Below are positions 1 to 64,000 of a stretch of DNA of 64,000 nt, one piece after another. Positions within the stretch are counted from its first letter, which is position 1; the number at the start of each line of letters is the position of its first letter. A program made the translations under genes and the position numbers. The notes beneath the pieces are model-generated. The model worked only from the letters and a program-made list of their open reading frames with translations, did no database searches and had not been told where the DNA came from. The stretch is taken from the NCBI GenBank assembly GCA_963711565.1, contig CAVQEQ010000003.1, positions 960,001 through 1,024,000 on the forward strand, read 5' to 3'. This DNA comes from an uncultured delta proteobacterium. GTDB taxonomy: Bacteria; Desulfobacterota; Binatia; Binatales; Binataceae.

Positions 1-515
1 GCTACATCAACATCCCGATCACGCGGGTGGCCGGCGGCCAGCCGCATCCCGCCGAAGTGGTTCGCAGTTTCGGCATTCGCTACAGGGTGCCGACTCGCTA
101 CGTCACCGACTCAACCATCGTCGCGGTGAACGTCGGTGGCGCGATCGTTCCCGTGTTGATCTCGGTCTATCTGCTGATGCAAATGCCGACGATAATCTTG
201 CCGGCGTTGATCGGAGTCGCGATCGTCACCGCTATTGTCAATCGTTTCGCGATGCCGGTGCCGGGAATGGGAATCGCGACCCCGATGCTGATTCCGCCGA
301 TCGTCGCCGCCCTATGCGGCTACTTCCTCGGCTCCTCGCAGCATCATCGCGACGCAGTCGCATTCATCAGCGGCGTGATCGGCACGCTCGTCGGCGCCGA
401 CCTGCTCAACTTGCGCAACTTGCGCGATTTGGGGGCGCCAGTCGCCTCGATCGGCGGCGCCGGCACCTTCGACGGAATCTTCCTGACCGGAATCGTCGCC
501 GTATTGCTGGCGTGA
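1..515 (+). CDS. DUF1614-family membrane protein (5' truncated by window edge)
   Basis: Hydrophobic ORF with AVNVGGAIVP, GTLVGADLLNL and SIGGAGTFDGIFLTG motifs typical of DUF1614; frame is open to the window start. Confidence 0.8.
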   Translation, partial: YINIPITRVAGGQPHPAEVVRSFGIRYRVPTRYVTDSTIVAVNVGGAIVPVLISVYLLMQMPTIILPALIGVAIVTAIVNRFAMPVPGMGIATPMLIPPIVAALCGYFLGSSQHHRDAVAFISGVIGTLVGADLLNLRNLRDLGAPVASIGGAGTFDGIFLTGIVAVLLA

Positions 516-554
516 TCTCGAACGATGCATTTACTGCTAAGATCCAGCTACAAT

Positions 555-571
555 GGTTCCAAAATGGAACC
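555..571. promoter_or_regulatory. Palindromic operator upstream of TA operon (GGTTCCA-AAA-TGGAACC)
   Basis: Perfect 7-bp inverted repeat directly after TACAAT (549-554, -10-like) and 15 nt before the antitoxin ATG. Confidence 0.55.
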
Positions 572-585
572 GCTGGAGAGATATT

Positions 586-819
586 ATGACTTTGACACTT
601 TCGATTAAGAAGGTCCCTGAGAGAGTGGTCAAACGACTCAAGCGCAGGGCTGCCATCCACAAGCGATCGCTCCAGGGCGAGTTGATGGCTGTTCTGGAGG
701 AGGCGACGTCGCCAGGCCGTCTGACCGTTGAAGAACTTTGGCAGGAAGCGCGGCGACTCGGGCCTCCGACCCCCGGGGACAGCGCGAAAATGATTCGCGA
801 AGATCGCGATGCCCGATAA
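586..819 (+). CDS. FitA/Arc-like ribbon-helix-helix antitoxin
   Basis: MTLTLSIKKVPERVVKRLKRRAAIHKRSLQGEL RHH signature; GGAG RBS; overlaps the start of the PIN toxin gene. Confidence 0.85.
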   Translation: MTLTLSIKKVPERVVKRLKRRAAIHKRSLQGELMAVLEEATSPGRLTVEELWQEARRLGPPTPGDSAKMIREDRDAR

Positions 820-1192
820 GGTAGTTGATGCCTCGGTGATCGCAGCGCTCGCTTTCCTGGAATCGCGAGCGGAAGAAGCCCATGATTTGCTTCGTGACGC
901 GACTCTCTTCGCGCCGGAAATACTCCCATACGAATTGGCGAGCGTGGCTCTGAAGAAAACCAAAATAGAGCCATCACGGCATTTCGAATTCGCGATGCGC
1001 CTGCACGGAGCGCTTTCAACCCAAGTCAAACTGGTTCCTATGGCACCGCTTGAATTGCTCGAGTTAGCGCGCGAGACCAATCTCACAATTTATGATGCTG
1101 CCTACCTACAGGCCGCGCGTCGTCTTGGATACCCACTCGTTACATTCGACGCGAAACTCGCACGTCACGCTCGGCGCATCACGCAGGCTTGA
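809..1192 (+). CDS. vapC: VapC-family PIN-domain toxin
   Basis: VVDASV, E, YDAAY and LVTFD PIN acidic motifs; 127 aa; follows the antitoxin. Confidence 0.9.
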   Translation: MPDKVVDASVIAALAFLESRAEEAHDLLRDATLFAPEILPYELASVALKKTKIEPSRHFEFAMRLHGALSTQVKLVPMAPLELLELARETNLTIYDAAYLQAARRLGYPLVTFDAKLARHARRITQA

Positions 1193-1580
1193 ACTTCACC
1201 AGCGTGCATTCCGGGGTCACGTCGTCGAAGAACACCTGCACCGGCATCTCGACCCGCACACTCTCCGGCGGCGCGACGATATCGCTCGTCATGCGCGGTC
1301 CCTCGACCAGCTCTATGATCGCCAGCACGTACGGCGCGTCGGCAAACGCGCGGCTCGACGCTCGCCGCACGATGGTATAGCTGTACACTTTGCCGCGCCC
1401 GCTCACGCGCTCCCACGCGAGCTTGTCGGAGAAACATTTCGGGCATCGAGGACGCGGATAGTAGATATACTCGCGGCACGCGCCGCATCGCTGGATTGTC
1501 AACTCGTGGCGCCGCGCGGCCTCCCAGAACGGACGGCTCGTTGTCGAAGGCTTCGGAAGCGGTTTGTAGTATTCGCTCAT
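1179..1580 (-). CDS. Zn-ribbon/OB-fold (DUF35, ChsH2-like) protein
   Basis: MSEYYKP start overlaps the thiolase stop (ATGA); CGAC...CPKC ribbon and GKVYSYTIV. Confidence 0.9.
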   Translation of the reverse strand: MSEYYKPLPKPSTTSRPFWEAARRHELTIQRCGACREYIYYPRPRCPKCFSDKLAWERVSGRGKVYSYTIVRRASSRAFADAPYVLAIIELVEGPRMTSDIVAPPESVRVEMPVQVFFDDVTPECTLVKFKPA

Positions 1581-2734
1581 GATCGTCGCTCCAGCACGAG
1601 ACTGACCTGCTCGCTCATAATTCCGCCATTGCCGTTGACGTAGCCAAGCGCCGCATTCTTGACCTGCCGCTCGCCGCCGCGACCCATCAACTGCCTTATC
1701 GCTTCCGTCACGTGACTCATGCCGCCCGCCAGCCCCGGCTGCCCGAACGACAATTGCCCGCCATGCGTGTTGCACGGAAAGTCGCCGGCGTACGTTAGGT
1801 CGTGCTCCGCGACGAACGGGCCGCCCTGCCCTTTCTTGCAGAAGCCCGCGTCCTCGAGCGTGACGATCACCGTAATCGTGTAGCAGTCGTACGGGCACAC
1901 AAGGTCCATGTCCTTCGGCTGCAGTCCCGCCATCTTGAACGCGTTCTCGGCCGCCGGCTTGATCGGCGATGTTGTGATCGACGGCGCATAAGTAATCGTC
2001 GAATGATTGGCCGCTTCGCCCGCGCCGAGCAGCCAGATCGGCGGATGCTTCGCGCGCTTCGCCACTTCGGGCGACGCAACAATTATCGCTGCGCCGCCGC
2101 TCACCGGGCTTACGATCTCGAATAGATGTAGCGGGTCCACGATCATCCGCGAGTTCAGCACGTCGTCAATCGTGAGCGCCTTGTCGTTGAAAGTCGCCAG
2201 CGGGTTCTTGAGCGCGTTGGTCCGCTGATCGACCGCGACCTTCGCCATCTGCCGCGCCGTCGTGCCGTACTCATGCATATGGCGATGCGCGATCATCGCG
2301 TAGCCGCAGTTCGCGCCGATATTTCCGTACGGCGCTTCGAACTCGCGTTGCACCGAAACGACCGGCGGACGCTGATCTCCCACCTTGTTCAAATCCGCGA
2401 CGAGGCACAGCACCGCGCTGCACATCCCTGCGTCGATCGCGGCCGCCGCGCGCCAGATCATCCCAGCTCCGCTCGCGCCGCCGATATCGACCTGGTTCAG
2501 CATCCGCAGATTCAGCCCCAGCACCTCGGCCGCGCTCGCCGGATAAATCATCCCCGGATCGGAAAACGGCACGCCGACCAGGAAGCCGTCGATATCTTTT
2601 TTCTCCAGCCCCGCGTCTGCAATCGCCTCGGCCGAGACCCGCGCCATCTGGCCGAGCGCCGTCAAGTCGCCGGGCTCCTTGAACGGTTTGAGTTCGCCAA
2701 TTCCAATCGCCGCGGCTTTTCCTTTCAGGCTCAT
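1577..2734 (-). CDS. SCP2-type thiolase / lipid-transfer family protein
   Basis: YDCYT and NTHGGQLSFG motifs; paired with DUF35 gene. Confidence 0.9.
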   Translation of the reverse strand: MSLKGKAAAIGIGELKPFKEPGDLTALGQMARVSAEAIADAGLEKKDIDGFLVGVPFSDPGMIYPASAAEVLGLNLRMLNQVDIGGASGAGMIWRAAAAIDAGMCSAVLCLVADLNKVGDQRPPVVSVQREFEAPYGNIGANCGYAMIAHRHMHEYGTTARQMAKVAVDQRTNALKNPLATFNDKALTIDDVLNSRMIVDPLHLFEIVSPVSGGAAIIVASPEVAKRAKHPPIWLLGAGEAANHSTITYAPSITTSPIKPAAENAFKMAGLQPKDMDLVCPYDCYTITVIVTLEDAGFCKKGQGGPFVAEHDLTYAGDFPCNTHGGQLSFGQPGLAGGMSHVTEAIRQLMGRGGERQVKNAALGYVNGNGGIMSEQVSLVLERRS

Positions 2735-2855
2735 CGCATCGACTCCCGCGTTTCGTGCATCTCGATCACGACTACCACAAATTGCGGCCTGCGAGCGCGG
2801 TTCAATTCACCGAAAAAATCTTATAGCTTGGTTCGTTCGAGGTGCTTTTAACGAA

Positions 2856-3035
2856 ATGGCATTTATCATCTGTGACGACCACAATCTTGACGTCGAAGCC
2901 GACGGAATCGACAACGCCGTCGCCAAGCAGTTGATGCTGACCGACGCAAAACCGGACGCGACCGCGGTCGAAAAAGAAATCATCGAGTTCGGAAAAACGC
3001 ATCGCCATTGCAACATCCGGATTCTCGCCGGCTGA
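2856..3035 (+). CDS. Small hypothetical protein (59 aa)
   Basis: GAGGTG RBS at 2839-2844; MAFIICDDH...HRHCNIRILAG. Confidence 0.6.
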   Translation: MAFIICDDHNLDVEADGIDNAVAKQLMLTDAKPDATAVEKEIIEFGKTHRHCNIRILAG

Positions 3036-3150
3036 TTTTCAGATTCGCGACACGATCTCGGATTCGCGAGAGATCGTCGCGCACACACGCCCGCGCGCAT
3101 TTTACGCCTTCGATGTTGACCGGCTGACCAACCGGCAGATACACTGCCGA

Positions 3151-3227
3151 GGCGGGGTGGAGCAGTCTGGTAGCTCGCCGGGCTCATAACCCGGAGGTCG
3201 AAGGTTCAAATCCTTCCCCCGCAACCA
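3151..3227 (+). tRNA. tRNA-Met(CAT), initiator type
   Basis: 77 nt, closely resembles bacterial tRNA-fMet; three consecutive G-C pairs in the anticodon stem, CAT anticodon, unpaired 1:72, encoded CCA. Confidence 0.97.
3183..3227 (+). repeat. attL core: 45-bp direct repeat (tRNA 3' half)
   Basis: CTCATAACCCGGAGGTCGAAGGTTCAAATCCTTCCCCCGCAACCA is identical at 54883-54927. Confidence 0.95.
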
Positions 3228-3296
3228 CGAAATTCGCAATTCTAGCAGGCACTTTTGAGAAGCGCGTTAGCGCAGACCGTCGCTGCCGATACCGCC

Positions 3297-3318
3297 GGTG
3301 CCGTTTTTGGTGCCGGTT
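3297..3318 (+). promoter_or_regulatory. Putative integrase arm-type sites (GGTGCCG[T/G]TT x2, 12-bp period)
   Basis: Same tandem decamer with the same period near attR (54766-54787). Confidence 0.7.
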
Positions 3319-4218
3319 CCGAATCAGCGAATGTTACATCTGCGAAGTATATGGCCGGTAGCAGCCATCGCATAATTGAACCTTGATGACAGTCCAGAGC
3401 CCGACTGACCGCGTGATCGATCTTGCGAATGCTGCTCGGCTTGCCGTATCGGACGCGTTTATGCGGCGCTTTTCTCGTTGGCGGCGGCCTCAAGCGATTC
3501 CTCGACTGACCGTAGCCCCCGATTCGCCACGCCAGCGGCCATAGCGGCGCACAGGCGTTAGGGGCAGGGTTTCACCGGTATTACTCAGTATTACCAGATA
3601 CGCATGTAGTCATTGTGCGCCAAAGGTTTTCCCGTATTTTGAAAGAGGACGAATGTTGCCATCCATTGATATCAAATGTGACGAGGATCCCCACAAAATC
3701 CCCCACAGTCCGATTCCGTTTTCATATCCGACTAAATCCGTAGGAGAAGTGTATCGCGAAGACGCTCTTGAACACCAAGCCGCCGCCACAAACAGAGTTG
3801 TTCGGCCGCTTACCGAGATGACCCCGGCCGTCCTCAATGAGGGTTGAATGACGATGCGCGGACAGGAGTCCCGGAACTGCGAACTCGCGACGCGGCATAG
3901 GTTTCTCGTATCATGACGGTTTCTGGCCGCGCTCGCCGTCAACCTGATGGCAGTTTTGGTGGCAGTTGCAGTCAGACGAGCGTGGTGTGTACGCTGTACG
4001 AGCGGGCCGCAGCCTCTGGTGTCGAACAGAATGCCAGAAGGAATTCATCCTGAATGATCCTGAGCAATTGAAGGCGATCGCGTTTCCAATATTCGGAACG
4101 GGATCGATCCAACTTGTTCGCCGGGAATCTTGGGCCCGGATTTCGAGCGATTCTCCGAGATGTGCGAATACTCGCGACTGCTTGGCGGATGACGCAGTCT
4201 GATGCGAACTGCTCTCCG

Positions 4219-4274
4219 CGTCAACCTGTCAACGGGTTGACACTTGAGCGGCGGTTGACAAAGTGGGGTTGACG
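4219..4274. repeat. GTCAACC/GGTTGAC heptamer array A
   Basis: GTCAACC at 4220; GGTTGAC at 4235, 4253 and 4267; 4235-4274 matches the reverse complement of 35743-35782 at 35/40. Confidence 0.85.
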
Positions 4275-4638
4275 CATGGAGTTGAGAAGCCAGACAGAAT
4301 GAATAAAACGGTGTTATTTGTGCGCATGACGGTGATTGGCGATCTCTTGAATGCTTGCGAGCGCGATCTTGTGCGCGCACCTATGACCGAGTCTACTTGG
4401 CCCCTCTGAGCGCTTCCTTCGCTTCTTGCCTCTCTGCCTCGTGGCCTCCCATGTCCTCAAAGACACTCATGGCGTCTTCAATTAGCTGTCAACGCCGGAG
4501 CAAAAGTACATCAACAGGCCGGAGTAAAAATGCATCACTCCTGGCCGGGTTAGTTTGAGCTCTGGGCAGGAGGAGCGCGAGGGGGATTTTCCCCCTCGCC
4601 CATCTGTGGAACTAAGGGCTGAGCGACCCGGTGGTGGG

Positions 4639-5418
4639 TCAGTCGGGTTCTTGCGGTGGTTGCTCTTCTACGATCTGACCTCTGCTGTGCTTAAGCCTGA
4701 AGCTATCGCCGTTCATCTCGAGGATGTGGACATGATGGGTGAGGCGATCGAGCAGCGCGCCGGTCAGTCGCTCGGAGCCGAACACGCCGGTCCACTCATC
4801 GAAGGGCAGATTGCTGGTCACGATGATCGAGCCGCGTTCGTAGCGCTGGCTGAAGACCTCGAACAGCAACTCGGCGCCGGTCTGTGACAGCGGAACGTAG
4901 CCGAGCTCGTCGACGATCAGCAGCTTTAAGCCGGCGAGTTGCCGTTGCAGTCGCTGCAGACGCTTTTCGTCGTGTGCTTCGTGCAGTTCGTTGACCAGGG
5001 CCGCAGCGGTAGTGAAGCCAACCGCGAGACCCTTCTGGCACGCTGCCAGTCCGAGCCCCAGCGCGATGTGAGTCTTGCCGGTGCCGCTGTTACCGAGCGC
5101 GATGACGTTCTCACGGCGGCCGACGTACTCCGAGCGGGCCAGTTCCAGCACCAAGGTCTTGTTGAGCGAGGGGATGGCGGTGAAGTCGAAGCTGTCGAGG
5201 CTCTTCACTGCGGGGAACCTGGCTTCCTTGATCCGGCGCTCGATGGTCCGCCGTTCCCGGTCGATCATCTCAAGCTCGGCCAGGCGCAGCAGGTAGCGCG
5301 AGTGATCGACACCTTCGGCGGCGCACTGGCGCGCCAGCTTGTCGTACTCACGCAGGAAGGTTGGGAGCCTCAGCGCCTTAAGGTGGTGAGCGAGCAGAAC
5401 CTGCGGTGTGTCGCTCAT
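4639..5418 (-). CDS. istB: IS21 helper AAA+ ATPase IstB
   Basis: GNSGTGKT Walker A, LLIVDELGY, ALLDRL; ATGA overlap with istA. Confidence 0.95.
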   Translation of the reverse strand: MSDTPQVLLAHHLKALRLPTFLREYDKLARQCAAEGVDHSRYLLRLAELEMIDRERRTIERRIKEARFPAVKSLDSFDFTAIPSLNKTLVLELARSEYVGRRENVIALGNSGTGKTHIALGLGLAACQKGLAVGFTTAAALVNELHEAHDEKRLQRLQRQLAGLKLLIVDELGYVPLSQTGAELLFEVFSQRYERGSIIVTSNLPFDEWTGVFGSERLTGALLDRLTHHVHILEMNGDSFRLKHSRGQIVEEQPPQEPD

Positions 5419-6917
5419 GACGATGCCCCTCCCGCCAGCAGGCTCAAGTAGGCCCGGGCCGAGGTGGTCGCGACGGTGGCGCGCGGCAAGTAGGGATAGA
5501 TCTTTAGGTCCAGCCGTGGTGGTCGCCGTTCGATGCGGCACAACACCAGATGCTTGACTGCGTCGAAGCTGATCACTCCGCGCGCGATCGCTTCTCTCAC
5601 CGCCGCTGATACGTCATCGGTGCGGAACACCTCCAGCAGGCGCAGCACCTGCACGAACTCGCGTTTGCCCGGCTTGCTCAGGCGAGCCTCGAGCAGACGG
5701 CGCAGGGTCGCGAACTCTTCAGGCAGTTCCCAACCGACCAGTGGCGCGGCCTGGTCCAGCGCGCCGATCTTCCGTTCCAGCAGCGCCAGGTAGTGCAGCG
5801 GATCGAAGATGAAGTTTTCGCGCTCGTAGGAGCGCAGATGACGCGCGATCTCTTCCGCCGCGCAGGCGATCACCACTTCGTGGACGTAACCGCGAACCAG
5901 CACCTCGCGGTGGCCGTAAGCGGTGGGCACCGAATAGTCGTTGCCCCGATAGCGCACCAGCGAGAGCGAGCTGACTCGCGCTGCTCTCTTCTCGCAGGCT
6001 TCATAGGGAGTGGCCGGCAACGGCAGGAAGGCAGCGCGGTCTCGCACCAGTCGCTCGGCGATGGTCTGATCATGGCCACGCAGCCGATCGTTCAACCTAC
6101 GGCGGCAGTCCTCCAGCAAGCGCGCGTTGAGTTCGGCGAAGCTGGCCGCATGAGGGATCGGCACCATGAAGTTGCGCCGCGCGTAGCCGACCAACCCTTC
6201 GACCTTGCCCTTGTCATTGCCCTTACCGGGTCGTCCGAAGCGATCGGCGAACAGGTAGTGGGACTGCAGCTCGCTGAAGACCCGGGTCCTTAGCCGCCGG
6301 CCGTCTCCCAGGATGCGCGCCACCGCCAGCTTGAGGTTGTCGTACAGGATCGAGCGCGGCACCCCGCCGAAGAACTCGAAGCCGACGTTGTGTCCTTCAC
6401 AGAAGGCTTCGCTGCTCTCCGATGGATAGGCCTGTACCAGGCAGCTGTCGCTGTGCGGCAGATCCATCGCGAAGAAGTGGATCTTCCGCTCCTCTCCGCC
6501 GATCACTGCCAGCGCTTCGCCGAAGTCAACCTGTGCGTGTCCCGGTTCGTGGCGCAACGGCACGAACATCTCACGCGACCGCTGCCGCCGCTCGTGCACG
6601 TAGTCCTTTACAACGGTGATCCCGCCGGCGTAGCCGTGCTCGTCTCGCAGCCGCTCGAAAATCCGCTTCGAGGTGTGCTGCTGCTTGGCTGGCTGTCCCT
6701 TATCTTCCTCCAGGATCCGATCGATGATCCCAACGAACGGATCCAGCTTCGGCCGCGCCAGCGGCAGGCCCCGCCGATATCCCGGCGGCACCGAGAACGC
6801 CAGCATCTTCGCCACCGTCCGTGGGTCGATCCCGAATCGCCGCGCTGCCTCGCGCCGGCTCAGTCCTTCAACATAGACCGCTCGTCGCACCTGCCCATAC
6901 AGTTCCACGCCTTTCAT
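5415..6917 (-). CDS. istA: IS21 DDE transposase IstA
   Basis: N-terminal HTH, AQVDFG, YDN, KGKVE motifs. Confidence 0.95.
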   Translation of the reverse strand: MKGVELYGQVRRAVYVEGLSRREAARRFGIDPRTVAKMLAFSVPPGYRRGLPLARPKLDPFVGIIDRILEEDKGQPAKQQHTSKRIFERLRDEHGYAGGITVVKDYVHERRQRSREMFVPLRHEPGHAQVDFGEALAVIGGEERKIHFFAMDLPHSDSCLVQAYPSESSEAFCEGHNVGFEFFGGVPRSILYDNLKLAVARILGDGRRLRTRVFSELQSHYLFADRFGRPGKGNDKGKVEGLVGYARRNFMVPIPHAASFAELNARLLEDCRRRLNDRLRGHDQTIAERLVRDRAAFLPLPATPYEACEKRAARVSSLSLVRYRGNDYSVPTAYGHREVLVRGYVHEVVIACAAEEIARHLRSYERENFIFDPLHYLALLERKIGALDQAAPLVGWELPEEFATLRRLLEARLSKPGKREFVQVLRLLEVFRTDDVSAAVREAIARGVISFDAVKHLVLCRIERRPPRLDLKIYPYLPRATVATTSARAYLSLLAGGASS

Positions 6918-7496
6918 CCCTCCGCCTTCAACCCTCCAGGCTGAAGGCTATCTCGTGCTGGAGTTTTACTCCGGCGCGACCGGTCTATCCGGCCGCTTCA
7001 CTGAGGGATTTTCTCTCCGGCGCTTACAGGACCTTAAGCCAGATCGAAATTAGGACACTACCCGGCAGGGGGACGCGTGCAGGCGAGCGGTCTCGGCTTC
7101 GAGCTCACGGTTGGTTGATGAACGTGTCAGCGATTCCGGTTCCTCGTATGTTTGCGGCGAATGGTCACCTGCCACAGAAGAATCGCGTCTGCGTCACACT
7201 TCTGGTTCAGCCGCGAGACGATTCCCTCGAGTTCCCGGCGCGCCATTTTGACGGCAACTTGTTGCCCGCTGGTTGTGATCATCGGGGCGCCAACCCGTAG
7301 CATCTCGCTGTTGTGTGCATCCAGACTCGCTGCTTTAGTGACAGAAGTTACTGAGAATGGATGGCTGTATCGGATCGCTTCATCCCGCTCCATAGATGGA
7401 GGTGCCATAGGAAGTCACCAGACTGGAAAAGAATCTTTATGTGGCGCGTCCGCGATGATCGTGCTAGAAAGCGGATTGTCAAGAGGAATTTGTCTC

Positions 7497-10400
7497 ATGC
7501 GGCTTTCATGGGGTTGGACTGGGGCATGCCAGCAAACAGTCGCACGGCTGGGTTCCATCACGTTCGTTTTGTTCCTAGGATTCGTTTCTGCCGTTTCGGC
7601 CAGCGACTCCTCCAGCCGTTCAACGATTCCCGAATGCGACGCGTTTGCCGCCGCTTCGCTGCAGTCGGACAGGCGCCTGCCGACGGAACCAAACGTCACC
7701 GCGACAACCTGCCCGAATGAGAGCGGCGACACGCTTGGACCCGGCAACGCCGGTTCCGACCTGATCGTGTCCGGCGGTACCTGCAACGTCACCGGCACTC
7801 CGGAAACGTACATGTACCGCAACATCAACATTATCAAAGGCGGAATTCTCAAGTTCGCCGATGCGCCCATCGACCTGTACGCCGCCAATATTATCATCGA
7901 AAACCAGGGGACGATGATCGCGGGCAGCGTCAATTCCAGCACCGGGATAATCACTCCGATCGCCGGACCACTCACGATTCATCTGTACGGCGCAAATCAG
8001 GGGCCCGGAGGCGCCGGAGCGAGTTGCCAAACCGACGCGATCTGCGGGGTTCCCGACGATATATGGAAAACCAACGACATGATGACGTCGTATCCGGACA
8101 CTTGTAAGGTCACCAAAAACCTTCCGGGTGGCGTCAACGATTGCTTTTACGCCTACGACTACATGCCGTTCGACTACGGCAAGGTTACCGGCGAGACCGG
8201 AAAGTGCTCGATGAAAGATCGAAGCTGCGGTTACTTCGGCTACAAGGTGTTGGGCGTCGGCTATGGTGCAACGCTTCAGCTGTACGGGAAAAAAGGCGCG
8301 ACCTACGAGACGAGCGTCGTGCCGAGCGACCCGAGCAACACCGGCACCAGCTGGGTGAGGCTGAACAACTGCAACCCGAACGTCAACGATCCGACCAAGC
8401 AGTGCAATATGGGCGTGCTGCAACCGGGGGCCAACACACTGGTACTGTCGAGCCTCGTCGATTGGCAGGTGAACGATAATATCGTCGTGAGCTCGACTGA
8501 CTATTTGCCGGGGCACGCCGAGCAACTGCAGATCACGAGTGTTGTCAACTCCGACACCGTTCCACCGTTCACCACACTGACGGTCAAAAAGATTCTACCC
8601 AACGGAACTACAACCAATCTCCAGTTCCCACACAATGCATCGGTTTACAGTCTGAGTAAGGTACCGAGTGGACAGGTGCCGACCGGCTGGACCTCGGTCG
8701 ACACTCGCGCGGCAGTCGCGCTGCTGACCCGCAGCATTCGCATCGTTTCGAATGGCGATACGGTAGCGGTTCCTTTTCCTGCTGCGCCGCTGCCGCCGAT
8801 AACCCCGGCCACCCAGGGCTACTGGTTCGGGGGCCACATGGTAATTCGCCAGGGATTCCAGAAGGTCCAGATCCAGGGAGTCGAATTCTACCAGATGGGG
8901 CAAGGTGGAAAGCTCGGTCACTATCCCGTTCATTTCCACATGGCGCGCAAGGTCCCCAATACCACTTTCGTCAAAGACAGCTCGGTGTGGGATTCGATGA
9001 CTCGATGGTACGTGTTGCACGCCACGCAGGGCGTGGTGCTGGCACGCAACGTCGGCTATGCGTCGATCGGTCATGGGTACTACCTGGAAGACGGCACTGA
9101 GACCGACAACAAGCTCTACGCCAACGTAGGAATTTTCGCGCGCGCCGCGGTCACCAACGCTCAGAATCCGCGTAATGTCCCGGGCATTCTCGCCGCGCCG
9201 GACTATCCCCTGATCCCGCAAGAGGACGGCAAGCCTCCCCTGCAAGCGGGGCCCTCGGACGATGTGGTTCCCTATCACTCGGACTGGGACCATCCGACCG
9301 TGTTCTGGATCATGAACGCGTGGAACGATTTCGAGTACAACATGGCGGCCGGCGCGGGCACCTGCGGGGTCTGCTACTGGCTGCTACCGGGTATCAACAG
9401 CGGCGGATCACGGAGCATGAACTGGACTTCGTATGCGTCCGAGCAGCAGTTGCCGGATTCAAAGACCAGCGGCGGGACTACGCCCCTGCAGATTTTCGAG
9501 GGCAACACCTGCGTTTCCGCGATGTCTTCATTTCTGACAGTCGGCAACACGACGGCCTGCAATGGAGTGCAAATCGGAATCAATCCGCCCTCGGGTCCCG
9601 ACGCTGGCATCTATCCGGTTCTCAACCAGTCGGCCGCGGTGTCTTCGTCGCCCGACTACAATCTGCCACCATCGTCGAAGAGCGGCACGAAGGTGGACGG
9701 AAATGGCTTCTCTGCCGACAACTACTATCCACATATCGGCGGTGGCGGGCGTTTCCCGACAAGATGTACCGGCACGGGAGATTGCAGCAAGCAGAAAGTG
9801 TGCAGCAGCGAGGATGAGTCGAATTGCGTCATCACCAACATCGACCACTTCGTTTCGTCCTTCACCTGGCAGGCGACGAATTTCGCCGCGATCTGGCTGC
9901 GTCCTTTGTGGTATTTGTTCATCAACAGTGCGGTTACGGATGCGCAGAACGGTGGAATCACCTTTGTGACCGGCGGCGGATATACTAAGTCTGACGCGAT
10001 CAATGGACATTGGGCGCTTGCTCGCAAAGACGTCTTTATCGGAAACACACAAAATTCCCGGGCCAACCCTTTCGCCTCGAACGTGGGACCGTTCAACCCG
10101 AGCACCATGCTGAAATGCGCGCAGAACCCGATGCCGAACCCCCCCGGCGGCTTCTACGCCGCGCCGGGTAACTACTGCCTTGACGCGTCCGACGGCATTT
10201 CTTTCGCGTTGGCTACGTTCGCCAATAACCAGCGCCTCTTCAGCATCTATGACGGGCCCGCTTACGAGGATTCCAATTCTTATCTGGATATTACGGCAAC
10301 GAAGCTGGATAACGACCCGATCACGGGATGCAACCCTCAACCTCCTCCGCCCAACATGGATCCTGACCACAACTGCGCGAATAGCCAGTACTCGCAGGCC

Positions 10401-11930
10401 GGCAAAGAGTTAGGGATGCCGTTCGATCCGATTAGCAACAAGTGCTATCTGCCCAACGCCGCGATTGCCTGGAAACAGCCTAACGGATTCTACTACCCGC
10501 CCGCCTTCCACTCCAGGAATCTATTTTTCGACAACGTCGATATCCGACATTTCGTGATCGAACCATTGTTCCTGTCAACGGGTCTCTTCCTGACCGATCC
10601 AGCCGCGTCCAGGGCTAGATACTGTACCTATAACTCGACTTTTTTTACAGGCTTTACCGATATCGATCGGCAGACGGAGCTCAATGACGACGACGGGACT
10701 TTGACTGGACTGGTCGGTCCGACGGCGCAGACCGGACTGATAGGGTCGGTCTCGGTCAACCAGGATCCGTTCTTCAACGCACCGCTGCAAACTCCGGAAT
10801 GCCTATCCGATATCAACGTGACTCCTCCGAACTCCGTAACGAATCCAGCGAAGTACGCGGGGACGGCAGTTACCAGTCTCTATGACTACGTAACCACGGT
10901 AGTGTTTCCAAGCTGTGCTGCTAACGGAGGCAAGTGCGACAAAGCGCCCATAGTAACAGACTCCTGGAACAAAGATTGTACCAGTCCAAACTGCTATGGA
11001 GTCCCACTTTATAGAGAAAACCTCATTCCCGGTGAAATGACGAAGACGCCAATGGGAGTCCCTATCCGGTTGATGGGTCAAGCCAACTTCCAGAGGAGCA
11101 GTCTGACCGTCAACTACGGTAGGTATTACATCGACACAAGTCCGAGCCTGGAGGCCCAAAAGTCGGTCAATCTACCAGCAAAAAACGTCGTGTTGTGGAA
11201 CGTCTTTCAGAAAGGTCAGAAGTATTACGTCTTCCTGGTATTTGCCAAGCCCACGACCGTCCAGACTTACGACATATACGTTGGAACGGGCTTCAACCCG
11301 AAAGATAAAGACCAGTTGTGGCTGACGCGAGTGGAGCTGCCCAGCGCTTATGAATTTCAGAAACCACAGCCGTTCCCCCAAGATCAGGCGAGTTACGACC
11401 CGAGCACCGGCATCCTGACCGTGACTCTGAACATGAGCAAGTTCCCGGACTTTGCGAGCGAATTTGCCGCCGAAAAGGGAAACCAGTGCCAACCGTCAAC
11501 CTTCTGCCAATGGATCGCCGACCCGGGAATGAGCGAGGATAACTGTCAGTGCGCGGATTCGATATTTTCGCCGCCCACTTCGACTTTTCAAACGGCCGAG
11601 TGTAGCAAGACTAACGGCATCTGCAGTTGGGCGACCAAGGACACCGACTGTCCAATGGGCGGTTGTTACGGATTCGGAGTTAAGCTGTCGGACAATTTCG
11701 TCACCAGCGATAACCCTCCGAGCCCGGCGCCGCAAAGTGTTGCATGCGTGACCAGGCCGACTCCGCCGGCAGTCTCGCCTTACGACGTCAACTGGACATT
11801 GACCACTAATAGCTCAACTTGTAACTACTCCATGACAAATTCGGCGAACTTCTGCACTAATTCAGCCGATGTCGGCCCAGAAGACTCAGGCAGCGCTCCA
11901 GACGTGAGCGGCCCCGACGACCAAAATTGA
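7497..11930 (+). CDS. Large secreted Cys-rich G8-domain / beta-helix protein (TMEM2/CEMIP-like)
   Basis: Signal-like N-terminus after GAGG RBS; VALLTRSIRI, GQGGKLGHYPVHFH and GHGYYLEDGTE motifs; the start codon is inferred. Confidence 0.75.
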   Translation: MRLSWGWTGACQQTVARLGSITFVLFLGFVSAVSASDSSSRSTIPECDAFAAASLQSDRRLPTEPNVTATTCPNESGDTLGPGNAGSDLIVSGGTCNVTGTPETYMYRNINIIKGGILKFADAPIDLYAANIIIENQGTMIAGSVNSSTGIITPIAGPLTIHLYGANQGPGGAGASCQTDAICGVPDDIWKTNDMMTSYPDTCKVTKNLPGGVNDCFYAYDYMPFDYGKVTGETGKCSMKDRSCGYFGYKVLGVGYGATLQLYGKKGATYETSVVPSDPSNTGTSWVRLNNCNPNVNDPTKQCNMGVLQPGANTLVLSSLVDWQVNDNIVVSSTDYLPGHAEQLQITSVVNSDTVPPFTTLTVKKILPNGTTTNLQFPHNASVYSLSKVPSGQVPTGWTSVDTRAAVALLTRSIRIVSNGDTVAVPFPAAPLPPITPATQGYWFGGHMVIRQGFQKVQIQGVEFYQMGQGGKLGHYPVHFHMARKVPNTTFVKDSSVWDSMTRWYVLHATQGVVLARNVGYASIGHGYYLEDGTETDNKLYANVGIFARAAVTNAQNPRNVPGILAAPDYPLIPQEDGKPPLQAGPSDDVVPYHSDWDHPTVFWIMNAWNDFEYNMAAGAGTCGVCYWLLPGINSGGSRSMNWTSYASEQQLPDSKTSGGTTPLQIFEGNTCVSAMSSFLTVGNTTACNGVQIGINPPSGPDAGIYPVLNQSAAVSSSPDYNLPPSSKSGTKVDGNGFSADNYYPHIGGGGRFPTRCTGTGDCSKQKVCSSEDESNCVITNIDHFVSSFTWQATNFAAIWLRPLWYLFINSAVTDAQNGGITFVTGGGYTKSDAINGHWALARKDVFIGNTQNSRANPFASNVGPFNPSTMLKCAQNPMPNPPGGFYAAPGNYCLDASDGISFALATFANNQRLFSIYDGPAYEDSNSYLDITATKLDNDPITGCNPQPPPPNMDPDHNCANSQYSQAGKELGMPFDPISNKCYLPNAAIAWKQPNGFYYPPAFHSRNLFFDNVDIRHFVIEPLFLSTGLFLTDPAASRARYCTYNSTFFTGFTDIDRQTELNDDDGTLTGLVGPTAQTGLIGSVSVNQDPFFNAPLQTPECLSDINVTPPNSVTNPAKYAGTAVTSLYDYVTTVVFPSCAANGGKCDKAPIVTDSWNKDCTSPNCYGVPLYRENLIPGEMTKTPMGVPIRLMGQANFQRSSLTVNYGRYYIDTSPSLEAQKSVNLPAKNVVLWNVFQKGQKYYVFLVFAKPTTVQTYDIYVGTGFNPKDKDQLWLTRVELPSAYEFQKPQPFPQDQASYDPSTGILTVTLNMSKFPDFASEFAAEKGNQCQPSTFCQWIADPGMSEDNCQCADSIFSPPTSTFQTAECSKTNGICSWATKDTDCPMGGCYGFGVKLSDNFVTSDNPPSPAPQSVACVTRPTPPAVSPYDVNWTLTTNSSTCNYSMTNSANFCTNSADVGPEDSGSAPDVSGPDDQN

Positions 11931-11934
11931 GTGG

Positions 11935-12030
11935 ATCCTGCGAGTGTGATTCTTTAGAAAAGTCGCCCACCGCTGGTCGCCCCGAGGTATACCCGTCGCC
12001 GGCGGAGACTTCGGCACATACTTGCTGTCC
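11935..12030 (-). pseudogene. Transposase/integrase-core remnant
   Basis: SKYVPKSPP...GDQRWATFLKNH resembles a segment of rve-type IS transposases. Confidence 0.5.
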
Positions 12031-12639
12031 ATGGGGGAGTAGAGGGTGCTGCGGCGTCCTTGGGTTTGCTGTTCGCGGGCCAAACTAGCCGGCATCGTTA
12101 ACGGCGAAAGATCTCATGATGCCCGAACCGCTGCCACTCCCCGAATGGCATCCGCGTGCCCGGCGTTAATTCTCTTTAGAGCGAAAGATTCTGGTCCATA
12201 ATGAGGACAACAGCTTTCAGTTTTAAAATCTGGCCGCCGCCCCCAACCTCTTTTAGGAAAGGCTGTCCCTGCTAAAAATTCCATCTGACTCGGAATTCGA
12301 GCGGCAAAGATAATTGCTATCGAACGGATGCGCTCAGATGAGGCGGGCTGCGATCGGAACCACAAGCGGCTGACCTCCAGATCGAGTTCGAAAAAACCCT
12401 CCGAAGCATAGATCCTCAGACGACGTTGTGCGGCAGCCCGCGCAACGATTGGTGAGCAAGAGTCCGAGACGAATCAGGCGACGAGACGTTCGTAGTGATG
12501 ATGCAAGCCTGTGCTTGCTCAAAACTCCATCCACGCAGCGCGCGCGAGCGAATAGACGATCTTGCGAAGGGCGTCGTCCTTGAGTTCATTTTCAGCGAGA
12601 CTGTCGAGACGTGGGAGCAACGTGGTCGGAGGCAGGCCA

Positions 12640-13505
12640 ATGGCTGAGACAGATAAGTGGCTGCGGTGGCTAGCGGAGACGCGATTCGGCGGCGATCAAA
12701 AGGGCGCCGCTCGCGGGCTGAAGACCCTGACGCGGGTGCGCGATCATCTGCTCAAAAGGGCCGGTCTCACTGACGGCAAGATCCTTTTGGATGTCGGTAC
12801 AGGAGAAGGATTGGTGGGATTCGGCGCACTTGCGAAGGTAGAACCCAGTGGACGCGTGATTTTCTCGGACATCTCGGATTCCTGCCTCGAATTCACACGC
12901 TCTGCCGTGGAGAGACTGGGAGTAGCGGAACGTTGCTCGTTCGTGAAAGCGAGCGCGGAAGACCTTGGCGAAATCGAGAGTGAGTCCGTGGACGTTGTGG
13001 CAACCAGGTCGGTCCTGATCTACGTTGACGACAAAAGACGGGCGTTCAAGGAATTCTTTCGGGTGCTGAAGCCCGGCGGTCGCACAGCTTTGTTCGAGCC
13101 CATTGCGGACAATCGAATGAATGAAGACGCCGCGTTCTGGAACCTCGCACGAAGGCCAGGGACTCCTGATGAGATCGCACCGATCAAGGATCTCCTCGAT
13201 AAAGTGGGAGCTTGGTGGAAGGCTCATCGTCAAGTCAACGAGGCGATGACGAATTTTAACGAGCGCGACCTCGTGCGTATGTGCGTCGAGGCGGGTTTCG
13301 CGGCAGTTCACACAGAGCTGTATCTTGATGTAGGACCGATGGCTCCGCGTAGTTGGGAGTTTTTCCTGAACTCATCTCCGAATCCCCTGATCCCAAGCTT
13401 CGCGGAGGTGCAGAAAGAAATCTTCAACGACGAGGAACGCGAGCGCTACGAGCGACACTTGCGTCCGTTGATTGAGCGTGGCGGGCAGCCTTTTCGAAGT
13501 CAGGG
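12640..13505 (+). pseudogene. Class I SAM-dependent methyltransferase, 3' end cut by IS21 copy 2
   Basis: LLDVGTGEG and EFFRVLKPGG motifs; reading frame runs into the IS end at 13506. Confidence 0.85.
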
Positions 13506-13656
13506 TGTCAACGCCGGAGCAAAAGTACATCAACGGGCCGGAGTAAAAATGCATCAGTCTGGCCGGAGTTGGTTTGGGTTCCGGCAGGAGGAGCGCGAGG
13601 GGGATTTTCCCCCTCGCCCATCTGTGGAACTAAGGGCTGAGCGACCCGGTGGTGGG

Positions 13657-14436
13657 TCAGCCGGGTTCTTGCGGTGGTTGCTCTTCTACGATCTGACCTC
13701 TGCTGTGCTTAAGCCTGAAGCTATCGCCGTTCATCTCGAGGATGTGGACATGATGGGTGAGGCGATCGAGCAGCGCGCCGGTCAGTCGCTCGGAGCCGAA
13801 CACGCCGGTCCACTCATCGAAGGGCAGATTGCTGGTCACGATGATCGAGCCGCGTTCGTAGCGCTGGCTGAAGACCTCGAACAGCAACTCGGCGCCGGTC
13901 TGTGACAGCGGAACGTAGCCGAGCTCGTCGACGATCAGCAGCTTTAAGCCGGCGAGTTGCCGTTGCAGTCGCTGCAGACGCTTTTCGTCGTGTGCTTCGT
14001 GCAGTTCGTTGACCAGGGCCGCAGCGGTGGTGAAGCCAACCGCGAGACCCTTCTGGCACGCTGCCAGTCCGAGCCCCAGCGCGATGTGAGTCTTGCCGGT
14101 GCCGCTGTTACCGAGCGCGATGACGTTCTCACGGCGGCCGACGTACTCCGAGCGGGCCAGTTCCAGCACCAAGGTCTTGTTGAGCGAGGGGATGGCGGTG
14201 AAGTCGAAGCTGTCGAGGCTCTTCACTGCGGGGAACCTGGCTTCCTTGATCCGGCGCTCGATGGTCCGCCGTTCCCGGTCGATCATCTCAAGCTCGGCCA
14301 GGCGCAACAGGTAGCGCGAGTGATCGACACCTTCGGCGGCGCACTGGCGCGCCAGCTTGTCGTACTCACGCAGGAAGGTTGGGAGCCTCAGCGCCTTAAG
14401 GTGGTGAGCGAGCAGAACCTGCGGTGTGTCGCTCAT
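13657..14436 (-). CDS. istB: IS21 ATPase IstB
   Basis: Near-identical to copy 1. Confidence 0.95.
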   Translation of the reverse strand: MSDTPQVLLAHHLKALRLPTFLREYDKLARQCAAEGVDHSRYLLRLAELEMIDRERRTIERRIKEARFPAVKSLDSFDFTAIPSLNKTLVLELARSEYVGRRENVIALGNSGTGKTHIALGLGLAACQKGLAVGFTTAAALVNELHEAHDEKRLQRLQRQLAGLKLLIVDELGYVPLSQTGAELLFEVFSQRYERGSIIVTSNLPFDEWTGVFGSERLTGALLDRLTHHVHILEMNGDSFRLKHSRGQIVEEQPPQEPG

Positions 14437-15935
14437 GACGATGCCCCTCCCGCCAGCAGGCTCAAGTAGGCCCGGGCCGAGGTGGTCGCGACGGTGGCGC
14501 GCGGCAAGTAGGGATAGATCTTCATGTCCAGCCGCGGTGGGCGGCGTTCGATGCGGCACAACACCAGATGCTTGACTGCGTCGAAGCTGATCACTCCGCG
14601 CGCGATCGCTTCTCTCACCGCCGCTGATACGTCATCGGTGCGGAACACCTCCAGCAGGCGCAGCACCTGCACGAACTCGCGTTTGCCCGGCTTGCTCAGG
14701 CGAGCCTCGAGCAGACGGCGCAGGGTCGCGAACTCTTCAGGCAGTTCCCAACCGACCAGTGGCGCGGCCTGATCCAGCGCACCGATCTTCCGTTCCAGCA
14801 GCGCCAGGTAGTGCAGCGGATCGAAGATGAAGTTTTCGCGCTCGTAGGAGCGCAGATGACGCGCGATCTCTTCCGCCGCGCAGGCGATCACCACTTCGTG
14901 GACGTAACCGCGAACCAGCACCTCGCGGTGGCCGTAAGCGGTGGGCACCGAATAGTCGTTGCCCCGATAGCGCACCAGCGAGAGCGAGCTGACCCGGACT
15001 GCTCTCTTCTCGCAGGCATCGTAGTGAGTGGGCGGCAACGGCAGGAAGGCAGCGCGGTCTCGCACCAGTCGCTCGGCGATGGTCTGATCATGGCCACGCA
15101 GCCGATCGTTCAACCTACGGCGGCAGTCCTCCAGCAAGCGCGCGTTGAGTTCGGCGAAGCTGGCCGCATGAGGGATCGGCACCATGAAGTTGCGCCGAGC
15201 ATAGCCCACCAACCCTTCGACCTTGCCCTTGTCATTGCCTTTCCCGGGTCGTCCGAAGCGATCGGTGAACAGGTAGTGGGACTGCAGCTCGCTGAAGACC
15301 CGGATCCTTAGCCGCCGGCCGTCTCCCAGGATGCGCGCCACCGCCAGCTTGAGGTTGTCGTACAGGATCGAGCGCGGCACGCCGCCGAAGAACTCGAAGC
15401 CGACGTTGTGTCCTTCACAGAAGGCTTCGCTGCTCTCCGATGGATAGGCCTGTACCAGGCAGCTGTCGCTGTGCGGCAGATCCATCGCGAAGAAGTGGAT
15501 CTTCCGCTCCACTCCGCCGATCACTGCCAGCGCTTCGCCGAAGTCAACCTGTGCGTGTCCCGGTTCGTGGCGCAACGGCACGAACATCTCACGCGACCGC
15601 TGCCGCCGCTCGTGCACGTAGTCCTTTACAACGGTGATCCCGCCGGCGTAGCCGTGCTCGTCTCGCAGCCGCTCGAAGATCCGCTTCGAGGTGTGCTGCT
15701 GCTTGGCTGGCTGTCCCTTATCTTCCTCCAGGATCCGATCGATGATCCCAACGAACGGATCCAGCTTCGGCCGCGCCAGCGGCTGGCCCCGCCGATATCC
15801 CGGCGGCACCGAGAACGCCAGCATCTTCGCCACCGTCCGTGGGTCGATCCCGAATCGCCGCGCTGCCTCGCGCCGGCTCAGTCCTTCTACATAAACCGCT
15901 CGTCGCACCTGCCCATACAGTTCCACGCCTTTCAT
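14433..15935 (-). CDS. istA: IS21 transposase IstA
   Basis: Near-identical to copy 1. Confidence 0.95.
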   Translation of the reverse strand: MKGVELYGQVRRAVYVEGLSRREAARRFGIDPRTVAKMLAFSVPPGYRRGQPLARPKLDPFVGIIDRILEEDKGQPAKQQHTSKRIFERLRDEHGYAGGITVVKDYVHERRQRSREMFVPLRHEPGHAQVDFGEALAVIGGVERKIHFFAMDLPHSDSCLVQAYPSESSEAFCEGHNVGFEFFGGVPRSILYDNLKLAVARILGDGRRLRIRVFSELQSHYLFTDRFGRPGKGNDKGKVEGLVGYARRNFMVPIPHAASFAELNARLLEDCRRRLNDRLRGHDQTIAERLVRDRAAFLPLPPTHYDACEKRAVRVSSLSLVRYRGNDYSVPTAYGHREVLVRGYVHEVVIACAAEEIARHLRSYERENFIFDPLHYLALLERKIGALDQAAPLVGWELPEEFATLRRLLEARLSKPGKREFVQVLRLLEVFRTDDVSAAVREAIARGVISFDAVKHLVLCRIERRPPRLDMKIYPYLPRATVATTSARAYLSLLAGGASS

Positions 15936-16046
15936 CCCTCCGCCTTCAACCCTCCAGGCTGAAGGCTATCGCGTGCTGGAGTTTTACTCCGGCGCGACCG
16001 GTCTATCCGGCCGCTTCACTGAGGGATTTTCTCTCCGGCGCTTACA

Positions 16047-16420
16047 GTCACAGGATCCACGCCAAAAGCTTTGAGGTACTCTATGTTGTTCGACCGTGCC
16101 GTGCCCAACTCCAGTCGTCCCTTGCAGAGAATATCGAGCGTGGCCACTCGCTCCGCGATACGAATTGGGTGATTGTACCGCAACATCACGACCGATATGT
16201 GACGGATCGTGATCTTCGACGTTAGCGCGGCAACAGCGCCGTAAAGAGTTTCCGGCGCCGAGACCGAGTAGGCAGACGGAACGAAATGTTGTTCTGAAGT
16301 ACCCCAGAAATCGAAACCCATCTCTTCTGCAAATACCGCCTCCTTTATAATCTCATGATAACGTGCGCTATATGAGAGGCCCTTAGGCACCTCGCCTTCG
16401 GTAAGGAGTCCAAATTTCAT
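16047..16420 (-). pseudogene. Luciferase-like monooxygenase (LLM), truncated by IS21
   Basis: MKFGLL...SEQHF...AERVATLDIL...GRLELGTAR; cut after about 124 aa. Confidence 0.9.
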
Positions 16421-16490
16421 TTCGTTCTCTCCAGCCTACGCTAGCTTTGCAATGGACACGTCCGTCCCCAAATAGGGTTAAAGTCGAGAA

Positions 16491-17996
16491 TTAGAGTTTC
16501 ACATATACCGATTTGATCTGCGTATACAGATCCAGCGAATGTTTGCCCAACTCGCGGCCTATACCAGACTGCTTATAGCCTCCGAACGATGAAATCGGAT
16601 CGATGTTGTTATAGCAATTGACCCAAACGGTGCCGGCCTTGATCGCGCGCGCTACTCGAAAAGCTCGGCTCACATCGCGCGTCCATACGGCGGCGGCTAG
16701 ACCATAGGTCGTGTCATTGCCCTGGAACACCGCGTCGTTTTCGTCCTTGAATGGAATCACTGCCGCAACCGGACCGAAAATCTCTTCGCGCGCGATCTTC
16801 ATGCTATTTTTGACGTTTGTAAAAATCGTTGGATCGACGAAAAATCCCTTCCCAGTCCGTACTTCACCACCAATTGCGGTCTTGGCACCTTCGTTCTTTC
16901 CTGCACCAATGTAGCTGTTGACGCGGTTGAACTGCTCTTTCGAAACCAGCGGCCCTACCATCGTGTTAGCATCGAGCGGGTCGCCGGCTTTGACCTTCGA
17001 CGCGTAGCGGGTCAGGTGATCGACGAAGCGATCGTGGAAGTCGCTCTGCACAAATACCCGCGTGCCCGCGCAGCAGACTTGGCCGGAGAGCATGCAAAAG
17101 CCCATCAGCGAAGTAGGTACCGCGTCTTCAAGGTCAGCATCGGGGAAAACAATATTGGGTGACTTGCCACCGAGCTCGAGCGAGACCCGCTTCAGATTTC
17201 CAGCAGATGCCTGGAGGATCAATTTGCCCACTTCAGTTGAACCGGTAAATGCGACTTTGTCGATGTCTGGATGCGAGGCAATCGCGGCGCCAGCGGTTTC
17301 GCCGTATCCAGTAACAATGTTGACGACGCCCTCCGGAAGATCAGCTTCCATCATCAGCTCTCCGATTCTGAGCGCCGTTAGCGGTGTCTGCTCGGCAGGC
17401 TTTAATATCGATACGTTTCCGCACGCGAGCGCCGGCGCGATCTTCCAAGCAAGCATCGCGATTGGACCGTTCCAAGGGATTATCTGGCCACAAACGCCAA
17501 CTGGCTCGCGCAGCGTGTAATTGAACATCGAGGGATCGGACGGATTGGTCTCACCGTAGATCTTGGTCGCCCATCCTGCATAATACCTGAAAGTGTCAGC
17601 GGCCATCAGCGTAAACCCGCGGGCCAATGAGATCGCCATGCCGTTATTGAGCGTCTCGAGGATCGCCAGCTCTTCAACGTGTTTCTCGATCAAGTCCGCG
17701 ATAGTCAGCAGGTAGCGAGCACGCTGATGCGGATTGATGGTTGGCCACTTACCATTTTCGTATGCCCTTCGGGCGGACTTGACCGCTTCATCGACATCCG
17801 CTTTGTCACCTTCAGAGACCAAGGCTAGCACTTCTTCGTTTGCGGGATTTATGGTTTCGAAAGTCTTTCCTGATTTCGCCGGTACCCACTCACCTCCTAT
17901 CAAAAGGCCCTTCGGTCTGCGGAGGAAATCCAGAACCGGGATCGAAGTTACGCCTTGTGCCGCTCGTAATATTGATGGAACCGTTGATGCCGCCAC
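16491..17996 (-). CDS. NAD-dependent aldehyde dehydrogenase
   Basis: IIPWN, FTGSTEVG, LELGGKSP, GQVCCAG and EEIFGPV motifs. Confidence 0.95.
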   Translation of the reverse strand: MAASTVPSILRAAQGVTSIPVLDFLRRPKGLLIGGEWVPAKSGKTFETINPANEEVLALVSEGDKADVDEAVKSARRAYENGKWPTINPHQRARYLLTIADLIEKHVEELAILETLNNGMAISLARGFTLMAADTFRYYAGWATKIYGETNPSDPSMFNYTLREPVGVCGQIIPWNGPIAMLAWKIAPALACGNVSILKPAEQTPLTALRIGELMMEADLPEGVVNIVTGYGETAGAAIASHPDIDKVAFTGSTEVGKLILQASAGNLKRVSLELGGKSPNIVFPDADLEDAVPTSLMGFCMLSGQVCCAGTRVFVQSDFHDRFVDHLTRYASKVKAGDPLDANTMVGPLVSKEQFNRVNSYIGAGKNEGAKTAIGGEVRTGKGFFVDPTIFTNVKNSMKIAREEIFGPVAAVIPFKDENDAVFQGNDTTYGLAAAVWTRDVSRAFRVARAIKAGTVWVNCYNNIDPISSFGGYKQSGIGRELGKHSLDLYTQIKSVYVKL

Positions 17997-18104
17997 TTCT
18001 ATTCTCCTCTAAGACTGTTACTTTGATCTGATGTGATTTGCGTCCAGACTCCGAAACGGGTCTACCTTAGCCGGCAACGTTGGGCACAGTGGTACTGCGC
18101 ACCT

Positions 18105-18617
18105 TTAGTGAGACTTTCGACTGTCCTCTTTGGGGTTCTGATATATGATGGCGACCGCGTCCAGGTAGTAGCCTGGATGTCCGGGTTGTCCAATTCGCGG
18201 TGTCAGGCCCTCTTCGTAGCTTCGGCTCCGGTCCGAATTCCCGTCGTTGTTCTGAACCGTCGTTGCAGGAAGGTCCATTGTTTCGAGCCGACCATCGACC
18301 TGGGATTGACTTGACAACATCAGCAGTGCGTCAGCGCCAGCACCGCAAGCTTTCTGGCGCACAGCGCTTAGCATTTCCTCTTTGTGATCGAGAGTTCCCC
18401 AAGATTCTACGATCGCGATTTTTTGATAGTCAGTTTCCAAGGGTTCTGAACGTAGAATGGGCATCAAACAATCCGGCGGCTTTGGGGCGCGAGCGATGGG
18501 ATCAATTTGTACGATAGATGTCTGAGGAGGCTGGCTGGAAGAGCAACTCCAAACGGCCGAACAGCCCAATGCGCAGCAGAGCATGAAGCCTTCGAATAGA
18601 GTTCGCATTTTCACCAA
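18105..18617 (-). CDS. Putative lipoprotein
   Basis: Hydrophobic N-terminus with Cys; KACGAGADAL motif; co-oriented with the operon. Confidence 0.6.
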   Translation of the reverse strand: MVKMRTLFEGFMLCCALGCSAVWSCSSSQPPQTSIVQIDPIARAPKPPDCLMPILRSEPLETDYQKIAIVESWGTLDHKEEMLSAVRQKACGAGADALLMLSSQSQVDGRLETMDLPATTVQNNDGNSDRSRSYEEGLTPRIGQPGHPGYYLDAVAIIYQNPKEDSRKSH

Positions 18618-18674
18618 CAGTTCGGTTGAATTGCCGTTTAAAAGGAACGAGAGAGGTAAATGACTGACTATTCT

Positions 18675-19166
18675 CTACTCGCCATTTGGACGACGCACCT
18701 CCCACACTCCATTTGAAGCAAGCGTGCCTGCTACGTAACAAGTGAAGTTCCCCTTCATGCTGTTTCCTTGAGCCGATCCTTCGAACGAGCATGCCAGGTT
18801 GTTTGGCATCGCCTGCACTTGTAGCTTTAGCTTACCTTCTTTAATGGTTCCGCCGGTGATTTTCCCCAGGGGATTGTTGCAATCGACATTCGCTTTCTTG
18901 CCTGCGTAGCATTTGTATGAACCCGAGATCTCTTCACCGCTCTGCTTCAAGTCAAATCGGATACTGTGAACTCTAAATTCGTCCGACCCGGTGCCGCCGG
19001 TCGTCGTTCGAGTACCCTTCCACACTCCTGACACCTTCACATCACCGGTATCAGGCGCCTGTGCTCCGGCTATCGGACACCAGTAAAGCATTGTCATCGA
19101 CACTAACAATGTAAGGCAGATTACTATTCGGTTCAGGTACATCGGAATCGTGTCCTTCCTAGTCAT
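18675..19166 (-). CDS. Secreted beta-rich hypothetical protein
   Basis: Signal peptide (AGA-Q); VSGVWKG...LKQSGEEISG pattern; Cys pairs. Confidence 0.65.
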   Translation of the reverse strand: MTRKDTIPMYLNRIVICLTLLVSMTMLYWCPIAGAQAPDTGDVKVSGVWKGTRTTTGGTGSDEFRVHSIRFDLKQSGEEISGSYKCYAGKKANVDCNNPLGKITGGTIKEGKLKLQVQAMPNNLACSFEGSAQGNSMKGNFTCYVAGTLASNGVWEVRRPNGE

Positions 19167-19890
19167 GAGTTGTGTAGCTTTTCCGGCCTTTTAAGTTGAC
19201 ATCGAAGAGCTCAAGGGTTCGTTTCCACGCGTCCTCTGCGTCGTTGGCGCTGTAAACGTCAATTCGAGTATCATTGAAAAAGCCGTGCGAGCAGCCCGCG
19301 TACACCTTGACTTGGCCCGGCTTGCCGAACTTTTTGAGCGCCGCCCCGAGACGGTCAACGTCCTGGCGCTGAATCCATCCGTCGTTCTCGCCGTAGACGT
19401 AGAAGATAGGACATCCAAGACTTGCGAGCTGATCGTCAGACGGAATCTCGCCGTAGAACGGCGCCGCCGCCTTGATCTCCTTGCTTATACAAGGCAGTAA
19501 GACCGCATAGCTCCCACCCATGCAGAAGCCAATTACGCCGATATGCGCGGCGTCAGCCTTAGGCTGCTTTTTGATCCATCCAATGGTGCTAGCCAAATCG
19601 TCCACGCCATCGACTACCAGCAGTCCACCCATCAGGTCGGCAGCTAGACCGGGATCTTTGGTCACCTGATGCCCCTGTCGTGAGTAGAGATCGGGCGCGA
19701 CCGCAAAATAGCCTTCGGCCGCCAGGCGTCGCGCTACATCTCGAATGTGGTCGTCGAGCCCCCACCATTCATGCACGACGATTAGAGCTGGCCACGGCCC
19801 AGCCGCCGCAGGTTCTGCCACAAAGGCTCTGAGCTCGCAGCTCTTACCCGAAAAACGAACTTCTTTGCCGGTCACCTGCTTATTTGCCAT
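19159..19890 (-). CDS. Dienelactone hydrolase family protein
   Basis: HEWWGL, GFCMGG nucleophile elbow, HGFFND. Confidence 0.92.
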   Translation of the reverse strand: MANKQVTGKEVRFSGKSCELRAFVAEPAAAGPWPALIVVHEWWGLDDHIRDVARRLAAEGYFAVAPDLYSRQGHQVTKDPGLAADLMGGLLVVDGVDDLASTIGWIKKQPKADAAHIGVIGFCMGGSYAVLLPCISKEIKAAAPFYGEIPSDDQLASLGCPIFYVYGENDGWIQRQDVDRLGAALKKFGKPGQVKVYAGCSHGFFNDTRIDVYSANDAEDAWKRTLELFDVNLKGRKSYTTHD

Positions 19891-19896
19891 CGATCG

Positions 19897-20154
19897 TCAC
19901 TCTCTAAGAATGTACTTCTCGGCACCGTGCTCAATCAGATAGTCGTAGATGATTACTTGTATTTCATCATCACCAATCCGCCGCTCGAACAGTTCGTAGT
20001 TTAATCGATGTACAATATCAGCGGCTTTCGAGAACGACATCTCGCTAGTCAGCTTGATACGGTCGGTCATATCCTTGTTGGGCGGCAAGTAGTAAAGGCA
20101 GTAACCCACTACAGACAGATCATAAAACACCATGCCATGCTTTTGATTGACCAT
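19897..20154 (-). CDS. Hypothetical protein (85 aa)
   Basis: Co-oriented; ends 6 nt before the hydrolase gene start. Confidence 0.55.
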   Translation of the reverse strand: MVNQKHGMVFYDLSVVGYCLYYLPPNKDMTDRIKLTSEMSFSKAADIVHRLNYELFERRIGDDEIQVIIYDYLIEHGAEKYILRE

Positions 20155-20263
20155 CCTGATCGCTGCATCTCTCTTGCTAAAGACTTCGATTTCCTGAAAA
20201 CTGCATTCTACCGGTCGATCTCGCCGGCCAACCCGGTGCGACCGGATGACCTGACCGAGTATC

Positions 20264-20659
20264 TCAACCGCGCAAACGGGCGACGAGTCTGATTTCGACC
20301 AGCGCCCCAGGCACGGCCAGTTCGGAGACCCCGACTCCCGTCCAGGCGGGGTAGGGCTCTGGCATGTATCGATCCTTGACCTTCGAAAACAATGGCAGTT
20401 GAGCTTGCAGGCCGACGTGAAAGGTCGTCATTTCGACTACATCGGAATACGAACAACCCGCCTCCGCCAGTACAGCCTTTAGCGTTTCGAAGGCTTGCGT
20501 GTATTGCTTCTCCGGGTCTTTCACGGCCGTCCCGTCCGGCTCAAGCCCGATCATTCCAGCCAAAAAGAGCCGGTCCTTATCCTTAACGGCCGGCGAGAAG
20601 TGAAAGTTGTTGTAGAAGCCCTCCATTCCTTTCGGAAGGACAACATCGCTTTGTTTCAT
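20264..20659 (-). CDS. Rid (YjgF/YER057c/UK114) family protein
   Basis: FSPAV, LAGMIG, YPAWTGVGVSEL...VEI motifs; start at MKQSD after GGAGAG. Confidence 0.9.
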   Translation of the reverse strand: MKQSDVVLPKGMEGFYNNFHFSPAVKDKDRLFLAGMIGLEPDGTAVKDPEKQYTQAFETLKAVLAEAGCSYSDVVEMTTFHVGLQAQLPLFSKVKDRYMPEPYPAWTGVGVSELAVPGALVEIRLVARLRG

Positions 20660-20721
20660 ACAGACTCTCCCTGACGTTAAGGGCGTAAATGAGATCCTCG
20701 TGTTCAAGCCAAACTGCCGGA

Positions 20722-21015
20722 CTACTCCTGGAACACGTTGATTTCCAGTTGCGCGTACGCCTGTTGGCGCAGCGGTATTACCTTTTGGTAAGCCGGATCG
20801 TTGTGCCAGGCGCGCGCGGACTCGGCGTCTGGAAAGCGAAGTATGGCACCCACTGTCCACTTATGTTGTCCTACGAAGTTATCTGTCCCCGTTCCCCGAG
20901 CTACTACCTGGCCTTCGTGCTTTTGGATGACCGGCATCGCCACAGCTTGATACTGCTTCAGAATCTCGGAACGCTCCGGATGCAGGATTCCTTGGACGAC
21001 TACGAGAACACTCAT
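20722..21015 (-). CDS. DUF1330-family protein
   Basis: ILRFPDAESARAWHNDPAYQKVIPLR signature. Confidence 0.85.
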   Translation of the reverse strand: MSVLVVVQGILHPERSEILKQYQAVAMPVIQKHEGQVVARGTGTDNFVGQHKWTVGAILRFPDAESARAWHNDPAYQKVIPLRQQAYAQLEINVFQE

Positions 21016-21081
21016 GACTTAACTCCATTTGCCATCGTCTATCCTACGACCGAACAATTGCGACACTGCGTGAACTTCCGC

Positions 21082-23568
21082 TCATCCTTCGGTTCCGCTA
21101 TGGACAGTTATTCGTTCGGGAATGCTTGCTTCATTTGTGCTGCCCGTAACTACTTGTTCACCAAACCAAGCCCATAGAATTGGCGAAAGGACCGCGCTCA
21201 TCAGAAAGCACCAAAAAAGAACCAAACCCATTCCAAAGCCCACATATCCGATATACAAAGGCACTGGAATAAGCGCCCAACAACCCAAGATTAGAGCTCC
21301 ATTAGACACGAGGAGCGCTCTGCGGATCTTGACGTATCCTTGGATTAAAGCCTCGCGAAAGTTCCTTACCTTCGCATACTCCTCGCGGACGCGAAACAGC
21401 AGATACACCTCTGAGTCGATTCCCACTCCACTGGCTATTGCCAGGGCTGCAATAGCGTTGGAATTGATTTCGATTCCTAGCAGATACATAAACGCGACTG
21501 ATATTATGGTGCCCATGATAAGCGGCACAGTAAGTATCAACGAGAGTCTGATCGATCCTATAAATGGTATCGCCAAAATCGCAGTTCCGAGAAACCCGAG
21601 CAAAGCGCCAACCAACAACCAATAGCCGATGTTGTCATTAAAGGCTTGCGCGATGCCGACAGATCCTCCAGCAACACCTACAGTCACCGGCAGTCCTTCA
21701 AAGAGCGTGCCGGCCTTTTCCTGGGTTGCCGACAACAGTCGCTTGACCGCGCCGGGCTCGGTGGTCGCCACGTAAGCAATTATCACGGTCTGCCTCAAAT
21801 CGTTGGTGAACAGCCACAAGTAGGCGCCGGGCGCGTGATCTGCGAGATCAAGCACCTCAAGACCGAGCTCGCTTTTCGTGTCCGGAATCTTGAAATACTG
21901 TTGATCGTCTCCATGCAAAAACGAGTTGCTGAGTTTCAACGGATAGGCCACATCGGCGACGCTGCCCACTCCCGGTTGTTCGCGTATAAAACGCGCTAGC
22001 TCGTCGACGGCTCGAAGTACAGCCGGCTGCTCGAGGACTTTCCCCGCGGCCGACTTACCCTCGATATACACGGTCATAGGATAGACGCCACCGAACCGCG
22101 TCACGATTCCCCGCTCCATCTGAAAGATCGGGCTTCGCAGCCACGACCGCGTCAGATAGTTGTGGATCGCGTAAGTATTGTTCTGACCGATCGGGGCATG
22201 AAGGTCCACTTCGAACGCTGTTGCGGTGATAACCACGGAGGCCAGAACGAGGGCTACACTTACGCGCCGCGAATCCAGAACTCTATGAATGAGCGTCGCC
22301 AGCGATGAGTCCAGGCGCGGCACGCCGGCGCTCTGCTGTTGTACACGGCCGCCGACCTCTTGAAGTTCGCTCAAGGCGACGTAGCTGAGGGCAGGAATCA
22401 TCAGAAGGAATTCATCGACGGTGAGCGAGAGCAAGCCAAGACTGGTCACTATTCCCAACATTCGAACGTTATCGAATGGAATCGCTGCCATTACAAGAAA
22501 AGGAACGACGTCACAAAGCAAAGACACAAGCATCGGGCGGAGGCGCGATACAAAGGTACTTACGATTGCATCGTCAACCTTCTTCAGGCGCGGATACTCT
22601 TCGTAAAAGAAACGCGTAAGAAACTGAACCGAGTGACACGCCCCCGCCGCGACTATGATGAAGGGTGCAAGGAGCGCGGATGCGGAATAGATGGTCGCGC
22701 CGAAACACAGGCGATACAATCCAAATCCCATCAGCACGCCGAGGAAGGACACTCGGAGAGGCAAGACCACGGCACTATAGGTACGAAAGCCGTACCATAG
22801 CACCACCCCTATAATTACTACGAAAAAGCCGAACGCACCGAAAATGTATAAAAGGCCGGTGCTATTCACCCAGCCAATAATGATAGGAGTCCCCGCCGTG
22901 CGGAGTTCGAGTCCAGGGCTTTGATGTTTTTTAAGTATCTCATTTACGGCGTGATAGATCTCAACCGGATCTGTTGTATCAACTTTCACCAATGCGTGCG
23001 CCGACACCTCGGTGCGAAAATCGGCCAAGATCAATGCGGCCTTGCCATCCTTGGAAACCAGCACTCCGTTCAACATCGGATTGTCGGTCACCGCCGCTTT
23101 AATTGGAAGCACATCTTTATCATTCTGAAGGGTATCGGGCATGATAGGGGAGACGGACATCGTTTCGTCCGGAGTGCCCTTATTCAGGAACGCATATGAC
23201 TCACTGCTAAGGGTAGAAACCGAGCGAATCGCATACGGTATGACGCCGGGTACCAGAAAGAGATCGTCCGTGATCGCCTTAATAGTGTTCAGATGAGACT
23301 TAGTGTAAATGGTTCCATCTGTGGCGAGTACTTCGATACTTACGGAGTTGCCTCCGCCGAAGGAGGACATAATCTGCTCGTTGAGCCGAACGTATGGATC
23401 ATTGCGCGGAGGCCACGCATTGGGATCATCGCGTAACCGAAGACCAAACAGCGCCCAAATACATAGCGAAGCGATCACAACCTGGAGTATAACACCTATC
23501 CTGCGGCGTCGGATGAAAAAGCGCGCCATCCGCTCCAGTTTGCGATCCAATCCCGTGTACTGTTCCAT
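21082..23568 (-). CDS. MMPL/RND-family membrane transporter
   Basis: Two repeats of TM, periplasmic loop and TM bundle; GVGIDSEVYLLFR. Confidence 0.88.
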   Translation of the reverse strand: MEQYTGLDRKLERMARFFIRRRRIGVILQVVIASLCIWALFGLRLRDDPNAWPPRNDPYVRLNEQIMSSFGGGNSVSIEVLATDGTIYTKSHLNTIKAITDDLFLVPGVIPYAIRSVSTLSSESYAFLNKGTPDETMSVSPIMPDTLQNDKDVLPIKAAVTDNPMLNGVLVSKDGKAALILADFRTEVSAHALVKVDTTDPVEIYHAVNEILKKHQSPGLELRTAGTPIIIGWVNSTGLLYIFGAFGFFVVIIGVVLWYGFRTYSAVVLPLRVSFLGVLMGFGLYRLCFGATIYSASALLAPFIIVAAGACHSVQFLTRFFYEEYPRLKKVDDAIVSTFVSRLRPMLVSLLCDVVPFLVMAAIPFDNVRMLGIVTSLGLLSLTVDEFLLMIPALSYVALSELQEVGGRVQQQSAGVPRLDSSLATLIHRVLDSRRVSVALVLASVVITATAFEVDLHAPIGQNNTYAIHNYLTRSWLRSPIFQMERGIVTRFGGVYPMTVYIEGKSAAGKVLEQPAVLRAVDELARFIREQPGVGSVADVAYPLKLSNSFLHGDDQQYFKIPDTKSELGLEVLDLADHAPGAYLWLFTNDLRQTVIIAYVATTEPGAVKRLLSATQEKAGTLFEGLPVTVGVAGGSVGIAQAFNDNIGYWLLVGALLGFLGTAILAIPFIGSIRLSLILTVPLIMGTIISVAFMYLLGIEINSNAIAALAIASGVGIDSEVYLLFRVREEYAKVRNFREALIQGYVKIRRALLVSNGALILGCWALIPVPLYIGYVGFGMGLVLFWCFLMSAVLSPILWAWFGEQVVTGSTNEASIPERITVHSGTEG

Positions 23569-23640
23569 CGGCCTTCCTTGGACACACGCCTCCCTCGAAG
23601 CCTAATCGCTCCGGTTCTACGCGGGATGCGGCTCACTAAA

Positions 23641-24693
23641 TCAATTGCGAAACTCGGGCATCACATGCTCAGCAAACAGACGTATTGAGTCCATGAGTTT
23701 TTCATGCGGCATGCCATCCATTCGGATAATAATTTCGTCTGCCCCGGCCTGCTCGTACAGCTTGAGTTTCTTAATACAAGTATCCGGATCTCCAACTACG
23801 ACCGTCGCGCTGTCGCATAAGGCGTCGAAATCGATTCCGCTTTTGGCCGGTGCAATTTGCTGCGCCATGTATTGATAGGACTTCTCTTTGGTCGCCGCCA
23901 GTTCCTCGTAGATCCGCAGCGCTTCAGTCGAGAACTCGAGTATCGGCCCCTTCGCGAGACTCTTGGCGTATTCGGTCGTCTCGGCGCAGAAACCCAGCGT
24001 TAGCATGGCGGCCTGGTCGTTGACGTATCCGCCTACCGGCTTGGCGTGTTTCACGGTTCGTTTGTAGAGCTCTACATGCTTTTGAGTTACTTCCGGAGGA
24101 GCAAAATCGAAGCAGAATGCACCGATGCCTTTCTGCCCGGCCAGCTCGTAAACTTCTGGACTGGTGGCCGCGGTCCAGATTGGCGGATGCGGCTTCTGAA
24201 CCGGTTTCGGATTAACCGACGTAGGAGGAATCTTGTAGTCCTTACTCTCCCAGGAGAACGTGTCTTGCATCCACATCTTTGGGATCATATCCAGTTGTTC
24301 TTCCCATTGATGGCGCGTCTCCTCGACCGGCACTTCAAACGCCCGGAAGGTACCCAGCTTATTCCCTCGTCCGGTGCCAAAATCGATACGGCCATTACTC
24401 ATGATATCCAACATCGCTATTCGCTCGGCAACTTTGAGCGGATGGTTTATGTTTTTGATGAGCAACACGATCCCGTGACGTAGGCGAATCCGTTTGGTAC
24501 GCATCGCGGCGGCCGCGAGAAATATCTCAGGCGCAGAGGTCGTATATTCGCGCGGCGTAAAATGCTGCTCAGACAGGCTATAGGAATCCCATCCCAGCTG
24601 GTCCGCCAGTTCCACCTCTCGCATCATCTGCCAGTAGCGATTGTAGTAATCGCGAGTCATGGTCTGGCATTCCTGGGTCAATGAAAACTTCAT
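23641..24693 (-). CDS. Luciferase-like flavin monooxygenase (LLM)
   Basis: SEQHF, AERIAMLDIMSNGRIDFGTGRG, PKPVQKPHPP. Confidence 0.93.
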   Translation of the reverse strand: MKFSLTQECQTMTRDYYNRYWQMMREVELADQLGWDSYSLSEQHFTPREYTTSAPEIFLAAAAMRTKRIRLRHGIVLLIKNINHPLKVAERIAMLDIMSNGRIDFGTGRGNKLGTFRAFEVPVEETRHQWEEQLDMIPKMWMQDTFSWESKDYKIPPTSVNPKPVQKPHPPIWTAATSPEVYELAGQKGIGAFCFDFAPPEVTQKHVELYKRTVKHAKPVGGYVNDQAAMLTLGFCAETTEYAKSLAKGPILEFSTEALRIYEELAATKEKSYQYMAQQIAPAKSGIDFDALCDSATVVVGDPDTCIKKLKLYEQAGADEIIIRMDGMPHEKLMDSIRLFAEHVMPEFRN

Positions 24694-24776
24694 TTATTCT
24701 GCCTCTCTATTAGGGTCGCGATCGAGTAACTGCTTCGCGAACACCCGCCTGGTCCTCAACGGCCGACACTGGAGTG

Positions 24777-26060
24777 CTAGTGAGACAGCCAGTCTACGAG
24801 CGTCATCGGTTGCGCTGCCAGAGTTGTTTCCGAATAGATACTTGGCGAGGTGTCAGCATTAAACCCGCCCTGCTGTATCCAACCATCCATGACAAACCCA
24901 CCTTCGAGATCAACCACACAAGCAACGCCCCACATCTGCCACCATCGGGGAGCGTTATTCGGACCGTTCGGGCCACCGACGTGAACGTTCTCGTTGGCGC
25001 CAGTCATTGGAAGATGGGTGAAGTAGCGAATCATCTTTCCATTCGCGTCGTACTCCTCGGTATAGTAGGTGCACATGCCGATAAGACCCACGTATTCGAT
25101 TCGCTTGGCGTACCACCAGCTGATGCCGGGCTTCGGAGTGACTTCCATCATGGCGACAACGTCTCCCGCGCCACTAACTCTTTTTACGTTGGCTGGAATG
25201 CCTTCGTTATTGAAACCGCGCAGCTTGTCCGAAGGATCCCACAGCTTGAAGCCCGTAATCTTGTAGTCGAGCTGCGGAAGAGCTCCAGAATAACTGACGT
25301 CTTCGTAACGGTAGATCGATCCAGGAAAGTACTGTTTAGCGACCGCACCAGCCAATCGGCGCGTGCGCCGGACTGTCGGCAGGTAAAGCGTGTCCTCGGG
25401 AACCAACGCCGGATCGTTGTATACCGTGGTAACACCACCTTCTCCGCGCAGCTCTTCGGGAGCGGTGAGCTCCCACATGTACTTCCGTTGTACGTCGTGA
25501 TCGGTGGAGGCTAGATATTGTTTACCATTGCCATTTACAAATGAGGTGTAGTGCTCGAGAGTTAGACTCGAAGTCCGAATTGAGCCATCCGGAAGGTGAA
25601 CGATAATTGGAGAGATATCCCATCCATTGTTATAATATGGTCCATAATAGCTGAAGGTGAGACCACGATCAGGAATCTCTGAGACCGGAATCTTGTCTCT
25701 CTCCGCGACCGGTACCTCAAAAGGAAACGGCAGTCCTGGCGTGGCCCACTGCGCAATGAATGCGGGACCTAGCTTCTGCTGGCGATCCTCCATCCAGGGC
25801 TGAGCCTTCCACACCATCGATTGATCTCCCCACTTCACCACCCAGGTTCCCGGAGACTCTCCGGGAGTCACGCTATAGGGCTTGCCGGCTATTACCTTTG
25901 GTATGGGCGGTACGTCCGGGACTTGAGCCGAGCTGTCAGCAAGCGCACCGCCGACCGTCCATTTCATCGAGAGAAACAGCGCGACGGTCGCGGCCACGAT
26001 TGCGAGAAGGAACGCGCAGGCCGTCGTCCGGTTGGCCTGACCTTTATCATAGTGCCTCAT
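24777..26060 (-). CDS. DUF1329-like periplasmic (LolA-like) protein
   Basis: Signal sequence; APEELRGEG...YLPTVRRTRRL motif; position between DUF1302-like and RND genes. Confidence 0.75.
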   Translation of the reverse strand: MRHYDKGQANRTTACAFLLAIVAATVALFLSMKWTVGGALADSSAQVPDVPPIPKVIAGKPYSVTPGESPGTWVVKWGDQSMVWKAQPWMEDRQQKLGPAFIAQWATPGLPFPFEVPVAERDKIPVSEIPDRGLTFSYYGPYYNNGWDISPIIVHLPDGSIRTSSLTLEHYTSFVNGNGKQYLASTDHDVQRKYMWELTAPEELRGEGGVTTVYNDPALVPEDTLYLPTVRRTRRLAGAVAKQYFPGSIYRYEDVSYSGALPQLDYKITGFKLWDPSDKLRGFNNEGIPANVKRVSGAGDVVAMMEVTPKPGISWWYAKRIEYVGLIGMCTYYTEEYDANGKMIRYFTHLPMTGANENVHVGGPNGPNNAPRWWQMWGVACVVDLEGGFVMDGWIQQGGFNADTSPSIYSETTLAAQPMTLVDWLSH

Positions 26061-26127
26061 AAACCTCTCTCCGATCGTATAGGGAATCTCTTAGGGTCAT
26101 TTTCGCGGCATTGAGCTCATCAACGAC

Positions 26128-27705
26128 CTACAACAAAGTCTGATGTAGCTCGAAGAATACGTTGGTTGTGTTAGTGAATTCTCCATAGGGCGTTTGCTTC
26201 CCGCCCGCATAGATGTTGAAGCCCAAACCTAAGGTGGTCCTATCGCTAATTCGATAACCGACATGCGGCTGGAGCCACCAATCATGGAACTGCCACTCGT
26301 ACACCGCAGACAACGAAGTATCCAGCACGTCTCCCGTCATCGAAGTCTTGTCCATATAGAGCGTCGACAGACTCTCATACATGCCGCGCAGACCTGAATG
26401 ACTGCCTTGGTAACCTAGACCCTGGAACATGTCCTCGTTACCGCCACACGCGCATTCGTTATTACGATGTAGGACCCAGTCTTGCCAATACTGAAAACTG
26501 AAGAACACCGGCCGCTCCAGGTAGTCGCCGAGGATCTCCCGATCAACACCACCCAAAATTCCCCAGTGCGTCACGTCGACTGGATTGCCCAGGTTGCCTT
26601 CATAGTACACATCGCCAACAGTTACCGCCGACTCGGCTCTAAGAACGGTTCCATCGATCCACGGATTTCCGGTGTTGAACTCATAATCCGCGGAACCGCC
26701 CGCGACCTGCATGCGATGAGGACGCAGACTGACCCCCGTCGCCGTCGCATAGGTCCCGGTGTTCGGGTAATAGATGTCGGTAGTGGTCCAGGTATAAAGA
26801 TAGTTCAGAGTATAGTGTATGCTGCCGCGCTGTTCGGACCATCGAGCGCCGTACACCCAATTGTTGAGTCTGCTCGAAGGGTTATTCACGTCGGTTGGAA
26901 TTTTAAAGCCGAGAGAACCGTTTAGTTCGTTGTTGATGGCCGCTACACTTCCGTAGGTGAAATCCCCATAGGACCCGTTAATCGGATAACCGCCTTTCAT
27001 TTGAAGACCAGTGTAATAAGTGGGATAGTACTGGGGAATGAAGATTGCCTGCAGCTCGCCGCCTGGATAAGGCTGCCAGACAATATTGGCGGCCCATTCT
27101 GGAATCTTGATTTGCTGCTCGTTGAAGATCTGCGGATTGATCAGATTGAAGTTGTTTATTATGTCCAGCATGTACACGCCGTCTGATTTGCCCCAGGCGA
27201 TAATCTGACGGCCGAGACGAATGAAAAAGTGCTTAGGATGAAGGTCGACGTAATACTCTCTGAACAACGGCTGGTAATTGTCCTGCATGCTACCGCTGAC
27301 GTTGGTCGCCAGCGACGAAAGATATGAATGGTAAGTCCCTTGACCGAAGCCGGTGGCATCGTAAGTCGAGTCATAGGTAGGACGCATTTCCAGATGCCAA
27401 TGTATCGGAAACCCAACCATTTCCGATAACTTCTGCGGGTTGCCGTCAACCAGAGCCAGGAGCTGATTATTCTGAAACAAAAGATTGTCCGGATGCCTCG
27501 TAAAAAAAGTCTCAGTATTCGCGTCGAATACAGTACGTCTTTGGTCCGGCAGATTCACATAGGCTGAAACAAACAACGTGAGGCACGTGGTTATTCCGTA
27601 TGTGTCAAAGGTCTCACAGGCCTCCGCTACTCTGCTGGATAGCAAAACAAGACCGACTACGAAAAATATTCCAAGGTGCAAGAACGGTCTGCATCTGATT
27701 CGCAC
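26128..27705 (-). CDS. DUF1302-like outer-membrane beta-barrel
   Basis: REYYVD...RLGRQIIAWGKSDG...LDIIN motif; GTG start after GGAGA RBS is inferred. Confidence 0.75.
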   Translation of the reverse strand: MRIRCRPFLHLGIFFVVGLVLLSSRVAEACETFDTYGITTCLTLFVSAYVNLPDQRRTVFDANTETFFTRHPDNLLFQNNQLLALVDGNPQKLSEMVGFPIHWHLEMRPTYDSTYDATGFGQGTYHSYLSSLATNVSGSMQDNYQPLFREYYVDLHPKHFFIRLGRQIIAWGKSDGVYMLDIINNFNLINPQIFNEQQIKIPEWAANIVWQPYPGGELQAIFIPQYYPTYYTGLQMKGGYPINGSYGDFTYGSVAAINNELNGSLGFKIPTDVNNPSSRLNNWVYGARWSEQRGSIHYTLNYLYTWTTTDIYYPNTGTYATATGVSLRPHRMQVAGGSADYEFNTGNPWIDGTVLRAESAVTVGDVYYEGNLGNPVDVTHWGILGGVDREILGDYLERPVFFSFQYWQDWVLHRNNECACGGNEDMFQGLGYQGSHSGLRGMYESLSTLYMDKTSMTGDVLDTSLSAVYEWQFHDWWLQPHVGYRISDRTTLGLGFNIYAGGKQTPYGEFTNTTNVFFELHQTLL

Positions 27706-27758
27706 GTTTGTCTCCCCGTTCGGCTCTACATCTATTCTATAAATGTGATGCGCGAGCT

Positions 27759-28178
27759 CTACAGAGCCACTATGGCTTGAAGCTCGACCAGCAACTCTGG
27801 AAGAGCGAGCTGCTTTACGCGCACCACTGTCCCGCATGGTCGTCCTGTCGTAAAGAACTCTTTCTGAACTTCGACCACCACGTTGAAATCCTCCATCAGC
27901 GGACGGTCGCTCCCCTTGTCGGCTAGAAAGCTCATCAACTGCACCACACCGTCGATGCTTCCGCCGGCGTGTTCTATCACCTGTTTCATGTTAGAGAAGG
28001 CCCCGCGCACTTGCTCCCGCAGGCCTCCTTCGACTATTTTGCCGGTCGCAGGATTCCATCCAACCTGGCCGGCTAGATAGAGCATGTTCCCCACCTTAAC
28101 GCCTTCCGCGTAACGAATGCTGTCGCAGAACGCTTTGCTGTCTGCTGGTACGATATATTCAATTTTTTGACTGGCCAT
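27759..28178 (-). CDS. Rid family protein
   Basis: LYLAGQVG, PCGTVVRVKQL...LVELQAIV. Confidence 0.9.
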   Translation of the reverse strand: MASQKIEYIVPADSKAFCDSIRYAEGVKVGNMLYLAGQVGWNPATGKIVEGGLREQVRGAFSNMKQVIEHAGGSIDGVVQLMSFLADKGSDRPLMEDFNVVVEVQKEFFTTGRPCGTVVRVKQLALPELLVELQAIVAL

Positions 28179-28217
28179 TTTCCTGGTTCCCTTGAGACAG
28201 GTTTGCTTCGACCCGTG

Positions 28218-28712
28218 TCACTTGATTGTCAGATCGACAAAGAACGACCACTTCCCAGCCTTGTCCGCCGCCGCCAGGAGCTGACGCGATTCGTGGTAAT
28301 GCACTATCGCCCATCCCTGCTTACCCTTTCGAACCCCAATGGAACACCTTATTTTGCCGATTATTTTCTCAGGCATGACCGTGGTGGTAAGTTCGGTCAT
28401 CACCTCCGTCCAGATTATCGCGGCCGTAGGCGAGAGGAAGGAAACCGACTTCGCCATCTCGGTCCAGTCGGTTACCGATGCCAGTAGGTTGTGAGCATTG
28501 TGCCAGTATGCCTCGATGTCTTTGTAAGTGAGGAGCCCGCTGGGAATCTCTTCGGCCGTATATAGCATCCCGTCGAACTCTTTGTCGTACAAGCTGAGCA
28601 TCAATGTCGTATCAGGAAAACTTAACCAAGCTTTGCGCCAGCGGCTGTACAGATCGTTGACCGCCGCAAGCTCCTTCTGCTTATCGAATCCCGCATCACT
28701 TGACTCTGACAT
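28218..28712 (-). CDS. NTF2/SnoaL-like protein
   Basis: C-terminal WAIVHYHES motif. Confidence 0.8.
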   Translation of the reverse strand: MSESSDAGFDKQKELAAVNDLYSRWRKAWLSFPDTTLMLSLYDKEFDGMLYTAEEIPSGLLTYKDIEAYWHNAHNLLASVTDWTEMAKSVSFLSPTAAIIWTEVMTELTTTVMPEKIIGKIRCSIGVRKGKQGWAIVHYHESRQLLAAADKAGKWSFFVDLTIK

Positions 28713-28783
28713 TGTCCTACTCCTTGTTTCACTCGATCGAACCGCGTCGAAAAGGTTCTAGAGAGTTAACCACCCGAACCGGG

Positions 28784-29884
28784 CTAGGGAACCGGCGTAT
28801 ATTCGCTGTTCTGTATAACGGTGCTCGGCGTCTTGAACCTGGGGATAACGTATTTCCCGATCAACTCGATCGCCCTGCTTATTTCCTCGTGGTTTCCGTC
28901 GAGCCGGAAGACTACTTCGTCCGCGCCAAGCGCCTTGTAGGTTTCACAGCGCTTGATAAAAACCTCCGGCTCGCCGGCGATGCACGACGTCTCGTTCACC
29001 ATCCAATCCAGGTCTCGGGCCTTGCTCCGGATTTTCTCCATCTGCAGGGTATATCCGTAGCTATCCGACCTTTGGCCCAATTGCGGGTAGAGATCCTCAA
29101 TCACGGGAGTAACGAATCGCGGGAACGCCTGTTTCGCAACCTTCATCGCGTCCTTCGTCGATTCGGCGCAGACAGAGTTCAGTACTACTGCGGAGAAGCA
29201 GTTGTTGATGAACCCGCCAACCGGCTTCGCGGTCTTGATGCCCTCCCGATATACGTCGTAGCACTTCTTTACGTAGTCGGGTCCGAAATATAGATCCCAG
29301 GAGAGAACCCCGATTCCTTTTGATGCGCCGACCGCGTGGGACTCGGGCGACTGGGCTACCATGCATACAGGTGGATGCGGCACCTGGACCCCTTTGGGTG
29401 ACAGCGACCGCGGCGGAATCTTGAAATACCTGCCCTCGTGAGAAAACGGATCGTTCAGGAACGCCTTCATCACGATCTCGAGGCCTTCTTCCCAGCGTGC
29501 GCGAGTTTCATCGAGCGGACAGTTGAATCCGTCGAGCGCAAGCAGCGTATTCGCGCGCCCCGTTCCGAGTTCCGCGCGGCCATTGGAAACAATGTCCAAC
29601 GTCGCAAGCCGTTCCGCGACCCTGATCGGATTATTGAAAGGAAACGGCAGTAGGACGACCATGTGCCTGAGTTTGATTTTATTCGTCTTCGCGGCGATGA
29701 ATGGATAGAAAGTTTCCGGAGCGGATACGCAAGCTACCGGACTGATGAAATGCTGTTCAGAGGTTCCAAAAAAATCCCAACCCATTTCTTCTGCCAGGAT
29801 TACCTCATCCACTACTTCCATGTAGCGACGATAGTGCGTTGTGCCTGGAGCAGTTTCTGCCTCGGAAAGAAGACCAAATTTCAT
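28784..29884 (-). CDS. Luciferase-like flavin monooxygenase (LLM)
   Basis: SEQHF, AERLATLDIVSNGRAELGTGR. Confidence 0.93.
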   Translation of the reverse strand: MKFGLLSEAETAPGTTHYRRYMEVVDEVILAEEMGWDFFGTSEQHFISPVACVSAPETFYPFIAAKTNKIKLRHMVVLLPFPFNNPIRVAERLATLDIVSNGRAELGTGRANTLLALDGFNCPLDETRARWEEGLEIVMKAFLNDPFSHEGRYFKIPPRSLSPKGVQVPHPPVCMVAQSPESHAVGASKGIGVLSWDLYFGPDYVKKCYDVYREGIKTAKPVGGFINNCFSAVVLNSVCAESTKDAMKVAKQAFPRFVTPVIEDLYPQLGQRSDSYGYTLQMEKIRSKARDLDWMVNETSCIAGEPEVFIKRCETYKALGADEVVFRLDGNHEEISRAIELIGKYVIPRFKTPSTVIQNSEYTPVP

Positions 29885-29976
29885 GTGTTTTTCATCTCCC
29901 TCGAAATTAGACCCTGTTTGAATCCTCGTAATATCTTAGGACCGATTTCTTTGCGGCTTCTGAACTTCAACTCCGC

Positions 29977-30435
29977 TTACCCGGGGTCCGGCTCATCGAG
30001 GCGTAACTCCTCAGGTGTTGGCATGCTCTGCAACGATTCGTGGTAGTGAATTATCTTCCATGCGCCGTCGACTTTCCGGACAACGAAGGTTTGCCTGACA
30101 TTTCCGCTGTATGCGTCCGGAAGGTTGTGCACCACCATCGTGAAATCGTTAGTGCTGTAAGCGTAGCCAAAATCTCCGAAGACACTGACCCAAAGGCCGC
30201 TTCGATCCCATTTGGTGACTCGTACTATGAGTTTGGTCAGCACTTCGCGGTAGTAGTGCTTGATGTGCAACCAGCTCGTTAGCGGCTTGGGAAATTCCTC
30301 GGCTTGATACACCAAGCCGTCGTAGGTTGAGTCCCAACAGTCACGCAAAGTATTGAAGTCCTTCACCTTGAAGGCACTTATCCAACGATCCAGTAGCGAG
30401 GTAATTTCCTTCTTAGCTTGATTGATGTCGCTCAT
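29977..30435 (-). CDS. NTF2/SnoaL-like protein
   Basis: WKIIHYHES motif; paralogous to 28218-28712 (shared YxAEE). Confidence 0.8.
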   Translation of the reverse strand: MSDINQAKKEITSLLDRWISAFKVKDFNTLRDCWDSTYDGLVYQAEEFPKPLTSWLHIKHYYREVLTKLIVRVTKWDRSGLWVSVFGDFGYAYSTNDFTMVVHNLPDAYSGNVRQTFVVRKVDGAWKIIHYHESLQSMPTPEELRLDEPDPG

Positions 30436-30782
30436 TGAATTGCCTCTACCCCGCTGAGCAGGCTTTCGGTGTATTCCTCCGCGGTGATGGTTTTACCGAC
30501 GTAGTTCACTTGGTCGAAATATACGTTCCAACCGAGCCGCTCGAGTCGCTCCGACAACTCGATCACCAGATCCATGCTGGGCATCTGCCAATAGGCGAAG
30601 ACGTCCCATCCGCCCTCGGAGAGAGCTCGACAGCGATGGATTCCCAGCAGCTTCGCGCCCTTATCGAACATGGTTTGGAGCACGGCCTGCGCTCTCAGAT
30701 GAAATTCGTGCTTATGAGCTTGAGTCAGCTCATGCCATCCGGGTCGTGGCCTCCAGATCTCGACCAAGCTGAATGTCGCCAT
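30432..30782 (-). CDS. Small alpha+beta barrel protein (DUF6616-like)
   Basis: VEIWRPRPGW...AYWQMP...GWNVYFDQVN; GAGGAAAGG RBS; ATGA overlap with the next gene. Confidence 0.55.
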   Translation of the reverse strand: MATFSLVEIWRPRPGWHELTQAHKHEFHLRAQAVLQTMFDKGAKLLGIHRCRALSEGGWDVFAYWQMPSMDLVIELSERLERLGWNVYFDQVNYVGKTITAEEYTESLLSGVEAIQ

Positions 30783-30838
30783 GCCTTTCCTCTTTGGGCT
30801 TTCCGCGAAGCGCCAAGTTGGTGAGTCGACATTGCCAG

Positions 30839-30854
30839 AGCAATCTGCGTGCCC
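30839..30854 (-). promoter_or_regulatory. Sigma-54 -24/-12 promoter (GGGCACGCAGATTGCT)
   Basis: GG-N10-GC with near-consensus TGGCACG-N4-TTGCW, about 57 nt upstream of the first operon gene and divergent from a bEBP gene. Confidence 0.85.
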
Positions 30855-30989
30855 GGCGTGAGGCGGGAGTATCGTCCTTGGAGGCAAACCGGTTTCCTTG
30901 ACATAGAATCCAGAAGATTGCTATCGAGCAGGGAGGCGCACCTCAGAACCAGATCAATTTTGAATCAATTGTTACGGAGCAGTTGTAAT

Positions 30990-32939
30990 GTGTTGACATT
31001 TGATCAGCGCGTAGTATCTCGACTCTGGGAAAGATTCATGTCGGGGATCGAGAACGCAGACCTCCAACCGTTGCGACCCGAGGTGCGAGAGTCATGGTTG
31101 CGAAGTAGGGCGTACGGCTTAAGTCCGGAAAAGTGCAAAGCTCCCAGAGTTCTAGAAGATGATGTTCTCAGCCGACTCCAGTCAGAGAGCATCTTAAGTC
31201 AGGTTTGCTCTCCGATTCTCGATTTCACGTTTGATGCGCTCAGAGATCTTCCCAATGTTCTTCTGCTAGTGGCAGACGCCCAAGGTCGAATTCTTCAGTT
31301 TGTAGCTGGTCCACGTGCGCAGACCGCCGCCGAAGAGATAAACGCGATTTCGGGAGCCTGCTGGACTGAGGAACTGATGGGCACGGACTCACTCGCGTGC
31401 TGTCTTCGCCTCCAGCGTCCAATATCAATAGTGGGGTTTGAGCATTACATTCAGGTGGGACAAAACTGGGCCGGGCACGCAGCTCCCATAAGAGACTTGT
31501 TCTCCAACCGCCTTGCTGGGATCGTCTGTATTTATGGATTCCAGGAAGAAGCTCACGCCAAGGCTAAGGCACTGATCGCAAATTGCGCTCATCTGATTGA
31601 GAGAAGCCTTCACTCGAAATCGGCGAACGCCCGGCTCTTACTGTACGAGAACTACGCCTCGGCTCGCGATCGATACAAGTCTGAAGCGTGTCTTGCTATC
31701 ACCGCTGACTCTCTGCTGCTGAGAGCGTCGCCAGAGGCCTCCAAGCTCTTAGGAATCCCGCTCGGCTCACCGCGATCCTTATCCAGTCTGGTGGAGATGA
31801 ATCTGGTCGCTCCGGAAACCACGCTCTCCCGCTCGACCGATAGGATTGCCTTGCGCGGACGCGCAGGATTTACCGGTCTGGCTCAGTTGTTTCCGGTCGT
31901 CAATGAAGGAACCGTCGCCGGATATATTGCCATCATGGATAGCTTGCAACGGCCGGCTGGTGCTAACTCTCCATGGAGGCCGACCTACGCTTTTGCTGAC
32001 ATTGTAGGAATCAGCGACATACTTGCTTCATCTCTCAAGCGCGCGGAACGCATCTCTTACACCGATGACGCGGTACTCATCACAGGGGAATCGGGAACCG
32101 GAAAAGAGATGTTCGCTCAGGCTATCCACAACGCCAGCGCTCGTCGTTCCAAGCCTTTTATTCCCGTGAACTGCGGAGCCATGAGCGATGAGTTGCTGGG
32201 CGCCGAACTGTTCGGATATGTCGAGGGAGCCTTTACGGGCGCGACGCGGCGCGGACGGCAGGGAAAATTCAGATCGGCCAACGGCGGCACTCTGTTCCTC
32301 GACGAAGTTGAGGCGATGTCGCCCAAGATGCAGAGTCATTTGTTGCGAATCCTCGAGGAGAAACGCGTTTTCCCCGTCGGCTCGGAGGTCCCCTTAGAGG
32401 CTGACGTTCGAATACTGGCCGCGACCAACGTGGATCTCAAAAAGAAGATCCAGGATGGCTCATTTCGACAGGACCTGTACTATCGGTTGAGCAATCAGAT
32501 GCTAGAGCTTCTGCCTCTTCGTCAGCGGCGTGCTGATATTCGGGCACTGGTTGCGCACTTTCTCAAAGGCTCGGGCACCGAGATCGCGGAGCGGGCCATC
32601 GAACGAATGGAGGCCTACTGTTGGCCGGGCAATGTGCGCGAGCTTCGCAACGCTTTGTCGCACGCAAAGCAGACCATGACGAGCGCCACCATCAGCGAAT
32701 TTGATCTGCCAGAGTACGTATGTTCGCAGGCTTGTGCCTCGTGCCAATTCGCTCCTGCCGTTACTCAACCGCCGCAAAAGGCCCAGACGCTGCTGATGGA
32801 TTCCGAACGTGCCGCCATCCTGGAAGCGCTTCGCGCCTCAGGCGACAACCTGTCGCGAGCTGCCGTGATGCTGGGAGTGAGCCGGGTCACGCTATATCGA
32901 AAGCTCAAGAAGCATCAGATCCGATCGGACTACAGTTGA
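30990..32939 (+). CDS. Sigma-54-dependent activator (GAF, AAA+, Fis HTH; AcoR-like)
   Basis: GESGTGKE, GAFTGA, LFLDEV, WPGNVREL, SRVTLYRKL; GTG start after GGAG is inferred. Confidence 0.93.
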   Translation: MLTFDQRVVSRLWERFMSGIENADLQPLRPEVRESWLRSRAYGLSPEKCKAPRVLEDDVLSRLQSESILSQVCSPILDFTFDALRDLPNVLLLVADAQGRILQFVAGPRAQTAAEEINAISGACWTEELMGTDSLACCLRLQRPISIVGFEHYIQVGQNWAGHAAPIRDLFSNRLAGIVCIYGFQEEAHAKAKALIANCAHLIERSLHSKSANARLLLYENYASARDRYKSEACLAITADSLLLRASPEASKLLGIPLGSPRSLSSLVEMNLVAPETTLSRSTDRIALRGRAGFTGLAQLFPVVNEGTVAGYIAIMDSLQRPAGANSPWRPTYAFADIVGISDILASSLKRAERISYTDDAVLITGESGTGKEMFAQAIHNASARRSKPFIPVNCGAMSDELLGAELFGYVEGAFTGATRRGRQGKFRSANGGTLFLDEVEAMSPKMQSHLLRILEEKRVFPVGSEVPLEADVRILAATNVDLKKKIQDGSFRQDLYYRLSNQMLELLPLRQRRADIRALVAHFLKGSGTEIAERAIERMEAYCWPGNVRELRNALSHAKQTMTSATISEFDLPEYVCSQACASCQFAPAVTQPPQKAQTLLMDSERAAILEALRASGDNLSRAAVMLGVSRVTLYRKLKKHQIRSDYS

Positions 32940-32988
32940 TACGCAGATTCGCGGCTTCTCACGGCATACGGTTTGCTCTTGACCGGGT

Positions 32989-34230
32989 ATGCTCAAGCCG
33001 TATCGGGTTCTTGATCTTTCGACCGAGCGAGGACTCCTCTGCGCCCAATGTCTAGGCGACATGGGCGCCGACGTTGTGAAGATCGAGCCGCCGGGAGGTT
33101 GCGATGCGCGCAGCATTCCACCTTTCTATAACGACGATCCGCATCCCGACCGCTCGCTCTACTGGTGGGCTTACAATCGAAACAAACGCTCGATCACGCT
33201 GAACCTCGATCGCCCAGAGGGGCAGGTTATTCTCCGCCAACTGGCCCGCCGCGCCGACTTCCTCATCGAATCGTACAATCCAGGTCATCTTGCGAAGCGG
33301 CAGCTTGGATTCGGCGATTTGAGCGCGATCAATCCTGCGCTGATATACGTTTCCATCACCGGCTTCGGTCAGCATGGACCGAAAGCCGGTTACGCCGAGA
33401 GTGATCTTGTTATCATGGCCGCAGGTGGTCCGTTGATTCTTACTGGTGATGCGGACCGTCCACCGGTACGCCTCAGCGTTCCGCAAGCGTACCTGCATGC
33501 CTCGGCGGACGCGGCAGTCGCGTCGCTGGCTGCGCATCACGACCGCTGTCGCTCCGGGCTGGGACAACACATCGATGTAGCCGCGCTGCAGTCGGTCGCC
33601 CTCGCCACGCAGTCCTACATACTCGCTGCGCCGCTTGGTTCACCCGAGGCACGCAGGATGTCCGGCGGGATGAAGGTCGGTCCGCTCGAGATTCCTTTTG
33701 TCTGGCCTGCGAAAGATGGATTTGTCGCCTTGGCGTTTTTGTTCGGTTCGGCAATAGGCGTCTTCACGCGCAGGTTTATGCACTACGTACATGAACAAGG
33801 GTTCTGCGACGAGGCGACGGGCAACAAGGATTGGATCGAGTACGGTGAGATGCTATCCAGCGGGACGGAACCGCTCTCGGAATTTGAGCGTGTAAAGGAG
33901 ATCGTGCGGAATTTTACGCGTCACCATACGAAGGCACAGTTACTTGAACTCGCCGTCGAACGCGGTTTCCTGATGACTCCGGTTGCGACGATCGACGAAG
34001 TCGTCAACAGCCGGCAACTAACCGCGCGCGACTATTTTCAGCGTGTCGAGCATCCCGAACTAAACGCTTCCTTCCGGTATCCCGGACCATTCGTAAAATT
34101 CAATGCCGCGCCCATCCAATACCGGCGCCGGCCGCCGATGGTCGGCGAACACAATCAAGAAATATACTGCGGCGAACTCGGTATGAGTAACTACGAACTT
34201 ACGAAGCTCTCGCAAAATGGAATCGTCTGA
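32989..34230 (+). CDS. CaiB/BaiF family III CoA-transferase subunit (BbsE-like)
   Basis: GDMGADVVKIEPPGG, NRNKRSITLNL. Confidence 0.9.
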   Translation: MLKPYRVLDLSTERGLLCAQCLGDMGADVVKIEPPGGCDARSIPPFYNDDPHPDRSLYWWAYNRNKRSITLNLDRPEGQVILRQLARRADFLIESYNPGHLAKRQLGFGDLSAINPALIYVSITGFGQHGPKAGYAESDLVIMAAGGPLILTGDADRPPVRLSVPQAYLHASADAAVASLAAHHDRCRSGLGQHIDVAALQSVALATQSYILAAPLGSPEARRMSGGMKVGPLEIPFVWPAKDGFVALAFLFGSAIGVFTRRFMHYVHEQGFCDEATGNKDWIEYGEMLSSGTEPLSEFERVKEIVRNFTRHHTKAQLLELAVERGFLMTPVATIDEVVNSRQLTARDYFQRVEHPELNASFRYPGPFVKFNAAPIQYRRRPPMVGEHNQEIYCGELGMSNYELTKLSQNGIV

Positions 34231-35447
34231 TGCGCGACGATCGACCGCTTAGCGACGTCAAGATTCTGGACTTAATGTGGGTGATGGCCGGCCCCGCTTC
34301 GACCCGTATCCTGGCCGACTACGGCGCGACCGTGCTGCGAATCGAATCGCCAACTCGCGTAGACACGGCGCGCACGCTTCAACCTTACCATGGCAACAAA
34401 CTTGGGCCCGATAGCTCCGGGCTCTTCGCCAACTGCAACGCTGGCAAACTCGGAATCGCGCTTGATCTCGGAAATCCGGCGGCTCGTGCGGTGATCTTCG
34501 ATCTCGTGAAGTGGGCCGACGTGGTTACCGAGTCGTTCTCACCTAAAGCAATGCGCGCGTGGGGCTTCGACTATGAGCAACTGCGCAAGCTCAAGCCCGA
34601 TATCATCATGCTGAGTTCGTGCTTGATGGGTCAGACGGGTCCGATCGCAAAAATCGCGGGCTACGGCAACATGGCCGCCGCGATTTCAGGCTTTCACAAT
34701 CTCACTGGATGGCCGGATCGACCTCCCGCAGGACCGTTCGGCGCTTATACCGACTACATCTCGCCCCGGTTCAGCGCGATGGCGATTCTCGCCGCGCTCG
34801 ATTACCGCCGTCGCACCGGAGAAGGCCAGTTTATCGATCAGTCGCAATCGGAGTGCTCTCTTCACTTCCTTGGCCCCGCCGTTCTCGACTACACGGTGAA
34901 CGGCCGCGTGCAGATAAGAGCCGGAAACACCGATAATAGCTTCGCTCCGCATGGAGTCTATCCAGTAGCGGGTGAGGACAAATGGGTAGCGATAGTTTGC
35001 CGGAGCGACGGTGATTGGAGACGTCTGTGCGCGGTAATCGGTCGCGAGGAACTTGCATTTGATTCCCGCTACTCCAGCGCCTCGTCACGCCTGGAGCATC
35101 GCGAGCTGCTCGATTCGGTTATCAGTGAATGGAGTCGAAAGCTCGAAGGTGCTCATATCGAACATATTCTGCAGTCGCACCACATCGCAGCCCACCGGGT
35201 GCAAAACAGCGCCGATGCTTACCGCGATCCGCAATTTCTTCATCGCGGGCATTTTTTCGATCTCGACCATCCGACGCTGGGTAAGTTCACGGTAGAGGGT
35301 CCGCGTGCTGCCCTCTCTCGAACTCCGGCAACGGTCAATCGGGCCGCTCCCGTCCTCGGACAGGACAATCAGCACGTGCTCGCAGAAATTCTCGGCTACA
35401 ACGAGGATAAGATCACCGAGCTTGTGTCCTCGGGAGCGTTAGGCTAG
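34230..35447 (+). CDS. CaiB/BaiF family III CoA-transferase subunit (BbsF-like)
   Basis: WVMAGP, AYTDY catalytic-Asp region; TGATG coupling. Confidence 0.9.
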   Translation: MRDDRPLSDVKILDLMWVMAGPASTRILADYGATVLRIESPTRVDTARTLQPYHGNKLGPDSSGLFANCNAGKLGIALDLGNPAARAVIFDLVKWADVVTESFSPKAMRAWGFDYEQLRKLKPDIIMLSSCLMGQTGPIAKIAGYGNMAAAISGFHNLTGWPDRPPAGPFGAYTDYISPRFSAMAILAALDYRRRTGEGQFIDQSQSECSLHFLGPAVLDYTVNGRVQIRAGNTDNSFAPHGVYPVAGEDKWVAIVCRSDGDWRRLCAVIGREELAFDSRYSSASSRLEHRELLDSVISEWSRKLEGAHIEHILQSHHIAAHRVQNSADAYRDPQFLHRGHFFDLDHPTLGKFTVEGPRAALSRTPATVNRAAPVLGQDNQHVLAEILGYNEDKITELVSSGALG

Positions 35448-35727
35448 CTGACCGGCCTCCTCGAGCGCCGAAATGAACCCTGCCGGTCCCGCCTCCACCA
35501 GGTCGTCTGAGGATCCATGTCGAACTAAATCGAATGTGAAAACATTCTCGCTTAGGTTGCTCGGCCATTTGAACGGCGACTGCGGCGCTCTGCGCGGCGA
35601 CTCCACCCGGCCGCGACCCGCTGCAAAGCTCCAGGGTCGGAAGCCGACTTGGCGAGTCGTCAGCGCTGCATGCCCGCCATGCTTCTAGAACGTTGTTTGA
35701 GTAACGGTCATTTTCAGCCCGTCGGTT

Positions 35728-35809
35728 GTCAACCTCCAAGGTCGTCAACCGCCGCTTGTCAACCTCCGCTCAAGTGTCAACCGCTTCGTCAACCGTCAAC
35801 CTGTCAACG
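35728..35809. repeat. GTCAACC heptamer array B
   Basis: GTCAACC at 35728, 35744, 35758, 35776, 35788 and 35795; inverted counterpart of array A. Confidence 0.85.
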
Positions 35810-35953
35810 CCGGAGCAAAAGTACATCAACGGGCCGGAGTAAAAATGCATCACTCCTGGCCGGGTTAGTTTGAGCTCTGGGCAGGAGGAGCGCGAGGGGG
35901 ATTTTCCCCCTCGCCCATCTGTGGAACTAAGGGCTGAGCGACCCGGTGGTGGG

Positions 35954-36733
35954 TCAGCCGGGTTCTTGCGGTGGTTGCTCTTCTACGATCTGACCTCTGC
36001 TGTGCTTAAGCCTGAAGCTATCGCCGTTCATCTCGAGGATGTGGACATGATGGGTGAGGCGATCGAGCAGCGCGCCGGTCAGTCGCTCGGAGCCGAACAC
36101 GCCGGTCCACTCATCGAAGGGCAGATTGCTGGTCACGATGATCGAGCCGCGTTCGTAGCGCTGGCTGAAGACCTCGAACAGCAACTCGGCGCCGGTCTGT
36201 GACAGCGGAACGTAGCCGAGCTCGTCGACGATCAGCAGCTTTAAGCCGGCGAGTTGCCGTTGCAGTCGCTGCAGACGCTTTTCGTCGTGTGCTTCGTGCA
36301 GTTCGTTGACCAGGGCCGCAGCGGTAGTGAAGCCAACCGCGAGACCCTTCTGGCACGCTGCCAGTCCGAGCCCCAGCGCGATGTGAGTCTTGCCGGTGCC
36401 GCTGTTACCGAGCGCGATGACGTTCTCACGGCGGCCGACGTACTCCGAGCGGGCCAGTTCCAGCACCAAGGTCTTGTTGAGCGAGGGGATGGCGGTGAAG
36501 TCGAAGCTGTCGAGGCTCTTCACTGCGGGGAACCTGGCTTCCTTGATCCGGCGCTCGATGGTCCGCCGTTCCCGGTCGATCATCTCAAGCTCGGCCAGCC
36601 GCAACAGGTAGCGCGAGTGATCGACACCTTCGGCGGCGCACTGGCGCGCCAGCTTGTCGTACTCACGCAGGAAGGTTGGGAGCCTCAGCGCCTTAAGGTG
36701 GTGAGCGAGCAGAACCTGCGGTGTGTCGCTCAT
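35954..36733 (-). CDS. istB: IS21 ATPase IstB
   Basis: Near-identical to the other copies. Confidence 0.95.
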   Translation of the reverse strand: MSDTPQVLLAHHLKALRLPTFLREYDKLARQCAAEGVDHSRYLLRLAELEMIDRERRTIERRIKEARFPAVKSLDSFDFTAIPSLNKTLVLELARSEYVGRRENVIALGNSGTGKTHIALGLGLAACQKGLAVGFTTAAALVNELHEAHDEKRLQRLQRQLAGLKLLIVDELGYVPLSQTGAELLFEVFSQRYERGSIIVTSNLPFDEWTGVFGSERLTGALLDRLTHHVHILEMNGDSFRLKHSRGQIVEEQPPQEPG

Positions 36734-37478
36734 GACGATGCCCCTCCCGCCAGCAGGCTCAAGTAGGCCCGGGCCGAGGTGGTCGCGACGGTGGCGCGCG
36801 GCAAGTAGGGATAGATCTTCATGTCCAGCCGCGGTGGGCGGCGTTCGATGCGGCACAACACCAGATGCTTGACTGCGTCGAAGCTGATCACTCCGCGCGC
36901 GATCGCTTCTCTCACCGCCGCTGATACGTCATCGGTGCGGAACACTTCTAGCAGGCGCAGCACCTGCACGAACTCGCGTTTGCCCGGCTTGCTCAGGCGA
37001 GCCTCGAGCAGACGGCGCAGGGTCGCGAACTCTTCAGGCAGTTCCCAACCGACCAGTGGCGCGGCCTGATCCAGCGCACCGATCTTCCGTTCCAGCAGCG
37101 CCAGGTAGTGCAGCGGATCGAAGATGAAGTCTTCGCGCTCGTAGGAGCGCAGATGACGCGCGATCTCTTCCGCCGCGCAGGCGATCACCACTTCGTGGAC
37201 GTAACCGCGAACCAGCACCTCGCGGTGGCCGTAGGCGGTCGGCACCGAATAGTCATTGCCGCGGTAGCGCACCAGCGAGAGCGAGCTGACTCGCGCTGCT
37301 CTCTTCTCGCAGGCTTCATAGGGAGTGGCCGGCAACGGCAGGAACGTAGCGCGGTCTCGCACCAGTCGCTCGGCGATGGTCTGATCATGGCCACGCAGCC
37401 GATCGTTCAACCTACGGCGGCAGTCCTCCAGCAAGCGCGCGTTGAGTTCGGCGAAGCTGGCAGCGTGCGGAATCGGCA
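36730..37478 (-). pseudogene. istA: istA 3' fragment
   Basis: Begins at PIPHAASF; the catalytic N-terminal half is missing. Confidence 0.9.
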
Positions 37479-37597
37479 TGGCCTGCACCCCAATTTCCCG
37501 CCAGTTATAAGTAGAGTCCGCCGGTTATTTCGCCCCTCCTGGGGCGTGTCGTTTGTGGCTTCGGTTTCATCTTCATCCCAGTTTTTCCGGCCGCCCT

Positions 37598-38497
37598 TCA
37601 CTCTCTGAGGGCGGCTGAAAAACTGTCCGGTTTTGGATCCGAGGTCGGCGCGCTTTGCACCGCGCCGGCCAGCCCTGCTGGCCAAGCGGTGCGCGCGACG
37701 GCCGAGCTCCCTTGATTCTTTGCCGCGAACTCCTCCGGTGCGAGGTAGCCGAGACTCAAGTGCGGGCGCAGGTGGTTGTAGTCGTGCCGCCACGCCTCGA
37801 TGATCGCGCGCGCTTCCCCGAGGCTTGAGAACACGTACTCGTTAAGGCACTCGTCGCGCAACTTGCTGTTGAACGATTCGATGAAGGCGTTCTGCACCGG
37901 CTTGCCCGGCTCGATGTAGTGCCACGCGACCCTTCTGGTGGCCCAACGCAGCACCGCACCACTGGTGAGTTCCGTCCCATTATCGCTAACCACCGTCTCC
38001 GGTAGCGCTCGTTCGATCGTGAGTCGCTCCAGTTCACGCACCACTCGTACTCCGCCTAGCGAGGTGTCGACCACCGTAGCCAGGCATTCGCGACTGAAGT
38101 CGTCAACCACGCATAAGATGCGGAAGCGACGGCCGTCACTCAGCGTGTCGGAGACGAAGTCGAGCGACCAGCGTTGATTGATCTTGATCGGTAGCGTCAT
38201 CGGCGCCCGCGTACCTAGTGCCCGCTTTCGCCCCCGACGCCGGCGCACCATCAGCCGTTCTTCGCGGTACAGTCGATAAAGCTTCTTGTGGTTCAGCGCG
38301 TGACCTTCGCGCGCCAGCATCCATCCTAATCGCCGGTACCCGAAGCGCCGCCGCTCCGCGGCCAGCTCCCTAAGCCGCTGCCTCAACGCCGAGTCGTCCG
38401 GTCGTCTACACTGGTAGCGCAGAGTCGAACGATCCAACCCGACCAGCTCGCACGCACGCCGCTGACTCAGCCCGTGACGCTCTATTACCCGAATCAC
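37598..38497 (-). CDS. IS3 transposase OrfB
   Basis: [23 protein letters not shown] motifs. Confidence 0.93.
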
Positions 38498-38520
38498 TGC
38501 TACTCGCCGCGCCGCAGGCT

Positions 38521-38787
38521 TCAGACGTTTTTTCCGAGCAGGTCCTTGAGCGCCGCGTTGTCCAACAGCGAGTCGGCCAACAGTCGCTTCAGGCGGCGGT
38601 TCTCATCCTCAAGCGCCTTGAGCCGCCTGGCGTCCGACACCTCCAGCCCGCCGTACTTCGATTTCCACTTGTAAAAAGTTGCGCTCGAGACCCCGTGCCG
38701 CCGACAGACCTCTTCGGTCCTGGCTCCGCCCTCCTGCTCTCGCAGCACCCCGATGATCTGCTCCTCCGTGAACCGGCTTCCTTTCAT
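38521..38787 (-). CDS. IS3 transposase OrfA
   Basis: RFTEEQII...[11 protein letters not shown]...LEDENRRLK. Confidence 0.93.
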
Positions 38788-38853
38788 CGTCCGTCTCCTT
38801 TTTCAGGCGACGGACTCTACCTCATTTCGGCGGAGTTTTCGGGGTGCAGGCCA

Positions 38854-39237
38854 CCACTCATTTGAGCTGGTGCCACCAGATAGTATGGAGACAACTAGCA
38901 AATAACGGTGATCTCCGGCGCGAGCCCACGAAAACTGGTCCACGCCGCAGGTCTCGCCCCAAGATGGAGGTACATCTTCCGGATCGCTCTTTGGTTCTAC
39001 TTGACAAACAAATTTTACAATATCAGCGTGGTTCGCCGAACGCAGGAGTTCGATATTGGAATCGTCCCAAGCGATATCCGAAAGGGGTCGATTCTGCGTC
39101 GGCGTTGAAGCGGCTTGAGTTACTCCCCGAGGTCCAATCACAACCGGCGCTGCCTGGCCCAATGCAGCTAATGATAGACTAAGGTTGGCAAGGACCAGTA
39201 CCGAGAGGCAAGCGATCAGCGGTGGCATCTTTATCAT
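38854..39237 (-). pseudogene. Exported hypothetical protein truncated by IS3
   Basis: Signal-peptide-like N-terminus; GAGG RBS; frame runs into the IS3 TIR. Confidence 0.6.
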
Positions 39238-39400
39238 ATTCCTCGCCTACTTTACCCACGCCGCTTCAGTGTGGTGGTAAATTCTAGACCTTTTTATAGG
39301 ATGAACCATTAGCGTTCTTCCACCGACCCACTATAGAGACATATAGACATATAGTAGATGCCCCGGCTTTAATCGCTGCTGCCTTTGCAGAATGCGACCA

Positions 39401-41275
39401 TCAATCGCCGCAACTACTGGGATCGGCTACGCAATCTCTCACGCTGTTTCTATAAGTCAGCGCGCTGGAGCTGCTCCCGGGTTGCCATGTCCATCCGCCT
39501 TTTGCTGCGCAAAAGGACGTATTGTCTTTTGAGATCGTGTTTCCAGAACAGTATGGAACCCAGTATAACAGAAAGAGGTTCGCCTTCGGATCATTCAGAA
39601 GTAAACCCTCGGCATTGTAGAACACAAGAGCATTGTCTTCAAGTTGACTACTGGTTAGCGGAGGAAGATTGTCATATTTCTGAATGCGAGTTTTAGCTCT
39701 ACTAGATTTACTGACGTACCCATTTCTGGCGTAATTCATAAACCGGACAGCAGCTGGATGCGCATATTGAGCAAACACTTTAACAACGCCGTCCGTTGAA
39801 TTTACGGTCCAATCCCACGCGTCCTGATATCCTGAGAATGCGAGTGGCGGACCAACTTGCATGAGGCCTATGTGTGAGCCTGCAGACTTGCCTTCCAATG
39901 GCCACCACCCCCCAGCAGGGGCAATTGGGAAAATAGTATACGGAAAGATGTCGTAATAAGTTTCTCCCGGTTGAAAATTGAATGTAAGAACTTGATTCGG
40001 TCCCGCGAACTGTTGATAGGTGCTCTCGTAACCCGCAACGCCCTCCATTAAGGATGACGTAAAGTTACTGTTATTTATGTATGGAACGGTGGAAGCATTG
40101 TCGTTCACGTGGCTGTGATACAAGTTATCGAGCATAGGAGTAATGGTCGTAGAAGGAATCGAAGTTCCGGTGACGCCGAAGATGTTCGCACAATCGGCCA
40201 CAAGGTCATCTCCCAATGTGCCTTCTCCAATCTCCGCCAACGCTGCGAGTTCGACCAATCCGCCGAGTGATTGCCAGGTGATGGACTGACTCGTGTCAGA
40301 GGTGCCATCAAATGTCGGCGGCGTGAGCAATGGCAAGTTGTCAGTGTCGAGATAGTAAGGAGGAACGCCGGGTCCGCCGCTGGTGTTGTAAATGGTCTGG
40401 TTTGTCCAGATGACGGTGTGTGGCGAGGCGTTCGATGGATCGTTGACCGTGGCGGAAACCGGAACGTTGACTGCAGTGTAATTCGCGTTGCCATCGGTGG
40501 CATTCATCGCAAACGTCGGGGTGGCCTGCGGTGACGGCAATGCGGGCGGCGATGTAATTGCCAGAGGGCTGTTAGCGGGATCGCGCGTGACGGTAAAGTT
40601 CGTGACAAAAGTGACGTTGCCGTTGTCTAAAACAGTAATCACTCCAGGAGCGTCGGGCAGGCAGGGACCTGGTATCCCCAGCACCAAATACCCATTCCCG
40701 TCCTTTTCCGGATCGCACGCGGGAGGTCCTTGAGTCGAGTTGAAGCAGCCGCTGCCCGCGTCGTAGGTCCACATCACATCAAATGCGACGTTGCTGGGAT
40801 ATAGGACATAGAATTCAAAGGTCTCGCCGTCAACTGCATTCATTGCCTCAATCGCCTGTACTACTGCGTAGTCCGAAGTATATGCGACGCCCGGATCGTT
40901 GGCAGGAGCCAGATTCGGCAGTACCACGCAGGTGGGATCATTCATGTCGGGCATGCACCAGGCGCCGGCGCTTTCGTCGGTCGTCTGCTCGAAGAAAGTG
41001 TTGAAATCTCCCTCGAATATGTAGTTGAAAGCATTCTCGGTGGCGAATCGGTAGGTGTTCACCAGGTATCCATTCTCGGTGGTCGGATCCGGCGGTGCGA
41101 TAAGATTTGGATGTGGCTGATCGATACTCTCCCGCAGCACCCGCCGGGGTGTGGACTGCGTTCTAACCAGGACGTTCCCGTTTTCTTCGACCAGGCTCAG
41201 GACAGGTTCCGCCCACGCACTCGACGACAGCCCCACCATCAACGCTGCAATCAACAGAACCCGATTGATTCCCAT
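39401..41275 (-). CDS. Secreted protein with C-terminal lytic transglycosylase/lysozyme-like domain
   Basis: Signal peptide (AWA-E); AGYES, GLMQV, ALVFYNA and TYRNSV in the order of SLT motifs I-IV. Confidence 0.65.
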   Translation of the reverse strand: MGINRVLLIAALMVGLSSSAWAEPVLSLVEENGNVLVRTQSTPRRVLRESIDQPHPNLIAPPDPTTENGYLVNTYRFATENAFNYIFEGDFNTFFEQTTDESAGAWCMPDMNDPTCVVLPNLAPANDPGVAYTSDYAVVQAIEAMNAVDGETFEFYVLYPSNVAFDVMWTYDAGSGCFNSTQGPPACDPEKDGNGYLVLGIPGPCLPDAPGVITVLDNGNVTFVTNFTVTRDPANSPLAITSPPALPSPQATPTFAMNATDGNANYTAVNVPVSATVNDPSNASPHTVIWTNQTIYNTSGGPGVPPYYLDTDNLPLLTPPTFDGTSDTSQSITWQSLGGLVELAALAEIGEGTLGDDLVADCANIFGVTGTSIPSTTITPMLDNLYHSHVNDNASTVPYINNSNFTSSLMEGVAGYESTYQQFAGPNQVLTFNFQPGETYYDIFPYTIFPIAPAGGWWPLEGKSAGSHIGLMQVGPPLAFSGYQDAWDWTVNSTDGVVKVFAQYAHPAAVRFMNYARNGYVSKSSRAKTRIQKYDNLPPLTSSQLEDNALVFYNAEGLLLNDPKANLFLLYWVPYCSGNTISKDNTSFCAAKGGWTWQPGSSSSALTYRNSVRDCVADPSSCGD

Positions 41276-41352
41276 CGCAGTGCTCCTATCGAGAAACCCA
41301 AAAGCTACAACGGCTAAACTTCCCTCTCCGCGAAAATCCTCGTAGTCCGCGG

Positions 41353-44300
41353 TTACTCATCTTTTTTGTGCTTATGCCGGCGATGCCGCTTACGCCGCTT
41401 GTGATGCCGGTGCTTGTGGTGCCTATGTTTGGGCTGGCGCGGCAGCGGATCGACCACGATGCCCTGCGGTGCGCTCAGTCCCGTCAGCGGGCCGCTGATC
41501 GTCGCGCTGGGCGCCACGTTGCCGTTGCTGCCCGTCGCATAGACCGCAACGCTGTCAGCGCCTCCCACCGCGCTGCCATCGTTAGTTACATAGATATTGC
41601 CGCTGGGATCGAGCGCGACGCCCGTAGGAGAATCAAGGCCGGTGTTGTCGCCGGTGTCATCGCCAACGATGGCAGTGATTGGGGCAACATTCAGGACGCC
41701 CGTGCTGCTCCCAACCGCCCCGTACTCCGTCACGCTCCCTAGACCGTCGATGCCCCCGGCCGCATTCGCCACATAGACGTTGCCGGTTGAGTCGAGTGCG
41801 ATAGCGAACGGTATCGCAAGCTCTGTGTTGTCGCATGGAGCGCAACTGGGATCGTCGCTGATGGTCACGGTTGGCGCAATATCGCCGTTGCTACCGGCCG
41901 AATAGACGGTAACGCTGCCGATCCCGTCGGGTCCGCCTGTGGCATTCGCCACGTAGATATTGCCGCTCGAATCGACGGCGACGCCGATCGGGAAACTGAG
42001 ACCAGTGATGTCCCCGGTATCGTCACCGGCGATAGTGGTGGTTGGAGCAATGTTGAGGTTGCCGCTTCTGTTTCCCAGCGGTGAATACTTGGTGACGCTG
42101 CCGAACTCATCAAAGCCACCGGTGCCATTCGCCACATAGATGTGCCCACTGGAATCTACGGCAACGCCGGTGGGAAAATTGAGCAGAGTGTTATCGTTCC
42201 CGCCGCCGCTGCTGATGACCGCGACTGGCGGCTCGTTGGCATACGTGCCGTACGGGTAGATGGAGATGCTGTCCACGCCGCCGAAGGTGCTTCCAGCGTT
42301 GGCCACATAGATGTTGTCGCTGGAATCGAGTGCGATTCCAACGGGCGCTTCGATCTCTGTCTCGGAACTGATGGTAGCGCTGGGGGCGGCATTACCACTG
42401 CTGCCCGAAGAATAGACGGTGACGCTGTCGAACCCTCCAACGGCGCTGCCGGCACTGACAACATACAGGTTCCCGACGGAATCGACGGCGACCCCAAACG
42501 GCAGATCCAGCCCGGTCGCGCCTCCGCTGATGGTTGCGCTGGGCGTCACGTTGCCGTTGCTACCGGCGGCATAGACGGTCACGGTGTCCGCGCCGCCGTT
42601 AACGCTGCCGTCGTTGGTTACGTAGAGCTTACCGCTGGAATCGACCGTGATCCCTCCGGGAGAATTCAGCCCCGTATGGCCCCCGCTGATAGTCGCGCTG
42701 GGCGTTACATTGGGATAGTTCGGCTGGCTAGAGAGACTTGCGAGCGGCGGAAAGACGGTGACGGTATCGGGGTCGCCATTAAGGCTGGCGGAGTTCGCCA
42801 CGTAAATGTTGCCGCTGGGATCGACGGCGATTCCGTAGGGTAGTTCAATTCCGGTGGCGGCTCCGCTGACAGTCGCGCTGGGGTGGAATTTCCGTTGGCG
42901 CCAGCTGCGTAGATGGTAACGCTGTCGTTTCCGCCGATTTCGCTACCGTCATTCGCTACGTAGAGGTTTCCGCTCGAATCGACCGCGATGCCGGTTGGAT
43001 TGCCCAGCCCTGTATTGGCGCCGGAGATAGTGTCGATCGGGGTCACATTGCCGGCGCTGCCTGCGGCATAGACGGTGATGGTGTCGGCGTCTCCTATCAC
43101 GCTTCCGGCATTAGCAATGTAGAGTTTTCCGCCGGAATCAAGCGCGATGCCGGTAGGGTTGTCGAGCCCGGTGTTGTTTCCACCAATGGTCGATATTGGA
43201 ACCGAGTTGCGATTGCTCCCCGGCGCATAGACCGTCACCGTGTTACCGTTTTGGTTTGTCACGTATAGATTGCCGCTCGAGTCTCGGGCGAGGCCGAATG
43301 GGCTGGACAATCCGGTTCCTGAAGAAAGCGGAGCGATATTGCCGCTGGAGCCGGCCAGGTATGCGGTCACATCGTTGGCGTTGAGATTGGTAACGTAAAA
43401 GGTGACAGCGGCAGCCGTCGCGGTCGGGGTCGCTGTGGGTGTCGCAGTTACCGAGGCGGTTGCGGTTACAGTTGATGTTGACGTTGGAGTCGCTGTTTTC
43501 GTTACCGTGGCTGTCGCAGTTGCAGTCGCTGTGGGTGTCGCGGATATTGTGGCGGTTGGCGTTGCCGTCTTGGTTGCGGTCGCAGTCTTTGTTGCAGTGG
43601 CCGTGGCAGTTGCAGTCGCGGTCGCCGTGGGCGTCGCAATTGCCGTCGCTGTGGCTGTAGCCGTCGCGGTAGCGGTAGCTGTAGGCGTAGCCGTAGCGCT
43701 GGGCTGTGCCGCGATGTAAGTCCCGATCAACCCTAGCGACGTGGTGGCCGCCGTCATCGTCCAGCTATTACTGAGCGCTCCGGTTGAGTTGACGATTTGA
43801 TCTGCCGTGAACAGCATCGGTGCCGTCGTCGATTGATTGTCGAGACTGGAGCCGTTTGCCGGACCCGAGGATAGCGTCTTGACCGCCGCGAAACCGACCG
43901 CGCCTATCGCGATTTCAGATGCCGAAGTAGTTGTCGGCGTCGTCCCGGTTCCGGCCATTTTGGATGCGGTGCCTTGCTGGTTGATCATTGACTGATCGAG
44001 TACACCGGCATTCGTCAGCACTCCTGTAAGCTCGACGATCTCCAGCGTTACCGCCCGTTGTACGGAGCCGCTGATCGTGACCGTAACTGTGTCGGCGCCA
44101 CCCGCGACATTGGGACAGTACCATTGCTCCAAGTCCAGCACCGGCGCGGAGCCGGGCGCTACATGCGGTCCCTGATAGCATGTGGTTCCCAGGCTATCAG
44201 TCACGCTGCCGGTCTGGGTGCCGCTGGCGAGCGCGAAGGTCGCCACTACCGTGTCGCCTGCGGTCGTGCTCGAGCCAAACGCCAGACTCAGCTTCAACGA

Positions 44301-45341
44301 CAACGTCGTCCCTTCTGTGATCCCGTGCTGTACGATGGGTCCAGTGGGCGTCGCAGTAGCGGTTGGGGTGGCAGTTGCCGTGGCTGTCGCAGTTGTCGTC
44401 GCCGTAGCCGTCGTCGTTGGAGTGGGCGTTGCAGTTAGGGTCGCCGTGGCGGTGGACGTTGCGGTGGCAGTGGCTGTGGCGGTCACGGTCGCAGTGGCTG
44501 TAGCTGTCACTGTAGGGGTAGCCGTAGCGCTGGGCTGCGCGGCGATGTAAGTCCCGATCAATCCGAGCGAAGTGCTGGCCGCCGTCATGCTCCAGCTGTT
44601 GCTGAACTCTCCGGTCGAAGTGACGATCTGATCCGCCGTGAACAGCGAGGGTAGGGTCGTGGATTGACTATCGAGGCCAGCGCCGTATGCCGGACCCGTG
44701 GACAGCGTCTTAGTCGTAGCGAAGCCGACCGCGCTGATCGCGATTTCAGATGCCGAGGTGGTAGTCGCCGTCGTATTGGTTGTGGCGGTCTTGGATGACG
44801 GGTTCTGGTAAGTCGCCGACTGATCCAGCACGCCGGGACTGGTCAGCACTCCCGCAAGCTCCACGATCTCCAGCGTTACCGCCCGTTGTACCGCGCCGCT
44901 GATCGTTACTGTAACCGTGTCGGCGCCGCCCGCGACATTCGGGCAATACCATTGCTCCAGGTCCAGCACCGGCGCGGAGCCGGGCGCTATATGCGGTCCC
45001 TGATAACAGGGGGTTCCCAGGCTGTCGGTCACGCTGCCAGTCTGAGTGCCGCTGCTCAGCGCGAAGGTCGCCACCACCGTGTCGCCCGCGGTCGTATTCG
45101 AGCCAAACGCCAGACTCTACTGCAACGACAACGTCGTCCCTTCACTGATCCCGTGCTGTACAACCGTCTGTGCGCTAGCAGCAGTTGCCCACGCCAGCGA
45201 AAGGGCGAAAGACAAAAACACCGCGATGAACAAACGCGGACCGGCAGCGACGGCGACTACGACGCGTGGAGGCGAAGTTGCGGCACTCTGGGCCGCAGCC
45301 ACTTCTCTTGCGAAATGCGTGTGATGCTCAGCACTACGCAT
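41353..45341 (-). pseudogene. Large secreted NHL-repeat/Thr-Ala-linker surface protein with two lesions
   Basis: Signal peptide; in-frame TAG at 45117-45119; 1-nt deletion near 42880; two beta-rich repeats, TA linkers, many (P)xGIAVDSSGNLYV repeats and a basic tail. Confidence 0.8.
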
Positions 45342-45963
45342 ACCCCATCCTCTCTCGTGGACTCTGGCAACGTGCGGGAGGTGAGAGGTAGCCTGACATC
45401 CGAGTTGGATCTAAGTTGGATATACACGTCACAAGCTCGGTTGCGTCGTCACTGAGAATCGAGAATCGAGCAGGTCGCGCAACTCGGCATTCCGTCGAGC
45501 GAGTAAGCGAGGCTCTGAGCCGAGTATCTGCGTGTAACAAGCATGACCGAGGAGCAGCGGAAAGCTTTACTGGACAGGCATAACTTGTCCGCTTTGACGG
45601 CTTGCCCGAATTGCTTCCCGGCAACCTGCGCAACGCTCTCGATCATCGACGCCCCCGTTCGAGATCTCGCATCGTTCCTGTCGCCACGTTGGCCTGGCTG
45701 CGACAGTCGCCAGCGTATTTAGTCAAGACGCCCAGCAGTGTCAACACTTGGCTGTGGATAATCGACAATTGGTTATCGGCGCGAAGCGCAGGGACGCTCG
45801 AAAACTGCCGTGGCCCGGAAAAACCTGAGCCGGTCCCGATCAGGCTGCGCGTCAGGCACGAATTTCTGCCGCGTTGAGGCGGCGGAAAATGAATTGGATT
45901 TTGACCGCTTGCGTCAACTTAAGTACCGCGGCGCACGCGGGGTTCCGCATTATCGGCTATCAT

Positions 45964-45973
45964 GCTACATAGC
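45964..45973. promoter_or_regulatory. Operator GCTACATAGC upstream of the XRE repressor gene
   Basis: Matches GCTANATAGC at 47032 and 53206; 5 nt before the ATG, with no RBS. Confidence 0.6.
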
Positions 45974-45978
45974 TCATC

Positions 45979-46302
45979 ATGCAAACACTGGGACAGTTCA
46001 TTGTTGAGCGGCGCAAGGAGCTGGGGCTGGCGGGGCGCGAGGTGGTGGCGGAGGTGCGCAACTCCGATGGCAAGCCAATCTCGATTCCGTTTCTGGTTGA
46101 CCTCGAACACGACCGCCGCAAGCCTTCCGACGAAGTCCTTGAACAACTCGCCAAGGTTCTCAAGGTCGATTCGGATGTGCTCTACTTTCTGGCAGGGCGG
46201 TTTCCAGCCGACCTCAGCGCGACGACCGTCAACAGTGCGGAGGAGCTGGCAGCCGGCTGGAAGGCATTTCGGCGAGAAGTAAAGCGCAGGAAGAAGCCGT
46301 GA
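45979..46302 (+). CDS. XRE-family HTH repressor (ImmR-like)
   Basis: LGQFIVERRKELGL...ISIPFLVDLEHDRRKPS. Confidence 0.88.
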   Translation: MQTLGQFIVERRKELGLAGREVVAEVRNSDGKPISIPFLVDLEHDRRKPSDEVLEQLAKVLKVDSDVLYFLAGRFPADLSATTVNSAEELAAGWKAFRREVKRRKKP

Positions 46303-46964
46303 AGATGATCCCGGACAGGACCGGGCGCTTTCCGGAGCGTCCGCACTGGGAGATCCGCGAGCTTGAGCAGATGTGCGAGGAGACAATGACCTCGTTTCTG
46401 CGCCAGCACTTCGGGTTCGAGCGCATCCCGGTGCCGACCGAGGCGGTCATGATGCTGATCGAGCGTGACGCCGCCGACCTCGACCTGGCGACGAATCTCT
46501 CCGACGAGATGCACGAGGTCTTTGGCTTCACCCAGTTCGAGCGCGGCCGAAAGCCGCTGGTTAAAATCGCGCGGGAACTGTGGGAGCAACGGCACCGCAA
46601 CAATCGATTGCGCACAACCCTGACTCACGAATATGGCCACGTAATGCTGCACACGTGGCTGTATGACAAGTACGGCACTGCCCGTGCTCCGCACCGCTGT
46701 TACTGGCAGAGCCTGCTTCCAACCGAGCGAGTGGTGGACTGGTTTGAGTGGCAAGCGGGCTACGCTTCGGGCGCTTTGCTGATGCCGGAGAGCTTCGCGC
46801 GTCGAACGGTCGAAGCGTATTTCCAGCATCGCTTTGAGCGTCCGCCGGCCGCCAAGGGCTCGCCAGAAGCGTCAGCGCTCTGCCACCGCATTTCTCTGGC
46901 GTTCGATGTATCCGTCGAAGCCGCCACCGTGCGGCTCTCCCAGCTCGGCTATCTGACCGAATAG
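46299..46964 (+). CDS. ImmA/IrrE-family metallopeptidase
   Basis: RTTLTHEYGH (HExxH), EWQAGYASGALLMP, FDVS...RL; GTGA overlap with the XRE gene. Confidence 0.9.
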   Translation: MKMIPDRTGRFPERPHWEIRELEQMCEETMTSFLRQHFGFERIPVPTEAVMMLIERDAADLDLATNLSDEMHEVFGFTQFERGRKPLVKIARELWEQRHRNNRLRTTLTHEYGHVMLHTWLYDKYGTARAPHRCYWQSLLPTERVVDWFEWQAGYASGALLMPESFARRTVEAYFQHRFERPPAAKGSPEASALCHRISLAFDVSVEAATVRLSQLGYLTE

Positions 46965-47010
46965 CCCGCCAATAAGATCCCGACCGTTTCGCGTAGAACG
47001 ATCCTCACGC

Positions 47011-47043
47011 TTGACACTTGTTTTGTATATCGCTATATAGCGA
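47011..47043 (+). promoter_or_regulatory. Sigma-70-type promoter with overlapping palindromic operator TCGCTATATAGCGA
   Basis: TTGACA at 47011; perfect 14-bp palindrome at 47030-47043 over the -10 region. Confidence 0.75.
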
Positions 47044-47075
47044 AGTAGTCATATAGCCAATTCAAGGCACTGCCC

Positions 47076-47405
47076 ATGACCCAAGCCGCTATGAAGCAAG
47101 CGCCGAAATCGAACGTCAGATGGCTCATCGCTGCCTGCGCCGGCATCCTCTTCGCGCTTCGAGCCGAACCGTTGTGGGCCGCACAGTACGCCGGCGCCCT
47201 GCCCTGGGATCAGACGCTCGGCGCGATTCAGGACATCCTGGTCGGTCCCGTGGCTCACGTTGTAATAACGCTGAACTTCGCCTTCTCGGCGATCCTGTAC
47301 ACGGTCGGCAGCCATCAGCGAGCAGGCCGCTTGTTGGCAGGCGGATTGGCAGCTTACGCCGGGCTGATTGCTGTCCATTTGCTGACTTACCTCTCGCCCT
47401 TCTGA
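47076..47405 (+). CDS. TrbC/VirB2-family pilin
   Basis: Signal segment, GALPWDQTLGAIQDILVGPVA motif, two hydrophobic helices. Confidence 0.8.
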   Translation: MTQAAMKQAPKSNVRWLIAACAGILFALRAEPLWAAQYAGALPWDQTLGAIQDILVGPVAHVVITLNFAFSAILYTVGSHQRAGRLLAGGLAAYAGLIAVHLLTYLSPF

Positions 47406-47442
47406 GCAGTCCATTCCAAGCGACCATTGGTGGAGGTCCGAT

Positions 47443-47718
47443 ATGAAACTCGCACGCATCGCAAAGCCGCTTCGTTCCGTACAGGTGCGCGTGACGCTAG
47501 CCGGCGACCTGAACGCCGCGCTCGAGAGCTACGCGCGCTACTACGAACACGTTCACGGCGACCCGGTGGATTCGAAGGCGCTGATTCCGGAGATTCTCAG
47601 TGCCTTTCTACAAGCCGACCGTGAGTTCCAGTTGTGGTCGCGCTCTGGCGCTCCCAGTCAGCAGCGCCACGCCGCAGTTCCGCCTTCAACCAACGGCAGC
47701 ACCAAGCCACAACCGTGA
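47443..47718 (+). CDS. DUF2274-family protein
   Basis: DLNAALESYARYY...ALIPEILSAFLQADREF. Confidence 0.8.
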   Translation: MKLARIAKPLRSVQVRVTLAGDLNAALESYARYYEHVHGDPVDSKALIPEILSAFLQADREFQLWSRSGAPSQQRHAAVPPSTNGSTKPQP

Positions 47719-47918
47719 CTGCCTTCAACGCAAACACCGATGCCGTGCTTCGCACGTGTGTGCATTTGACACGTCACTCATCGCCTGGATGAACGCGATT
47801 CGTGCAAGTACCCGTAAACATTGCGCAGACGCTGTCTACAGGAACACGTGCGAAGCCGTCCAAGCCCCCGCCAAATCAGCGTAAACACCCGTCTACATAG
47901 ACCTTTGGAGAAGCAGCC

Positions 47919-48264
47919 ATGAGCACGCGATCGATCTCAACCCGAGTCCCGCAGGAAATCGCTGATCACCTTGCGGCTGAAGCGCGCCGCCGAAGCGTCA
48001 CCGAGAGCGATCTCATCCGCGAGATTCTCACCGCGCGCTACCTCGGCGCCGGTCCGTCCGCGACGGAACCTCGGCCACAAAGCCAACCGTTGGATGGGTA
48101 CGCGCAGCTCATCTTCGAGATCGCCAAGACTCGCTCCGTCATTCTGCATTCGCTCGACCACACGCTCGGAGCGGACGTGGTCGAACGAGATCATCGACGC
48201 CGCCGAGCAGACCGCCAAGGAACACGTCGCGCAGGTGCTCAAGAGCAAGGAGATCCAGCCATGA
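47919..48264 (+). pseudogene. RHH relaxosome accessory protein (TrwA-like), frameshifted near 48185
   Basis: N-terminal ISTRVP...SESDLIREIL-like RHH; protein-like C-terminus (EIIDAAEQTAKEHVAQVL) lies in another frame, ending in an ATGA overlap with the coupling protein. Confidence 0.65.
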
Positions 48265-50054
48265 CGCCCGCCATCCGTCAGGCAATTCACGAACACACCC
48301 TACGTGCTTCGCTGGAGTTCAAACTCAGAGAGGCGCTCCGTTACCTCCTCCTGACTGCGGCCATCTGGGTCGAGATGACCGTGTGCCTGGTCTGGCACTG
48401 GACCGGCCATTATGGTGGTCCCGCTGCGAACCGCTATTTCATCCGCTGGTTTCTGGCGTGGTTCCTGACACAGGAAATTCCGCTGACCTTCGCGTCACTC
48501 CCCTATCGTGGCGGGCGCTACACCATCACCAGCATGTACGCCTTCCTCAATTACAAGTATTACCTCGGCGGCTCGTTCGCTTCATGGTATTGGCATTACG
48601 CGCCCTGGGGCGCCGTACTCACCGGTCTCATCGAGGCGGGGCTGCTGGCGGTCCTTCAGATATCCGATGCTCCGCCAGAGGCCAGGCATGTTCGGGGCAT
48701 CACGCTGGTTTCGGCGCGCAAACTCGCCCGCAGGCTGGGCAGTCGCGCGGGCATTGGGCTGGCCGGCGTTCGGATACCGCGAGCGCTGGAGTGCCAGCAC
48801 TTTCTCATCGCCGGCTCGACCGGCTCCGGCAAGTCGGTCGCGATACGTTCGCTACTGCGACAGATCAGGGAGCGGGGAGAAACCGCGGTCGTCGTGGACC
48901 CGGAGTGCGAGTTCGTCTCGGAGTTCTATCAGCCCGGTCGCGGCGACTTCATCCTGAATCCGCTCGATGCACGCTGCCCGCGCTGGTCACCATGGTACGA
49001 GCTTCGCGATGAAAATCATGACGCGGACTGCGAAGCACTGGCCGCGTCGTTACTTCCAGATCCGCCCGACGCCTACCACGAGGGCGGGGCGAGCTTCTTC
49101 TTCCGTCAGAGCAGCCGGACGCTGCTGACGAGCATCTTCCGGATCGCCGAGCCCAAGGAAGCCGCGTCGATCCCGCGCCTCCTGACCCTGCCGCGAGCTG
49201 AACTCAGACAGGCTCTGGCAGGCACGCCAGCCGAAGCGCTCATCGATCCCGGAGCGCACGAGCAGGGCGCCGGCATTGTGGCCACCGCCGCAAATGCGAC
49301 CAAGTCGTTCCAGTACCTGCCGGTACAGGCGCCGCGAACTTGGAGCGCACTGGAGTGGTCGGCGCAGCGCAACGGCTGGCTCTTCCTGACCTCGTCGGAG
49401 GAATCAAAAGACGCCGCGCTTCAACTCCAAAGCGTGTGGTTGGATTGCATCATCCACCGCCTGATGAGCAGCGAACTTGGGCCGCGCCGACGTGAACAGG
49501 TATGGATCGTGGCCGACGAGCTTGCGGTGCTGAGACGCCAGGCGAAGCTCGAGGATCTGGTTGTGCGTGGCCGGAAGCGCGGCTTGGCGGTCGTGCTGGG
49601 CTTTCAGGCCATCACCCAATTACGAACCATTTACGGCGCCAACCAGGCCGCCACACTGGTCGCGTCGCCCGCCACCAAGCTGATTCTGAGAACCGGAGAG
49701 CCTGAGACAGCCCAATGGTGCAGCGCGCAGATCGGCGAGCGCGAAGTCGAGCGCGGCCATCTGAGCGCTAACGCGAGTCATGGAGGCCGATACTCGTTCG
49801 GTATTCGTGAACAGCGAACGACGGAACCGGCCGTGATGCCTGCCGAGATGCAACTGCTCCAGCCGCTGTCGGGCTACCTGTGCATCACCGGTCATCACCG
49901 CTCGTTCGTGCGCTTCGACTATCTCGCGCCCCAAGTCCGACAGGAAGGTTTCATCCCGCGCGTCAATCTGCCTGCGCCAGTGATAACAGCGCGACGGGCG
50001 CAGGTGATCCCGCTGCATCCTGCCGCCGCGAGCAAACGAAGGAAACGGATCTGA
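48261..50054 (+). CDS. Type IV coupling protein (TrwB/TraD-like)
   Basis: N-terminal TMs, GSTGSGKS Walker A, WIVADEL, GRKRG...GFQAITQL; AAGGAG RBS. Confidence 0.92.
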   Translation: MTPAIRQAIHEHTLRASLEFKLREALRYLLLTAAIWVEMTVCLVWHWTGHYGGPAANRYFIRWFLAWFLTQEIPLTFASLPYRGGRYTITSMYAFLNYKYYLGGSFASWYWHYAPWGAVLTGLIEAGLLAVLQISDAPPEARHVRGITLVSARKLARRLGSRAGIGLAGVRIPRALECQHFLIAGSTGSGKSVAIRSLLRQIRERGETAVVVDPECEFVSEFYQPGRGDFILNPLDARCPRWSPWYELRDENHDADCEALAASLLPDPPDAYHEGGASFFFRQSSRTLLTSIFRIAEPKEAASIPRLLTLPRAELRQALAGTPAEALIDPGAHEQGAGIVATAANATKSFQYLPVQAPRTWSALEWSAQRNGWLFLTSSEESKDAALQLQSVWLDCIIHRLMSSELGPRRREQVWIVADELAVLRRQAKLEDLVVRGRKRGLAVVLGFQAITQLRTIYGANQAATLVASPATKLILRTGEPETAQWCSAQIGEREVERGHLSANASHGGRYSFGIREQRTTEPAVMPAEMQLLQPLSGYLCITGHHRSFVRFDYLAPQVRQEGFIPRVNLPAPVITARRAQVIPLHPAAASKRRKRI

Positions 50055-50057
50055 GCC

Positions 50058-52790
50058 ATGCTGGTAATGTCGAAAGGCGCGCTCAGTGTAGGCCAGGCCG
50101 AGACCTACTATCAGGAGAAGTACTCCGAGGACGACTACTATACCGAGTCCCACCGCGTCGCCGGCGAGTGGTCCGGGAAAGCGGCCGAGATCCTCGGGCT
50201 GAGTGGGACCGTCAGCGAGGAAGACTTTCGGACCATCTTGCGCGGAACGAGACCCGGTAGCGGCGAAGTGCTTGTCAGCCCCGCCGCCGGCCGGGACGAA
50301 CGCCGCGCAGGTTGGGATGCGACTTTCAATGCGCCCAAGTCAGTCAGCATCCAGGCGCTCGTTGGCGAAGATTCGCGCCTGCTAGAGGCGCATCGGCGTG
50401 CGGTCGAGTTCGCACTCTCGGAACTTGAAAAGTTCGCACAGGCGCGCCGCCATCGCGGACAGGAGTGGGTTACCACTGGCAACTTCGTTGCGGCCCGCTT
50501 CGAGCACATCGCCGCGCGGCCATCGGAGACCGGGACCCAGGACGGCTACGGCCCCGACCCTCATCTCCACACGCACGTCGTAATCGCCAACATGACGCTT
50601 CGGCCGGACGGCATGTGGCGGAGTCTCGACCCCGTCGAGATCTATCGCAGCCAGAGCTTCACGACCGCGGTTTACCGCTCGGAACTTGGCCGCGAGGTCC
50701 AAGCGCTCGGATATCAAATCAGCGTAACCGCGGCCGACGGACGCTGGGAGCTGCAAGGATACACGCGCGAACAGGTAATGGCGTTTTCCCGCAGACGCCA
50801 AGACATCGAAGCACTTCTGAATCGCCAAAACTCGACCGGAGCGGCAGCGGCCCAAATCGCCGCCCATCAAAGCCGCCTCGCCAAAGAAAAGCGCAACGAA
50901 AATGAGCTGCGCGCGGAATGGAAGGCGCGCGCTCATGACAATCGAATCGCACTCGCCGAGATTTCGGAACGCGCGCTCGCGCGCGGCCCCTCGCAGGCGG
51001 TTTCTCCGGCCGCGATCGAGGAGGCGCTCAGCTTCAGCGTAGCTCACAACACCGAACGCGAAGCCGTTACTGACCGGCGCGCTCTGGAACGTACCGCTCT
51101 TCAGTACGCAATGGGAATCGCCGATCTGGTGGGTGTGCGGCGCGAGACCGGCCTTCGGGAATCACGTGGCGATCTAATTGCTCTTGGAACTTCGCCTTCG
51201 TCTCCGGCGATTGCGTACACCACGCCCGAGATGGTGGCGCTGGAGCGTGAGAATCTCGAACTCATGCGCGCCGGCAGAGGGCGCGCCCAGTCAATCACTA
51301 CCGAACAGCGCGCGCGTAGTTGGGCAGCGGGCCGCTCACTATCCGCCGAACAGGTGCAGGCAGCAACGCTGACACTGACCGCGACTGATTGGCTTACCGC
51401 GATCGAAGGTCGCGCAGGCGCAGCGAAGACCACCACGGTCGGAGCGCTTAACGAGTTCGCTGACAGCACTGGCTACACTGTACGCGGTTTCGCTCCGACC
51501 ACGCGCGCCGTAAAAGCGCTCTCCGAAGCCGGCATCCGGTCCAGAACAGTGGCGAGTCTGCTCGCAAGCCCGCTTCCTGATCGGGCACCCAAAGAGCTGT
51601 GGATCATCGACGAGTCGAGCCTGCTCGGTACTCGCCAGATGAACGCGCTGCTGCACAAGGCGCGAGAGGCCGGGGTCGGTCGGGTCGTCTTCGTCGGCGA
51701 CCAGCGCCAGCATCACGCCATCGAGGCTGGCCGGCCCATCCAACAGATGCAGCGAGCAGGCATGTCCGTCGCGCGATTGGAGACCATCCGTCGCCAAGTC
51801 GATCCCGGATTGCGTGAAGCGGTCACGCTCGCGTCGCGTGGAGAGGTCGGACAGGCAATCGCACTCCTCGAGCGGCAGGGCCGCGTCCGCGAGATCGTAG
51901 ATCCGAATGAGCGCCACGCAGCGATCGCGCGCGAATACCTTGCTGCGCACGAAGCAGGTGAAAAGGTTCTCGTCGTCAGCCCGGCCAACGATGAGCGCCG
52001 CCAGTTGAACGCGGCAATTCGCGCGGCCCTCAAGGAACGCGGGCACATCAGCTCCGACGGACGAGAACAGATCGTGCTCGTGAAACGCGAGCTGACCCGG
52101 CCTCAGCGTAAACGCGGACAGAGTTACGAGGTCGGCGACGTGCTCCGATTCCGGCGGGGAAGTGCGCGCCTGGGCATCGATCGCGGAAGTTACGCCCAGA
52201 TCGAAGCAATCGATCCGGAACGGAACCAAATGGTGGTACGAGATGAAGGAGGAAAAGCTGTCAGCTACGATCCCTCGCGGCTGTCCGGAGTCGAGGTCTT
52301 CCGTCAGGAGCGCCGCGTTCTCGGCGCAGGCGACCGGATTCAATTCCGCGCGCCGGATCGTGCCCTTGGCGTCGCTAATGGAGAGTTTGCGACAATCATT
52401 GCCATCGACGATCACAGAGCGCGGCTGCGCATCGACAACGAGCGCCAGATCGGCGCGGCAATCGCACGTCTGAAGCACATCGACTACGGCTACGCCTCGA
52501 CCTCCCACTCAAGCCAAGGCGCCACGGTTGATCGTGTGATCGCTAATATCGATACGCTCCGCTCGGCTGAACTCGTGAACCGCAAGCAGTTCTACGTCTC
52601 AATCAGCCGGGCGCGCCACGCAGCGACGATCTACACCGACCACCGCTCGGCCCTCCAGCACGCGGTCAGCCGCACCCGCGAGAAGTCGATCGCCTTGGAG
52701 CGCCTCGATCTAAACGCGGGACGAGACATCACGATGGTTCCAGAACCACGCCGCCAGACCATCACGCCGAGCCACGGAATTCGCAGGTGA
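50058..52790 (+). CDS. MOBF relaxase-helicase (TrwC/TraI-like)
   Basis: YY...DDYY, DATFNAPKSVS, DPHLHTH, GRAGAAKTT, IIDESS, HSSQGAT, YVSISR. Confidence 0.95.
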   Translation: MLVMSKGALSVGQAETYYQEKYSEDDYYTESHRVAGEWSGKAAEILGLSGTVSEEDFRTILRGTRPGSGEVLVSPAAGRDERRAGWDATFNAPKSVSIQALVGEDSRLLEAHRRAVEFALSELEKFAQARRHRGQEWVTTGNFVAARFEHIAARPSETGTQDGYGPDPHLHTHVVIANMTLRPDGMWRSLDPVEIYRSQSFTTAVYRSELGREVQALGYQISVTAADGRWELQGYTREQVMAFSRRRQDIEALLNRQNSTGAAAAQIAAHQSRLAKEKRNENELRAEWKARAHDNRIALAEISERALARGPSQAVSPAAIEEALSFSVAHNTEREAVTDRRALERTALQYAMGIADLVGVRRETGLRESRGDLIALGTSPSSPAIAYTTPEMVALERENLELMRAGRGRAQSITTEQRARSWAAGRSLSAEQVQAATLTLTATDWLTAIEGRAGAAKTTTVGALNEFADSTGYTVRGFAPTTRAVKALSEAGIRSRTVASLLASPLPDRAPKELWIIDESSLLGTRQMNALLHKAREAGVGRVVFVGDQRQHHAIEAGRPIQQMQRAGMSVARLETIRRQVDPGLREAVTLASRGEVGQAIALLERQGRVREIVDPNERHAAIAREYLAAHEAGEKVLVVSPANDERRQLNAAIRAALKERGHISSDGREQIVLVKRELTRPQRKRGQSYEVGDVLRFRRGSARLGIDRGSYAQIEAIDPERNQMVVRDEGGKAVSYDPSRLSGVEVFRQERRVLGAGDRIQFRAPDRALGVANGEFATIIAIDDHRARLRIDNERQIGAAIARLKHIDYGYASTSHSSQGATVDRVIANIDTLRSAELVNRKQFYVSISRARHAATIYTDHRSALQHAVSRTREKSIALERLDLNAGRDITMVPEPRRQTITPSHGIRR

Positions 52791-53184
52791 CCCGGTCATG
52801 CCGGGCACTACTGTCGAATCGTTACGTTCATCGTCGCTCCGCTATGAGCGCGGGCACTCGGACTCCGCAAGCTTCGCCGCTCGGCCACGCGGCGCAAGGC
52901 GCCGCTCACGCTCCGCTTCGCGCCGCTGTGAAGGTGGCGCTTGCTCCGCGCGCAACCGCGCCGCCGGCACTCCGCGCCGAACGCTGCGCTCGGCACGCTT
53001 GCAACGCTCCGCTGCGCGCATCTCAGAATCCGGCACCGCCCTCCAGACTCGATCGAGAGGGCGGCGCCTTCAAAATGCCGCGCATTCAAACAGGATCGGA
53101 GCGCCCTGGCCCTTGGGGCAAGCGGGCGCGGACAGTCAGATTGAAGCCGTCGGGTTGCGCAAAAAACTGTGCTTACATCCGCGC

Positions 53185-53215
53185 TTGACTTATGCTCTAA
53201 ATATAGCTAAATAGC
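53185..53215 (+). promoter_or_regulatory. Promoter plus operator (TTGACT ... GCTAAATAGC) of xis-int
   Basis: Operator starts 21 nt after the start of the -35, identical to the pilin promoter. Confidence 0.7.
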
Positions 53216-53278
53216 TAATTGAACCAAAGGGTAACTTCATTCGAGTCTGGACTGATAGCACCAGCCAATTGTTGTTCG

Positions 53279-53569
53279 ATGGCTGCGAACCTCAAATTTG
53301 AACGCGAAGGGGAAGGAGCCGCCGCACGGCAAGCAGCGCTCTCGGCGGTACTGCGCGCAACCGCCGGGGATGCCAAAGTCCTCGAACTCTATCAGCTTCT
53401 CACCGCAGAACAGGCGGCCCGCTTTCTCGGCCTGGCTGAGCCGACCCTTCGCGACATGACTTATCGACACGAGTTACCTCACGTAAAGGTTGGCAAGCGG
53501 GGCGTCCGTTATCGCGTTATTGATTTGATTGGCTGGAGCGACCGCCGGAGCGTCGCTGTTGCATCTTGA
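53279..53569 (+). CDS. Excisionase-like HTH_17 protein
   Basis: LLTAEQAARFLGL...LPHVKVGKRGVRY...DLIGW; upstream of the integrase; start uncertain (53219 or 53279). Confidence 0.82.
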   Translation: MAANLKFEREGEGAAARQAALSAVLRATAGDAKVLELYQLLTAEQAARFLGLAEPTLRDMTYRHELPHVKVGKRGVRYRVIDLIGWSDRRSVAVAS

Positions 53570-53671
53570 GTGAATGATCACGAACTCGCGAAGCTCTGCC
53601 CGACCAGCCCTTGGTAACGGGGAACACGCCAGTTACTGGGTCACGCCGGCGCGGAGAAGGAGGCGACGAAC

Positions 53672-54760
53672 ATGGCACGAGTCGGTAGCAGGGATCGCGG
53701 CCTTTTTGAGCGGCCGACGGGTTCCGGAATTTGGTGGATTCGGTATCACGACCTGAACGGAATAGAGCGGCGGGAGAAGGCCGGCCCGAAAGGATTTGCG
53801 CGCAAGCTGTACGAGAAGCGAAAGACTGAAATCCGTGAAGGCCGATACTTCCCACCCGAACGCCGAAGACCGGTGATGTTTGCCGATATCCTCCAAAGCT
53901 ACCAGCGCGCCGCCGAAGCGGAAGGCCGGTCCGAAGCATGGGGTCCAGAACGTTACCGCCGATTGCGAGAGAGGTTCGGCGGCCAACCTGCCGCCTCAGT
54001 TACTCCGGCAGCGGTCGAGGCTTTCCGCGATGAATTGTCGCGCGACCATGCGCCAGCAACCGTCAATCGCCACCTTCAACTCTTGCGCGCCATTTTTCTC
54101 AGAGCGCTCCGTGACGGCAAAGTCGAATCAGCTCCAACTGGCAAGGTCAGATTCTATCGCGAGAACAACAAGCGCGTGCGCTATCTGAGCGATGAGGAGG
54201 AACTCCGGCTCTTCGATGCGTTGCCGAATTGGTTACATCCCCTCGTGACCATCGCGCTCCACACCGGGATGCGCAGAGGAGAGCTGCTCAATCTTTGTTG
54301 GGCCGACGTTGATTTTACTAGCGGGACTATCACGGTCCGCGAACCGAAGTCGGGAGAAAACGAGCACGTCGTTATGAACGATACCGCGAGGCAGACGCTT
54401 CGAGCTCTATGGGAGAAGCGATCAAAAGTCGTCGCGATCAAGCCTCGGGGACAAGACAATTCGGGCGGTTACGTTTTCACCGCACCTGAAGGCGGTTACA
54501 TTCACACTCTCAACCGATACTGGTACCCAGCGCTAGGACGCGCCCAGATCGAATCCTTCCGCTTCCACGACCTGCGACACACCTTCGCCTCGCGCGCTGC
54601 TATGAGCGGCGTCGATCTGTATACTCTACAAGGGCTGATGAGGCACCGAAGTCCACAGATGACGCAACGCTATGCGCACCTGAGCGCGGCTCATCAGCGA
54701 GAGGCCGTTCGGACTCTTGATCGTTGGCGGCAGCGACAAAACGCGGCGTTGCAGAGTTGA
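53672..54760 (+). CDS. int: Tyrosine recombinase / integrase
   Basis: TGMRRGE, K, FHDLRHTFAS, MRH, TQRYAH; adjacent to attR. Confidence 0.96.
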   Translation: MARVGSRDRGLFERPTGSGIWWIRYHDLNGIERREKAGPKGFARKLYEKRKTEIREGRYFPPERRRPVMFADILQSYQRAAEAEGRSEAWGPERYRRLRERFGGQPAASVTPAAVEAFRDELSRDHAPATVNRHLQLLRAIFLRALRDGKVESAPTGKVRFYRENNKRVRYLSDEEELRLFDALPNWLHPLVTIALHTGMRRGELLNLCWADVDFTSGTITVREPKSGENEHVVMNDTARQTLRALWEKRSKVVAIKPRGQDNSGGYVFTAPEGGYIHTLNRYWYPALGRAQIESFRFHDLRHTFASRAAMSGVDLYTLQGLMRHRSPQMTQRYAHLSAAHQREAVRTLDRWRQRQNAALQS

Positions 54761-54765
54761 GGATT

Positions 54766-54787
54766 GGTGCCGGTTGTGGTGCCGGTT
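54766..54787 (+). promoter_or_regulatory. Putative integrase arm-type sites (GGTGCCGGTT x2)
   Basis: Matches the pair at 3297-3318. Confidence 0.7.
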
Positions 54788-54882
54788 CGCCCACGAATTT
54801 GGACGGAATCCAACGAGTTCAAACGATGAAAAGTCCTTGCATTTCTTAGATTCCTGAGTAGCAGTATCGGTTCCGGCGCGTT

Positions 54883-54927
54883 CTCATAACCCGGAGGTCG
54901 AAGGTTCAAATCCTTCCCCCGCAACCA
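54883..54927 (+). repeat. attR core (duplicated tRNA 3' half)
   Basis: Identical to 3183-3227. Confidence 0.95.
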
Positions 54928-55027
54928 TTAGTCTCACTTTTCTCGCCAATCAAATTTGGGCGATTATATACTTGACGTACCGATTTGTGTATAGTTTCGG
55001 GCCAAATGAAAGGGGAGGCCCGAATGT

Positions 55028-56347
55028 ATGCCCGAAACGATTGCGATCAAACCCGCCGATCTTCTGATCGATGAAGAGAATCCGAGGCTCTCACAACCGA
55101 ACGTCGGTCAGCACAAAGCTCAACAAGCGCTAGCCGAACACCAACAGAAAAAGTTAGAGAGATTGGCTCACGACATCCAGCTTTACGGACTCGATCCGTC
55201 ATCGCTGCCGATTGTGATGCCGTATGGAGAGGGCTCCAATCGATACCTTGTTCTCGAAGGTAATCGGCGGCTGCTGGCTCTGAAAGCATTGGAAAATCCA
55301 GACTCGCTAGCGGAAGGACTCAAGCCAAACATACTCAAACAAATCCGCCGCATCAGCCACGCATATCAAGAGAATCCGATTGAGACAGTTCAATGCGTGG
55401 TCGTGGCCAGCCGCGATGAAGCCCGACATTGGATGGAGTTGCGTCACACTGGACTAAACGAAGGGGCTGGGCTGATGGATTGGGGCTCTGACGAAGCGGC
55501 GCGGTTTCGTGCGAGAACCGGCGGTCTAGAAATCCATTCGCAAGCGTTGAACTTCTTGGAGCAGCTCGGTGCCTTGACGCCAGAACTACGCCGAAAAGTT
55601 CCTGCCACAAGCTTCAAACGCCTAATCGGAACGCCAGAGGTTCGCGCGAAACTTGGCGTCGAGGTGTTGGACGGCAAACTGTACCGGCTCGCTGACAAAA
55701 AGCGCATCGCGAAGGCGATGATGTACGTCGTAAACGATCTCGCTTCCGGCGCGACTAAGGTCGGCAAGATATACCTTAGACCCGATCGCATCAAATATGC
55801 GGATGCTCTTCCGAAAGAGATCGTAGTCACGGCGACGACGAAGTCTGGTCATGGCGAGCCGATTGATTCATCGAGTGGTTCGGCGCGTCCGCGAGGAGCG
55901 ACTACGCCGCGCCCTCGTTCGCGTGACAAGTTGATTCCGCGCGATTGCGTTCTCAACACGACTGATCTTCGGTGCCGCGATATTGAGAGTGAATTGCGCC
56001 GATTGAGTCTCACCAATTCAGCGAATGCCGTCAGCGTGCTGTTCAGAGTCTTCATCGAGCTTTGCGCAGACGATTACATTGAGCGGCTCAAGCTGCCTCT
56101 CACGGCAGACGACAGGCTCGTCACCAAATTGCAGATCGCGTCGCACGATTTGGTGACGCGCAACAAACTGACTAAACAGCAAGCTCGCCCCGTAAATCGC
56201 GCAGCGGCCAAAGATTCTTTTCTCGCCCCGTCCGTCAATATCTTTAACGACTACGTTCACAACAAGAACGTGTTTCCGGCGGGCGGCGATCTGCGCGCCT
56301 ACTGGGATAGCTTACAGCCGTTCGTTGTCGCGATGTGGGCACCATGA
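55028..56347 (+). CDS. ParB/Srx-like N-terminal domain protein with helical (possibly HEPN-like) C-terminus
   Basis: LLIDEENPR and VLEGNRRLLALK ParB-like motifs; C-terminal LFRVFIE...FNDYVHN. Confidence 0.7.
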   Translation: MPETIAIKPADLLIDEENPRLSQPNVGQHKAQQALAEHQQKKLERLAHDIQLYGLDPSSLPIVMPYGEGSNRYLVLEGNRRLLALKALENPDSLAEGLKPNILKQIRRISHAYQENPIETVQCVVVASRDEARHWMELRHTGLNEGAGLMDWGSDEAARFRARTGGLEIHSQALNFLEQLGALTPELRRKVPATSFKRLIGTPEVRAKLGVEVLDGKLYRLADKKRIAKAMMYVVNDLASGATKVGKIYLRPDRIKYADALPKEIVVTATTKSGHGEPIDSSSGSARPRGATTPRPRSRDKLIPRDCVLNTTDLRCRDIESELRRLSLTNSANAVSVLFRVFIELCADDYIERLKLPLTADDRLVTKLQIASHDLVTRNKLTKQQARPVNRAAAKDSFLAPSVNIFNDYVHNKNVFPAGGDLRAYWDSLQPFVVAMWAP

Positions 56348-56392
56348 GCGCAGCTATGGCCATGAACAGTTCAATCGGCTAAGTTGCGCGGT

Positions 56393-57451
56393 ATGCCCTT
56401 TTACACGCCCCTCAGATACCCAGGTGGAAAGCGTCGGCTAGCGCACGCGATAATGCTCCTGATCAGGGAGACCGGCTTGAAAGATGTGCAATATGCTGAG
56501 CCGTTTGCTGGCGGCGCGGCTGTCGCTTTGGCGCTTCTCTTTGAAGAATATGCATCGGTAATCCACATCAACGATCTGAGTCGTCCCGTATACGCCCTCT
56601 GGCACGCGGTTCTCAACGATACGAATGAACTGTGTCGTCGAATCGAAAAGTCACGAACCACGATAGCCGAATGGAAACGACAGCGCGCCGTTTATGTGCG
56701 GCGGGATGAAGCTGACCTTCTAGAGTTAGGATTTGCCGCACTCTTCCTGAACCGCACAAACCGTTCGGGAATCATCAACGGGGGTGTCATCGGCGGACAG
56801 AAACAAACCGGAAAATGGGGAATCGACGCGCGGTTCAACAAGCCGGAACTCATACAGCGCATCCGAAAAATCGGTCGGTACAGCAATCGCGTCCGGCTAT
56901 ATCAGTTGGATGCGATTGCGTTTACGGATCGTCTCGCACCCACGCTCGGACGCGATGCGTTTTTTTTCTTCGATCCGCCCTACATGGAAAACGGTCAAGA
57001 CCTCTACTTAAACGACTACAGCGAGGACGATCATCGGCGCTTGGCAGCCCGCGTATTTCAACTCGAACAACCTTGGGTCGTAACTTACGACTATGCCGCA
57101 GTGTCGTCTGGCCTATACTCTTCGCAGCGTCGGATGATTTACGGGTTTCCCTACAGCGCGCAGAATCGGTACAAAGGCAGAGAGGCGATGTTTTTGTCCG
57201 ATCGCCTGACGCTACCGAATACGTGGGACGGATCAAAGCCGATTCTTCTGGCCTCGCCAGATTCGGAGTATCCGTATTATGGTAGGTTATCGAGTATGAA
57301 AACTCATCCTGAAATGGAAGAAGGCCCCAAGGCAGCCGACCGTTTCGTCAATGCATTGAAAACGGTTCTCGCTGTATCCAAAAGCGCGGTTCCCAATCCG
57401 TTCAGGAAGCCACGGCGCAAGAAAAAAAGCCCGACTACTCGCAAGAGCTAG
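56393..57451 (+). CDS. D12-class N6-adenine DNA methyltransferase (Dam-like)
   Basis: PLRYPGGK, EPFAGG, FLNRTNRSG, DPPY. Confidence 0.92.
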   Translation: MPFYTPLRYPGGKRRLAHAIMLLIRETGLKDVQYAEPFAGGAAVALALLFEEYASVIHINDLSRPVYALWHAVLNDTNELCRRIEKSRTTIAEWKRQRAVYVRRDEADLLELGFAALFLNRTNRSGIINGGVIGGQKQTGKWGIDARFNKPELIQRIRKIGRYSNRVRLYQLDAIAFTDRLAPTLGRDAFFFFDPPYMENGQDLYLNDYSEDDHRRLAARVFQLEQPWVVTYDYAAVSSGLYSSQRRMIYGFPYSAQNRYKGREAMFLSDRLTLPNTWDGSKPILLASPDSEYPYYGRLSSMKTHPEMEEGPKAADRFVNALKTVLAVSKSAVPNPFRKPRRKKKSPTTRKS

Positions 57452-57460
57452 CGGGCTTTT
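57425..57460. terminator. Putative bidirectional terminator
   Basis: AAAAGCCCG...CTC-GCAA-GAG...CGGGCTTTT hairpin between the convergent methylase and transposase genes. Confidence 0.55.
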
Positions 57461-57759
57461 CGGCACTGGTTCAGTTTGAATCTTCGTAATATTCTTCGTC
57501 CACAATCCAGGGCCAACCGAAGGTGAATGCGAGCGCTCGCGCGGCCTCTAAACGCTCGGCGAATTTCTGAGCAAGCGGATCAAAGTTCTCATCGTCGTCG
57601 CACGGCGGTGCGCTGCCATACTCTGTATCTTGACCAGCATCGACAAACGCTCGTGACGATCCTTTTTCACTGACCATAGTTCGCCAACGTGGTCTCGTCG
57701 TCATGGAAATTGACCTCGATTCTAGGTTTTTCGTTTGCCTCGGTTTTGTCGCTGGCGCT

Positions 57760-58710
57760 CTAGTTGAGCACTGCGGGAGATGGTTCGATGTCCTTGCCGG
57801 TCAGGTGCTCGTAGGTCAGTCGTTTGTCCGTGATCTGGGCGAGTGCGCGACTGAATCGGTCGAACTCTCCGCCCTTGCGATTGTTGAATCGAAACGCCTG
57901 CTCGTCCAGATAGCGGAACAGATGGAACGGCTCGACGCTGATATACGTTCCCTTCAATCCGCGTTTTAGCAGACTCCAAAAATTCTCGATGCCGTTCGTA
58001 TGTACGTTACCTCGCACGTAGGTTTCAGCGTGATCGATCACGTTATGCACGTACTCGCGATCCAATCCGTGATAGCCAAGCCACGCATCGCTGAAAATAT
58101 ATGAACCGCCTTTAATGTGTTCTCGGACGAAACCTTGAAGTGTCGATGCCTGCGTATTGGCGATGTGGCGTAAGCGAACCTTCTTGGTATTACGATCCAG
58201 CACTCCCATCACGATTGCTTTTCCGGCCCCGCCCGTGCCCGTGATCTTTGCCTTCTTGTTTTTGTGCATGTTGCGGGCGAGGCCACCGATAAAAGATTCG
58301 TCTACTTCAAACTCCCCAGACGCTAGCTCAAACCCGCCATCTTTCAGGGCCATGCGGAGTCGATGAGCCATGAACCATGCGGTCTTTTGCGTGACTCCGA
58401 GATCGCGCGCCAGTTCGCAGGAACTTATCCCATTTCTACAGTTTACGACGAGCCACAGAGCCGGAAGCCACTTATCCAATCCCAAGGGAGAATCTTCAAA
58501 GATCGTTCCGGTCTTGAGAGAGAACTTCGGTTTCGGATGGCCGCTGTAGCACTTCCATACTCGATTCTTCGCCAAGTACGTTAGCTTGATTGAGCCGCAG
58601 TACGGACACTTGACGCCATCCGGCCATCGAAGCTGCATCATGAGCCGCTTGCAGTTCTCGAAATCCTTGAAGTGAATGATCGCTTGTTGAAGGGTGTTGA
58701 TTCCGTCCAT
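57760..58710 (-). CDS. IS1595-family transposase
   Basis: CPYC Zn ribbon, EVDESFIGG, FSD, HTNGIENFWS, YLDEQAFRFN; start may be 58725. Confidence 0.95.
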   Translation of the reverse strand: MDGINTLQQAIIHFKDFENCKRLMMQLRWPDGVKCPYCGSIKLTYLAKNRVWKCYSGHPKPKFSLKTGTIFEDSPLGLDKWLPALWLVVNCRNGISSCELARDLGVTQKTAWFMAHRLRMALKDGGFELASGEFEVDESFIGGLARNMHKNKKAKITGTGGAGKAIVMGVLDRNTKKVRLRHIANTQASTLQGFVREHIKGGSYIFSDAWLGYHGLDREYVHNVIDHAETYVRGNVHTNGIENFWSLLKRGLKGTYISVEPFHLFRYLDEQAFRFNNRKGGEFDRFSRALAQITDKRLTYEHLTGKDIEPSPAVLN

Positions 58711-59417
58711 GCTCCAAACGTACACGATTCATCGTGGTACGTCAAGTATATAATCGCCCAAATTTGCTTGCCCCACCTGTCTAGGTACGCGAGCTGCTCG
58801 ACTGGACGCCTGATCAGCGGGCCGTGGCCGCGGCCCACTGGATACCCAATCGGGATCGCCGCCGCCGTGTACCATGGATCGGGAATCGCCAGCAGCTTGC
58901 GCACCTCCGGCTCGCATTCGCATAGCAGCGTCGTCAGCACGCAGCCGAGTCCTTCGGCGCGGCACGCGAGCAACAGGTTCTCGACCGCGGTGTAGACCGA
59001 TCCGCCGCCGACCACCGATACGCGCTCCTGCTTCGCGTCGGTGATCGCCATATTTTTAGGATTGAAGCAGAACACCGCGACGACCGGGGTCTCGCCGAAA
59101 TGCGCGCCGAGGTAATCGCCCGCCGCCAGCGTGCGCTCGGCCCGCGCGCGCACTTCCGCCGGCGCGCTCGCCGGAATCGCACCACGATATTGCTTCGAGT
59201 AGGCGATCCATCGCTCGTTGTAGAGCTTGCCGAGCGGCTCCTTCAGCGCGCGATCTTTCACGACGACTATCCGCCACGGCTGGACGTTGCCGCCGGTCGG
59301 CGCCCAGGTTGCTGCTTCGAGCACGCGATGTAGCACGTCGTCCGGAATCGCATCGGGCCGCAATCGCCTGACCGCGCGCAACGTGCGCATCGTTTCGTAG
59401 ATTCCCATTTCCGCCAT
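58638..59417 (-). CDS. Nitroreductase-family protein with 40-aa IS-derived C-terminal extension
   Basis: RAVRR, APTGGNVQPW, NLLLACRAEGLG; native end ...WGKQI* is reconstructable across the TSD. Confidence 0.9.
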   Translation of the reverse strand: MAEMGIYETMRTLRAVRRLRPDAIPDDVLHRVLEAATWAPTGGNVQPWRIVVVKDRALKEPLGKLYNERWIAYSKQYRGAIPASAPAEVRARAERTLAAGDYLGAHFGETPVVAVFCFNPKNMAITDAKQERVSVVGGGSVYTAVENLLLACRAEGLGCVLTTLLCECEPEVRKLLAIPDPWYTAAAIPIGYPVGRGHGPLIRRPVEQLAYLDRWGKQIWAIIYLTYHDESCTFGAWTESTPFNKRSFTSRISRTASGS

Positions 59418-59482
59418 CGTGGTAGCTCCTTTCGTGCTGAAACTAACGAGAGTGTTGCGCGTCTAAACAATAGAAGGAAAGT

Positions 59483-59782
59483 TTGATGAGCAGAAATACG
59501 GCAATGAGTATCGGCGGTTTTGCGGCGATGGCGGTCGATTTCATAATCGTCGCATCGATTTTTGGTTTGTTGCTACTCACCCGCTGGATTGGTTTTGGCT
59601 GGATTCTAGACCTTTTGACGGTTCTGAGTATCAGCTACGTAGCCGTCGCATGGTTTTATGGGAAACGATTCGTCCAGTTCCTGAACCAGCTTGATAACCA
59701 GAACCCGCATCCGGTCGCGGCTGGGAATTCTATTCCGGTCGTAGCGGTCAGGACCGATTATCAGAGACTCAGTCCTCGCTGA
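59483..59782 (+). CDS. Small membrane protein
   Basis: Two hydrophobic segments; AAGGA RBS. Confidence 0.55.
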   Translation: MMSRNTAMSIGGFAAMAVDFIIVASIFGLLLLTRWIGFGWILDLLTVLSISYVAVAWFYGKRFVQFLNQLDNQNPHPVAAGNSIPVVAVRTDYQRLSPR

Positions 59783-59819
59783 TATCGAGGCAACTCGGTG
59801 GTCATCGCCGCTCGGAAAT

Positions 59820-60698
59820 TCATCCCGCGCCGAGATGTGCGCTCAACAGTCCGATTGCCGCCAACGCGAACAGCGCGAAGTCCATCACCGCGTGCGCGAT
59901 AATCGACGCCTCCAGCCCGCGCCGCAAATACAACCGCCCGAACACCACTCCCTCCCACGTCTGCGGCATCACCAATCCGCCGATCAGAAGTCGCGACGTG
60001 CTGTGGAGCAGCGTCCCAGCCAGCGGCGCCAGATGAATTAGTCCGAACGCGTAGCCTTGCGCTATCGTCACGATCCAGAGAGCGCCGCGTCCCGGATGGT
60101 TCCGCGAGTCGCGCGATATCAGCCGCGCGATCCATCCGAGGATCGCATACAGCACGAGCCGAAACTGGATCTCCTCGCTGACCGCGGCCGCGATCGCGAC
60201 CGACGCTCCGACGAACGCGATGCGGCCTGGCGCCACCGTGAGCATCGGCGTCTTCGGCAACTTGAGCCCCGCGCCGCCGTGCTGGATCAGCATCATCGGC
60301 ACGATCACGAGCGCCAGCACGCTCGCGCCCGCCATCGCCGCCAGCAACGCGTAGCCAAGCGAGACCCGAAGCAGGCTGCGAATCGAAAAATGTAATTTCT
60401 CGCCGGCGACCCTGGCCGCGATCAATGGCGCGCCGGGCAAGCCAAGCTCGCCGTTGAGTCGAAGCGCGAGCGGAATCAGCGCCGCGAGCACGACCGTTAC
60501 GCCAAGGAACGGCAGCGCGCGCACGAGTCCCGATCGGTCGAGCGACTTGAGCGCGAACGCAAGCGGATACTCGATTATCGCGCCGGCTATCGCCAGCGCC
60601 GCGAGAATCGCCGCCTCGCGCCGCCGCGCCGCGCGAGCAGCCGCTTCGCGAATCGCCGCCAGCGCGTCGCTGGAACCTTCTGCGGCCGGCTCGCTCAC
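59820..60698 (-). CDS. CPBP (CAAX/Abi) intramembrane metalloprotease
   Basis: EEIQFR, FGLIH, AHAVMD; GTG start overlaps the crotonase stop. Confidence 0.85.
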   Translation of the reverse strand: MSEPAAEGSSDALAAIREAAARAARRREAAILAALAIAGAIIEYPLAFALKSLDRSGLVRALPFLGVTVVLAALIPLALRLNGELGLPGAPLIAARVAGEKLHFSIRSLLRVSLGYALLAAMAGASVLALVIVPMMLIQHGGAGLKLPKTPMLTVAPGRIAFVGASVAIAAAVSEEIQFRLVLYAILGWIARLISRDSRNHPGRGALWIVTIAQGYAFGLIHLAPLAGTLLHSTSRLLIGGLVMPQTWEGVVFGRLYLRRGLEASIIAHAVMDFALFALAAIGLLSAHLGAG

Positions 60699-61519
60699 TT
60701 GATCGTCGGGATAAATTCGGGAAGGTCCTTCGACGGCTTCATCTTCCACTTGGGCTTGCGCTTCTCGACGAACGCGCTGACGCCCTCGTACGCGTCCGGC
60801 TGCTTGCCGGCCCACACGAACGCGCGCGTATCTTCCTTCTGCGCTTTCTCCGCCTCGGGCTCCGCGAGCAATCCGTAGATCAGCCGTTTGGTGATCGCGA
60901 CCGACACCGGCGCCGTGTTATCCGCGATGTCCCGCGCCATCTCGCGCACCTTCGTCATGAACTCCGCGTCGGGCCATACGTGGCTGACGATGCCGAACTC
61001 GAGCGCCTCGCGCGCGCTAATAATCCGCCCGGTCATCAGCAGCTCGTTGGCTTTCGCCACGCCGATCATGCGCGGGACGGTCCACAGGCTGAGCGCCTCC
61101 GGCACGACGCCGCGCCGCACGAAGACGAATCCGATTCGCGCGCTCTCGGCCGCGACCCTGATGTCCCATTGCATCGGCAGCGTGATGCCCATTCCGACTG
61201 CGGGACCGTTGATCGCCGCGATGATCGGCTTGCGCACGTTCCATGGACGGATCGCCGGCGCCGGGCGATTGCGGCGCTCGGCGCGCGCGTCGGCGTCGAA
61301 GGTGTTGCCGCCGCTCGACAGGTCGGCGCCCGCGCTGAACGCGCGGCCCGCGCCGGTGACGACGATCACGCGCACGTCGTCATCCTCGTCGTACTCGGCG
61401 AACGACGCGTAGAGATCGGCGGCCATCGTACCCGAGAATGCGTTCAGCTTCTCCGGCCGGTTGAGCGTGACGGTGGCGACGCCGTCTTTGACTTCCTTCA
61501 AAATATATTCGCTGGCCAT
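60695..61519 (-). CDS. Enoyl-CoA hydratase/isomerase (crotonase)
   Basis: LNRPEKLNA, FSAGADL, AAINGPAVGMG. Confidence 0.93.
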   Translation of the reverse strand: MASEYILKEVKDGVATVTLNRPEKLNAFSGTMAADLYASFAEYDEDDDVRVIVVTGAGRAFSAGADLSSGGNTFDADARAERRNRPAPAIRPWNVRKPIIAAINGPAVGMGITLPMQWDIRVAAESARIGFVFVRRGVVPEALSLWTVPRMIGVAKANELLMTGRIISAREALEFGIVSHVWPDAEFMTKVREMARDIADNTAPVSVAITKRLIYGLLAEPEAEKAQKEDTRAFVWAGKQPDAYEGVSAFVEKRKPKWKMKPSKDLPEFIPTIK

Positions 61520-61606
61520 CCGACTTGCTCCCTAAGAGAAGAGTAGATCACGTTATTGAATGTGACCGCCACCTGCATCCTCTACCCTACACTGGGTGCA
61601 GGGGTC

Positions 61607-61657
61607 ACCCCCCGCGACGGTGTCGATGCCGCGGGTGCGGGGCGCGAAGCCCCGCAT
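61607..61657. repeat. REP-like GC-rich palindrome
   Basis: TGCGGGGC-GCGAA-GCCCCGCA hairpin with a preceding CCGCG...CGCGG stem in the intergenic region. Confidence 0.4.
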
Positions 61658-61667
61658 CGAGTTTCGG

Positions 61668-62480
61668 CTACTTCTTCGCGGCTGTATTTTGCGCCTCCGC
61701 GAACGTCATCATCTGAACGATCTGCTCGCGCACCAGCTCGGGATTGTTTCCCGCCGCTTTGTCGAGATCGCCGATCTCTTCGGGGACGTACCAATGGAGC
61801 TTGTCGGAGTTGTAGGCCTCCCACACAATCTTGGCGACTTCGATCGGCTGGATGAGCCGGAACATTCCTTCCCTCGGCGCGCGCTCGGCGGTTCCCGGCG
61901 GCAATATCGCGGTATCGATCAGGCCGGGGAGCGTGTCGGCGGCGCGGACGCCGTAGCGGCGGAACTCGATCGACAGCGCCTCGGTCAATCCCTTCACCGC
62001 GTGCTTGGTGGCGGAATAAACGGCGATCCCCGGCATCCCGTAAGTGGCGGACGAGGACGACGTCGTGAAGCATAGCGAGTTGGGCGTCGCCTTGAGCAGG
62101 CCGATGGCGGAATGGATGCCGTTGAGGACGCCGATGAAGTTTACGCGGACGACGCGCAGGATGTCCTCGAACGGCTGCTCGTCGAAGGGGCCGCCGACGC
62201 CGATGCCGGCGTTGTTGTAGAGGATGTCCATCTTGCCGCCGGTGGCGGCGCCGAATTCGGCGAGCGCTTTTTCGTAGTCGGCTTTGTCGGTGACGTCGAG
62301 CTTTCGCACGACGCAGTTGTCGGCGCCGAGTTCCTTCTCGAGCGCGCGCAAGCCGTCGGCGTTAACGTCGTAGCCGCCGATGAACCATCCTTTATCGCGG
62401 AACAGGCGCGCGGTCTCGCGGCCCATCCCGGAGGCGGCGCCGGTGATGAAGATCGATTTGCGGCCGTTGGCAGTTCCCAT
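61668..62480 (-). CDS. Short-chain dehydrogenase/reductase
   Basis: TGAASGMG, NNAG, YSATK. Confidence 0.93.
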   Translation of the reverse strand: MGTANGRKSIFITGAASGMGRETARLFRDKGWFIGGYDVNADGLRALEKELGADNCVVRKLDVTDKADYEKALAEFGAATGGKMDILYNNAGIGVGGPFDEQPFEDILRVVRVNFIGVLNGIHSAIGLLKATPNSLCFTTSSSSATYGMPGIAVYSATKHAVKGLTEALSIEFRRYGVRAADTLPGLIDTAILPPGTAERAPREGMFRLIQPIEVAKIVWEAYNSDKLHWYVPEEIGDLDKAAGNNPELVREQIVQMMTFAEAQNTAAKK

Positions 62481-62576
62481 AGAATTCTCCCCGATGTCGT
62501 TACTTCAGATTGAACATAGTCGAAACGGCAAGCGGCTGGGAACCTAATCGCCTGCGCGGCGGGCGGCAGGGGTGAC

Positions 62577-62741
62577 CTCCTTCGGCCTCGCTCAGGACAG
62601 GCTCTGCACCCAGTGAGAAGAGCAAAGTTGCGCGCGGCGCGCTACTTTGCTCTCAGGGGGCGATGGGTCGATGGCGGGGCTTCTTCGCCTCTCCCAGAAT
62701 GGGAGAGGATCGAAGAGCCTGCCCTGAGCCTGCCGAAGGGT
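62577..62741. repeat. Inverted pair of REP-like elements with internal hairpin
   Basis: CCTTCGGCCTCGCTCAGGACAGGCTC versus GAGCCTGCCCTGAGCCTGCCGAAGG; CCTCTCCCA-GAA-TGGGAGAGG hairpin. Confidence 0.55.
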
Positions 62742-62848
62742 GAGGGTCATTACGCAGCGCGCTCTTTTGCGCGCGATTCAAGATTCTGCTTTCTGCTTGG
62801 GTGTCTCCACTGAGGCAAAGGTCTCCTTCTGGAGAGGAGAACGATGAG

Positions 62849-63094
62849 ATGGAGTGCTTCGTTTACGTTCTTGGGAGCTGCGAGCTCGACGGCTATCGGA
62901 CGTATGTCGGATGGACTAACGATCTGGAGCGGCGGATAGCCAGGCATAATGCGGGGACGGGCGCGCGCTCGACGAGGGGGCGAGTGTGGTTCCTGCTGTA
63001 TGCGGAGCGTCACGCCTCGCGCGAGGAGGCGATGAGTCGCGAGTGGAAGTTGAAGAGGGACCGGGGGTTTAGAAAGAGATTGTTGCTTGGGTAG
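62849..63094 (+). CDS. GIY-YIG nuclease family protein
   Basis: FVYVL...TYVGWTNDLERRIARHN...AMSREWKLK. Confidence 0.88.
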   Translation: MECFVYVLGSCELDGYRTYVGWTNDLERRIARHNAGTGARSTRGRVWFLLYAERHASREEAMSREWKLKRDRGFRKRLLLG

Positions 63095-63150
63095 CAACTC
63101 GAAGTGAGCAATTCCGAGCCGTAAGATTCAGACTTAGAAAAGTCGAATCT

Positions 63151-63744
63151 CTACAGAGTGATTTCCTCATCGAGAAACTCTTCCACACCAGCGCCATTAA
63201 GCACAACTTCACTGAGAGCGATTGACCGTTCTTTAGCTTCGCGGTCTCTCATGCGATCCGCCAAAAATTCGAAGTCTGAGAAAAGGGAAGTGTCCCTCTT
63301 GCGTCCGCGCAACCAAGTGACATACGACCTACATGCAGCCCACCATCCTTTGACGTAGTAGCTGAAGGTATCGTAGGTCAGTTGTTCGTCGACGCGCCCT
63401 TGACGAAATAGCGCTCCGAGGTCTTCGAAAAAGTTGAGTACATCTTCCTGTATCTGCTCGTTGGAACCGTTGCCTTTCAGGTGAAAAGCGAGTGCGTGAC
63501 GACTTTGCTTCAAATGATTGTTGTCGAACCTCTCGGCCATCGTGAAGTAAAAGCGCAGAGCAATTTCCTCGCGAGAAATCTGGCGCTGAGCTTCGATGGT
63601 CCGGTCAACGGCGCCTAGCGTGTCTTTGCTTTGCCTTTTGGAAAAGTAAAACTGTATCCAGAACTGGACAAATGCGATTACCGCTAGCGCGATTGTGGCT
63701 ATACCGGTCCACCATTCCATAGCGTTCCCTGTGGAGTCTGCCAA
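63151..63744 (-). CDS. Membrane-anchored hypothetical protein (DUF4760-like)
   Basis: N-terminal TM; VLNFFEDLG and FEFLA motifs. Confidence 0.55.
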   Translation of the reverse strand: MADSTGNAMEWWTGIATIALAVIAFVQFWIQFYFSKRQSKDTLGAVDRTIEAQRQISREEIALRFYFTMAERFDNNHLKQSRHALAFHLKGNGSNEQIQEDVLNFFEDLGALFRQGRVDEQLTYDTFSYYVKGWWAACRSYVTWLRGRKRDTSLFSDFEFLADRMRDREAKERSIALSEVVLNGAGVEEFLDEEITL

Positions 63745-63770
63745 ATGACTAGACCACCTCGAAGAAAGAG

Positions 63771-64000
63771 CTACGAAAGAAGCCGCATGATGCCAAATAG
63801 AATTCCCTGGGCAACCAGGTTTCCAGCAGCACCCGAGACCGTTGACTCGAAAAGGGTTTTCAAGGTTTCGAGGGAGCTGCGGACTCGCTTTCGATCGGGT
63901 TCTCGGTGAATTAGTTCACTGTCCAGCAGTTCCATTTGAGCTTGGGCTACAGCTCGTTGTTCATGGCTAAATTCCACCTCATCGAGATTGGTCTTGATGT
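63771..64000 (-). CDS. Hypothetical protein, C-terminal part (runs off the window)
   Basis: Open frame ending ...SGAAGNLVAQGILFGIMRLLS, co-oriented with the downstream gene. Confidence 0.5.
   Translation of the reverse strand, partial: IKTNLDEVEFSHEQRAVAQAQMELLDSELIHREPDRKRVRSSLETLKTLFESTVSGAAGNLVAQGILFGIMRLLS

Follow-up and report, generated by a model that had tools for sequence, protein, structure and literature searches.

Anatomy of the Element

The window analyzed here, a stretch of 64,000 nucleotides from an uncultured delta proteobacterium, contains at positions 54959–58758 an intact transporter insertion sequence (tIS) of the IS1595 family, 3.8 kb in length, in which the open reading frames (ORFs) of a 439-aa protein, of a methylase and, convergent to both, of a transposase are all open and intact (table 1). 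The transposase scores above the cut-off with each of three profiles (124 bits for PF12762, 37 bits for PF12760, and 171 bits for NF033547). The terminal inverted repeats (TIRs), counted from 54959 and 58758, are identical at 23/23 positions, the identity ending at base 24, and both ends of the element are bordered by the same 8-mer, CAAATTTG, which represents an 8-bp target duplication. Because this 8-mer is palindromic, a repeat finder returns a 35-bp inverted repeat; we rejected this longer repeat as the true end of the element, since its 35 bp include the target. The true boundary is given by empty sites in relatives of the same genus: in 11/11 loci aligned at the right flank, a single target copy is present without the element. 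The right target copy overlaps the final codons of a gene of the nitroreductase family; the insertion displaced the stop codon of this gene. The locus thus combines the DDE transposase with Zn ribbon, the TIRs, the target duplication, and the internal passenger genes that define IS1595 tIS, and a preliminary description of this DNA, which had recognized such an element with perfect 23-bp repeats and an intact 8-bp duplication, proved accurate on these points. It had also judged the insertion to be recent, rightly in our view: the intact ends suggest a recent move.

The element is present in one copy in the genome and has a GC content of 53%, versus 60–61% for the genome. We considered and rejected its inclusion in a tRNA-Met island, as it lies beyond the att repeat, at a distance of 31 bp. 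The genome also contains a sister element, whose cargo is unrelated. Contigs from the soil runs of one study are identical to long stretches of the element, and the source sample may be their origin; four soil runs showed no joint spanning the element.

Table 1. Features of the IS1595-Family Element and Its Borders (Window Positions)
Feature	Position	Strand	Evidence
Left target-site duplication copy, 8 bp, palindromic	54951..54958		Flank comparison, empty sites
Left TIR, 23 bp, perfect	54959..54981	+	Repeat search
PD-lambda-5A (gene A), 439 aa	55028..56347	+	PADLOC full length, structure model and fold searches, conservation
Predicted leaderless methylase promoter, likely the methylase's own target site	56357..56385	+	Conserved TGGCCA and spacing
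PD-lambda-5B (gene B), D12-class amino-methyltransferase, 352 aa including fused tail	56393..57451	+	PADLOC (E 8.8e-110), PF02086 above cut-off, YPGGK and DPPY
51-codon IS-resident small gene, in frame as methylase C-terminal tail	57296..57451	+	−10-like hexamer 7 nt 5' of its ATG
IS1595-family DDE transposase with Zn ribbon, 316 aa from ATG	57760..58710	−	PF12762, PF12760, NF033547
Right TIR, 23 bp	58736..58758	−	Repeat search
Right target-site duplication copy	58759..58766		Flank comparison, empty sites

The Cargo Is the PD-lambda-5 Pair

Judged from profile matches, the two passenger genes are the known anti-phage pair PD-lambda-5 and not a new system. Gene A matches PADLOC family PDLC04008 over residues 1–437 (E-value 1.2e-118), and the 25 best families among the PADLOC matches listed are all PD-Lambda-5_A (25/25); gene B, which starts 45 nt 3' of gene A on the same strand, has PDLC04018 (PD-Lambda-5_B) as its best match (E-value 8.8e-110). 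The assignment is one by PADLOC profiles, phage protection having been shown only for the Escherichia coli system. The preliminary description had proposed a non-classical methylation-linked defense module and had named identity with a characterized system as an argument against it; the defense role and the link to methylation stand, and both PADLOC matches lead to just such a system.

In a 2022 screen, PD-lambda-5 was shown to protect E. coli (Vassallo et al., PMC9519451); the validated ECOR7 proteins are RCQ13837.1 and RCQ13838.1. With the system cloned into a host devoid of the mrr region, its protection was among the broadest seen in that screen and strongest against T-even phages; it is labeled "ParB/HEPN, methyltransferase" in Table S1 of that study and described in the text as a compacted RM+Abi system, broadly protective. 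In the literature we found neither a target motif nor a complex or mechanism described for it. The present locus shares its gene order (ParB/HEPN protein, then D12-class methyltransferase) and matches its profiles over the full length; it differs in that the carrier is an IS1595 element instead of a prophage, the partner protein is shorter (439 aa), and the methylase, which has a predicted promoter of its own in the 45-nt gap before it, carries a fused 51-aa IS-derived tail.

The methylase adjoins the partner gene in 74/80 related loci, so that the conservation of the pair, put forward earlier as a check, is borne out; in the six others the methylase is missing, with the partner truncated in four and a contig edge in two. 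These loci were found by alignment search, a single-protein locus search having given none. Complete IS1595 elements account for 15 of the 80, in five named phyla, and their gene A proteins are 30–61% identical to the one described here; by sequence comparison, IS1595 elements with PD-lambda-5 cargo form a lineage. A tree of 71 gene A proteins, built by a quick search and leaving out 10 truncated or interrupted loci, is poorly resolved near our gene A, and the IS-borne proteins cluster in it but are interleaved with IS-free ones, so that the number of captures cannot be read from it. Among 40 relatives the family is patchy, with a strong gene B match in three. Like other tIS of the IS1595 family (TnCentral, 10.1101/2021.05.26.445724), the element has a single DDE transposase, TIRs, a short target duplication, and passenger genes; unlike them, its passengers are a complete two-gene defense system. 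As the titles and abstract openings of the papers listed contained no description of an IS1595 tIS with this pair, we have here a known defense system on a carrier that, within that scope, was not described.

The ParB/HEPN Protein

Gene A encodes a ParB/Srx fold (residues ~1–165), a helical middle part (~165–265), a flexible linker, and a HEPN fold (~299–439), with the motifs DEENPR, EGNRR, RVFIE, and NDYVHN. Neither Pfam nor NCBIfam has a match for the protein, no two of 56 homologs match a common Pfam family, and a search of PDB sequences with the gene A profile returned chance matches only. Foldseek placed Noc/ParB proteins at the top for the structure model (E-value 3e-4), and VIA-align matched it to KorB-CTP (Z 8.4, rmsd 3.3, 99 aligned), to the HEPN protein 2hsb (Z 8.2, rmsd 3.1, 116 aligned), and to SspE (Z 5.5), scores to be read with the facts that Z near 8 is middling, that the top row was Roquin, and that the model has a pTM of 0.36. 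The earlier reading of this protein as ParB-like and HEPN-like is upheld by these matches, and with NPR and GxRR-type motifs on a modeled ParB fold the N-terminal part has the features of a ParB/Srx nucleotide-binding domain. No Pfam or NCBIfam match to a PD-(D/E)xK or HNH nuclease was found, the middle domain having been barely tested by the fold search.

Among 138 diverse homologs, N79, R80, R81, H140, W152, and R198 are conserved at 100%, and H411, R340, E322, N18/R20, and G78 at 99%. The canonical HEPN motif Rx4-6H is absent: its His is kept but its Arg is lacking, position 406 being L, M, or F in 96% of the 138 sequences. This Arg is required in KEN and PrrC. Position 407 is N or H in 97%, R340 and E344 are conserved elsewhere in the HEPN domain, and together H411, R340, E344, and N/H407 reach 97–99% at a median identity of ~35%.

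In a model of the complex, the methylase sits on the ParB domain of gene A with a score of 0.79, compared with 0.00 for the best of three controls; the scoring mark was reached by 116/157 solved complexes and 2/215 mismatched pairs (rough counts, from our own alignments). Contacts agreed at 100% between runs, with a partner pLDDT of 83, and the predicted contact A-K86/B-E52 is conserved, position 86 being K/R in 55/56 sequences and position 52 E in 49/56. The methylase is thus predicted to bind the ParB domain of its partner.

The Methylase, Its Tail, and Its Predicted Promoter

The methylase carries the invariant motifs YPGGK and DPPY, and its presumed DNA-recognition loop varies hardly at all between phyla. 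The same family is also found paired with AAA/OLD ATPases, which identifies the methylase as a modular part; the methylase of Paracoccus Pkon1 is another member, not characterized in its paper. The C-terminal tail is a small gene resident in the IS and joined in frame to the methylase, with its own −10-like hexamer 7 nt 5' of its ATG. Neither Pfam nor PADLOC has a match for this ORF, which falls in unnamed Atlas clusters only; a search of 200 other genomes of the phylum did not return it.

Upstream of the methylase, TGGCCA occupies a −35 position (56357–56362) and is followed by a 17-nt spacer, a −10-like hexamer (56380–56385), and, 7 nt on, the ATG. The palindrome lies 20–45 nt 5' of the methylase start in 35/42 loci of at least 55% identity, whereas nine control palindromes occur there in at most 1/42 loci each, TGGCCA precedes gene A in 2/66, and the background is 310/16049 windows (1.9%); the 17-nt spacer to a YAnnnT box recurs 39 times among 54 close sequences, all these counts being of related sequences and not of independent events. 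Farther away, TGGCCA is found 5' of 7/16 distant named methylases and missing from 9/16, and it is missing from 27/31 distant loci, in many of which the genes overlap. A generic promoter scan gave three sites versus 2.3 by chance and missed this one. Since the methylase has a promoter-like signal of its own, the two genes, read earlier as a two-gene operon, are unlikely to form one simple operon.

These data make TGGCCA, rather than GATC, the likely target of the methylase. The earlier label of Dam-type N6-adenine methylase therefore holds for the fold class (D12) and probably not for the specificity, in keeping with a score of 58.1 bits against the Dam family TIGR00571 (cut-off 114.85). The palindrome could also be merely an inherited −35 box, as it matches TTGACA at four of six positions. 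In the host genome, TGGCCA is mildly under-represented (0.80 of expected), which is uninformative given 0.82 for AGGCCT. An Acinetobacter baumannii enzyme annotated as "DNA adenine methylase," H0N27_12600, was shown to make m4C in TGGCCA (PMC10287943), and the type II-alpha enzyme E1N14_009720 of Shewanella algae was assigned the same mark (PMC8340859), whereas in Photorhabdus luminescens m6A in TGGCCA was tentatively ascribed to an unrelated hybrid enzyme. By analogy with the first two, likened to our methylase by target description and not by sequence (H0N27_12600 being described, in addition, as an orphan enzyme), the mark is more likely on N4 of cytosine than on N6 of adenine. The position of TGGCCA at −35 predicts self-repression of the methylase. 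In CfrBI, the recognition site likewise covers the −35 element of the methylase promoter and provides methylation feedback (10.64898/2025.12.04.692298), which for our locus we only infer; CfrBI differs in having a classical, divergently transcribed endonuclease, where here a ParB/HEPN partner lies upstream on the same strand.

Proposed Mechanism and Alternatives

We propose that PD-lambda-5 on this element is a methylation-gated complex in which the methylase marks TGGCCA in the host, binds the ParB domain, and triggers the partner on unmarked phage DNA, a reading to which we give a probability of about 55%. When the element enters a new host, its methylase promoter would be unmethylated and allow a burst of methylase, and methylation of TGGCCA would then protect the chromosome and shut the promoter, as in CfrBI. 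Upon infection, the bound methylase would read unmethylated TGGCCA, the ParB/Srx domain would act as a nucleotide-dependent switch or a nickase, and the HEPN domain would cut RNA through a non-canonical site (His411, Asn/His407, possibly Arg340/Glu344) and stop the infection. The IS would move the module between phyla and gain host protection, perhaps also addiction. The protein resembles PrrC/RloC and the ParB-HEPN proteins of R-M neighborhoods (PMC3710099) in joining an NTPase-like domain to HEPN in a methylase-linked setting; it differs in that a ParB/Srx fold replaces the ABC ATPase, HsdR and HsdS are absent, and Rx4-6H lacks its Arg. More tentatively, we can imagine a methylase-guided complex of two subunits, a self-repressing m4C TGGCCA methylase and, bound by it through a ParB-type nucleotide switch, a HEPN RNase that lacks the canonical Arg and is set off when the methylase meets unmarked phage DNA; an IS1595 lineage that adopted the pair as standing cargo, its methylase fused to the IS's own small gene, would carry it through five or more phyla, making it one of the smallest immune units able to move by themselves.

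A clearly less probable scheme makes the pair a guard or toxin–antitoxin system, in which methylase binding keeps the ParB/HEPN protein inactive until the HEPN RNase is released by phage shut-off or anti-restriction proteins and kills the cell, TGGCCA methylation setting only the methylase level. The predicted interface on the ParB domain and the feedback-type promoter would suit it, as would the precedent of PrrC, kept inactive by an R-M complex. The DNA of T-even phages is heavily modified, and the preference of the E. coli system for these phages fits a simple site reading poorly. The truncated partners of methylase-less loci are what a partner toxic by itself would leave, but lethality without the methylase is expected under the methylation-gated complex too, the near-constancy of the recognition loop suggests that one site matters, and the missing HEPN Arg weighs against a freed RNase. 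That same absence lends something to a pure restriction scheme, which we consider improbable, in which the methylase would direct the ParB-fold domain, as a DNA nuclease, to unmethylated TGGCCA, HEPN would serve only dimerization or nucleic-acid binding, and infected cells would survive. The ParB-like fold is indeed listed among the endoDNase domains of R-M systems (Anantharaman 2013, PMC3710099), and SspE is among our fold matches; against this, the conservation of H411, R340, E344, and N/H407 suggests catalysis by HEPN, and the discoverers themselves read PD-lambda-5 as RM+Abi (PMC9519451). It is very unlikely that the present copy is inactive or selfish, an addiction module or passive passenger of no anti-phage benefit to its host: patchiness among relatives and the unrelated cargo of the sister element would agree with this, but both ORFs are undamaged, every conserved residue is present, and the pair persists in the 15 complete elements despite the divergence of their gene A proteins.

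For PD-lambda-5 here and in its relatives, the methylation-gated complex offers three predicted handles, the TGGCCA target, a methylase–ParB interface whose residues are named, and a HEPN site that departs from the canonical one. The distribution of the elements adds simple insertion sequences to prophages and islands as movers of whole defense systems between phyla and, if the target prediction is true, many proteins annotated as "DNA adenine methylase" would be cytosine methylases.

Identity of the Cargo and Its Carrier

Protein A matches the PADLOC model PD-Lambda-5_A over residues 1–437 of its 439 aa (E-value 1.2e-118) and the methylase matches PD-Lambda-5_B (E-value 8.8e-110). The transposase scores above the IS1595 family cut-offs, and the cargo lies within both ends of the element. 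PD-lambda-5 is labeled "ParB/HEPN, methyltransferase" and validated in Table S1 of Vassallo et al. (2022; PMC9519451), and transporter ISs form a known class, confined to IS1595 and IS66 (TnCentral preprint, 10.1101/2021.05.26.445724). System and carrier class are therefore both already known, and we regard membership of PD-lambda-5, on an intact IS1595 transporter, as near certain. The preliminary description had thus recognized the IS1595 carrier correctly, and its candidate defence system maps to a characterized one. The literature searched, whose coverage excludes most subscription journals, yielded no study of the PD-lambda-5 mechanism and no report of the system on IS1595. The value of the locus lies in its testable predictions.

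Features of the element, its surroundings and compared elements (positions in the window unless a locus or contig is named)
Feature	Position	Strand	Remark
tRNA-Met	3151-3227		island integration site
Island	3183-54927		51.7 kb
TrwC/MobF relaxase-helicase	50058-52790		island end
Tyrosine integrase	53672-54760		island end
att repeat	54883-54927		45 bp
IS1595 element	54959-58758		3800 bp
Gene A (PD-lambda-5A)	55028-56347	+	
TGGCCA	56357-56362		between A and B
Methylase (PD-lambda-5B)	56393-57451	+	352 aa, tail included
Transposase	57760-58710	-	convergent to cargo pair
Nitroreductase-family gene	58638-59417	-	
Promoter-like hexamers	58741-58713	-	-35-like and -10-like
DUF4760 gene	63151-63744	-	low GC, near window end
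Second HEPN gene (RiboL-PSP-HEPN) and 91-aa ORF	L002:7452-8479		related element
Pair between different inverted repeats	L010:4853-7782		8-bp duplication, no transposase match
Sister IS1595 element (L199)	C1:169267-173081		host genome (G000)
IS1595 element (L200)	C4:1323440-1326347		host genome
Further IS1595 transposase	C1:758444-759418		host genome

Boundaries and Insertion Site

The perfect 23-bp terminal inverted repeats and intact 8-bp target-site duplication initially claimed are borne out: the element ends are identical at 23/23 positions and the same 8-mer stands at both flanks. Because this 8-mer is palindromic, a repeat finder reports a 35-bp inverted repeat; the boundary is settled by empty sites, since 11/11 loci from the same genus, aligned over the right flank, show a single target copy and no element. 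The element (GC 53% vs. 60–61% in the four contigs of the genome) occurs once in its own genome, and among the matches listed by a DNA search in 40 relatives, none is to the cargo genes (two weak matches were unlisted). It lies 31 bp outside the att repeat of the tRNA-Met island, whose end also contains an HTH excisionase-like gene and a TrwB coupling protein. Its insertion separated the nitroreductase-family gene from its stop codon, so that the reading frame now runs on for 40 codons into the right end of the element. The right terminal repeat also provides a −35-like hexamer; a −10-like hexamer follows 17 nt further on, shortly before the transposase start.

Fold and Conserved Residues of Protein A

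With a mean pLDDT of 79.5 and a pTM of 0.36, the model of A is reliable for its domains and not for their arrangement. Foldseek ranks Noc and ParB first (E-value 3e-4 to 1e-3). In VIA-align, where Z scores were moderate, the N-terminus superposes on KorB-CTP (Z 8.4, rmsd 3.3, 99 residues aligned) and also on PadC and sulfiredoxin, and residues 310–439 superpose on the HEPN structure 2hsb (Z 8.2, rmsd 3.1, 116 aligned); Roquin takes the top row (Z 8.7). The proposed ParB-like and HEPN-like nature of the protein is thus backed by fold matches and qualified by the moderate Z and the Roquin row. HHpred on PD-lambda-5 itself was reported to give ParBc at 96% and weak HEPN-clan matches only (PMC9519451).

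Protein A belongs to a large family, with 4552 representatives at E-values up to 0.001. In an alignment of the query and 137 representatives out of 150 listed (420–560 residues long, median identity 35%), N79, R80, R81, H140, W152, and R198 are invariant, R340, E322, and H411 reach 99%, and 97% of sequences have N or H at position 407. Position 406, where the HEPN Arg is expected, is occupied by L, M, or F. HEPN families that retain the His and lose the Arg are described, and the Arg is required in KEN and PrrC (Anantharaman 2013, PMC3710099). Read with these precedents, the alignment makes an RNase activity of A plausible, not assured.

A Predicted Target before the Methylase

Downstream of gene A, TGGCCA is followed by 17 nt, a −10-like hexamer, 7 nt, and the methylase ATG. 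The motif stands 20–45 nt before the methylase start in 35/42 GTDB loci of at least 55% identity and in 4/31 below 55% (seven loci without a usable start are outside these counts). Each of nine control palindromes occurs in at most 1/42 methylase upstream regions, and TGGCCA itself is found upstream of gene A in 2/66 cases and in 310/16049 background windows of 50 nt. With metagenome loci added, 46/54 carry it, and in 39 cases a YAnnnT box follows after a 17-nt spacer. It also precedes 7/16 distant named methylases (36–48% identity; E. coli, Citrobacter, Kosakonia, Pseudomonas, Streptococcus, and Clostridium records), some of them partnered by AAA/OLD ATPases, so that it travels with the methylase and not with gene A. 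Eight compared loci (L181, L185, L186, L187, L188, L189, L192, and L193) pair the same methylase family with AAA/OLD-like ATPases, not ParB/HEPN, and four retain the upstream motif. In three others (L015, L037, and L178) the methylase is convergent with gene A and TGGCCA still precedes its start, consistent with an independent promoter.

The predicted arrangement resembles CfrBI self-regulation, in which the recognition site overlies the −35 element of the methylase promoter (bioRxiv 10.64898/2025.12.04.692298). In A. baumannii A118, m4C in TGGCCA was shown to be the product of an enzyme annotated "DNA adenine methylase" (PMC10287943), a II-alpha enzyme of S. algae is assigned to the m4C TGGCCA mark (PMC8340859), and one of Chania is predicted for TGGCCA (PMC5005818); the kinship of these enzymes to our methylase is putative. 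Against an m4C reading counts the m6A carried by TGGCCA in P. luminescens, tentatively ascribed to a different enzyme (PMC6092372). The placement of TGGCCA makes it the probable target of the methylase, although the motif could also be an inherited −35 box; if it is the target, the mark would more probably be m4C. The earlier Dam-type label holds for fold class only, the methylase scoring far below the Dam model cut-off.

Methylase residues 302–352 correspond to a small gene that is distinct from the methylase and belongs to IS1595 elements. Among the best 80 of 204 metagenome loci, this gene lacks an upstream methylase in 58, has one in 16, and lies on sequences too short to tell in six; a convergent transposase follows it in 57/80. 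The fusion to the methylase is in frame in 16/16 methylase-bearing loci, and occurs also in 14/80 GTDB loci. Because a −10-like hexamer is enriched 6–8 nt before its ATG, with and without fusion, the small gene may still be made separately.

Predicted Complex and Mechanism

Folded together, A and residues 1–300 of B (56-row alignment each) reached a score of 0.79 (best of three controls, 0.00) and pass a mark attained by 116/157 solved complexes and 2/215 mismatched pairs, a rough guide with custom alignments. Runs agreed on 100% of contacts (partner pLDDT 83). Sequence search found no relative of A with a solved structure, so that memorization by the predictor is a less likely source of the score. 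The predicted interface joins ParB-domain residues 8–11, 26–32, 70–72, 86–93, and 114–119 of A to methylase residues 30–31, 50–55, and 155–166, with Q28 (54/56), R72 (56/56), and K/R86 (55/56) conserved on A, and E52 (49/56), Y53 (47/56), and R166 (54/56) on B. Position 53 of B is Y or H in 5/7 named ParB-paired methylases vs. 0/8 AAA-paired ones, a difference confounded by kinship. The model supports A–B binding and does not demonstrate it.

The mechanism we favor, at a probability of about 0.55, is a methylation-gated complex that would read unmethylated TGGCCA and there fire the ParB/HEPN partner. PD-lambda-5 has been termed a compacted RM+Abi system; it affected all but one of ten phages, T-even phages most strongly, in a test host without the mrr region (PMC9519451). 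A guard model is a less likely alternative, pure DNA restriction appears unlikely, and we consider it highly improbable that the pair is inert cargo here.

Conservation of the Pair and Its Carriage by IS1595

The pair noted in the preliminary description is indeed conserved: among the best 80 of 207 confirmed GTDB matches, a set biased to close relatives whose counts are thus no family-wide rate, a methylase homologue adjoins gene A in 74 loci, convergently in two. Of the other six, two run into a contig edge and in four A is truncated. An IS1595 transposase was found in 22/80 loci, and in 15/80 the pair lies between both element ends, with an identical 8-bp duplication outside them. These complete elements were found in Acidobacteriota, Chloroflexota, Gemmatimonadota, Planctomycetota, Rhodothermota, and in one unclassified genome; another (3816 bp) lies on a named Mesorhizobium plasmid. 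Target sites are mostly C, six A/T-rich bases, and G, and the transposase is either convergent with the pair or upstream on the same strand. In a quick tree of A (71 rows, with 10 left out) the IS-borne rows cluster, a pattern that does not give the number of captures. A strong match to B is present in only 3/40 relatives of the host; elsewhere, the pair occurs in temperate phages and plasmids.

The L002 element shows that defence cargo can be stacked: its second HEPN gene and the 91-aa ORF sit between methylase and transposase. The L010 pair is possibly a non-autonomous cargo element. Within the host genome, the sister element L199 has related ends, an 8-bp duplication, a transposase 69% identical to that of the element, five unrelated cargo ORFs (one DUF7689, the others without assignment), and a divergent small ORF facing its transposase. 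L200 has clear ends and a 215-aa passenger without family assignment.
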